Below are positions 1 through 40,808 of a stretch of DNA of 40,808 nt, piece by piece. Under the pieces are notes generated by a model. That model made no database searches. It was not told the origin of the DNA and saw only the letters and a program-made list of their open reading frames with translations. Position 1 is the first letter of the stretch; each line of letters starts with the position of its first letter. Location of the stretch: contig CAJZJP010000001.1 in assembly GCA_916050095.1 (NCBI GenBank), forward strand, positions 1 through 40,808. The letters are read 5' to 3'. The position numbers were made by a program, and so were the translations under genes. This DNA comes from an uncultured Atopobium sp. (GTDB lineage: Bacteria > Actinomycetota > Coriobacteriia > Coriobacteriales > Atopobiaceae).

Positions 1-48
1 GTGAATATTTACGTGACCATTCACGTGGATATTCACGTCGATATTTGC
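1..48. repeat. Four imperfect tandem copies of a 12-bp near-palindromic unit (consensus GTGAATATTCAC), truncated by window start
   Basis: GTGAATATTTAC GTGACCATTCAC GTGGATATTCAC GTCGATATTTGC read directly at 1-48. Confidence 0.7.
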
Positions 49-57
49 TTTTAGTTG

Positions 58-97
58 AGCTCCAGCCCCATAGGTGAGCTGGGGCTTATTTGATTTT
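58..97 (+). terminator. Possible intrinsic terminator of an upstream gene
   Basis: AGCTCCAGC (58-66) pairs with GCTGGGGCT (78-86, one G-U), followed by TATTTGATTTT. Confidence 0.45.
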
Positions 98-236
98 CTC
101 GCTATATAAATACTTTTACGAAGCGGCTATGATATACATACGTCCGCAAGGCATGCTCGTGTCATGCTTGCTTCGTATACGTCATGCTAGTTTGTTAGTG
201 CTTCTACCTGCTGCTTCATGAGAAACGAGAGATGCG

Positions 237-2180
237 ATGCTGGATATTCGTCGTGTTTTGGCAAGTGCGCCCAAAAAGCATACGGAGGAAACGCTGAATT
301 CTCTGACGACTGTTTGGGGAGAGTCGCTTGATACATCGAACGTGTTGCCTGAGCATCCGCGTCCTCGTATGCAGCGCGACAATTACGTGATGCTGAACGG
401 CGTGTGGGAGTATGCGATTGCGCCGGTAGATGGCGAGGTGGACGCAGAAACCCTCACGCAACAGGCAATTCCTTCCCGTTGGGATGGGCAGATTGTGGTG
501 CCATTCTCGCCAGAAGCTCCGCTTTCTGGGGTTGGTCGTACGGTGCGTCCAAATGAGCTTTTGTGGTACAGGCGCAAAATTGACTTGCCAAAACTGACCG
601 ATGACCAGCGGCTTATTCTGCATTTTGATGCGGTTGACTGGATGTGCGCATGTTTTGTAAACGGCAAGCTCGCCGGTACGCATATTAGCGGTTACCTGCC
701 GTTTTCTTTTGACATTACGAATCTGCTTGGGTTGGTCGAGGTGGCAGGTGCGGTTGAGAGTGCCGCTGAGGCTGAGAGTGCGGTTGAGAGTGCGGCCACT
801 GCTGAGCTCGTGCTTTGCGTTTGGGATCCAAGCGATACCGGCTCTCAACTGCGCGGCAAGCAGCGACTTTTGCGTGGCGACATTTGGTACACCGCTCAGA
901 GTGGAATTTGGCAGAGTGTGTGGTACGAGGTTGTTTCTGCAGCTCATCTTGAGTCGCTGACGTTAAAGGGCGACATGTTCGGCGCTCTTGAAGTTAAGGT
1001 GAACGTGCAGGTAAGCGGGTCAGCAAGTGCGAAGTCGAGCACGCAGTCGAGCGCGGTGGAGCTGGAGTTGGCGCTTAAAGATGAGCTTGGGCAAGACGTT
1101 CTTTTCGCCAGGCTTCCGGTGAGCGAGGCAGGGGAGGTGTCTGCTGAGCTGCATGTGGATGTGCCGCAGCTTTGGTCACCGGAGAGCCCGCACCTCTATA
1201 CCGTGGAGGCTACGCTTCGACAGGATGACGTAGCTGTCGATGCAATCCACAGTTATTGCGCGTTTCGTACTGTTGAAGTGAAGCGCGATGAGGCTGGTGT
1301 GCCAAGGGTGCATTTGAATGGAGCGCCGTATTTTGTGCGTGGCGTGCTGGATCAGGGCTATTGGCCTGACGGATTGCTGACGGCGCCGTCCGATGATGCG
1401 CTGGTATATGACGTAGAAGCCATGAAGTCGGCTGGTTTTAATACGCTGCGAAAGCATATCAAGATTGAAAGCGAACGCTGGTACTACCACTGTGATCGAC
1501 TCGGCATGCTGGTTTGGCAGGATTGTGTTTCGGGCGGTAGCGCATATAGCCCCTGGCACACGAGTCGAAAGCCGACGCTGTTCAGCTTTACCTGGGGACG
1601 ATTTGACGACACAACTCCAACTCATCACGAGGCTTTATCCGCAGGTGACGAGAGCTATCGCAAGGAGTGGACAGAAACTTGTCAGGAAATGGTCAAGCTT
1701 TTGGACGGGCATCCTTCGATTGGATTTTGGACGCTCTTTAACGAGGGTTGGGGACAGTTTGATGCTTGCACAGCTACTGAGGCTGTTCGCGCCTTGGATG
1801 CAACACGTCCAATCGATGCGACAAGCGGTTGGTATGATCAGGGCTGTGGTGATTTTCTGAGCATTCACAATTACTTCCGACCACTTCGCGCAGGTTGGAG
1901 TGGGAAGCAACGGGGGAATCGAGCGGCAATAATCTCTGAGTTCGGTGGCCTCGCGCAGATGACGCCAGGTCACACGTCACTTGACCACTCATACGGGTAC
2001 GGAGATTTTGCCACGGTTGAGGAATGGCGAGTGGCTGTCAAAAAGTTGCTTACAGAGGCGGAATTGCTGCAGGCTGAAGGCCTTGCAGGATACGTATATA
2101 CCCAGGTATCTGACGTTGAGGAAGAGGTAAACGGCCTGCTAACCTACGACCGAAAGATCAACAAGTTTAACAGGCAGTAG
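237..2180 (+). CDS. Glycoside hydrolase family 2 (beta-galactosidase/beta-glucuronidase-like), cytoplasmic
   Basis: 647 aa; EHPRPRMQR, LNGVWEY, LHFDAVD, LDQGYWPDG, RKHIKIE, acid/base motif TLFNEGWGQF and nucleophile region IISEFGG; no signal peptide. Confidence 0.9.
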   Translation: MLDIRRVLASAPKKHTEETLNSLTTVWGESLDTSNVLPEHPRPRMQRDNYVMLNGVWEYAIAPVDGEVDAETLTQQAIPSRWDGQIVVPFSPEAPLSGVGRTVRPNELLWYRRKIDLPKLTDDQRLILHFDAVDWMCACFVNGKLAGTHISGYLPFSFDITNLLGLVEVAGAVESAAEAESAVESAATAELVLCVWDPSDTGSQLRGKQRLLRGDIWYTAQSGIWQSVWYEVVSAAHLESLTLKGDMFGALEVKVNVQVSGSASAKSSTQSSAVELELALKDELGQDVLFARLPVSEAGEVSAELHVDVPQLWSPESPHLYTVEATLRQDDVAVDAIHSYCAFRTVEVKRDEAGVPRVHLNGAPYFVRGVLDQGYWPDGLLTAPSDDALVYDVEAMKSAGFNTLRKHIKIESERWYYHCDRLGMLVWQDCVSGGSAYSPWHTSRKPTLFSFTWGRFDDTTPTHHEALSAGDESYRKEWTETCQEMVKLLDGHPSIGFWTLFNEGWGQFDACTATEAVRALDATRPIDATSGWYDQGCGDFLSIHNYFRPLRAGWSGKQRGNRAAIISEFGGLAQMTPGHTSLDHSYGYGDFATVEEWRVAVKKLLTEAELLQAEGLAGYVYTQVSDVEEEVNGLLTYDRKINKFNRQ

Positions 2181-2385
2181 TTGTTGGATTGTTGTTGAGT
2201 AATGCTCTACGGTGTCCGGTAGTCAAGCGATGAACAGTGGTTTGAAAGATGCTCTATCAATTGTGAAGCCTGCAGTATTGGGGTTAATTCTCTGCGTAGC
2301 AGCCGTGGTTTTTTGTGAGAAGAAGAAATAATGCAGACCAGTAGGCAAGTTGTATTGCATAAGATAGTACTTCTTATAAATTAGT

Positions 2386-3654
2386 CTAAAAGTCGCATAC
2401 AGTGTTTATCAGTGATTTAAATACTCGATACACGCGTGTTAAATCTTCTACAGGAACGTACTCATTTGGTTTATGAGCCCGTTCAAGTTCTCCAGGCCCA
2501 TATGACATACATTCTGTATTTTTACAGGTGGATGCAATTACAGCGGTATCGGTATATCCAGTAAAAATATCGAGCTTTGCAGGCGTATTGCAAGATTCTA
2601 CACACGAGAGAAGCTGTGCGAGAAGTTCTGAATTCTTGGGAAGGACAACGGAAGGCCTATTTCCCGTAATGTCATAGCTGGCGTGAGTACCGCAAATCTC
2701 TGTTTGGGCTTGCTTGATTGCTTGTTGCACTATATGCTCTGCAGCTTGCGTTGTTGTAGGGGGTACTAAGCGCATGTCAACCCAGAGTTCGGCTTTATCA
2801 GGAACAACGTACGGTTGATATCCACCCACAATCTGCCCAAAGGTTACCGTTGATGATCCAAGTTCTGGATGAGTGGGTAGACTCTGCACTGCAGTTCGTA
2901 TCTCATTTATAACAATTGCCATTGCAGCGATAGCATCAGCACCTTTCCAAGGGGTGCTTGCGTGAGCTGTGATTCCGGTAACAGTAATTTTGAACCAGGT
3001 TCGACCTTTGTGAGATCCACGGATGGCATTGTTTGTAGGCTCAGCGTCAAGCACCCAGCCTTTCTCGCCAACCCAACCAGCATCAATAACACGTTCAACG
3101 CCACGCATATTAGCTTCTTCGTCAACCGTGAAGATGACAGAAAGAGATTTTTGGGGAAGCGTTTTTTGTGTCTTGCATGCCTGGCAAGCGTCTCTAAAGG
3201 CGAGAAGTGCACAGGCAAGTCCCCCTTTCATATCACATGAGCCTCGTCCATACAGCAGTCCATCTTTATATACGGGATTGAATGCAGGTGTTTCAGAGTC
3301 CCAGCCATCGCCATCAGTTACGGTATCCATATGGCAGATAAATGTCAGGTCTGATGGGGGGAGTGTAGAGGAATCAAATGATGTGGTAGCACTGGGGATT
3401 GTTGCCCTAAGACAACGTCTATGAGGAAAAACCTCAATTTCTTGAATAAAGGGGAATAGTTCTTTTTTGTTTGGTAGTGAAAAAGAACACGAGTCAACAA
3501 TCCACGCTTTAATAAATGTTTCAATTTCTTCTTCATAAGAACCAGGATCAGTACTTTTAAGAGCAACAAGTTGTGCTGTCATTTTTGCAACTTCTGGTAG
3601 GTTGTTAGGAAGTTTGGATGCGTCAAAATTAGTTCTGCTTGACATACTGTTCAT
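2386..3654 (-). CDS. M20 family metallo-amidohydrolase (ArgE/DapE-like)
   Basis: CHMDTV, LYGRGSCDMKGG, VDEE, AEPT, GITAHASTPWKG, YGPGELERAHKPNEYV motifs. Confidence 0.88.
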   Translation of the reverse strand: MNSMSSRTNFDASKLPNNLPEVAKMTAQLVALKSTDPGSYEEEIETFIKAWIVDSCSFSLPNKKELFPFIQEIEVFPHRRCLRATIPSATTSFDSSTLPPSDLTFICHMDTVTDGDGWDSETPAFNPVYKDGLLYGRGSCDMKGGLACALLAFRDACQACKTQKTLPQKSLSVIFTVDEEANMRGVERVIDAGWVGEKGWVLDAEPTNNAIRGSHKGRTWFKITVTGITAHASTPWKGADAIAAMAIVINEIRTAVQSLPTHPELGSSTVTFGQIVGGYQPYVVPDKAELWVDMRLVPPTTTQAAEHIVQQAIKQAQTEICGTHASYDITGNRPSVVLPKNSELLAQLLSCVESCNTPAKLDIFTGYTDTAVIASTCKNTECMSYGPGELERAHKPNEYVPVEDLTRVYRVFKSLINTVCDF

Positions 3655-3720
3655 CTCTCAAATTTAACCGATTACCGAAAAAGGGTTGCTACTTGTATAA
3701 AAAAGATTACTCTATCTATG

Positions 3721-3757
3721 TCTAAATAATAGTTAGGTTACAAAACTTTTCATTAGA
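3721..3757. promoter_or_regulatory. Putative operator A (tandem 17-bp imperfect palindromes, 3-bp spacer) between divergent M20 hydrolase and permease
   Basis: TCTAAATAATAGTTAGG-TTA-CAAAACTTTTCATTAGA; same architecture at 6250, 13937, 15370 and 23273. Confidence 0.6.
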
Positions 3758-3844
3758 TTTTGTAGTAGCGATGTTTGTTTAAGTAGGTTGTGGTGTGTAG
3801 GTTAGCCACATAATATAAAAAAACCACAAGTGAGAGAGGGCACT

Positions 3845-5308
3845 ATGGCGGATTCAAAGAAATCCATTTTGTTTCAATGGGATGGGGTACCGTCTGTTGG
3901 CGAGCTTATTCCACTTTCATTACAGCATGTAGTTGCAGCTGTAGTGGGCATCATTACACCTGCAATTATTATTGCGGGTGTTTGCAATCTTGCCCCAGCG
4001 GATAAAACACTGCTTATTCAGGTTTCGTTAGTAATGTCTGGATTAGTTACTATTTTGCAGGCATATCCACTCTTCGGCAAGTTTGGTGCAGGGTTACCGA
4101 TAATTATGGGCACAAGTTTTGCCTACGTACCTACCCTGCAAGCTATTGGCGCTGCTAATGGAATTGGGGCCATTCTTGGAGCTGAACTTATCGGTGGTAT
4201 CGTTGCTGTTTTGTTTGGTTTCTTCTTTAAGAAGATTCGTGTGTTATTCCCTAATGTTGTAACAGGTACCGTAGTACTTTGTATTGGTCTTTCTCTATAT
4301 AGCGTTGCTATTGGATATATGGCCGGTGGTAAGAGTTCAGCAAACTTTGGTGCTCCTCAAAACTGGATTGTTGCTCTTATTACTCTTGCTGCATGTATTT
4401 ACTTCAGTAATTTTGCTAAAGGTGTTTTCAAGCTCGGATCTTTACTTTTTGGCATGCTCGTAGGTTATGTTGTTTCCATTCCTTTTGGCATGATTAACTA
4501 CGACTCTGTAGTCAATGCTTCTTGGGTTGAGCTTCCTCACTTTATGCCTTTTGCACTTGAATTTGTTCCAGCAACAATTGCTTCGGTAACTATTGTCTTT
4601 ATTGTTGCTGCACTTGAGGCTGTTGGTAACATGACTGGTGCAACGGTAGGCGGTATGGATCGTGAACCCACCGATACAGAGCTTACTGGTGGTCTTGTTT
4701 CTCAGGGTGTTATGACTATGGTTGGCGCTTTCTTTGGAGCATTCCCAACTTCAACATATGGTCAAAATGTTGGTATCGTGACACAAACTCGTGTTATTAA
4801 TCGTCATGTTTTTGCGGTTGCAGGTGCAATCCTTTTGGTAGCTGGTTTGGCGCCAAAGTTAGCGGCAATTCTTTCAGGTATTCCTCAACCTGTTATTGGC
4901 GGAGCTACTATTAACGTATTCGGTACTATTTCAATGACTGGTATTCGCATTCTTTCTAAAGATGGCCTTACTCCTCGTAGAGCAACTATTGCAGGTTTGT
5001 CTCTTGCGTTAGGTATGGGTATTACCATGACGTCTAACTCTCTTGCAGGCCCTGGAATGCCTGCGTTTATTAATGAGGTATTTGGACATTCTGCTATTGT
5101 TGTTGCAGCACTTTCTGCCATTATTCTTAATCTTGTTCTTCCTAAGGGTGGACCTGATAAGGAAGTTGTGAAAGCAGTTGAGGGAGCCGCAGAGGTACAG
5201 GAAGAAGCAGTTGGAGCATTGTATAAATCAGCTGCGACAGGTGTACCTGCAGTTGAGCATAAGCCAGGTTCTGTTAAGGCGTATAAAACAGACTATAAGT
5301 CTGAGTAG
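3845..5308 (+). CDS. NCS2/NAT family xanthine/uric acid permease
   Basis: Highly hydrophobic; SLQHV in TM1, GTSFAYV, NAT signature QNVGIVTQTR; ATG at 3845 follows GAGAGAGGG (ORF track starts at GTG 3830). Confidence 0.92.
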   Translation: MADSKKSILFQWDGVPSVGELIPLSLQHVVAAVVGIITPAIIIAGVCNLAPADKTLLIQVSLVMSGLVTILQAYPLFGKFGAGLPIIMGTSFAYVPTLQAIGAANGIGAILGAELIGGIVAVLFGFFFKKIRVLFPNVVTGTVVLCIGLSLYSVAIGYMAGGKSSANFGAPQNWIVALITLAACIYFSNFAKGVFKLGSLLFGMLVGYVVSIPFGMINYDSVVNASWVELPHFMPFALEFVPATIASVTIVFIVAALEAVGNMTGATVGGMDREPTDTELTGGLVSQGVMTMVGAFFGAFPTSTYGQNVGIVTQTRVINRHVFAVAGAILLVAGLAPKLAAILSGIPQPVIGGATINVFGTISMTGIRILSKDGLTPRRATIAGLSLALGMGITMTSNSLAGPGMPAFINEVFGHSAIVVAALSAIILNLVLPKGGPDKEVVKAVEGAAEVQEEAVGALYKSAATGVPAVEHKPGSVKAYKTDYKSE

Positions 5309-5348
5309 TGAGGATTTACCTTAGTTTCTCACCTTCGTTTTAAAGATT

Positions 5349-5387
5349 ACCTCCCATTTCTTAGATAATAGGAAATGGGAGGTTTTA
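5349..5387. terminator. Stem-loop terminator between convergent permease and regulator genes
   Basis: ACCTCCCATTTC...GAAATGGGAGGT followed by T-rich tail. Confidence 0.8.
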
Positions 5388-5411
5388 TTGTTGACGATAT
5401 GTTACCTACAA

Positions 5412-6059
5412 CTATAAATTTTGATTTTTTGCCTCGTCAAGATAGCTGTAAAGAGTGTACTTTGAAATGCCAAAATAGGAACAGACTTTTTGACCTGATT
5501 TGGTAATAAGAAATGCTCCAGAATCATTAAGAAAACGGATTGCTTTGATTTTGTCATCTTTTGTCATAAGAGCAACAGGACGCCCAACCATGCGTACGCT
5601 TTGATCAATAAGCTCATCGAGAAGATCGGTTACGTTATGTGGAATGGTCTGCGGAGTGTCTTCAGATGAATTGCTGGGAGTAATGAGACCACGTAAGGAT
5701 TCTTCCATTGCAGAGAAAAGTGCAATGTCGTAGTTAATAGCAAAAATTGCGATTGGTTTGTGTTTCTCATCACGTAGGTAAATAGTTGTTGATTTGAGTA
5801 TCTTGCCGTCTTCTGTTTTGGTGAGATAAGAGGGAGAGTCATGAAGCTTTTCTGGATTTGAATGGAGTGCTTTGAGTACTACGTTTGAAGGGCCATCTCC
5901 GATACTTCTTCCTGTTATATGACCATTCTCAATAGCAACTATGGTATGAGCAGGATCTTTACTCTGAAGATCATGAACAACAACTTCACAGTTTGAGCCA
6001 AATTCTAGAGCAATACCCTGTGCAAGACGTTTTAAAAAATCAATCTGCTGCATGTCCAT
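5412..6059 (-). CDS. YheO-like PAS plus C-terminal HTH transcriptional regulator (DauR/HeuR-type)
   Basis: FGSNCEVVVHDL, IENGHITGRSIGD, LKSTT, GAFLITKSGQKVCSYFGISKYTLYSYL; ATG at 6059 downstream of GGAG preferred over TTG 6074. Confidence 0.9.
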   Translation of the reverse strand: MDMQQIDFLKRLAQGIALEFGSNCEVVVHDLQSKDPAHTIVAIENGHITGRSIGDGPSNVVLKALHSNPEKLHDSPSYLTKTEDGKILKSTTIYLRDEKHKPIAIFAINYDIALFSAMEESLRGLITPSNSSEDTPQTIPHNVTDLLDELIDQSVRMVGRPVALMTKDDKIKAIRFLNDSGAFLITKSGQKVCSYFGISKYTLYSYLDEAKNQNL

Positions 6060-6249
6060 AGTGATGTACTCCAAGTATGAAAATTAGTTTCAAAATTATT
6101 TTAAACAATTCTACCCTAACAGGTTTTGTTTATGCAGGAATAGGACACTATGTATAGGTATTGGTTAATGTGGCAAGAAACCGTTTACGTCAAGATTCGA
6201 CCGTACACCGATAAGTTAGTTGTTTTGACAAAATTTATGAGAATATAAA

Positions 6250-6286
6250 CCAAATAAAAAATTAGAATATAAAACAAATTGTTTGT
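6250..6286. promoter_or_regulatory. Putative operator B between divergent regulator and ssnA
   Basis: CCAAATAAAAAATTAGA-ATA-TAAAACAAATTGTTTGT. Confidence 0.55.
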
Positions 6287-6410
6287 TTTGGTTTTTGCAC
6301 AAAAGAGAAGTCGGGCTCTCTTTAATATATGTCCGAACGGGGTGTCGGAGAGGGCACATCCGTCATTTTATACGCCGTAGCTGATCTGCGGCACGTGGCA
6401 AGGAGTTCCT

Positions 6411-7766
6411 ATGCTGCTTATTGTGAACGGTCGTGTTATTACGCGCGACGAAGCTCATCCGTACATTGAAGATGGTGCCGTAGCAATTGAAGGTCAGAAG
6501 ATTGTTGCCGTTGATACGCGTGCGAAACTTGAAGCCGCCTATCCCGATGCAGAAAAGCTTGACGCGCATGGCGGCGTCATTATGCCAGGTCTTATTAACT
6601 GCCATACTCATATCTATTCTGGCTTGGCACGTGGTCTTGCTATCAAAGACTGTAACCCTCACAACTTCCTTGAAAATCTTGAGCAGCAGTGGTGGAACAT
6701 CGACCGTCATCTGACGCTTGATGGAACTCGCGCTTGCGCTTACGCAACTATCCTTGATTCACTGCGAGATGGTGTTACTACTATCTTTGATCACCATGCA
6801 AGTTTCTGTGAGATTCCTGATTCACTCTTTGCTATCAAAGACGTCGCAAAAGAGCTTGGTATTCGTGCTTGCCTTTGCTATGAGACATCTGATCGTGATG
6901 GAGAGGTCAAGCGTGATGAGTCTATCGCTGAAAATGCTGCCTTTGCTAAATGGGCTGCAGATGAAGATGACGATATGATTGCCGCTATGTTTGGTGGACA
7001 CGCCCTCTTTACGCTTTCTGATGAGACGCTGGATAAGATGGTTGAGGCCAACAACGGTCTTACCGGCTTCCATATTCACGTTTGCGAGGGCATGGATGAT
7101 GTATATGATTCTGCTCTTAATCACGGAACCACTGCGGTACATCGCCTGCTTGATCATGGTCTTTTGGGCGAGAAGACCATGCTTGGCCACTGCATCCACG
7201 TAACTCCTGCTGATATGGACATCCTTGCTCATACTCATACCAGCATTGTTAACAATCCTGAGTCCAATATGGGTAATGCGGTTGGGTGTGCGCCGGTACT
7301 CGAGTTCTTCAAGCGTGGTATTGATGTATGCATGGGCACCGATGCGTATACGCACGATATGCTTGAATCGCTGAAGGTCTTCTTACCTATGCAGCGTCAT
7401 AATGCTTGTATGCCAAATGTTGGTTGGGTTGAAGCTATGACCATGCTCTTCAAGAACAATGTCAAGATGGCCGAGAAGTACTTCTCAACAAAGTCTAATG
7501 GCAAGCCTTTAGGTAAGCTTGCATCTGGTGCTGCTGCTGACATTGCAATCTTTGATTACAAACCGTTCACGCCGTTCTCTGACGAGAACATCGACGGTCA
7601 CATGCTCTTTGGCTTTGAGGGTAAGAACTGCCGCACTACTATTGTCAACGGTAAGGTTCTCTATAAGGACCGCGAATTTGTTGCGTTTGATGAGGACAAG
7701 ATTAACGCTTGGACTATGGTTGAGGCTAAGAAGCTTTGGGGAGAGCTCAACGGCCGCCAGTATTAA
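6411..7766 (+). CDS. ssnA: Amidohydrolase SsnA (purine catabolism cluster)
   Basis: PGLINCHTHIYSGLARG, GVTTIFDHHAS, CYETSDRDG, HIHVCEG, NNPESNMGNAVG, GTDAYTHDM; AAGGAG RBS; next to ygfK. Confidence 0.92.
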   Translation: MLLIVNGRVITRDEAHPYIEDGAVAIEGQKIVAVDTRAKLEAAYPDAEKLDAHGGVIMPGLINCHTHIYSGLARGLAIKDCNPHNFLENLEQQWWNIDRHLTLDGTRACAYATILDSLRDGVTTIFDHHASFCEIPDSLFAIKDVAKELGIRACLCYETSDRDGEVKRDESIAENAAFAKWAADEDDDMIAAMFGGHALFTLSDETLDKMVEANNGLTGFHIHVCEGMDDVYDSALNHGTTAVHRLLDHGLLGEKTMLGHCIHVTPADMDILAHTHTSIVNNPESNMGNAVGCAPVLEFFKRGIDVCMGTDAYTHDMLESLKVFLPMQRHNACMPNVGWVEAMTMLFKNNVKMAEKYFSTKSNGKPLGKLASGAAADIAIFDYKPFTPFSDENIDGHMLFGFEGKNCRTTIVNGKVLYKDREFVAFDEDKINAWTMVEAKKLWGELNGRQY

Positions 7767-7774
7767 GTTGTTAT

Positions 7775-7805
7775 GACGAGAAGAACTTTGAAAGTTCTTC
7801 TCGTC
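7775..7805. other. Perfect 15-bp inverted repeat with 1-nt centre after ssnA
   Basis: GACGAGAAGAACTTT-G-AAAGTTCTTCTCGTC; no real U-tract. Confidence 0.85.
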
Positions 7806-7893
7806 TTGCGCATGAGCGCAAATAGGGCGTCGCCCGCGGACGCCATAAGTGCGGGGACTATAACTCACATTGGTTAAAAGGAGAGGAACCAAA

Positions 7894-10887
7894 ATGAGCG
7901 ACATTATGCGTCCCATGAAATTCGACCATCTGATGAATTGGATTTTAGATGAGTACGAAAATCAGAAGACTATCTTTGGAATTCATGCATTTGCCAAGAC
8001 AGCTGGAGTTGCTCGTCCTATTTTTAACGAGAAAATTGAGACCCCATTTGGTCCTGCAGCGGGCCCCAATACACAGCTTGCACAGAATATCGTAGCATCA
8101 TATGTTACCGGTGCTCGTTTCTTTGAGCTTAAAACAGTTCAGAAAATGGATGGAGAAGAGCTTTCAGCTTGCGTTAATAAGCCTTGTATTTTGGCATCCG
8201 ATGAGGGATACAACTGCGAGTGGTCTACGGAGTTAACCGTACCTCAGGCATTTGATGAGTATGTCAAGGCATGGGTTATTTGCCATATTCTTTCCCAAGA
8301 GCTTGGTCTGGGAGATGCTGATGGCTTTGTCTTTAACATGTCCGTTGGTTATGACCTTGAAGGAATTAAAACTCCTAAGGTAGATAAATATATAAATGAC
8401 ATGAAGGATGCCTCTGAGACTCCTGTATTTAAGGAGGCAATTGCATGGGCAAAAGCTAACATTAATCGCTTCCACAATGTTGACGAGGCATTTATTGATT
8501 CCATTCCTTCTCGTATTTCAGATTCTATTACAGAGTCAACTCTGCATGGTTGTCCTCCAGATGAGATTGAGCGAATTGCTTCCTATCTCATTACCGAGAA
8601 GCACCTCAATACCTTTATTAAGTGCAATCCAACACTTTTGGGATATGAGTATGCACGTAAAACGTTGGATTCTTTAGGATTTGACTACATTGCCTTTGAT
8701 GATCATCACTTCTTGGAAGATTTACAGTGGGCTGACGCAGTTCCTATGCTTGAGCGTCTTATGAAACTGTGTGCAGAAAAGGGTGTTGAGTTTGGTGTCA
8801 AACTTACCAATACCTTCCCAGTAGATGTTACTCGTGGCGAGTTGCCAAGCGAAGAAATGTATATGTCTGGTCGTTCTCTTTGGACCTTGTCGCTTTCACT
8901 TGCTAAGCGTCTTTCTGAGCAGTTTGATGGCAAATTACGTATTTCGTACTCTGGCGGCGCAGACTACAACAATATTAAAGATCTTGTTGATACAGGTATT
9001 TGGCCTGTTACCATGGCAACTACCATTTTGAAGCCTGGTGGCTATGAGCGTATGACGCAGATTGCTGGACTCTTTGCAGATGAAAATACGGAAGCATTTT
9101 CTGGCGTTGATGTGGCAAAGGTATCTGCTTTGCTTGAAAGTTCGCTCAAAAATGCACGTTATCACAAAGAGATTAAGCCACAACCTGATCGTCACGTACG
9201 CGGGGCACTTCCGCTGACTGACTGCTTTATTGCGCCATGCCGTGATTCTTGTCCAATTCATCAGGACATTCCAGGATACCTTAAGGCAGTAGATGAAGGC
9301 CGTTATGCTGACGCCTTACACATCATTCTTGAGCGCAATGCCCTTCCTTTTATTACCGGTACTATTTGTCCTCACACCTGCACAAATTCCTGCATGCGTA
9401 ATTACGTTGATGAGCATGTTCATATTCGTAGCTGCAAACTTACCGCCGCAGAGAACGGCCTTATGGAAGTCCTCTCAACACTTGCCTCTCGTGGTGTGGT
9501 TAAGGATAAGAAGGTTGCTATTATCGGCGGCGGCCCCTCTGGTCTTTCGGCGGCATCTTTCTTATCACGCGCAGGTATTGAAGTAGTTGTCTTTGAGCGT
9601 ACCAATAAGCTTGGTGGTATTGTTCGTCACGTTATTCCTGGTTTCCGTATTTCTGAGGAAGCTATCGATAACGATGTCAAACTGTGCCAGGCATATGGTG
9701 CAACCTTTAAGACAGGCGTTGAGGTTGCAGATGTAAATACTCTGCTTTCTGAGGGTTATACCGACGTTGTAGTAGCAATTGGTGCATGGGCTCCTGGTCG
9801 TAAGACCTTGAAGTCCGGTGAGGCTCTGGATGCTCTTGAGTTCCTCGAGGAGTTTAAGCGTACACCTGAGTCCGTTAACCTTGGTACTGACGTAGTTGTT
9901 ATCGGTGCTGGTAATACTGCTATGGATGTGGCTCGTGCGGCAAAGCGTGTTGCTGGTGTACAAAATGTACGTCTGGTATATCGTCGTACCAAGCGCTATA
10001 TGCCTGCTGATGAGGAAGAGCTGCAGATGGCCATTGATGACGGCGTGGAGTTCATGGAACTTCTCGCCCCAGGAGATTTGGCCAATAATCAGCTTACCTG
10101 CGAGGTAATGAAACTTGGCGCTCCCGATGAGTCTGGTCGTCGTCGTCCTGAGGGAACAGGTGAGTTCGTTACAATTCCTGCAACCGCTGTTATTACAGCA
10201 GTTGGTGAGCAGATTGAGCCCAATCTTTATACCACCTCTGGCATTACCCTTGACGAGAAGGGTCGTCCAGTTGTGGACAATAATCTTCAGACTTCTCTTG
10301 AGCATGTCTATGCGGTTGGTGATGGACGCCGTGGTCCAGCAACCGTTGTTAAAGGTATTGCAGATGCTATGACTGTAGCTGTTGCCATTGCAGACTTTAA
10401 TTTCTCAGGCAAAGAACTTTCTAATCTTGAGGAAGACGTTGCTAAGATTTTTGGTAAGCGTGGACAGCTTTGCGGTGATACTGATGTGTGTGAGCAGTCA
10501 CGTTGTCTTTCTTGTCCTTCGGTATGTGAAGCATGCGTTGAGGTATGTCCGAACCGTGCCAATGTTGCTATTAAGGTTCCTGGTGTTCAACAGCAGCAGA
10601 TTATTCACGTTGATGGTATGTGTAATGAGTGCGGTAACTGTGCCGTGTTCTGCCCATACTCTGAAGGACGCCCTTACAAGGATAAGTTCACTGCATTCTG
10701 GAGTCGTGAAGACTTTGACAATTCTGAGAATGAAGGCTTCCTTCCAACTGAAGACGGTTTCTTAGTACGTCTTGATGGCAGTACAGCAATTTATAACGTT
10801 GATGATGAAGCTTGTGGTCTTCCAGAAAATATCCGCAAGATGATTGTCACGGTACGTAATTCGTACAGCTATCTTATAGGTGCGTAG
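7894..10887 (+). CDS. ygfK: YgfK Fe-S flavoprotein oxidoreductase (commonly annotated putative selenate reductase subunit)
   Basis: MSDIMRP start after AGGAGAGG; GPAAGPNTQLAQN, FFELKTVQ, KCNPTLLGY, FGVKLTNT, CRDSCPIHQDIP, GGGPSG, GAGNTAMD, C-terminal ferredoxin motifs CEACVEVCP and CNECGNCAVFCP. Confidence 0.95.
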   Translation: MSDIMRPMKFDHLMNWILDEYENQKTIFGIHAFAKTAGVARPIFNEKIETPFGPAAGPNTQLAQNIVASYVTGARFFELKTVQKMDGEELSACVNKPCILASDEGYNCEWSTELTVPQAFDEYVKAWVICHILSQELGLGDADGFVFNMSVGYDLEGIKTPKVDKYINDMKDASETPVFKEAIAWAKANINRFHNVDEAFIDSIPSRISDSITESTLHGCPPDEIERIASYLITEKHLNTFIKCNPTLLGYEYARKTLDSLGFDYIAFDDHHFLEDLQWADAVPMLERLMKLCAEKGVEFGVKLTNTFPVDVTRGELPSEEMYMSGRSLWTLSLSLAKRLSEQFDGKLRISYSGGADYNNIKDLVDTGIWPVTMATTILKPGGYERMTQIAGLFADENTEAFSGVDVAKVSALLESSLKNARYHKEIKPQPDRHVRGALPLTDCFIAPCRDSCPIHQDIPGYLKAVDEGRYADALHIILERNALPFITGTICPHTCTNSCMRNYVDEHVHIRSCKLTAAENGLMEVLSTLASRGVVKDKKVAIIGGGPSGLSAASFLSRAGIEVVVFERTNKLGGIVRHVIPGFRISEEAIDNDVKLCQAYGATFKTGVEVADVNTLLSEGYTDVVVAIGAWAPGRKTLKSGEALDALEFLEEFKRTPESVNLGTDVVVIGAGNTAMDVARAAKRVAGVQNVRLVYRRTKRYMPADEEELQMAIDDGVEFMELLAPGDLANNQLTCEVMKLGAPDESGRRRPEGTGEFVTIPATAVITAVGEQIEPNLYTTSGITLDEKGRPVVDNNLQTSLEHVYAVGDGRRGPATVVKGIADAMTVAVAIADFNFSGKELSNLEEDVAKIFGKRGQLCGDTDVCEQSRCLSCPSVCEACVEVCPNRANVAIKVPGVQQQQIIHVDGMCNECGNCAVFCPYSEGRPYKDKFTAFWSREDFDNSENEGFLPTEDGFLVRLDGSTAIYNVDDEACGLPENIRKMIVTVRNSYSYLIGA

Positions 10888-10900
10888 TTTATAGTCGTAT

Positions 10901-10929
10901 GACGGTTGGTAAAAGTTTTACCAACCGTC
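10901..10929. other. Perfect 14-bp inverted repeat with 1-nt centre after ygfK
   Basis: GACGGTTGGTAAAA-G-TTTTACCAACCGTC; no U-tract on + strand. Confidence 0.85.
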
Positions 10930-11072
10930 TACGCTAAAAAAGAGAGGGGAGTAATCTAAAGCTATAGATTAAAGCGATAAAAATTATAGATTTGTAATGC
11001 ATGACAAAAATGTTCAGTTAGCGGGTTTGGGGTACGACACACAACATTCTCCCAGACACGTAAGGAGTGAAA

Positions 11073-13844
11073 ATGGCCGAAGAAGTAGAAGAGTATACCT
11101 TTACGGTAAACGGAGAAACAATTACTACTACAAAAAATAAATCGTTGCTTCGTTTTCTTCGAGATGATTTACATCTTTTATCGGTAAAAGATGGTTGTTC
11201 ACAAGGTGCTTGTGGAACTTGTACGGTCGTTATTGATGGCGTGGCTACTCGTGGTTGCGTCATGAATACTAAACGCGCACAGGGAAAAGTAATTGAAACC
11301 GTAGAAGGCCTTTCTCATGAAGAGCAAGAGGCTTTTGTGTACGCATTTGGTGCAGTTGGAGCTGTTCAGTGTGGTTTTTGTATCCCTGGCATGGTAATGA
11401 GTGGCGCGGCTTTAATCCGTCGAAACCCTAATCCAACTGAAGCAGAAGTTAAAGAAGCAATTAAAAATAATATTTGTCGATGCACTGGATATAAGAAAAT
11501 TATTGAAGGTATCTTAAAAGCCGCACGTATTCTTCGTGGAGAAGAGCAAATTGATCCAGACCTAGAGCGTGGCGATAATTACGGTGTTGGTTCAAAAGCA
11601 TTCCGTGTTGATGTTCGTGCAAAGGTACTTGGATATGGTAAATATCCTGACGATGTTACCAATGTTGATTTCCCAGATATGGCGTATGGCTCGTGTGTAC
11701 GTTCTAAGTATCCTCGTGCACGTGTGGTAAAAATTGATACAACAGAAGCAGAGGCTCTACCAGGTGTTGTTGGAGTCTTAAAAGCCGAAGACGTACCTGT
11801 AAATAAAGTTGGCCACATTCAGCAGGATTGGGATGTATTTATCCCTGAGGGTTCAAATACACGTTATTTGGGCGATGCGCTTTGCATGGTAGTTGCAGAG
11901 GATGAAGAGACTCTTGAAGCTGCCAAGAAACTTGTAAAAGTTGAGTATGAAGAGCTTCCTATTGTGCGTAATATTGAAGAAGCTGCTGCTGAAGGTGCTC
12001 CTCTTGTACATACAGAAGCAGAAAGTAATCTTTGCCAGAGCCGTCATATTACACGCGGTAATGTTCAGGATGCACTTAAAAATTCTACTCACATTATCAC
12101 TAAGCATTTCTCGACACCTTTTACTGAGCATGCATTCCTTGAGCCTGAATGTGCTGTTGCGTTCCCCTATAAAGATGGTGTAAAGATTCTTTCTACCGAT
12201 CAAGGTGCCTACGACACTCGTAAAGAAATTGCCCACATGTTTGGATGGGATGAAACTCCTGATAAAGTAGTTGTAGAAACCATGCTGGTAGGCGGCGGAT
12301 TTGGTGGAAAAGAAGATGTAAGCGTCCAGCATATTTCTGCATTGGCTGCTTACATTTTTAAGCGTACGGTTAAGTGTAAGTTTACTCGTAACGAGTCGCT
12401 TATCTTCCATCCAAAACGTCATGCTATGGAGGCAGATTTTACACTCGGCTGCGATGCTGAAGGTCACCTTACTGCTCTTGATTGCGATATTTATTTTGAT
12501 ACAGGAGCATATGCATCACTTTGTGGACCAGTTCTCGAGCGCGCATGTACACACGCTGTTGGTCCGTATAAGTATCAAAATACTGATATTCGTGGTTATG
12601 GATACTATACTGATAATCCACCTGCTGGTGCATTCCGTGGCTTTGGAGTTTGCCAGACTGAGTTTGCTCTTGAGGAGCTCATGGATCTTCTCGCCGAGAA
12701 GGTCGGCATAAGTCCATGGGAGATGCGCTGGAGAAATGCAGTTGCTCCTGGAGATGTACTTCCTAATGGTCAGATCTGTGATCAGTCAACGGCACTTAAA
12801 GAAACGCTTCTTGCAGTTAAAGATGTATATGAAGCCCATAAGGGACGTGCTGGTCTTGCCTGCGCTATGAAAAACTCTGGTGTTGGCGTTGGTCTGCCTG
12901 ACGCAGGTCGTGCAAACATTCGTATTGAAGACGGAAAAGTCGTTGTTTATTCTGCTACCTCAGATATCGGACAGGGTTGTAATACAGTCTTTTTGCAGGA
13001 TGTAGCAGAGGCTATCGGCCTTCCAAAGTCAGTTATCGTTAACGGTGAGTGCTCTACAGAAAATGCGCCTGACTCAGGTACTACATCTGGCTCCCGTCAA
13101 ACGGTTGTTACCGGAGAGGCTGTTCGTGGCGTGGCGTTTTTGCTGCGTGATGCGCTTTTAGATATTGAGGCTGGCAAAGAAGTATCGTCTGAGCCCGTTG
13201 AGGCGCACGGTGACGGAAAGACTATTGTGTACTCTGATGGTCGTCCTTATGAGGGTGTTGGATACGCAGATGGTAAAGCATTGGTTGCTGGTGCGGGTAT
13301 TCATCCAAAGGATCCAGTTGCAGGCCTGAAGAAGCTTGAAGGTCATGAGTTCCGTTATGTTTACTTTGAGCCAACCGACAAACTTGGTGCTGACAAGCCT
13401 AATCCAAAGAGTCACATTTGTTATGCCTTTGCTACAACATGCGTGGTTTTAGACGATGAGGGCAAGGTTACTGATGTATATGCCGCGCATGATTCTGGCA
13501 AGGTCATTAACCCTATTGCAATCCAAGGTCAAATTGAGGGTGGCGTGTTGATGTCGCTCGGCTATGCCACAACAGAAAACTACAAGCTTCAGGATTGTGT
13601 GCCAAAGTCAAAGTTTGCTACTCTAGGTCTCTTCCATGCTCCTGATATTCCTCATATTGAGGCAATTTATGTCGAGAAGGAGCATCTACTTCCTGTTGCT
13701 TACGGAGGAAAAGGCATTGGTGAGATTTCAACAATCCCAACTGCTCCTGCAGTAGCAAATGCATATTATGCTTTTGATCATGTGATGCGTACTAAGCTTC
13801 CTATGGAAGATACGTATTACACAAAATCCAAGGCTAAGAAGTAA
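11073..13844 (+). CDS. xdh: Selenium-dependent xanthine dehydrogenase-family molybdenum hydroxylase (fused 2x[2Fe-2S] + Moco domain, no FAD domain)
   Basis: GCSQGACGTC, QCGFCIPG, NICRCTGY, GGGFGGKED, AFRGFG, GTTSGSRQT, GQIEGG, KGIGE; ATG 11073 after TAAGGAG; yqeB/yqeC/selD in the same locus. Confidence 0.93.
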   Translation: MAEEVEEYTFTVNGETITTTKNKSLLRFLRDDLHLLSVKDGCSQGACGTCTVVIDGVATRGCVMNTKRAQGKVIETVEGLSHEEQEAFVYAFGAVGAVQCGFCIPGMVMSGAALIRRNPNPTEAEVKEAIKNNICRCTGYKKIIEGILKAARILRGEEQIDPDLERGDNYGVGSKAFRVDVRAKVLGYGKYPDDVTNVDFPDMAYGSCVRSKYPRARVVKIDTTEAEALPGVVGVLKAEDVPVNKVGHIQQDWDVFIPEGSNTRYLGDALCMVVAEDEETLEAAKKLVKVEYEELPIVRNIEEAAAEGAPLVHTEAESNLCQSRHITRGNVQDALKNSTHIITKHFSTPFTEHAFLEPECAVAFPYKDGVKILSTDQGAYDTRKEIAHMFGWDETPDKVVVETMLVGGGFGGKEDVSVQHISALAAYIFKRTVKCKFTRNESLIFHPKRHAMEADFTLGCDAEGHLTALDCDIYFDTGAYASLCGPVLERACTHAVGPYKYQNTDIRGYGYYTDNPPAGAFRGFGVCQTEFALEELMDLLAEKVGISPWEMRWRNAVAPGDVLPNGQICDQSTALKETLLAVKDVYEAHKGRAGLACAMKNSGVGVGLPDAGRANIRIEDGKVVVYSATSDIGQGCNTVFLQDVAEAIGLPKSVIVNGECSTENAPDSGTTSGSRQTVVTGEAVRGVAFLLRDALLDIEAGKEVSSEPVEAHGDGKTIVYSDGRPYEGVGYADGKALVAGAGIHPKDPVAGLKKLEGHEFRYVYFEPTDKLGADKPNPKSHICYAFATTCVVLDDEGKVTDVYAAHDSGKVINPIAIQGQIEGGVLMSLGYATTENYKLQDCVPKSKFATLGLFHAPDIPHIEAIYVEKEHLLPVAYGGKGIGEISTIPTAPAVANAYYAFDHVMRTKLPMEDTYYTKSKAKK

Positions 13845-13871
13845 GGGTAACATGTACTTTTTATGATAAAA

Positions 13872-13916
13872 AATAACTGCCGGTAGCAATAAGCTGCTGG
13901 CAGTTGTTTTGCTTTT
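13872..13916 (+). terminator. Intrinsic terminator after xdh
   Basis: AATAACTGCCGGTAGC-AATAA-GCTGCTGGCAGTTGTT (G-U pairs) then T-rich tail. Confidence 0.7.
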
Positions 13917-13936
13917 ATAGATAGGCACAAAAGGTA

Positions 13937-13973
13937 GAAAACTTTTTGTTAGGTTTACTAACTTTTAGTCTGA
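13937..13973. promoter_or_regulatory. Putative operator C upstream of dpaL
   Basis: GAAAACTTTTTGTTAGG-TTT-ACTAACTTTTAGTCTGA; 13935-13960 matches 3739-3764 at 20 of 26 positions (counted by eye). Confidence 0.6.
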
Positions 13974-14044
13974 TTTAGCAGAAGAGTGGTCTACTATTAA
14001 AGATACGTTAGCAAACAAAAACACATGGAAAAGGGGTCAACAAT

Positions 14045-15271
14045 ATGCAGCCGGAAATGAAGTGGGTACTTAATAAGATGCCTCAGAGTGAAGACAGAAA
14101 TCTTCAGGTCATGTCACTTGAAAATGTTAAGAAGGCTCGCGCATTTCATAAAAGCTTTCCTCAATATGCTGTGACACCTTTGGCAAATCTTGAGGGTATG
14201 GCCTCTAATTTAGGTCTTGGTGGATTATACGTAAAAGATGAGTCGTATCGCTTTGGACTTAACGCATTTAAAGTCCTGGGTGGTTCATTTGCTATGGCTC
14301 GCTATATTGCTGATGAAACAGGAAAAGATGTTTCTGATTGCGACTTTGAGTATCTGACTTCAAAGCAATTGCAGAAAGACTTTGGACAGGCAACTTTCTT
14401 TACTGCAACCGATGGCAACCATGGTCGTGGTGTGGCCTGGGCAGCAAATCGTCTTGGTCAAAAAGCTGTTGTTCATATGCCTAAAGGTTCTACAAAAACT
14501 CGTTTTGATAATATTGCAAAAGAGGGTGCACAAGTAACCATTGAAGAGCTTAATTACGATGACTGTGTTCGTCTCGCAGCAAAAGAAGCAGAAGAGACTG
14601 AGCATGCAGTAATCGTACAGGACACCGCTTGGGATGGTTATGAGAAGATTCCATCCTGGATTATGCAGGGTTACGGCACTATGGCCTATGAGGCAGCAGA
14701 ACAGCTACGTGAGCTTGAGGTAAACCGTCCAACGCATGTATTTATACAGGCAGGTGTTGGATCTTTGGCATCTGCCATGGTGGGCTACTTTACTAATTTA
14801 TTCCCTTCAAATCCTCCTAAGTTTGTCATTATGGAAGCAGGGGCTGCAGACTGTCTGTATAAAGGTGCACTTGCAGCAGATGGCGAGCCTCGTATTGTTG
14901 GTGGAGATTTGATTACTATTATGGCTGGTCTTGCCTGTGGTGAGCCAAATACCATTGGTTGGGATATTTTACGCAATCATGCGACGGCCTTTATTTCTTG
15001 TCCTGATTGGGTTTCGGCAAAGGGCATGCGCATGCTCGCTGCTCCTGTTAAGGGAGACCCTTCTGTTGTTTCCGGTGAGTCTGGTGCTGTTGGTATGGGT
15101 GTTATTTCTACTCTTATGACAGACCCTACATACAAAGAGCTTCGTGATGCGCTTGATCTTACAACAGATTCAAAAGTTCTTTTGTTCTCTACAGAAGGAG
15201 ATACTGATCCTGTGCGTTATGAAGAGATTGTATGGGACGGTGCATGGCAGTCAACAGATGACGTCAAATAA
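14045..15271 (+). CDS. dpaL: Diaminopropionate ammonia-lyase (YgeX), PLP-dependent
   Basis: VKDESYRFGLNAFKVLGGS, ATDGNHGRGVAW, QDTAWDGY, QAGVGS, MAGLACGEP, FSTEGDTDP. Confidence 0.96.
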   Translation: MQPEMKWVLNKMPQSEDRNLQVMSLENVKKARAFHKSFPQYAVTPLANLEGMASNLGLGGLYVKDESYRFGLNAFKVLGGSFAMARYIADETGKDVSDCDFEYLTSKQLQKDFGQATFFTATDGNHGRGVAWAANRLGQKAVVHMPKGSTKTRFDNIAKEGAQVTIEELNYDDCVRLAAKEAEETEHAVIVQDTAWDGYEKIPSWIMQGYGTMAYEAAEQLRELEVNRPTHVFIQAGVGSLASAMVGYFTNLFPSNPPKFVIMEAGAADCLYKGALAADGEPRIVGGDLITIMAGLACGEPNTIGWDILRNHATAFISCPDWVSAKGMRMLAAPVKGDPSVVSGESGAVGMGVISTLMTDPTYKELRDALDLTTDSKVLLFSTEGDTDPVRYEEIVWDGAWQSTDDVK

Positions 15272-15333
15272 AAAAGAGAATTAGTAACAATAAAACCGCT
15301 TGCCGAGAAAATAAAAAAGTAAGCGTTTACTGC

Positions 15334-15361
15334 TTGCAATGTCTTCTACAAGTGATTTAAT
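15334..15361 (+). promoter_or_regulatory. Possible sigma70 promoter for ygeY-ygeW
   Basis: TTGCAA (15334) - 16 bp - TTTAAT (15356) with extended -10 TG. Confidence 0.4.
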
Positions 15362-15369
15362 AGATAGTA

Positions 15370-15406
15370 CCAAACAAAAAGTTTGGTAAGAAAAAAAATG
15401 GTTTGT
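15370..15406. promoter_or_regulatory. Putative operator D upstream of ygeY
   Basis: CCAAACAAAAAGTTTGG-TAA-GAAAAAAAATGGTTTGT. Confidence 0.6.
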
Positions 15407-15506
15407 ATTACGAGGGTACTGGTACAGTTTGGGATTTTATTCTCAACTGTTTGTAAGGTTACAAAAGGATAAAGACGTCCAGTTTTATCCTAATAAAGGA
15501 GGATGT

Positions 15507-16889
15507 ATGAAAGACTTGGATTACGGCGCAATTAAGGATGCAGCAAATAAGTATTCAAAAGATATGACCGCGTTTCTGCGCGCAATGATTTCACACCCTA
15601 GTGAGTCTTCAGAAGAGGGCGAGGTTGTCGCATGCATTAAAGCTGAGATGGAGAAGCTTGGCTTTGATGAGGTAAAAGTTGACGGCCTTGGCAACGTTAT
15701 GGGCTTTATGGGTACTGGCGATAAAATCATCGCAATCGACGGTCACATTGATACCGTTGGTATTGGTAATCGTGACAACTGGGATTTTGATCCTTATGAG
15801 GGCTTTGAGGACGATCAGCTCATTGGTGGTCGTGGTGGCTCTGACCAGGAAGGCGGCGTCTGTTCAGGCGTATATGCTGCAAAGATTATGAAGGATATGA
15901 ATCTTATTCCTGAGGGCTACAAGGTTATGGTTGTTGGTACTGTCCAGGAAGAGGACTGCGACGGTATGTGCTGGCAGTACATCTACAATGTTGACAAGAT
16001 TAAGCCAGAGTTTGTAATCTCAACCGAGCCTACTGATGGTGGTATTTATCGTGGTCACCGTGGCCGTATGGAGATCCGTGTTGACGTCAAGGGCGTTTCC
16101 TGCCACGGTTCAGCTCCTGAGCGCGGTGACAACGCAATTTATAAGATGGCTGACATCATTAATGACGTTCGTGCACTTAACAATAATAGTGCTGATGAAT
16201 CCACTGCTATTCGCGGCCTTGTTAAGATGCTTGATCCTAAGTACAACCCTGATCATTATGAGGATGCTCGCTTCCTCGGCCGTGGTACCTGCACCGTTTC
16301 TCAGATTTACTTCACAAGCCCTTCTCGCTGCGCTGTTGCAGACTCTTGTGCAATCTCCATTGACCGTCGTATGACCGCTGGTGAGACCTATAAGAGCTGC
16401 CTCAAAGAGATTGAGGAGCTTCCTTCCGTCAAGAAGTATGGTGACGACGTCAAGGTCTCCATGTACATGTATGACCGTCCTTCTTGGACTGGCGAGGTCT
16501 ATGAGACTGAGTCTTACTTCCCAACATGGATCAACAAAGAGTCTGCTCCACACGTCAAAGCACTTGTTGATGCTCACAAGGCACTCTTTGGCGATAAGCG
16601 TATTGGTTGCGAGAAGTCCATGGCAACTCGTGAAGGTCGTCCTCTATGCGATAAGTGGACCTTCTCCACAAATTGCGTTTCTATTCAGGGTCGTTATGGT
16701 ATTCCTTGCGTTGGCTTTGGACCAGGTGCTGAGTCTCAGGCACACGCTCCAAATGAGATTACATTCAAGCAGGATCTTCCTACTTGTGCAGCACTGTATG
16801 TTGCAGCTCTCAACCTGTATGACGCTTCTGCAGTAACTGATGATGCAACTGAATTCCGTGCAAGTCTTACCGATAACAACATTAAGTAA
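15507..16889 (+). CDS. ygeY: YgeY family selenium-metabolism-linked M20 hydrolase
   Basis: [69 protein letters not shown] 15507 after AAAGGAGG (ORF track TTG 15429 is too far upstream). Confidence 0.95.
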
Positions 16890-16941
16890 ATGGTTTTTGG
16901 TAATTAGTATATAAGCGGTTATTTAAACGAGAGGATGTACC

Positions 16942-18144
16942 ATGGCAACTACCATTCAGCCGTATCTTGACAAGCTTGCAAAACTTGATTTCTCCAAGAT
17001 GTATAACGAGGATTTCCTTTTGACATGGGAGAAGTCAACCGATGAGCTTCAGGCTCTCTATGCAGTAGCAGATGCTCTACGCAACTTACGTGAGCGTAAC
17101 ATTTCTACACGTCTTTTTGAGTCTGGTCTTGCTGTCTCACTTTTCCGTGATAACTCAACTCGTACTCGTTTTTCCTTTGCATCTGGCTCTAACCTTCTTG
17201 GTCTTCAGTTGATGGATCTTGATGAGGGTAAGTCTCAGATTGCTCACGGCGAGACTGTCCGTGAGACTGCAACTATGATTTCATTCATGGCTGATGTCAT
17301 TGGTATTCGTGACGATAAGTTCATTGGTAAGGGCGACGCTTATATGCGTGAGGTTTCTGCTTCCGTCAAGCAGGCTTACGAGGATGGCGTTTTAGATCAT
17401 CGTCCAACACTGGTATCTCTTCAGTCTGATATGGATCACCCAACTCAGTCTACTGCTGACATCCTCTATCTTATCAATGAGTTTGGTGGCCTTGAGAATC
17501 TCCGTGGTAAGAAAGTTGCTGTTACTTGGGCTTATTCTCCTTCATATGGTAAGCCTTTATCTTGCCCACAGTCTCTTATTACTCTGCTTCCTCGTTTTGG
17601 CATGGATGTTACATTAGCTCATCCTGAGGGATACGATCTCATGCCTGAGCTTGTTGATGTTGCTGGTAAGTTTGCAGCTGAGTCTGGAGCAACCTTTAAG
17701 AAGACCTACAACATGGCAGAGGCTTTTGAGGGCGCTGACATTGTCATTCCTAAGAGCTGGGCACCTTATGCTGCTATGGAGAAGCGTACTAATCTTTATG
17801 CTGCAGGCGATGACGCTGGAATCGACGCTCTGGAGAAAGAGCTTCTTGCTCAGAATGCTACTCATAAGGATTGGTGCTGCACAACTGATCTTATGGCAAA
17901 GACTGCTCATGGTATGGATACCATCTATATGCATCCACTGCCTGCAGACATTAATGGTGTATCTTGTGAGCACGGTGAAGTTGAAAATGAGGTCTTTGAT
18001 TATCACCGTGATGGTCTCTATAAAGAGGCTTCTTATAAGCCATATGCTATTGCAGCAATGATTTTCTTGCAGAAGGCAAAAGATCCAATTGCAACGCTTA
18101 AAGCTCTTGAGCAGGGAGATACTCCTCGCTGGTTCCAGGCATAA
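16942..18144 (+). CDS. ygeW: Knotted carbamoyltransferase YgeW
   Basis: FRDNSTRTRFSF, SQIAHGETVRETA, DHPTQ, TWAYSPSYGKPLS, PKSWAPY. Confidence 0.95.
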   Translation: MATTIQPYLDKLAKLDFSKMYNEDFLLTWEKSTDELQALYAVADALRNLRERNISTRLFESGLAVSLFRDNSTRTRFSFASGSNLLGLQLMDLDEGKSQIAHGETVRETATMISFMADVIGIRDDKFIGKGDAYMREVSASVKQAYEDGVLDHRPTLVSLQSDMDHPTQSTADILYLINEFGGLENLRGKKVAVTWAYSPSYGKPLSCPQSLITLLPRFGMDVTLAHPEGYDLMPELVDVAGKFAAESGATFKKTYNMAEAFEGADIVIPKSWAPYAAMEKRTNLYAAGDDAGIDALEKELLAQNATHKDWCCTTDLMAKTAHGMDTIYMHPLPADINGVSCEHGEVENEVFDYHRDGLYKEASYKPYAIAAMIFLQKAKDPIATLKALEQGDTPRWFQA

Positions 18145-18162
18145 GTAATATTTATATACATT

Positions 18163-18208
18163 GGGTCTGCGTGGAGACAAGCTCTCATGCAGACCCTTTT
18201 TTGTTTTT
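18163..18208 (+). terminator. Intrinsic terminator after ygeW
   Basis: GGGTCTGCGTG...CATGCAGACCC followed by TTTTTTGTTTTT. Confidence 0.85.
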
Positions 18209-18281
18209 AACAAGTTTAGTAAAGAGTAAGAGAACCTGTTAAAAATGTTAAAGATCGTAATGTAAGCCCTGGGAGGGGACT

Positions 18282-19223
18282 ATGGGAAAGCGTATTGTAA
18301 TTGCTTTGGGCGGTAATGCTCTTGGCAAAAATTTACCTAAGCAGATGATTGCAGTAAAGCACACTGCTAAGGCAATTGTTGATTTAATTGAGCAAGGTAA
18401 TGAAGTTATTATCGCCCACGGTAACGGCCCACAAGTTGGCATGATCCAAGAGGCTATGACGCAGCTTAATCGTTCTGATCCAGAGAAATATATTCCTTGC
18501 CCACTTTCTGTATGTGTTGCCATGAGCCAGGGATATATTGGCTACGATCTTCAGAATGCGCTTCGTGAAGAAATGCTTAACCGCGGCATTAAGAAAAATG
18601 CAGCCACTGTTCTAACGCAAGTTGAAGTTGATAAAAATGATCCAGCATTTAAAAATCCTACCAAGCCCATTGGTTCTTTTATGACAGAAGAAGAAGCTAA
18701 AAAGATGGTAGCTGAGCGTGGATATAACGTTGTCGAGGACGCTGGTCGAGGATACCGTCGTGTAGTTGCATCTCCTCAGCCTGTTGCTATTGTTGAGCTT
18801 GATACCATTCGTTCACTTATTGAGACGGGCAATGTTGTTATTGCTTGTGGTGGTGGCGGTATTCCAGTATTTATTACTGAGGGCAATCATCTTAAGGGTG
18901 CTGCAGCTGTTATTGATAAGGATTTTGCAGCAGCTCGTCTTGCGGAGCAGGTTAATGCGGATGCACTCATTATTTTAACGGCTGTCGAGAAGGTTGCTAT
19001 TCATTTTGGTACTCCTGAACAGGAAGACCTCTCTGAGCTTACACCTGAGAGTGCACAAGCTTATATTGAAGCCGGCGAATTTGCTCCTGGTTCTATGTTG
19101 CCCAAGGTACAGGCTGCTTTGCAGTTTGCACAATCCGGCGAAGGACGTACATCACTTATTACTTTGCTGGATAAGGCTGCTGATGGAATTGCTGGAAAAA
19201 CCGGCACTGTGATACGCGGATAG
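18282..19223 (+). CDS. arcC: Carbamate kinase (YqeA/ArcC)
   Basis: IVIALGGNAL, HGNGPQVG, NPTKPIG, EDAGRGYRRVVASP, GGGGIPV, VIDKD, GSMLPKV. Confidence 0.97.
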   Translation: MGKRIVIALGGNALGKNLPKQMIAVKHTAKAIVDLIEQGNEVIIAHGNGPQVGMIQEAMTQLNRSDPEKYIPCPLSVCVAMSQGYIGYDLQNALREEMLNRGIKKNAATVLTQVEVDKNDPAFKNPTKPIGSFMTEEEAKKMVAERGYNVVEDAGRGYRRVVASPQPVAIVELDTIRSLIETGNVVIACGGGGIPVFITEGNHLKGAAAVIDKDFAAARLAEQVNADALIILTAVEKVAIHFGTPEQEDLSELTPESAQAYIEAGEFAPGSMLPKVQAALQFAQSGEGRTSLITLLDKAADGIAGKTGTVIRG

Positions 19224-19290
19224 TAGCCGTCTGTAATACCCTATGGGTATTACTTACTGTAATTTAAGAACTAAGGAAGGAGGCCATGCT

Positions 19291-19941
19291 ATGTCACACA
19301 TTGGGTGTATAGTCATGGCTTCCGGTGCTTCTACTCGCTTTGGATCCAATAAGCTTATGGCACCGTTTATGGGCAAGCCACTGATTCAACATGTTATAGA
19401 AACGGCTCAAACAGCAGGACTAGAGCCCATAGTGGTAACAATTGACGATCCGTTTCATGAACCTATTCTTGTACTGTGTAACAAGCTCAAGGTTCGCGCT
19501 GTAACGCACTCAGGTACCCTTCAAAGTGACACAGTACGTCGAGCAATGCTTGAGGTACAAAAAGATGGTCTTGGTGAGAACTCATGGGATGGTGCTCTGT
19601 TTTTACAGGGAGATCAACCGTGTGTACGTGCAGATAGTTTATGCGCTCTTATAGCTAGTTTTGAAGAACATCCAGAAGTGGTTTCTCGTCTATCTTGGCA
19701 TGGAGTACCAGGTAGCCCCATAGTTTTTCCAAGCGCATTGTTTGATATGCTGTGCAGAGTACAAGGCGATAAGGGCGGTTCTGGAGTATTTTTATTATGT
19801 CCTGAGTACCAAGCTTCTGCTGCACTTGTAGAGGCACAATGCGAACAAGAACTTTTAGATGTAGATACTCCGTCTGATTTGAATTATTTACATTCGGCAT
19901 CTATAAACGGTTTGACGACCGAGAGATTGGGAGTTGACTGA
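19291..19941 (+). CDS. mocA: Molybdenum cofactor cytidylyltransferase (MocA/YgfJ-like nucleotidyltransferase)
   Basis: IVMASGASTRFGSNKL, GDQP, GDKGG, DVDTPSDL; ATG 19291 after AAGGAAGGAGG; MCD is the usual cofactor of this enzyme family. Confidence 0.82.
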   Translation: MSHIGCIVMASGASTRFGSNKLMAPFMGKPLIQHVIETAQTAGLEPIVVTIDDPFHEPILVLCNKLKVRAVTHSGTLQSDTVRRAMLEVQKDGLGENSWDGALFLQGDQPCVRADSLCALIASFEEHPEVVSRLSWHGVPGSPIVFPSALFDMLCRVQGDKGGSGVFLLCPEYQASAALVEAQCEQELLDVDTPSDLNYLHSASINGLTTERLGVD

Positions 19942-21296
19942 TGAACGTATTAAAGAATGGTTTCCTTGTGTTGCCTGAGGGCGTTTTCTATGGAGACTTA
20001 GTGCTCGATGGTACAAAAATCATCCAGGTGGGAGGTACGTACGAGGCGCGTACAGATGACAACGTTATCAATGTTACGGGTAAATACGTATTCCCTGGTT
20101 TTATTGACGCTCATACGCACATGCAATGCTGGACAGGTATGGACTGGACAGCAGATAGCTTTGAGACAGGAACTTGTGCTGCTGCTTGCGGCGGTACCAC
20201 CACTATTGTGGATTATGCCACACAAGACAAAGGCATGACGCTGCCCGAAGCGCTTGATGAGTGGCATAAACGTGCAGATGGTACCTGTACTGCTAACTAT
20301 GCATTTCATATGGCCATTGCTGATTGGAATGAACAAACTAAAGCAGATATGCAGGCTATGCGTGATGCAGGTGTTATGTCATTTAAGACCTACTTTGCTT
20401 ACGATCATCTGCGTTTAGATGACGCTCAGACGCTTGAGGTGCTTGAATATATCCGCGATATTGACGGTGTCCTGTGCGTTCACTGCGAGAATGGCACTCT
20501 TGTAAATGAGCTGCAAAGACGTATGCTCGCAGCTGGTATTACTGGTCCTGAGGGTCATCCTATGAGTCGTCCTGCAGCTTGTGAAGCAGAGGCAATTTCT
20601 CGTCTGTGTTATCTTGCAGAGCTTGCTGATGCTCGTATCAACATTGTTCACCTGTCCAGCGCTCTTGGTCTTGAGGCGGTTCGTGCGGCCAAGGCACGCG
20701 GCAAAGTGAAGATGGACGTTGAGACCTGCCCTCAGTATCTGTTGCTGGACGATTCACATTATCTTGAGAGCGACTTTGAAGGTGCTAAGTACGTTATGAG
20801 TCCACCTTTGCGCAAGCCGCACGACATTGAGGTTTTGCGTCGAGCCGTATGTGATGGTGAGATTAATACCATTGCTACCGATCATTGTAGTTTTAATCTT
20901 CATGGTCAAAAAGATCGCGGCATTGACGACTTCACGCATATTCCCAACGGCGGCCCCGGTGTAGAACATCGACCTGGTCTTATCATGACCTCGTTTGAGA
21001 ATCGTTTGGGCGTCCAAGACTTTGCTCGTCTTATGAGTGAGGGACCCGCTCGTGTCTTTGGTATGTATCCGCGCAAGGGTGTCCTGCGTGTTGGCTCAGA
21101 TGCTGACGTGACGGTATGGGATCCAAGTGTGACGTGGGCCATCAGCGAGAAGAACCAGCATCAAAATGTTGACTATACGCCCTATGAAGGCTTTGAGATT
21201 CACGGACGTCCAGCATATGTTTTTGTAAACGGAGAGTTGGTGGTGGTTGATGGTGAGCCTACTGGTGTAAAACCAGGCGCATACGTCAAACGGTAA
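19941..21296 (+). CDS. hydA: Dihydropyrimidinase/hydantoinase (HyuA-like)
   Basis: PGFIDAHTH, GGTTTIVD, SFK (carboxylated Lys), VHCENG, ETCPQYL, MSPPLR, ATDHCSF; start overlaps mocA stop (TGATG). Confidence 0.94.
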   Translation: MNVLKNGFLVLPEGVFYGDLVLDGTKIIQVGGTYEARTDDNVINVTGKYVFPGFIDAHTHMQCWTGMDWTADSFETGTCAAACGGTTTIVDYATQDKGMTLPEALDEWHKRADGTCTANYAFHMAIADWNEQTKADMQAMRDAGVMSFKTYFAYDHLRLDDAQTLEVLEYIRDIDGVLCVHCENGTLVNELQRRMLAAGITGPEGHPMSRPAACEAEAISRLCYLAELADARINIVHLSSALGLEAVRAAKARGKVKMDVETCPQYLLLDDSHYLESDFEGAKYVMSPPLRKPHDIEVLRRAVCDGEINTIATDHCSFNLHGQKDRGIDDFTHIPNGGPGVEHRPGLIMTSFENRLGVQDFARLMSEGPARVFGMYPRKGVLRVGSDADVTVWDPSVTWAISEKNQHQNVDYTPYEGFEIHGRPAYVFVNGELVVVDGEPTGVKPGAYVKR

Positions 21297-21388
21297 AGTA
21301 AGGGTAATATTCAAAGGCTCTTTAAATAGTCTTTGATTGGTTTTGCTGTTTGTGAAAACAAACACAAATAGGAAAGAAGGAGAATAAT

Positions 21389-21769
21389 ATGTCAAAGAAA
21401 GCTATCGTTACTGATAAGGCTCCAGCTGCAGTAGGTCCTTACTCTGCTGCTGTTTCTGCAAACGGTTCCATTAACGTGTCTGGTCAGCTTCCTGTTGATC
21501 CTGCAACTGGTGAATTTGCAGGTGAGGATATTAAGTCTCAGACCCGTCAGAGTCTAACTAACATTAAAAATATCCTCGAGGCAGCTGGTGCTTCCATGGA
21601 TGATGTTGTTGAGACTACGGTTTTACTTTCCGATATCAATGAGTTTGGTGCAATGAACGAGGTTTATGCTGAGTTCTTTGCAGATCCTTATCCTGCACGC
21701 GCAGCATTCCAGGTGGTCGCACTTCCAAAGGGCGCAAAGGTTGAGATTAAGGCTGTTGCTCGTATTTAG
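21389..21769 (+). CDS. ridA: RidA/Rid family enamine/imine deaminase
   Basis: APAAVGPYS, SGQLP, MNEVYAEFF, PARAAFQV, LPKGAKVEI. Confidence 0.93.
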   Translation: MSKKAIVTDKAPAAVGPYSAAVSANGSINVSGQLPVDPATGEFAGEDIKSQTRQSLTNIKNILEAAGASMDDVVETTVLLSDINEFGAMNEVYAEFFADPYPARAAFQVVALPKGAKVEIKAVARI

Positions 21770-21798
21770 TGTTTATTAAAATTTAGTAGGTTAAGATT

Positions 21799-21844
21799 TT
21801 TAGGGCGGATTCAAACGAGAAAATCCGCCCTAAATTTACTTTTT
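21799..21844 (+). terminator. Terminator after ridA
   Basis: TTTAGGGCGGATT...AATCCGCCCTAAA then TTTACTTTTT. Confidence 0.8.
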
Positions 21845-21982
21845 ATTCAGGTAATGCGCTCTGTTCTTAGAAGTTTTTCGATTGCACAGGAAACGTTATT
21901 TGCTGTGTGTTGATAGATAAAACCTATGTGTGTGAAAATAGTATCTATGAAGTTTGACTGATGGGAATAAAGGAGACAGACG

Positions 21983-22615
21983 TTGAGTGTCCGCGAAAAT
22001 GACGCTGAAGTACCAGAAAATACTGACGTACAAAAAGCGATGGACTCGCTTGACCATGATTTCCTGACAGGCGAGACGTTAGACATTGGAGATAACGTCA
22101 CGCATCGACTTCAACAAGAGCAAGCTACTCTACCGCGTCCTGCTGTAAAATCAGCAGATCCTATACAGGATACACAAGGGGTTACAGCAGACGTATCTAA
22201 CAAGACTGTCAATAATCAGCTATTTATTGTCGCGATAGTAGCAATTTTTTCACTTGTGGTATGCGTAGCACTTTTAGTCTTTCATCCATGGACATCAAAC
22301 CAACCAGCACAATCTGTGCAACCTTCTCAGACTGAGACAGTCAAAAAAGAACCTGTGAAAGTAGAAGTTCCTCTCGCCAGTAAAGATGTCTCCGAGTATG
22401 ACTATGAGGAAGCTCAAAAGAAGTTTGAGCATGCCGGCTTCAAGAACGTTACGGTTCAAAAAGACGAAGACCTTAAAATTGGCCTCATCAATCATGAAAA
22501 CCAGGTTAAAGAAATTACTATCGATGGTGATAAAAAGTTTTCAGTGGGCGAGAAGTACGATGAAAACGTTCCGGTAGTTATTACGTATCACGCATTTCCA
22601 CAAAAGTCGAATTAA
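21983..22615 (+). CDS. Hypothetical single-pass membrane protein with C-terminal PASTA-like domain
   Basis: TTG start after AAGGAG; acidic N-terminus, TM helix LFIVAIVAIFSLVVCVALLVF, domain DYEEAQKKFEHAGFKNV...VVITYHAF. Confidence 0.7.
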   Translation: MSVRENDAEVPENTDVQKAMDSLDHDFLTGETLDIGDNVTHRLQQEQATLPRPAVKSADPIQDTQGVTADVSNKTVNNQLFIVAIVAIFSLVVCVALLVFHPWTSNQPAQSVQPSQTETVKKEPVKVEVPLASKDVSEYDYEEAQKKFEHAGFKNVTVQKDEDLKIGLINHENQVKEITIDGDKKFSVGEKYDENVPVVITYHAFPQKSN

Positions 22616-23285
22616 AAAGTGAACCTGCAATAACAGGTGTGTTGTCATCCTGCAGATGAAGCTCCTTTGTAAAGTCTCTTGCCAGAGCAAGGTCTTTCTC
22701 GTTGTCAGTTTGATTGACAAGAATAACGTTTGCCTTTACAGCCCCTGAAGCGTGTTCTGCTGCAATAACAGTGGCAATACGAGTTGGCGTGGCAAAATCG
22801 TCGGGCAAACAATTTGCCCGGTTGCAGAAAATTTCACTGCGATGTACAGCTTGATGGATAGGTAGTCCAAAGCCAGAAAGTCCTATAACTTGGACAGTGC
22901 GCTGGGTACCTTCTGGAATGACGGGTTCATGTGGTGCGTGAGCTTTCAGAGGTAACCGCTTAGATCCGTCGGCTTCCACAAATACGTAGCCAGCAACGGA
23001 TGCTAGTTCTTGAGCAGAAAGTGCAGAGGAACCTAATTTGTGCTTCTCGCTAGAAAAAGTACCAACGCAGATGACACGATGTGTTATTAGAGCATCTGAT
23101 ACCTCAGTGAGCGTGGGATTTTCTAAAAGAGGTATGTTTGGAAACGGCAGAATATTCGTTGACGTAGTTAAAATAACCGTTCCCCGAACTTCCTGAGAAA
23201 GTTTTGTGAGTAGGGAAGTCTTGCCACCGCTTCCAATTACTGAAGTAATACCAGGTAATATTCCAAGCAACTCATAACAATTCAT
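22581..23285 (-). CDS. yqeC: Selenium cofactor biosynthesis protein YqeC
   Basis: VIGSGGKTSL, LTTST, VEADGSKRLPLKAHAPHEPVIP, IHQAVHR. Confidence 0.93.
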   Translation of the reverse strand: MNCYELLGILPGITSVIGSGGKTSLLTKLSQEVRGTVILTTSTNILPFPNIPLLENPTLTEVSDALITHRVICVGTFSSEKHKLGSSALSAQELASVAGYVFVEADGSKRLPLKAHAPHEPVIPEGTQRTVQVIGLSGFGLPIHQAVHRSEIFCNRANCLPDDFATPTRIATVIAAEHASGAVKANVILVNQTDNEKDLALARDFTKELHLQDDNTPVIAGSLFNSTFVEMRDT

Positions 23286-23309
23286 TTGTTTGCCTAACTA
23301 AATTATTTT
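23273..23309. promoter_or_regulatory. Weaker putative operator E at the yqeC/yedF divergence, overlapping the yqeC start codon
   Basis: CATAACAATTCATTTGT-TTG-CCTAACTAAATTATTTT. Confidence 0.4.
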
Positions 23310-23385
23310 TTTAAGCGATATACTTATTTTAGTGTAAAGACATTTGCTTTACACCTAGATAGTGTGAAGTTAAGAGGGGGATAAA

Positions 23386-23997
23386 ATGAAGATTGATGCT
23401 CGAAATTTAACGTGTCCAAAGCCAGTCATTTTAACGCTTGAGGCTCTCCCTAAGCTTTCTTCTGGAGAAAAACTTGATGTCGTTATTAACGATAACGTTG
23501 CCTGTGGAAATCTTACCCGCCTTGCTGACGAGAAGAACTGTGATTTGACTTCTGTAAAGAATGGCTCAGATACAACAATGACTTTTAGCCCTCGTAATAA
23601 AGTTGAAGCTAGTGATTCAGCAGTTGTTGAGGCTTCTCAGTTTTGTGATATCCCAGATCATTCTGCAACCGTTGTTGCGGTTGATGCTGAGTATATGGGT
23701 CGCGGTAATGATGAGCTCGGTCATATTTTAATGAAGGGTCTTATCTACGCTCTTGCACATCAGGATACGGTTCCTGAAACTATGTTGTTTTACAACGGTG
23801 GCGCTCACTTGACTTGTGAAGGTTCAGAGTCACTTGAAGATATAAAGGAGCTTGAGTCTCGTGGTACCAAGATTTTAACATGTGGTACCTGCCTTGATTT
23901 TTATGGCATTAAAGACAAACTTGCAGTAGGTGATGTTACCAATCTATATGCAATTGCAGAGATTATTTCACAACAGCCGGGCGTGATGGTGCTCTAA
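23386..23997 (+). CDS. yedF: Sulfurtransferase-like selenium metabolism protein YedF (TusA/SirA + DsrE-like)
   Basis: IDARNLTCPKPVI, MGRGNDELGHILMK, FYNGG, ILTCGTCLDFYG. Confidence 0.9.
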   Translation: MKIDARNLTCPKPVILTLEALPKLSSGEKLDVVINDNVACGNLTRLADEKNCDLTSVKNGSDTTMTFSPRNKVEASDSAVVEASQFCDIPDHSATVVAVDAEYMGRGNDELGHILMKGLIYALAHQDTVPETMLFYNGGAHLTCEGSESLEDIKELESRGTKILTCGTCLDFYGIKDKLAVGDVTNLYAIAEIISQQPGVMVL

Positions 23998-24007
23998 GGC
24001 GTCTTGC

Positions 24008-25186
24008 ATGATATATCTCAACTGTGCTGCAACGTCATATAAGCGTCCTCAATGTGTTGTGGATGCTGTTTCACGCGCCCTTTGCTCATTTGGAAGTACG
24101 GGAAGGGGTGCAGCGTCTGCCGAGCTTGATGCTGCTCGAGCTGTTATGGTTGCACGAGAACGTATCGCCTTGTTATTAGGTTTTTCACATCCAGAGCGTG
24201 TGGTGTTTGCTGCAAACGCAACAGATGCCCTAAACAAGGCAATTCTCGGCATTGTTAAGCCCGGAGATCATGTAGTTGCAACAGATTGGGATCACAATTC
24301 TGTTTTGCGCCCTCTGAATCGTCTTCAAAAGAAACGCAATGTAAAGGTTGATTATGTTCCTGCTAATTTGCAGGGCTGCCTTGATTGGGATGTTCTTGAA
24401 CGATTAGTTTCTCCTGGTACAAGGTTAGTGGTAGTAACACATGCATCTAATCTTACAGGTAATATATGCGATCTTGAACGTGTGGTTACTGTTGCTCACG
24501 CTGTAGGTGCACTTGTGCTTGTTGATGCTTCACAAACCGCAGGGTCAGTACCCATTAATTTTGATGATTTAGGTGTTGATGTACTTGCGTTTACTGGCCA
24601 TAAGGCACTTATGGGTCCTCAGGGGACAGGTGGCCTTTTGGTTGCTCCACATGTTGCGATAGAAGCAGTTATTCAAGGAGGAACGGGCGTACTTTCTTTT
24701 GAGGAGGAAATGCCTCAAGTATATCCAGAACATCTTGAGGCGGGAACGCTTAATAGTCACGGTATTGCCGGTCTTTCTGCTGCAGTAGATTTTGTATCAG
24801 AACAAGGAGTATGTGCTGTTCACCGTCATGATTTAGCATTGGTTAGACAGTTTGTAGCTGAGGCTCGTCAGGTGCCTGGGATAGAGTTATATGGAAGTTT
24901 CCCTGATAACATTTCTGAACTGAATGGGGAGAGTTCGCAAAAAGATCACGCACCCATTGTGACACTTAATTTAGATGGGTGGACTTCTTCTGAACTTGCA
25001 AGAGTTTTAAGTGTTGAGTATGACATTTCAGTTCGTGCAGGAGCTCATTGTGCTCCTCGTATGCACAGAGCATTGGGAACGCAAGATACGGGGTCGGTTC
25101 GTTTCTCATTTGGATTTTATACGACAGAGGATGAGATACATAAGGCAACCACGGCCCTTAATGAGCTGGCAAAATCGGTGATGTAG
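24008..25186 (+). CDS. Cysteine desulfurase / selenocysteine lyase family (class V PLP)
   Basis: HNSVLRP, THASNLTG, LVDASQTAG, FTGHKALMGPQGTG, EAGTLN, RAGAHCAP. Confidence 0.9.
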   Translation: MIYLNCAATSYKRPQCVVDAVSRALCSFGSTGRGAASAELDAARAVMVARERIALLLGFSHPERVVFAANATDALNKAILGIVKPGDHVVATDWDHNSVLRPLNRLQKKRNVKVDYVPANLQGCLDWDVLERLVSPGTRLVVVTHASNLTGNICDLERVVTVAHAVGALVLVDASQTAGSVPINFDDLGVDVLAFTGHKALMGPQGTGGLLVAPHVAIEAVIQGGTGVLSFEEEMPQVYPEHLEAGTLNSHGIAGLSAAVDFVSEQGVCAVHRHDLALVRQFVAEARQVPGIELYGSFPDNISELNGESSQKDHAPIVTLNLDGWTSSELARVLSVEYDISVRAGAHCAPRMHRALGTQDTGSVRFSFGFYTTEDEIHKATTALNELAKSVM

Positions 25187-25187
25187 T

Positions 25188-25442
25188 GTGGTAGAACAAA
25201 GTCACTCTTTCCATAAACTTTCCTCTCAGATAGTTGTTGCGTTTGATTCAACGCATGAGGCGCTTACCTGTGAGCAAATGTGCAAAGAGCAAGATATTCC
25301 TGGGCGGCTTATTCCGACTCCGGTAGAAATTAAAGCAGACTGTGGCCTTGCGTGGGCAATGCTACCAGCAGAAAAAGAAGCGTTTGAAATAAAAATTGCA
25401 GGAAGTCTTAAGGTAGCGGGAATATATGAGCTTGATTTGTAA
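25188..25442 (+). CDS. DUF3343-like small putative Se/S carrier
   Basis: FDSTHEAL and RLIPTPVEIKADCGLA motifs; position in the yedF-selD operon. Confidence 0.8.
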   Translation: MVEQSHSFHKLSSQIVVAFDSTHEALTCEQMCKEQDIPGRLIPTPVEIKADCGLAWAMLPAEKEAFEIKIAGSLKVAGIYELDL

Positions 25443-25481
25443 TACAAAAATATGGCAGCGTATGTTGAGTGGGGAGAAAAA

Positions 25482-26288
25482 ATGCTGGTAGTTATACGAG
25501 GAGCAGGCGATCTTGCCTCAGGCATTGCTTTGAGATTATATCGAGCTGGCTTGAGTATTGTGATGCTGGATGTAGAGGCCCCTACAGCAGTTCGTCGCAC
25601 AGTAGCATTTTCAGAAGCTATTCGTCTTGGAAAGAAAAAAGTGGAAAATGTGACGGCAGTACGAGCTAAAGACGCAGAAGATGCATTGCGCATTGTTAAT
25701 GAGAAAAACATCGCTGTTCTCGTTGATCCTCAAGGAACAAATATTGCAAAATTGCATCCTGAGGTACTTGTAGACGCTATTCTCGCTAAGAAAAATATAG
25801 GCACCACAAAAGATATGGCACCCTTAGTGATTGGTGTTGGACCAGGCTTTACTTCAGGTAAAACCTCCACTGCAGATTGTCATGCGGTCATAGAGACAAA
25901 ACGTGGTCATTATTTAGGTCGCGTTATTTACGACGGATCGGCTATTCCAAATACGGGTGTACCAGGAAATATTGGTGGCTTTACAAAGGAGCGCGTATTG
26001 AGAGCTCCTCAAGATGGAATTTTTGAGCCTGTTGCTAAGATTGGTGATTTGGTTTCTAAAGGAGATATTGTAGCTACTGTTTCTGGAATACCTGTTAAAG
26101 CAACTATTAATGGAGTACTTCGTGGTCTTTTGCAAGAGGGAATCCCTGTTTTTAAAGGTATGAAATCAGGGGATATTGATCCTCGTTGTGCTCCGGGACA
26201 TTGTTTTTCTGCATCTGATAAGGCTCGAGCTGTTGGCGGTGGTGTTCTTGAAGCGCTTTGTCACTTTACTGAAAGACTGGTTGGATAA
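25482..26288 (+). CDS. yqeB: Selenium-dependent molybdenum hydroxylase system protein YqeB
   Basis: VIRGAGDLASG, PTAVRRTVAF, VDAILAKKN, IETKRGH, PNTGVPG, GDIDPR, SDKARAVGGGVLEA; ATG 25482 after GGGGAG. Confidence 0.94.
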   Translation: MLVVIRGAGDLASGIALRLYRAGLSIVMLDVEAPTAVRRTVAFSEAIRLGKKKVENVTAVRAKDAEDALRIVNEKNIAVLVDPQGTNIAKLHPEVLVDAILAKKNIGTTKDMAPLVIGVGPGFTSGKTSTADCHAVIETKRGHYLGRVIYDGSAIPNTGVPGNIGGFTKERVLRAPQDGIFEPVAKIGDLVSKGDIVATVSGIPVKATINGVLRGLLQEGIPVFKGMKSGDIDPRCAPGHCFSASDKARAVGGGVLEALCHFTERLVG

Positions 26289-26290
26289 AC

Positions 26291-27349
26291 ATGAGTAATG
26301 ATGTAAAACTCACAAAACTTGCTGATTGTGCTGGTTGTGGTGCTAAGGTTGGTGCCGGTGAGTTGGCAAAGCTTCTTTCAGATATTAAAGTTCATGAGGA
26401 TCCTAATTTATTAGTTGGTTTTGATAAGGCGGATGATGCAGCTGTTTACAAAGTGACTGATGAAATAGCGCTTGTCGAAACAATCGATTTCTTTCCTCCA
26501 ATTGCTGATGATCCGTATACGTATGGCGCCATTGCGGCTACCAATGCTTTATCGGATGTATATGCTATGGGTGGAGAGCCAAAGGTTGCTCTCAATGTTA
26601 TGGCTGTACCTGAAGATATGCCCTCGCATGTAGTGCATGAGATTTTACGTGGTGGTTACGATAAAGTATATGAGGCTGGCGCCAATATTGTTGGTGGTCA
26701 TAGCATTTATGACAATGAGCCAAAATATGGTCTTGCTGTTTCAGGGTTTGTTAATCCAAAAAAGATGTATACCAATTCTGGTGCACGTGCAGATGATGTT
26801 TTAATTCTTACAAAGGCTCTTGGTGTAGGTGTTCTGACAACAGCTGCTAAAGCAGATATGCTCTCTATAGAAGAGATAAGCGTTGCTGAGGCATCTATGA
26901 TGACTCTTAATCGGTACGCTCGAGACATTATGGTGAATTATGACGTGCATGCCGTTACGGATGTAACGGGTTTTTCACTTATGGGACATTTGCTTGAAAT
27001 GTGTCAAGGTTCGGGGCTTTTGGCAAAGATTATCGTAAATGATATAAAAATTTTATCTACGAAAGTATTTGAATTAGCACGTTTAGGTATCTTACCAGCT
27101 GGTATGTATCGTAATCGTCGTTATGCAGAGAAGTACGTGCAGGCAGATGGAGTTTCTCGTGAGATGAGTGACGTACTCTTCTGTCCTGAAACCTCTGGCG
27201 GATTATTGATAAGCGTAGCCCGTAATGATGCACAACATTTGCTTGCGGCTCTTCAAGCAAATGAACATACTGCTAATTCTTGTGTTGTGGGATATATGGA
27301 AAAGCAAGATATAAATAATAAGGATGCAACTTATATTGTGCTTCAGTAA
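26291..27349 (+). CDS. selD: Selenide, water dikinase (selenophosphate synthetase), Cys form
   Basis: CAGCGAK, DDAAVY, DFFPP, NALSDVYAMGG, GGHS, TDVTGFSLMGH, PETSGGLL. Confidence 0.97.
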   Translation: MSNDVKLTKLADCAGCGAKVGAGELAKLLSDIKVHEDPNLLVGFDKADDAAVYKVTDEIALVETIDFFPPIADDPYTYGAIAATNALSDVYAMGGEPKVALNVMAVPEDMPSHVVHEILRGGYDKVYEAGANIVGGHSIYDNEPKYGLAVSGFVNPKKMYTNSGARADDVLILTKALGVGVLTTAAKADMLSIEEISVAEASMMTLNRYARDIMVNYDVHAVTDVTGFSLMGHLLEMCQGSGLLAKIIVNDIKILSTKVFELARLGILPAGMYRNRRYAEKYVQADGVSREMSDVLFCPETSGGLLISVARNDAQHLLAALQANEHTANSCVVGYMEKQDINNKDATYIVLQ

Positions 27350-27392
27350 GTATATATATCATGCGTATTGGTATATGTGCAGACAAGGATAG

Positions 27393-28415
27393 GTGTTTTT
27401 AATGGCAGATTTACAAGGAACCTTGTGCGATGAGCATTTTGTGCGTCGCCTGCTAAGTGAACTTGAAGCCGGTCGCAGCTTTGTACTTTCAACAATTTTT
27501 GCTACTAAGGGGTCCATGCCGCGTCATGCAGGGGCACGTATGGTGCATTTTGAAGATGGCAGTTTCTTAGGAACAATCGGAGGCGGTTCTGTAGAACTTA
27601 TTGCACAGGAACGCTCAAAAAGATTCTTTACAGGAGAAGAAAACAATCAAATCGAGTGGATGACGCGAGAAAAAACAGGTATGGCCTGTGGCGGTGATGC
27701 ACTTGTTGGTATTCGTAAGGTTACTCCTGGCCAAAAGGATTTCTTTGCAAATGATTTAATGAATCTTATTGATGCAAAAAAGCCTTTTGTGGTTATAGAA
27801 AATTGGTCAGACCCTAGTCATGTTCTTGTTGAAGCAAAAGCAGTTGATATGTTTCCTCAAGATGATGTTCGTGTTTGTTCCGATGTTCCCATATGGGATG
27901 AAGAGGCGGCAACCTATTCTGAACCTTTAGGGCCTGAGCCCGTTGCCTACATCTTTGGCGGCGGCCATGTAGGCCGTGCTCTGACTCCTGTACTCGCAAG
28001 TGTAGGTTTTAGAGTGATTGTGCTTGATGACCGCGAGGGAGTTGCGCAGAAGAAAGATTTTCCTTCAGCAGAAGCGGTTTATCATAATGACTTTTCTGAT
28101 ATATCCACAGATGTCACTGTTACGCGTCGTGATTATGCGATAGTTACTACTCATGGTCATGCCTTTGATATTAAGGTGTTGCAACAACTGTATAACTACA
28201 AACCTGCGTATGTAGGTTGTATTGGTAGCAAGAGAAAAGCGGCGTTTGCCAAGCATACGCTGGTGGAACGCGGTATTTCTAAAGAGTGGACTCAAACAAT
28301 CCATTCGCCAATTGGTGATGACATTAAAGCAATTACACCGTCTGAAATTGCTATTTCTATTGCGGCGGAGATAATCCGTTGCCGTGCAAATTTCCGTCCG
28401 GAAAAACTTCACTAG
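27393..28415 (+). CDS. xdhC: XdhC/CoxI-family Moco-binding chaperone
   Basis: GSMPRHAGARM, GTIGGGSVE, GMACGG, IFGGGHVG, VLDDR, YVGCIGSKRK, TPSEIAISIAAE; start may be ATG 27402. Confidence 0.88.
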   Translation: MFLMADLQGTLCDEHFVRRLLSELEAGRSFVLSTIFATKGSMPRHAGARMVHFEDGSFLGTIGGGSVELIAQERSKRFFTGEENNQIEWMTREKTGMACGGDALVGIRKVTPGQKDFFANDLMNLIDAKKPFVVIENWSDPSHVLVEAKAVDMFPQDDVRVCSDVPIWDEEAATYSEPLGPEPVAYIFGGGHVGRALTPVLASVGFRVIVLDDREGVAQKKDFPSAEAVYHNDFSDISTDVTVTRRDYAIVTTHGHAFDIKVLQQLYNYKPAYVGCIGSKRKAAFAKHTLVERGISKEWTQTIHSPIGDDIKAITPSEIAISIAAEIIRCRANFRPEKLH

Positions 28416-28518
28416 GGGTATATCGGCATACATTGTTGCTCACGTATACGTATGCCGTTAGTTGAGCGTGTATATATGCGCTGCAGTATAAGGTTAGGTT
28501 CGTTTGAAAGGGAAGTTT

Positions 28519-29394
28519 ATGAAGTCCGAAAGCAGTGTGACTCGTCGTTCGTTTGTTGCAGGTGTAACAGGGGCTGCCGTGTTTGGCCTTTCTGCTTGCA
28601 ATGGTAATGAAACAAAAAAGGAAGATACGTCTGGAAGCCAGAAAAAAGCTGATGCTCAAAAACTTATTGTGTTTGCGGCAGCATCTTTGACCGAGAGTTT
28701 GACTGAAGCAGGAGAGCTTTTCAAAAACGCTAATCAGGGCGTTGATATTAGTTTTAATTTTGATTCTTCAGGTACGCTTAAGACACAGATTGAAGAAGGA
28801 TCCGATTGTGACGTTTTTATTTCTGCTGGTCAGAAACAGATGAATCAGCTTGATACAAATGCTAAAAAAGATCACGATAAGGACCTTGACTTTATTGCAT
28901 CTGATACGCGTTTTGACATCCTTGAGAACAAGGTAACGCTTTGTGTTCCACAGGATAATCCTAAGGTTGTTAAGAGCTTTGATGATATGGCAACAAAACT
29001 TACTTCGGGTGAAGTTTTGCTTGGTATGGGAAATTCAGATGTTCCGGTAGGCCAGTATACACAGAAGATTTTGAAATACTACAAGCTTGATGAAGAGAAG
29101 CTTGCTAAGGAAGGTCATATCTCATACGGAACTAATGTTAAAGAAGTAACAACTCAGGTTAAAGAGGCTTCCGTTGATTGCGGTGTTATTTATAAGACCG
29201 ATGCTACTTCTGCAAAACTTCAGATGGTTGATGAAGCAACCGAGGAAATGTGTGGTCGTGTAGTATATCCTGCCGCTGCAACAAAGAATGCAAAGCAGGC
29301 AGACCTTGCAAAGAAATTCCTTGAGTTCTTAAAAACTTCCGATGCGAGCGCTTGCTTTGAAAAGGTTGGCTTTACGCCGCTTTCAAAGGCATAA
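28519..29394 (+). CDS. modA: Molybdate ABC transporter substrate-binding lipoprotein with twin-arginine signal
   Basis: TRRSFV + LSAC lipobox; VFAAASL, SSGTLKTQIEEG, DVPVGQY, VYP. Confidence 0.94.
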   Translation: MKSESSVTRRSFVAGVTGAAVFGLSACNGNETKKEDTSGSQKKADAQKLIVFAAASLTESLTEAGELFKNANQGVDISFNFDSSGTLKTQIEEGSDCDVFISAGQKQMNQLDTNAKKDHDKDLDFIASDTRFDILENKVTLCVPQDNPKVVKSFDDMATKLTSGEVLLGMGNSDVPVGQYTQKILKYYKLDEEKLAKEGHISYGTNVKEVTTQVKEASVDCGVIYKTDATSAKLQMVDEATEEMCGRVVYPAAATKNAKQADLAKKFLEFLKTSDASACFEKVGFTPLSKA

Positions 29395-29426
29395 TTTCTT
29401 GCTACTAAATCTGGATTGGTATTTCT

Positions 29427-30116
29427 ATGGACTGGTATCCGCTGTATAACTCGTTGAGGATTGCTGCGGCATCAACTGCTCTTGTTTTTTTATTGGGTAT
29501 TGCCTTAGCAAACCTCGTTGCCAAGACTCCACGAGTTATTAAAGGTCTTTTGGATGTCATACTGACGTTACCATTGGTGTTGCCACCGACGGTCGTGGGC
29601 TATCTGCTGTTATTGCTTTTGGGCCCACGTCGTCCCATTGGCCTTTGGGTCATGGATGTGTTTGGTATAAAACTTACGATGGTATGGTATGCGGCAATCT
29701 TTGCAACGGCAGTGGTGAGTTTGCCGTTGATGTACCGCACAGCCCGGGGTGCATTTGAGAGCTTTGATGAAACGCTTGCAGATGCAGCTCGCACACTAGG
29801 CAAATCAAATACATGGGTATTTTGGCATGTTAAGATGCCTTGCTGTATGAAGGGCGTGGTAGCAGGAACTGTTTTGGCGTTTGCTCGAGCGCTGGGTGAG
29901 TACGGAGCAACTTCAATGATATGTGGATATACTCCAAACACCACAGCAACTGTATCAACAACAGTCTATCAACTGTGGAGAACTGGCGACGATGCAGCGG
30001 CCATGCAGTGGGTGCTCATTAACCTTGCCATTTCTGCCGTGGTACTTCTCGCTCTTAATATCTTTGAAAAAGGTAGCCGCCGAGCACGTGTGGCAACACC
30101 AGTTCAGGAGGCGTAG
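29427..30116 (+). CDS. modB: Molybdate ABC transporter permease
   Basis: LPLVLPPTVVG, AARTLG, FARALGEYGAT. Confidence 0.95.
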   Translation: MDWYPLYNSLRIAAASTALVFLLGIALANLVAKTPRVIKGLLDVILTLPLVLPPTVVGYLLLLLLGPRRPIGLWVMDVFGIKLTMVWYAAIFATAVVSLPLMYRTARGAFESFDETLADAARTLGKSNTWVFWHVKMPCCMKGVVAGTVLAFARALGEYGATSMICGYTPNTTATVSTTVYQLWRTGDDAAAMQWVLINLAISAVVLLALNIFEKGSRRARVATPVQEA

Positions 30117-30118
30117 TT

Positions 30119-31222
30119 ATGGCGCTTTCTGTTGATATTACCAAGCATTTAGATGGTTTTGATTTACATGTTTCGTTTGTTGTCGAGAAGAGCAATGAAG
30201 TTTTAGCGCTTCTCGGACCTTCTGGTTGCGGCAAATCAATGACGCTCAAGTGTATTGCTGGCATTGTAAAGCCGGATAGCGGGCGCATTGTGCTCAATGA
30301 TCGAGTTCTGTTTGATTCTGAAGCTCATATTAATTTGCCACCGCAAGAGCGACACGTAGGGTATCTGTTTCAAAATTATGCGCTCTTTCCGCATATGAGT
30401 GTTATGCAAAACGTACTGGTAGGAGCTAAAGAAGAAACACGAGCAGAGCGTGAGGCGTGTGCGATTGAACAGCTTAAGAAGGTACAACTTGATGGTCTTC
30501 TTGATCGTCGCCCTCATGAGCTTTCTGGTGGCCAGCAACAGCGCTGCGCCATGGCTCGTATTCTTGCAAGCAAGCCTGATCTTATTTTGCTTGATGAGCC
30601 TTTCTCGGCACTTGATAGTTATCTCCGATGGCAACTTGAACTGGAGTTAAGTGATACTCTCCGTGCGTTTCCGGGAGGAGCAATTTACGTTTCTCATAAT
30701 CGCGATGAGGTGTATCGTTTGTGTGATTCCGTGTGTGTTATCAATCACGGAAACTCTGATGATAAAGTTTCAGTGCAGGAGCTTTTCTCGACACCGACTA
30801 CGCTTGCTGCGGCACGAATTTCAGGATGTAAGAATATTTCTCGTGCACATAAGGTGGGCGAGAAGAGCTTGTTTTGTGATGAATGGGGCTTAAGTCTTAC
30901 AACCGCTTTGCCAGTAGATGAACAGGTGAAATACGTAGGAATTCGTGCACATTATTTTCAGGTAGTGGACTGTGCAAGTGAATACAAAAATATTATTCCT
31001 TGTCAGGTGAATCGCGTGATTGATAATACGTTTTCAACTATTGTGATGGCTCAAACACCGGGAGGGTCACTGCTTCGTTATGAATGCTCCAAAGAGTCGT
31101 GGGCACGTTTAGGTGAGCCTCGCCAGGTTTTGCTTTGCGTTGCTCCAGAATATGTCATGCCACTTTGTGATGGTAAAGAAAAGTGCAGCGTAGTGGGAGA
31201 AAAGAAGTCACTGTATGTATGA
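30119..31222 (+). CDS. modC: Molybdate ABC transporter ATPase
   Basis: [35 protein letters not shown]; follows modAB. Confidence 0.9.
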
Positions 31223-32162
31223 TGAGTTGGGTCGAAACATTCGTTATTTGAGACTTTCAGTAACCGACCGCTGTAATTGTCGTTGTTTGTATTGCATGCC
31301 GGCACACGGTGTCTCTATGCTTCGACATGAAGATATACTTTCGTTTGAAGAGATGCGCGCTATTGTTGAAGCATTTGCGCAGTTGGGAGTAAGAAAGGTT
31401 CGTCTTACAGGTGGAGAGCCATTAGCACGTCGCGGTATTGTAGATCTCGTACGTATGGTTTCTGCTGTTGAGGGTATTGAAGAGGTAGTTATGACTACCA
31501 ACGCTACGTTACTTGCACCTCTTGCAAAAGATCTTAAAGAAGCAGGGCTTTCTCGTCTCAATATTTCTCTTGATACATTTGATTCTGAACTGTATACAAA
31601 GCTCAGTCGTACGGGGACACTTGATGATGCGCTGGCCGGTATTGAGGCAGCAAGAGAAGCAGGGTTTATCCATACAAAGTTCAATACCGTACTTTTAGGA
31701 GGACTGAATGAATCTGAGATTCGTCCTCTTGCAGAGCGAGCAAAAAGTGAACCGGTTGATGTGCGTTTTATTGAGCTGATGCGTATGGGTGAATGCTCAA
31801 AATGGCCGGCTGAACGTTTTATAAGTGCTGATTGCGTATTAAAAGTATTGCCTGAACTTGAAGCTGTTGGCTCTAATGGCGTAACAGAGCTCTTTCAGGC
31901 ACCGGGATGGCGGGGACGTGTAGGGCTTATCCGCCCAATGACGCATACATTTTGTTGCTCTTGCGACAGAATCCGTGTAACTGCAGATGGTATGTTAAAA
32001 CCGTGTCTGCATTCTGCACGAGAAATTCCGCTTAGGGGACTTGTGGGAGATGAACTTGTGCAAGTTTTGCGTCAAGGTATTTCTCAAAAGCCTGAAGGTC
32101 ATATCATGAGTCTTTCTCATGCAAGCGAGTCGCTTCGAGCGATGAATAAAATAGGGGGTTAG
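31215..32162 (+). CDS. moaA: GTP 3',8-cyclase (radical SAM)
   Basis: YLRLSVTDRCNCRCLYCMP, RLTGGEP, FCCSCDRIR...KPCL, C-terminal IGG. Confidence 0.97.
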   Translation: MYDELGRNIRYLRLSVTDRCNCRCLYCMPAHGVSMLRHEDILSFEEMRAIVEAFAQLGVRKVRLTGGEPLARRGIVDLVRMVSAVEGIEEVVMTTNATLLAPLAKDLKEAGLSRLNISLDTFDSELYTKLSRTGTLDDALAGIEAAREAGFIHTKFNTVLLGGLNESEIRPLAERAKSEPVDVRFIELMRMGECSKWPAERFISADCVLKVLPELEAVGSNGVTELFQAPGWRGRVGLIRPMTHTFCCSCDRIRVTADGMLKPCLHSAREIPLRGLVGDELVQVLRQGISQKPEGHIMSLSHASESLRAMNKIGG

Positions 32163-32163
32163 C

Positions 32164-32643
32164 ATGGCGTTTACACATTTTAATTCGCAAGGTCATGCGC
32201 ATATGGTTGATGTGTCTGCAAAGGATAAAACAGCGCGTACCGCCCGCGCAAAAGGTAAGATTTTTATGCGCCGCGATACGCTTGAGCTCGTTCACACAGG
32301 TGGTATACAAAAAGGTGATGTCCTTTCTGTGGCGCAAGTTGCAGGCATTATGGCGGCAAAGCGAACTTGGGAAATCATTCCCATGTGTCATCCTATCCAG
32401 CTTACCGGAGTAGATATTTCATTTGCATTTGAGGACGACGGTATTGCGGTAGAGGCATGTTGTCGATGCACCGGAGAAACTGGGGTAGAGATGGAAGCGC
32501 TGACAGCAGCATCTACGGCGTGTTTGACTATCTATGACATGTGTAAAGCACATCAGAGGGATATGGTTATTGACCAGATTTGCTTGCTTGAGAAAGATGG
32601 AGGAGCATCAGGTCATTTTGTGCGAGAGGAACAGAATAAATGA
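32164..32643 (+). CDS. moaC: Cyclic pyranopterin monophosphate synthase
   Basis: MVDVSAK, AGIMAAKRT, IPMCH, TGVEMEAL, IYDMCKA. Confidence 0.97.
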   Translation: MAFTHFNSQGHAHMVDVSAKDKTARTARAKGKIFMRRDTLELVHTGGIQKGDVLSVAQVAGIMAAKRTWEIIPMCHPIQLTGVDISFAFEDDGIAVEACCRCTGETGVEMEALTAASTACLTIYDMCKAHQRDMVIDQICLLEKDGGASGHFVREEQNK

Positions 32644-33128
32644 GTGTTGGAGTGACTGAATCTGCTAAAAGAGGCACGGTACTGTCTTGTTGTATTAGCG
32701 TGAAAAAAGGCACACGAAAAGTACCTGTTGATTCTATTGAAGTATGCGTAGGAGAAGGCATCAAAGGTGATGCCCATGCTGGAAATTGGCATCGTCAGGT
32801 GAGCCTTCTTGGTAATGAGTCCGTTGACATTATGCGCAAGAAGGGCGCACAGTTACATCCAGGAGATTTTGCAGAAAATATACTAACTTCTGGTCTTGCG
32901 CTGCGCGAGCTTCCTGTTGGTACGGTACTTGCAATAGGAGATACTCTTCTTGGGGTAACTCAGATTGGAAAAGTATGTCATCACGATTGTGAAATTCGCA
33001 AACTGGTTGGTACCTGCGTAATGCCTACTGATGGTATTTTTACCGTGGTTTTACGTGGAGGTACTATCAAACCTGGAGATAGTATTCGTGTGGTGGATGC
33101 AAAGGAGCTCTTGCATGAAACAAATTAG
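32640..33128 (+). CDS. MOSC domain protein
   Basis: GDAHAGNWHRQVSLL, GDFAENI, TQIGKVCHHDC, CVMPTDGIF. Confidence 0.9.
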   Translation: MSVGVTESAKRGTVLSCCISVKKGTRKVPVDSIEVCVGEGIKGDAHAGNWHRQVSLLGNESVDIMRKKGAQLHPGDFAENILTSGLALRELPVGTVLAIGDTLLGVTQIGKVCHHDCEIRKLVGTCVMPTDGIFTVVLRGGTIKPGDSIRVVDAKELLHETN

Positions 33129-34149
33129 AACAGAAGATGCAGTAGGACATGTACTGTGTCACGATATGACTCAGATCATTCCTGGCGAGAGCGCTGACGA
33201 TAGAACTCGTTTTAAGGGCGTGCGCTTTAAGAAGGGTCACGTAGTAGAAAAGGCTGATATCCCTGTATTGCTCAGCATGGGCAAAGAGCATCTTTATGTG
33301 TGGGAGTTGGGAGACAACCAACTTCACGAAAACGATGCGGCATATCGCATGGCAGCACTTTGCCATGGCGAGAATTGCCTTGTATCCAAAGAGCCCCATG
33401 AGGGAAAGCTCACTATCACTGCGGCAGTTGACGGTGTCTTCGAGCTTGATGTCCAGCGTCTTAATGCAGTGAATGCAGTAGATGAGGTTATGATTGCTAC
33501 TCGTCGCGGCAATATTGCAGTTAAGAAGGGAACCCCTCTTGCGGGAACTCGTGTTATTCCTTTGGTAGTGGATACGTCTGTTGTTGAAGCCGCTGAAGCT
33601 GCTGCAGATGTTGAGCATAAGGGAGCCCTTATGCGAGTAGCACCGTTTTGCGTTAAGACTGCGGCACTTATCGCAACAGGGTCTGAAGTGCAGAAAGGAC
33701 TTATTGAAGATAAGTTTACACCGGTAGTTGAGAAAAAACTTGCAGCTTTTGGCATTGAAACAGTGCATTGTGCAAAGCCTGGCGATGATATGAATGCGCT
33801 TGTTGCTGCTATTCACGAAGCACAACATTTGGGCGTAGACATGATTGTCTGTACAGGTGGAATGAGCGTAGACCCAGATGATAATACCCCAGGTGCTATC
33901 AAGCGCTCCGGTGCTCATATTGTTACCTATGGTGCTCCGGTTCTACCTGGTGCAATGATGTGTTTAGGATATTTGGATGCAGCCAATAGTTCTACTTCTC
34001 AAATTCCTATCTTAGGACTCCCGGGATGTGTCATGTATAGCGCAACAACAGTATTCGATTTAGTTCTTCCTCGTATTGCGGCTGGTATTGAACTGACAAA
34101 GGATGATTTTGTAGCCCTTGGTGAAGGTGGCCTCATAGTAAAGGAATAA
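33115..34149 (+). CDS. MoeA-like molybdopterin-binding protein (short Firmicutes-type)
   Basis: EDAVGHVLCHDMTQI, FKKGH, GTRVIPL, TGSEV, TGGMSVDPDDNTP, YGAPVLPG, GLPGCVM; ATG 33115 after AAAGGAG. Confidence 0.85.
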   Translation: MKQIRTEDAVGHVLCHDMTQIIPGESADDRTRFKGVRFKKGHVVEKADIPVLLSMGKEHLYVWELGDNQLHENDAAYRMAALCHGENCLVSKEPHEGKLTITAAVDGVFELDVQRLNAVNAVDEVMIATRRGNIAVKKGTPLAGTRVIPLVVDTSVVEAAEAAADVEHKGALMRVAPFCVKTAALIATGSEVQKGLIEDKFTPVVEKKLAAFGIETVHCAKPGDDMNALVAAIHEAQHLGVDMIVCTGGMSVDPDDNTPGAIKRSGAHIVTYGAPVLPGAMMCLGYLDAANSSTSQIPILGLPGCVMYSATTVFDLVLPRIAAGIELTKDDFVALGEGGLIVKE

Positions 34150-34151
34150 AT

Positions 34152-34661
34152 ATGCCAGAGAGTTCTTGCGATGTCACATCCTTCTCAGCGCGCGTTATTA
34201 CTGTAAGTGATCGTTCTTCGCGTGGGGAACGACCAGATGCAAGCGGTCCTGCACTTGTTGCTTTTTTAGGCGAGAAGGGCTTTGCAGTTGATGCATATGC
34301 AGAGGTTGTACCTGATGAGCGTCAGCAAATTGCCCGTGCGCTACATAAGGCAATTTCAGATGACATTGCGCTTGTGGTGACCACGGGTGGGACGGGTTTC
34401 TCGCCACGAGATATTACTCCTGAGGTTACATCCGAAGTATGCGAGCGTATGGTGCCGGGTATTCCTGAGGCTATGCGTGCGGCATCACTACTTATTACAC
34501 CTAAGGCATGTCTTTCAAGAGAAGTAGCAGGTATTGCCCAGCGTACTTTAATTATAAATTTGCCAGGAAGTCCTAAAGCTGCAATAGAAAATCTTGCAGC
34601 TGTTTTGGACGTCTTGCCTCATGGGCTTGGAATTTTAAGAGGCACTATACTTGACGGTTAA
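34152..34661 (+). CDS. mog: Molybdopterin adenylyltransferase (MogA/MoaB family)
   Basis: ITVSDR, DASGP, TTGGTGFSPRDITPE, INLPGSPKA. Confidence 0.92.
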   Translation: MPESSCDVTSFSARVITVSDRSSRGERPDASGPALVAFLGEKGFAVDAYAEVVPDERQQIARALHKAISDDIALVVTTGGTGFSPRDITPEVTSEVCERMVPGIPEAMRAASLLITPKACLSREVAGIAQRTLIINLPGSPKAAIENLAAVLDVLPHGLGILRGTILDG

Positions 34662-34697
34662 CAAACTCCCCAACAAATAAGTTTGTTGGGGAGTTTG
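34662..34697. terminator. Perfect 16-bp hairpin between convergent operons (likely bidirectional terminator)
   Basis: CAAACTCCCCAACAAA-TAAG-TTTGTTGGGGAGTTTG. Confidence 0.85.
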
Positions 34698-34729
34698 CAT
34701 AAGTACTCTTATGTAAAGTTTTCAATAAG

Positions 34730-35941
34730 TTAGGCGCTTGCTCCAGAGATTGCATCAACGCTTGAGTTTGATCCATCTACATTACCACTTGGTGCTCCTG
34801 TAGGAGGCATGGGCATTCCAGTACCGCCGACAAGGCGCTGACCTGTGGTTTGCAGATACCAATCAAGCCATGGCTTGAAGTTGAAGACAATCTCGTTGAT
34901 GCCTGCATACGAACCATCGGGATAGTACATTGCCTGGTAGTTGTGGGTGTTGATGATGTCGGCTGGTGTACCTGGGACAATGGTGCGTACGTATTCTTTG
35001 TCGCCGTTGCGAAGCACGCCGATGACAAACTCAACGTTTTTCATACGACCCTCGGGAAGAGAGCTGTGAACTGTGGAAAGACGGTCACCCGACTGCTCAG
35101 GAACGCGTTTTGCCAGCATAGTGTCTGGGTTGTCATGAGCGTTGTTGTAGTAAAGGAACTGGTTGTTGTCGTCCGCGTAAGTTAGCTCAAATGGCATTGC
35201 CTTCAGGAACATGTCAATCTGGTTGACCGTCAAAATGCCGTGGTCAAGCTTAACGTATGTGTCGCCCGAAACCGCGCCCACAAGCTCGGCGGCCTTCTCG
35301 ACCCAATCAGGATCGTCGGGATCAATGCCCTGGATAGTGGTGGAAATTGAGTTGGTTACGTCCAGATCCTCTGGCGCGATTGGCTTTGGCTTCTTCAACT
35401 TGGAGACCACCTCTACGTATTTAACAAAGTTATTCAAGCAAAAGCCCAGGAAGCTAACAGTGCGCTCGTCGATAATGTTGCCATCTTCATCAAAAGCCTG
35501 TTTAGCCTTTCCAAGAAGAAACTCGTTACCAGGCAAGACGTATGCGTTTACGCCTGGAGCATCTAAAATCTTGCGTAAATGAACTTGTGCGCGAGAAGTT
35601 CCTTGGTCGTAGTAAGAAGCTCCGACGATCATGACAGGCTTGTCCTCAAATGGATGTACATCGTAAGAAAGCCATTCGATAACGCTTTTCAGCGCAGGTG
35701 AGATGGTATGGTTGTGTTCCGGTGTAGAAATAATGACGCCGTCAGCGCGGGTAATCTTGTTGTACAGCAGGCGGAGCTGGAAATTTTCATCCCACTTAAG
35801 GTCCTGGTTGAACAGAGGGATGTTGTCGATCTCAAGGATCTCAAGCTCAAACTGCTTGGCAAAGTGCTTTTTGATGAAGTGCAGAAGCTTTCGGTTATAG
35901 GAAATCTCCGCATTTGAACCGACGATTCCGACAAATTTCAT
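34730..35941 (-). CDS. NAD(P)H-dependent FMN reductase fused to a PAS-like domain and a C-terminal flavinylation-motif tail
   Basis: GIVGSN, STPEHNHTI, LKSVIEWLS, GTSRAQ; PAS-type segment LTVNQIDMFLKAMPFELTYADDNNQFLYYN; ends VDAISGASA. Confidence 0.88.
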   Translation of the reverse strand: MKFVGIVGSNAEISYNRKLLHFIKKHFAKQFELEILEIDNIPLFNQDLKWDENFQLRLLYNKITRADGVIISTPEHNHTISPALKSVIEWLSYDVHPFEDKPVMIVGASYYDQGTSRAQVHLRKILDAPGVNAYVLPGNEFLLGKAKQAFDEDGNIIDERTVSFLGFCLNNFVKYVEVVSKLKKPKPIAPEDLDVTNSISTTIQGIDPDDPDWVEKAAELVGAVSGDTYVKLDHGILTVNQIDMFLKAMPFELTYADDNNQFLYYNNAHDNPDTMLAKRVPEQSGDRLSTVHSSLPEGRMKNVEFVIGVLRNGDKEYVRTIVPGTPADIINTHNYQAMYYPDGSYAGINEIVFNFKPWLDWYLQTTGQRLVGGTGMPMPPTGAPSGNVDGSNSSVDAISGASA

Positions 35942-35961
35942 AGTGGTAGTTCCTTCCAGGC

Positions 35962-36570
35962 CTACAGGTTTTCCCAGTCAAAGTTCTCGGCCTCTTTGCG
36001 GAGAAGTTCGCGCGATGCGGCCATTTTTTCGTTGAGTTTCACAAACAGACGGAAATCGTCAAAGAGCAGGTCAAGCTTCTTGACGGTAGCCTTGTCCTTT
36101 AAGCTGCCCTTCTCGTCAAATGCCTGTTGGGCGCGACCAAGAAGGAACTCGGAGCCTGGCATGATTGCTGCTTTGAGCTCGGGAGCATCCAGAATTTGGC
36201 GGAGCTGAAGCTGCGCGCGAGAAGATCCGAGTGTGCCCAGGGACGCGCCGACAATCATGACTGGCTTGTTGACCATAGGGAAGATGCCGTAGGACAGCCA
36301 AGCAAGCGCATTTTGCAGCACGGCTGGAATGGAGTGGTCGTACTCTGGAGTTGCGATGATGACGCCGTCGGCGGCCTCAATTTTCTTTGCAAGCTCTGAG
36401 ACAACCTCGGGAACCTTCATCTTTTGAGGCTTGTTGAACAGGGGAATGTTGTCGATTTCCACCAGTTCAATGGTGGCCTTGTCGGCAAAATGCTTCTGCA
36501 TAAACTGCAGGAGTCTTCGGTTATTTGACTCTTTTGAATTGGTGCCAATAAGGCCAACAAAGTTAAGCAT
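35962..36570 (-). CDS. NAD(P)H-dependent FMN reductase (flavodoxin-like)
   Basis: GLIGTNS, ATPEYDHSIPAVL, GTLGSSRAQLQLRQIL; ATG 36570 after AAAGGAAG. Confidence 0.9.
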   Translation of the reverse strand: MLNFVGLIGTNSKESNNRRLLQFMQKHFADKATIELVEIDNIPLFNKPQKMKVPEVVSELAKKIEAADGVIIATPEYDHSIPAVLQNALAWLSYGIFPMVNKPVMIVGASLGTLGSSRAQLQLRQILDAPELKAAIMPGSEFLLGRAQQAFDEKGSLKDKATVKKLDLLFDDFRLFVKLNEKMAASRELLRKEAENFDWENL

Positions 36571-36587
36571 CAAACTTCCTTTCTGAA

Positions 36588-37550
36588 TTACGCAAGGAAC
36601 TCAGGCGAGATCCCCGACGAATAATATACGCGATTATCAGTGGTTACTATGAGTGTCTCGATACCTTTTTCTTGTTCCACGCGGGCAAGGAGCTGACGGG
36701 GTTTCTCGCCATAAAGGCGTGTGGTCCAAATTTCTCCGTCAAGCGAGTTATCCGAGATAATCGTGATGCTTGCAAGTTGCGTTTCAACCGGATAGCCGGT
36801 CTTGCGGTCAAGAATGTGGTGGTAGGTACGCCCCTTTACCTGCAGTTTCCTTTCGTAGGTGCCGGAGGTCACCACGGACTGGTTGCAAATAGGCAGCACA
36901 GCAAGGTTGGTGCCTCGTGGTTGTCGCGGATCCTGGATGCCAATCTGCCACGGTCTGTCCGCGAGCACATTGTCGCCAATTGTCTTTATGTTACCGCCAA
37001 GGTTGATAAGTGCGGAATCAACGTGCTGACTTTTCAGATAATCTGCAATTTTGTCGGCAATGTAGCCTTTGGCCAAGCACCCCAGGTCCAGCTTCATGCC
37101 CTCTTTGGCGAGAAACACGGTGCAGCTCAGAGGATCCAATTCAATGAATTGTGGATCAGTAAGCGACAGCGCGTGCGTGACCTCGGCGTTATTTGGAATG
37201 CGAGCGTCAGAAAAGCCGATTCGCCAGGTTTGTACCAAAGGGCCAAGTGCAATGTTTAAATAACTTGCAGGTATAAGGCTTTGTTCTTTGCCAATCTGAA
37301 TGAGCTCAAACAGCTCGGGGTCAACGGGGACAGGATGTTTGCCTGCTGCATGATTGACCTGCATAAGCTCGGAATTGGCGTCATTTGCACTAAACCGCTG
37401 GTTATAGATGTTAAGGAGTTCAAAGACATCGTCAAGTAGCTGTTCTGCAGTGTACTCTTCCTGCGAATCATTGGAGGGTGGCAATAAAGAAATGGTGATA
37501 GTCGCGCCCATCAGGTGAGTTGATCTGGAAATGTAGGCTCGTTCTGGCAC
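36588..37550 (-). CDS. apbE: FAD:protein FMN transferase, cytoplasmic type (no signal peptide or lipobox)
   Basis: LMGATI, FSANDANSEL, LDLGCLAKGYIAD, INLGGN, WQIGIQDP, VVTSGTYER, YHHILDRKTGYP; GTG start after AGGAG. Confidence 0.93.
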   Translation of the reverse strand: MPERAYISRSTHLMGATITISLLPPSNDSQEEYTAEQLLDDVFELLNIYNQRFSANDANSELMQVNHAAGKHPVPVDPELFELIQIGKEQSLIPASYLNIALGPLVQTWRIGFSDARIPNNAEVTHALSLTDPQFIELDPLSCTVFLAKEGMKLDLGCLAKGYIADKIADYLKSQHVDSALINLGGNIKTIGDNVLADRPWQIGIQDPRQPRGTNLAVLPICNQSVVTSGTYERKLQVKGRTYHHILDRKTGYPVETQLASITIISDNSLDGEIWTTRLYGEKPRQLLARVEQEKGIETLIVTTDNRVYYSSGISPEFLA

Positions 37551-37736
37551 GACTCTCCTATAGTGTCTAACAGCAGTTTGTTTAATTTTATCTGCAGATT
37601 GCTTAGCAGTAACTCTATTTTACGTTTGTTTATTACGATCATTTGTTGTATCCACAACATTTTGGCGAGAAACCCTACGGTTTTGGCAGCTCGCTGAAGA
37701 CCACCTCTGAAATCAAAGCTCAGATGTCCTTAAACT

Positions 37737-37822
37737 CAAAGTGAAGACCGCTCTCAGCCCCAAAAGTGAAGACCGCTCTCAGCCCCAAAAGTGAAGACCG
37801 CTCCCAGCCTCAAAAGTGAAGA
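37737..37822. repeat. 25-bp tandem repeat, about 3.3 copies (VNTR-like)
   Basis: GTGAAGACCGCTCTCAGCCCCAAAA at 37741 and 37766, variant at 37791, partial at 37816; degenerate TGAAGACCAC at 37695. Confidence 0.92.
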
Positions 37823-38223
37823 AAACTATGGAGTTAATTTGATTATTTATTCATAGGGATGTCTGTTTATTGTTGATATGTACTTATTCCAGTATCATTT
37901 TTTCAGAAAGTACTGACCGAAGAATTGTTTTTGACTGACGCGTATACGCCAGCCAATTTTTTTAAAGGAGCATGAAGGAAATGGAAAATAGGATGGCGTG
38001 GTGTGAGCGTTTTTCTCGCCAGGAGTAATGAAGTTAAATCTACGCACTTTGTAGCATTAATTGAGCGCAATTTAGTCAGTTTTCAAAGTCTTTGTCCAAG
38101 ATTGAAATAAAAAAATTTATTTGAACACGATATTTCTTTAAATATTTTGTCAAAAACCATTAGTATGTTTAGTGGAGCTTTATATATCTCCAGGGGTATG
38201 TTCGATAGGAAAGATGGGGTGAT

Positions 38224-40808
38224 ATGAGCAACTTTAAGAAGTCGTTTGCAACTATGTTTGCAGCAATAATGATGCTCACCGGTATCATTATTTTAGGTAC
38301 AAGCACTGTTGCAAAGGCAGTGACCTATCCGTTAACACAAAACATTGATTTTGGCGCTGACGGAGAGCTTACTGTTAACCTTAAGCCCACTTCACCCACA
38401 ACCGTTAAGGGCAATGCAAACATCTCTACAGGTATCGAGATTGACGCAACTGGCCTTCATAAGCCAATCGACGGTCTTTACCTGGAGATTGAGGTAAACA
38501 CCAAGCAGTCCTCTACGGATATCAACAATACCAACAACATTACTCCTGATACCTACCTTGATAACTTTGCTACTCCAGCAGCAGCTACACAGCCTATTGT
38601 CAAGCGCGAGGAGACCATCGTTACCCCTGATGGTAGGACCATTAAGCGCCTGTACCTCAATACTATCGATACCACCGTTAAGCTGGAGCTCCCTTACGTT
38701 ATGAGCTTCAGAGACATGGTTACCCCAGCAGATTTCCAGCTCAAGCCAGTTGTTCGTGTGTACAATGCGGACGGCACCGAGCTTGCTAACATGCCAGATC
38801 AGACCTATTCCATCACTTACGACAAACCTTGGCTCATGAAGCAGGTTGCAGGTGAAGAAACCAACGACCAGCTCCTGTACGGTGGTATTAACGCCCCAGG
38901 TGATTCGTCCGCGCTTTCCAACGATAAAACTGCAGACGTCATCTTCAGCTTTAGGCTTTACCAGTACTATCGTGCTTATCGCTCCATCATCATCACCGAT
39001 ACCCTTCCTACGTACGTAAATGCAGCAGGTCAAACCGTTACCGCTCACTTTGACCCAGCTAAGAACCCTAACTGGACACTCGGCCCAGATGGACGTACCG
39101 TAACCCTCAAATTTGATATTCCTGCAGGAACCACCGTTCTCAATGACTACATCAGAGATAACCTTCCTGGATATTCCCAGCTCAAGCTTTCTTTCCCAGG
39201 CGCTCGCTACCTCGATGGCACTAATCGCGTAATCTTCAACAACACAGCTACTCTTCAGGGCATCCCTTACAACCCAAGTGCAGCAGAAGAGACCGTGGGT
39301 CAGGTTCCTGGCAACGAGCACAACTTTGATGACGACTCTAAACAGTTCCGTCTTGCTGGTAATGATTTCAGCGGCAACGGTATGCTCAGCAAGCGCGGTC
39401 CCGTTACCATCCAGTACGACAAGAACGGTCTTGCTGTTAAGAAGCTTGATTACACCATCAAGTTGGTCAACAAGCTGGACGCCCCACTCACCGACATCGA
39501 GTTCATCGAGGATGTTGCCAACACCGACAACCGCCTCTTCATGACTGCGCTGACCGGCAACCTTATTGCAGTTGGCCAGCGAGTCGGACTCAACATGGAT
39601 CAAATCGAGGTCCGCGGCTACAAGGCTGACGGCAGCTATGACATCATTCCTACCAAGAAGAACGGTGCAAACTGGCTTTACCGTGCTGACATGAACTCGG
39701 CAAGCCAGCAGCAGCTGCAGTCCTATCTGGACCAGATCAACCAGGGTACGCTTGATCCATCCAATGCTTCCGCTGTGTCTCCTCAGTACAGGAAGATTGG
39801 TATTTACTTCAAGAACGTAACCCTGCAGCCAACCAGCAACATTGATTTCAACATCCAGATGATGTTCATGAATCCATTTGGCGAGGTTTACAGCGATAGG
39901 CCTATCACCAACATTATCAAGGTCAACGCCAACAAAGTTAATACCGACGGTACCAAGACCCCAATGAACTTCTCCGCAAATTGGGATACTCGCTTTACTC
40001 CATTTAGCGAGAAGGTCTGGCTGTCCAAGTCCTCTTGGTACCAGCGCGTTGGTATGCCAAACGAGCGCTTCAGTGCTCGCTTTGGCTTTGCACTGTCAGA
40101 GCTTTCACCTGCTCGTTATTTGAAGAATCCAACCTTCGTCGACCTTCTCCCTGCTGGCGTTTCTTATGACGAGAATACCTCTGTTTCAGTGATTGCTGAC
40201 TCGCTGCAGCCTGAGAAGGTTGAGTACATCAGGAACTACAACGAGACTGGACGCAATGCAATTAAGATTACCCTTCCATCTGGATACGTGTATCAGTATG
40301 GAACCATGGGTTATGAGATTAGGAACCTGGTAATCAACGACGACATCATTCCTTCTAAGGCCGAGAATGACGTTCTGAACAACAATAATGACGTCTACTT
40401 CTACGCCACAAACTGGACTCACGGAACACCAGATGATTTCTCTGGTATGTACAACGCCAGTAACTTTGTCAAGGATGACCTTGACATCAATATGAATGGT
40501 GTCACTGATGAGACTATTCTGAAGGCAACCGCAAAGGTTCTTGGCAACAACGTTGAGAGTATCCAGTCCGACAAGCACATCCGTAGTCTTGAGCCAAACA
40601 TCGCTGGCGGCGGTACATTCTACGGTAGGGCATTTACCTCGGCTACTATCATGACTGACTTTGCTGGCGTCACCGATACCAGCGGACTCTTCCAGTATCG
40701 TCTGAGCATTCGTAACTACTACAACACGCCAATGAATAAGATCCTTATGTACGACGTGTTGCCATATGTGGGCGACGGCAGAAACTCTGCTTTCAGCAAT
40801 ACACTTCA
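38224..40808 (+). CDS. Large secreted/surface adhesin-like protein with Ig-like (CnaB/DUF11-type) domains; 3' end beyond window
   Basis: Hand-translated frame open from ATG 38224 to window end (>=861 codons); signal peptide MSNFKKSFATMFAAIMMLTGIIILGTSTVAKA; recurring IITDTLP / FVDLLPAGV / MYDVLPYVG; absent from ORF track because it has no stop. Confidence 0.88.
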   Translation, partial: MSNFKKSFATMFAAIMMLTGIIILGTSTVAKAVTYPLTQNIDFGADGELTVNLKPTSPTTVKGNANISTGIEIDATGLHKPIDGLYLEIEVNTKQSSTDINNTNNITPDTYLDNFATPAAATQPIVKREETIVTPDGRTIKRLYLNTIDTTVKLELPYVMSFRDMVTPADFQLKPVVRVYNADGTELANMPDQTYSITYDKPWLMKQVAGEETNDQLLYGGINAPGDSSALSNDKTADVIFSFRLYQYYRAYRSIIITDTLPTYVNAAGQTVTAHFDPAKNPNWTLGPDGRTVTLKFDIPAGTTVLNDYIRDNLPGYSQLKLSFPGARYLDGTNRVIFNNTATLQGIPYNPSAAEETVGQVPGNEHNFDDDSKQFRLAGNDFSGNGMLSKRGPVTIQYDKNGLAVKKLDYTIKLVNKLDAPLTDIEFIEDVANTDNRLFMTALTGNLIAVGQRVGLNMDQIEVRGYKADGSYDIIPTKKNGANWLYRADMNSASQQQLQSYLDQINQGTLDPSNASAVSPQYRKIGIYFKNVTLQPTSNIDFNIQMMFMNPFGEVYSDRPITNIIKVNANKVNTDGTKTPMNFSANWDTRFTPFSEKVWLSKSSWYQRVGMPNERFSARFGFALSELSPARYLKNPTFVDLLPAGVSYDENTSVSVIADSLQPEKVEYIRNYNETGRNAIKITLPSGYVYQYGTMGYEIRNLVINDDIIPSKAENDVLNNNNDVYFYATNWTHGTPDDFSGMYNASNFVKDDLDINMNGVTDETILKATAKVLGNNVESIQSDKHIRSLEPNIAGGGTFYGRAFTSATIMTDFAGVTDTSGLFQYRLSIRNYYNTPMNKILMYDVLPYVGDGRNSAFSNTL

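Follow-up and report, generated by a model that had tools for sequence, protein, structure and literature searches.

A minus-strand operon of three tandem genes in an uncultured Atopobium sp. probably encodes a fully cytosolic, horizontally acquired NADH:flavin oxidoreductase system that is self-flavinylating and belongs to the FRedA/FRedB-PAS type of lactic acid bacteria. It lies in the window, by which is meant the whole 40,808-nucleotide stretch that was analysed (assembly GCA_916050095.1, contig CAJZJP010000001.1), and is an unremarkable representative of a known class, the apbE-linked FMN_red proteins with a motif-bearing tail. In the scheme proposed here, an ApbE without export signal would, from FAD, link FMN through a phosphoester to Ser402 of RedB within the motif DAISGAS, a reaction demonstrated for two apbE-linked Lactococcus FMN_red proteins. 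RedA and RedB would pair into a heterodimer, its flavin sites lying where the subunits meet, and oxidise NADH; such a heterodimer is modelled here and was demonstrated for Lactobacillus johnsonii proteins of 42-46% identity. The tethered FMN may act as the captive flavin of the interface site, replacing the free FMN (Km ~20 uM) needed by the untethered L. johnsonii enzyme. The reduced tethered flavin would then be reoxidised by O2, with formation of superoxide or H2O2, or by some other small acceptor. Finally, the PAS_10 domain that lies between reductase and tail might influence how the enzyme assembles or how active it is, much as LjPAS, a separate protein, does in vitro.

Organisation of the operon

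In the open reading frames of the window, apbE (36588..37550, 320 aa), coding for a FAD:protein FMN transferase, is separated by 14 nt from redA (35962..36573, 203 aa), which starts with TTG (a neighbouring ATG would give 202 aa) and encodes an FMN_red protein (Pfam, E 6e-36) devoid of both tail and motif. After a further 20 nt comes redB (34730..35941, 403 aa), the product of which combines an FMN_red domain at residues 1-147 (35501..35941; PF03358, E 1e-34, 119.8 bits) with a PAS_10 domain at residues 242-355 (34877..35218; PF13596, E 9e-20, 71.7 bits, and 75 bits in a second scan) and a tail rich in Pro, Gly and Ser. The preliminary description of this DNA had named a signal-less apbE followed on the same strand by two FMN reductase genes, the second of which runs on through a PAS-like domain and a linker to the end VDAISGASA, and open reading frames, Pfam matches and a lipobox and hydropathy check bear this out. 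An NCBIfam scan of the operon proteins gave reductase matches only below threshold.

In the window the operon, which is chromosomal, has a molybdenum-cofactor gene converging on it on one side and a surface-protein gene diverging from it on the other, and no IS elements were seen in the flanks examined. Of 80 related loci, 75 preserve the order apbE-redA-redB and five are truncated by contig ends, and redA adjoins redB wherever the flank of the locus suffices. Lancefieldella, Streptococcus, Granulicatella and Lactococcus all have it as a three-gene operon.

A disordered tail as probable flavinylation substrate

The AlphaFold2 model of RedB has a mean pLDDT of 87.5 and a pTM of 0.78. Foldseek likens its N-terminal domain to 1rtt, ChrR (3svl) and FerB (3u7r), with TM scores of 0.86-0.89 on the target, and its PAS domain to 2qkp (TM 0.85-0.88), which a sequence search also matches to residues 231-360 (E 2e-8); this solved PAS_10 relative is listed only as an uncharacterised protein. 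Some sources name DUF438 for homologs, and residues 145-403, scanned at E values up to 10, returned PAS_10 alone. The final 31 residues (373-403; 34733..34825) are predicted to be disordered, with pLDDT below 50 at residues 373-398 and 400-403, and the tail is docked nowhere in the model. The linker ...GGTGMPMPPTGAPSGNVDGSNSS leads into the C-terminal VDAISGASA (34733-34759), so that the protein closes with a single ApbE motif, D396-A-I-S-G-A-S402 (34736..34756), at residues 396-402 of 403. Pfam finds in RedB neither FMN_bind (PF04205) nor a FAD_binding_2 catalytic domain. These results support the earlier suggestion that the substrate is a bare disordered tail in place of an FMN_bind domain. 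According to a 2025 review of ApbE, FMN goes on the last Ser or Thr of the motif (PMC12052999), and by this rule the predicted attachment site in RedB is Ser402 (34736-34738), not Ser399.

The pattern D..[ST]GA[ST] has just three occurrences in the 385,810 ORF residues of the genome of the window (1,575 ORFs from six-frame translation, minimum length 100 aa; genome 61.5% complete). One of these is RedB, the only motif-bearing ORF beside apbE; the other two ORFs are on contigs C21 and C53. Among the close homologs listed, 119 of 120 carry the motif within their last 70 residues, once in 35, twice in 76 and three times in 8, and it is present in all 76 complete RedB ORFs from the related loci examined. 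The motif is both conserved and multiplied in apbE-linked homologs, a point that the preliminary description had proposed to check. A single motif is found in all 47 RedB proteins from Atopobiaceae and all six from Granulicatella, and two motifs in 22 streptococcal RedB proteins (21 from Streptococcus and one from a Streptococcaceae isolate) and in that of L. lactis. Across genera, the motif is fixed at the extreme C-terminus while the adjacent linker varies freely. Being rare in the ORFs of the genome and nearly universal in the tails of homologs, the motif in RedB is, from these sequence comparisons, not due to chance.

Some relatives have up to six or seven motifs on a single tail (P0208, P0258). 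Motif tails also occur on FMN_red proteins without PAS (P0142, P0149, P0156, P0189, P0258) and on stand-alone PAS_10 proteins of ~180-260 aa (P0166, P0172, P0197, P0202, P0237, P0267), one of these, at 178 aa, with one motif. Of 401 Lactobacillales genomes sampled, 207 have the PAS-plus-tail part.

An apparently dedicated cytosolic ApbE

The apbE product has a full-length ApbE fold, covering positions 1-265 of the 266 in the Pfam profile (E 4e-75) with its residues 14-300. Its GTG start is the earliest possible in an open frame of 343 codons, and an AGGAG (37555-37559) lies 4 nt upstream. The fold begins at residue 14; no lipobox was found within the first 60 residues, and the earliest cysteine is residue 143. 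These features speak against the possibility raised earlier, that an upstream start might give ApbE a lipoprotein signal. The same holds for operon-linked homologs, in which the LMG(A/T)(T/S)IT strand comes at most 34 residues from the longest possible start, again with no lipobox, in all distinct full-length N-termini from the Lancefieldella, Streptococcus and Granulicatella loci. Against the E. coli-type equivalog PRK10461 of NCBIfam, ApbE scores 120.6 bits and does not reach the cut-off of 498 bits; coupled with the lack of lipobox and signal, this marks it as a member of the ApbE family that is not of the periplasmic lipoprotein type. The maximal Kyte-Doolittle values over 19-residue windows, 0.93 for ApbE, 1.30 for RedA and 1.15 for RedB, point to a membrane segment in none of the three, and a cytosolic location of all three proteins is supported by these sequence features. 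The usual rationale for covalent attachment, preventing the loss of flavin outside the cell, is inapplicable here.

This apbE is the sole one found in the 61.5%-complete genome of the window, and the complete genome of Lancefieldella parvula likewise has a single ApbE, that of the operon. FMN_bind and NqrB/RnfD were looked for in the complete L. parvula genome and none was found. With the sole ApbE and the sole evident substrate in Lancefieldella encoded side by side, the operon ApbE appears to be a dedicated enzyme, and the genus would offer a clean natural system in which to ask what cytosolic flavinylation is for.

A probable RedA-RedB heterodimer

The modelled RedA-RedB complex reaches an ipSAE of 0.70 against 0.00 for the best control; in the benchmark, 58 of 80 solved complexes attained that mark, as did 2 of the 110 mismatched pairs. 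Since the interface is a symmetric one like that of FMN_red proteins, the score may stem from a likeness to solved homodimers. Model runs share no fewer than 91% of their contacts, and the partner's pLDDT is at least 86. On the RedB side, the predicted interface is formed by residues 10-11, 42-47, 76-92 and 117-131, and does not include the tail. Biochemistry of the L. johnsonii homologs established an obligate heterodimer of FRedA and FRedB with two FMN sites (Valladares et al., 2015, PMC4500961). Model and homology together indicate that RedA and RedB probably form a heteromer, as the preliminary description had suspected. RedA shares 42-43% identity with each L. johnsonii FRed protein; over all four RedA and RedB pairings the identities are 41-46%, which does not single out one-to-one orthologs.

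What the tethered flavin may do

In the published reading of the class, the tethered FMN is placed at the reductase's own flavin site, and this is also the role favoured here. The L. johnsonii enzyme supplies the chemistry: FRedA/B accepts NADH only, where the preliminary description had spoken of NAD(P)H, has a Km for FMN of 20 uM and forms 0.56 H2O2 per NADH (PMC4500961). Certain observations count against the favoured scheme. The tail is undocked in the AlphaFold2 model and absent from the predicted interface, and the L. johnsonii enzymes are tail-less and only 42-46% identical. Furthermore, the reading is strained by those relatives whose six or seven motifs exceed the capacity of two interface sites.

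It is unlikely, though worth weighing, that the tail instead works as a swinging arm, its FMN being reduced at the RedA/RedB site and then delivering electrons to a dedicated partner, a protein or domain whose gene lies elsewhere, with the PAS domain as gate. The length and disorder of the RedB tail would suit such a role, as would the tails of relatives with three to seven motifs, which outnumber the interface sites. A precedent is found in some Streptococcaceae, where a RedA-like gene is followed by a paralogous fusion, in frames that are open for up to 822 aa. It joins FMN_red to a stretch like FMN_bind, with D[IL][IL]SGAS at residue 262, and to an FAD domain that, as judged by eye from the sequence, resembles fumarate reductase; here electrons evidently travel from the FMN_red module through a covalent FMN to a terminal reductase. 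However, L. johnsonii FRedA/B reduced no quinone, flavin and O2 being sufficient (PMC4500961), and no fourth gene or acceptor gene is conserved with the operon in the loci of Lancefieldella, Streptococcus, Granulicatella and Lactococcus. Nor do the window neighbours, the convergent molybdenum-cofactor gene and the divergent surface-protein gene, favour a dedicated partner.

PAS domains often bind flavins, and one could envisage the PAS_10 pocket as the docking place of the tethered FMN, with PAS_10 and tail together sensing redox state or oxygen and switching the reductase accordingly, as a new flavinylated module in the stead of FMN_bind. The association of motif tails with PAS_10 in fused and stand-alone proteins, including one of 244 aa with three motifs in L. 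johnsonii, is in keeping with this, as are the induction of LjPAS by aeration and its effect on FRedA/B in vitro (PMC4500961). We nevertheless regard a sensor of this kind as quite improbable, given PAS-less FMN_red proteins with motif tails, among them a 270-aa protein of L. lactis, a tail left free in the AlphaFold2 model, and a solved relative, 2qkp, that is listed only as uncharacterised. That the motif goes unused, with ApbE serving another substrate or just handling flavin and the tail an inert linker remnant, is very hard to credit in spite of the two other ORFs matching the motif, in view of its retention at the C-terminus across genera beside a freely varying linker, the constant adjacency of apbE in related loci, the lack of any other known substrate family found in the complete L. 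parvula genome and the published flavinylation of the class (PMC11334425).

Relation to described systems

The preliminary description knew of no characterisation of the tail, and in this it was wrong. Huang, Meheust, Barquera and Light (2024, mSystems; PMC11334425) described apbE-linked FMN_red proteins with C-terminal extensions bearing one to two motifs, and demonstrated motif-dependent flavinylation of two Lactococcus proteins, the signal being lost in Ser/Thr-to-Ala mutants. Their screen took proteins with FMN_red as best Pfam match and collected five genes on either side; it would include RedB-type proteins, in which FMN_red outscores PAS_10 (119.8 vs 71.7 bits). RedB shares with the class its best match (PF03358), a motif on an unstructured C-terminal extension and a nearby apbE, here two genes upstream on the same strand. 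It differs in its host, an actinobacterium of the Atopobiaceae, whereas the 2024 report mainly concerns Firmicutes, and in the modelling of a RedA-RedB heterodimer where Huang et al. modelled homodimers. The available text of that paper makes no mention of PAS, johnsonii, a second reductase subunit, H2O2 or a cytosolic location of the class. L. lactis has two apbE-linked FMN_red proteins, each beside a signal-less apbE, namely a 403-aa RedB ortholog (74% identical, two motifs) and a 270-aa FMN_red protein without PAS (one motif); the L. lactis protein of Huang et al. could be either, and WP_021723379.1, the accession of Huang et al., is not among the accessions shown for them.

The second relevant body of work concerns the H2O2-forming FRedA/B of lactobacilli (Hertzberger et al., 2014, cited via PMC4500961 and PMC11220326; Valladares et al., 2015, PMC4500961). 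There, too, two adjacent FMN_red paralogs are associated with a PAS_10 module, which in RedB is fused (residues 242-355), and a signal-less ApbE is encoded four genes downstream of FRedA/B. Unlike RedB, the L. johnsonii reductases have no tail, and the PAS protein is separate, its gene being ~100 kb away; a PAS protein fused to the reductase in other lactobacilli was noted in 2015 (PMC4500961). LjPAS slows formation of the active FRedA/B complex in vitro (PMC4500961). In L. johnsonii, H2O2 falls when LJ_0548/0549 is deleted. Within the literature searched the name LjPAS is used only in the 2015 paper, the available text of which is silent on ApbE, on covalently bound flavin and on the C-terminus. 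At 244 aa, the L. johnsonii protein with three motifs has the size of LjPAS, a link made by neither Huang et al. (2024) nor Valladares et al. (2015).

Other flavinylated systems resemble RedB less closely. The NADH:fumarate or acrylate reductases of Klebsiella and Vibrio also pair a signal-less ApbE with a soluble cytoplasmic substrate (PMC12052999 and abstracts), but their motif is in a folded FMN_bind domain beside FAD_binding_2, and RedB has neither. Similarly, in proteins of the NqrC, RnfG and PplA type the motif is inside a folded FMN_bind domain, whereas that of RedB falls in a segment with pLDDT below 50. In the Flavin-tag (Tong et al., cited in PMC12052999), an engineered tag and not a natural protein, the seven-residue motif is enough for ApbE, which makes a bare tail plausible as a natural substrate. 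The available text of Meheust et al. (2021, PMC8238504) does not mention FMN reductase, Streptococcus or cytosolic ApbE, the word cytosolic referring there to electron donors only.

Bringing together two unconnected literatures, on ApbE flavinylation of FMN_red tails and on the FRedA/B-PAS reductase of lactobacilli, raises direct questions: is LjPAS flavinylated, and does loss of apbE alter H2O2 production? We tentatively suggest that PAS_10 with a flavinylated tail may be a widespread cytosolic module, its tethered FMN serving FRedA/B-type reductases as their physiological flavin, and that LjPAS could be an electron carrier or substrate that the signal-less ApbE encoded near FRedA/B flavinylates at three sites. 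If so, the production of LjPAS in E. coli in unflavinylated form would explain its weak effects, and cytosolic ApbE flavinylation would control H2O2 output in lactobacilli, streptococci and, by way of gene transfer, oral Atopobiaceae.

Distribution and likely transfer

Within the Coriobacteriia searched, the operon was found only in the genus of the window (Lancefieldella/Atopobium), and RedB of the window is ~80% identical to streptococcal RedB. This confinement to one genus and the identity with streptococci make horizontal acquisition from lactic acid bacteria likely, and suggest traffic of the operon between phyla in the mouth, likely from Lactobacillales to Lancefieldella, and likewise Granulicatella. 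In the tree, the Atopobiaceae clade is nested among streptococci, on nesting branches with SH-aLRT of 80-92 that are not starred, and the distant outgroup rows are long branches. Naming the donor from this tree was dropped on account of these support values. The pneumococcal three-gene set is presumably SP_1470 to SP_1472, and no literature was found under these locus tags. A look for expression data turned up none for the organism of the window. In Streptococcus agalactiae, the transcript levels of apbE and of its two FMN reductase genes shift in parallel, by -2.09 to -2.12 fold (PMC6224512).

Operon architecture and cytosolic location

The flavinylation module comprises three tightly spaced genes on the minus strand, namely apbE (36588-37550; 320 aa), redA (35962-36573; 203 aa), which begins 14 nt past apbE, and redB (34730-35941; 403 aa), 20 nt past redA. 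ApbE has a full-length Pfam ApbE match (E 4e-75); in NCBIfam it scores 120.6 bits, short of the 498 bits required for the E. coli-type equivalog, and all NCBIfam matches of the three proteins are sub-threshold. RedA matches Pfam FMN_red (E 6e-36), and RedB combines an FMN_red domain (residues 1-147) with a PAS_10 domain (residues 242-355). The C-terminal end of RedB reads ...GGTGMPMPPTGAPSGNVDGSNSSVDAISGASA, as the preliminary description had it.

That description also took ApbE to be signal-less, which inspection and simple hydropathy bear out: the protein has no lipobox, its first Cys is residue 143 and the ApbE fold starts at residue 14. The GTG, which has AGGAG 4 nt upstream, is the earliest possible start of the 343-codon open frame. 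No 19-residue Kyte-Doolittle window exceeds 1.30 in ApbE, RedA or RedB, and operon-linked ApbE homologs from Lancefieldella, Streptococcus and Granulicatella share the same N-terminal build. In six Atopobium loci (L001, L003, L025, L026, L037 and L044) ApbE has 332 aa rather than 320, with a 12-residue insertion shortly after residue 37.

The RedB tail and its motif

AlphaFold2 (56-row alignment) models residues 1-372 of RedB with confidence (mean pLDDT 87.5, pTM 0.78 overall), while residues 373-398 and 400-403 have pLDDT below 50. The motif therefore lies on a predicted disordered tail and not in an FMN_bind fold, in line with the bare tail originally proposed. Foldseek relates the N-terminal domain to 1rtt, ChrR and FerB (TM 0.86-0.89 on target) and the PAS domain to the C-terminal domain of S. 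mutans SMU_1151c (PDB 2qkp; TM 0.85-0.88, with a sequence match too). According to the available text of a 2025 ApbE review, FMN is attached to the last Ser/Thr of the ApbE motif and seven residues suffice for recognition; by this rule the predicted FMN site of RedB is Ser402.

The pattern D..[ST]GA[ST] is rare: the full set of six-frame ORFs of 100 aa or more in the 61.5%-complete genome of the window totals 385,810 residues and contains it three times. The two outside RedB, DSVTGAT at residue 311 of a 572-aa ORF (contig C21, 9791-11509, plus strand) and DTITGAT at residue 5 of a 208-aa ORF (contig C53, 499-1125, minus strand), are probably chance matches. Homolog C-termini, by comparison, preserve and multiply the motif. 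Among the best 120 of 1,414 RedB homologs, 119 carry it within their final 70 residues (35 with one copy, 76 with two and eight with three), and in 108 of these 119 the last copy ends one or two residues from the C-terminus. Every one of the 76 complete RedB ORFs retrieved with the loci carries it: the 47 Atopobiaceae and six Granulicatella proteins have a single copy each, and L. lactis and the 22 streptococcal rows (21 from Streptococcus, one from a Streptococcaceae isolate) have two; the surrounding linker varies freely.

Of 80 related loci, 75 retain the gene order apbE-redA-redB, and contig ends cut the other five. One Streptococcus locus (L062, 5063-5542) gives a partial ApbE match, covering query residues 8-175 only, and its apbE may be broken or interrupted. 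The incomplete genome of the window encodes one ApbE, and no FMN_bind match was found in it. In a complete L. parvula genome the operon ApbE is the only one, and FMN_bind and NqrB/RnfD are absent, so RedB looks like the only evident client of ApbE there.

Relation to characterised flavin reductases

The idea of an ApbE-modified FMN_red tail was right but is already in print, for an enzyme family with known activity. To find FMN_red proteins encoded near apbE, Huang, Meheust, Barquera and Light (2024; PMC11334425) searched GTDB genomes; in the text available they report motif-dependent flavinylation of two such Lactococcus proteins, together with homodimer models that place the motif on an unstructured extension near the conserved flavin site. 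By its own definition, as given there, this class takes in RedB; that text makes no mention of PAS, a second subunit, H2O2 or L. johnsonii. L. lactis encodes two apbE-linked FMN_red proteins, and the one tested may be either: a 403-aa RedB ortholog that has 74% identity, a PAS_10 domain and two motifs and belongs to an apbE-redA-redB operon, or a 270-aa FMN_red protein lacking PAS, with one motif (DADTGAS, residue 225), whose gene directly precedes that of its own signal-less 325-aa ApbE (L146, 635-2424). The genome has three ApbE genes in total, one of them with a lipoprotein-like N-terminus (L144).

A second precedent comes from L. johnsonii, whose reductase is described, in the portion of the paper available (Valladares et al. 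2015; PMC4500961), as an obligate FRedA-FRedB heterodimer that has two FMN sites, accepts only NADH as donor, reduces FMN (Km 20 uM) or FAD but not quinones, and yields 0.56 H2O2 per NADH; a knock-out abolishing H2O2 is cited there (Hertzberger et al. 2014). The same text describes LjPAS, a 28-kDa aeration-induced PAS protein that slows formation of the active complex and is fused to the reductase in other lactobacilli, and makes no mention of ApbE, covalent flavin or the C-terminus. Within the literature searched, the name LjPAS appears in this paper only. The L. johnsonii genome encodes a 244-aa stand-alone PAS_10 protein (L135, 1384-2118) that ends in three motifs (DATTGAT, DTATGAS and DTSSGAS) and agrees with LjPAS in species and size, on which the match rests. 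A second PAS protein of 178 aa (L140, 1492-2028) ends in DAESGAS. The genome has a single ApbE, signal-less and of 308 aa, whose gene shares a strand with the tail-less FRedA/B pair and lies four genes downstream of it. In this locus (L150, 1927-5935) a TetR-like gene precedes the two reductase genes, a further two unrelated genes come next, and the start of apbE overlaps the gene before it by 4 nt. Given the three motifs and the signal-less ApbE near FRedA/B, the LjPAS 'regulator' may in its own right be a flavinylated substrate or carrier, examined in that work in unflavinylated form, a link made in the available text of neither paper.

Proposed mechanism and alternatives

By extension from published relatives, ApbE would flavinylate the RedB tail, and the paired FMN_red paralogs would act as a heterodimer that oxidises NADH, reduces flavin and produces H2O2 in air. 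Complex modelling adds support to a RedA/RedB heterodimer: ipSAE is 0.70 against 0.00 for the best control, a mark reached by 58 of 80 solved complexes and two of 110 mismatched pairs. The predicted interface is symmetric (RedB residues 76-92 and 117-131; RedA 78-94 and 119-133), and the score may reflect a resemblance to solved FMN_red homodimers. Between runs, no less than 91% of contacts agree, and partner pLDDT is at least 86. The tethered FMN would then be a captive flavin for the interface site, in place of the free FMN required in micromolar amounts by the untethered enzyme. Once reduced, it would pass its electrons to O2 or a small acceptor, and the PAS domain would tune assembly or activity.

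Other readings, in which the tail FMN is a swinging arm to a separate acceptor or docks in the PAS_10 pocket, are kept alive by relatives of different build. Some Streptococcaceae (L118, 1471-3585; also L117, L121 and L133) have a RedA-like gene and, after it, an open frame of up to 822 aa (split in two in L121) that joins FMN_red to a stretch resembling FMN_bind, with D[IL][IL]SGAS at residue 262, and to an FAD domain similar to that of fumarate reductase. The product looks like an NADH:enoate reductase of the cytosol that uses FMN_red as its input module, and its putative covalent FMN is clearly a relay. Among wider relatives (3,835 hits at E <=1e-3), 42 of the best 150 50%-identity representatives carry the motif, with up to six or seven copies per tail, and motif tails also occur on stand-alone PAS_10 proteins and on FMN_red proteins that lack PAS. 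The original observation is confirmed and its interpretation supported in part; the operon is of more interest as a pared-down natural setting in which to study the purpose of cytosolic flavinylation.

Distribution and origin

The closest loci are from Atopobium/Lancefieldella (92-99% identity over full-length matches; L. rimae 84%), followed by Streptococcus and Granulicatella (RedB 79-81%, RedA 65-74%, ApbE 52-62%). Among 300 other sampled Coriobacteriia genomes, the PAS-plus-tail part occurs in 10 of the 12 from the window's genus, in none of the 16 from other genera of the family and in none of the 272 from other families. It is present in 207 of 401 sampled Lactobacillales genomes, nearly always in 400-490-aa frames among the matches listed, and 256 of 301 Streptococcaceae genomes have a full-length RedB match (E <=1e-20). 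In a quick maximum-likelihood tree of RedB (46 rows, tails trimmed, limited rows per genus, four distant representatives as outgroup), all 16 rows from Atopobiaceae fall into a single clade (SH-aLRT 100) amid streptococcal rows, on nesting branches with support of only 80-92 and with long outgroup branches. A single acquisition from oral Lactobacillales is likely, and these loci extend the class to a new phylum (Atopobiaceae, Actinomycetota), probably by transfer. Granulicatella RedB (L055, L056 and L057) pairs with S. mitis within the streptococcal part of the tree (SH-aLRT 98), a placement that suggests a second inter-family transfer among oral bacteria.

On one side of the operon lies a convergent cluster of molybdenum-cofactor genes (for MoaA, MoaC, two MoCF_biosynth proteins and a MOSC protein), and on the other a 673-nt spacer and then a divergent large ORF (38224-40806, >861 aa) that runs off the window. 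This ORF has a hydrophobic segment at its N-terminus and no Pfam match at E 1e-4, and may encode a surface protein. Within the spacer, 190-270 bp upstream of the apbE start, lies a 25-bp tandem repeat (37738-37822; 3.4 copies, 96% match). The unit is absent from the Streptococcus and Granulicatella loci and occurs 0, 1 or 2 times in related Atopobium/Lancefieldella loci; its copy number is therefore variable, and it may be a regulatory site.
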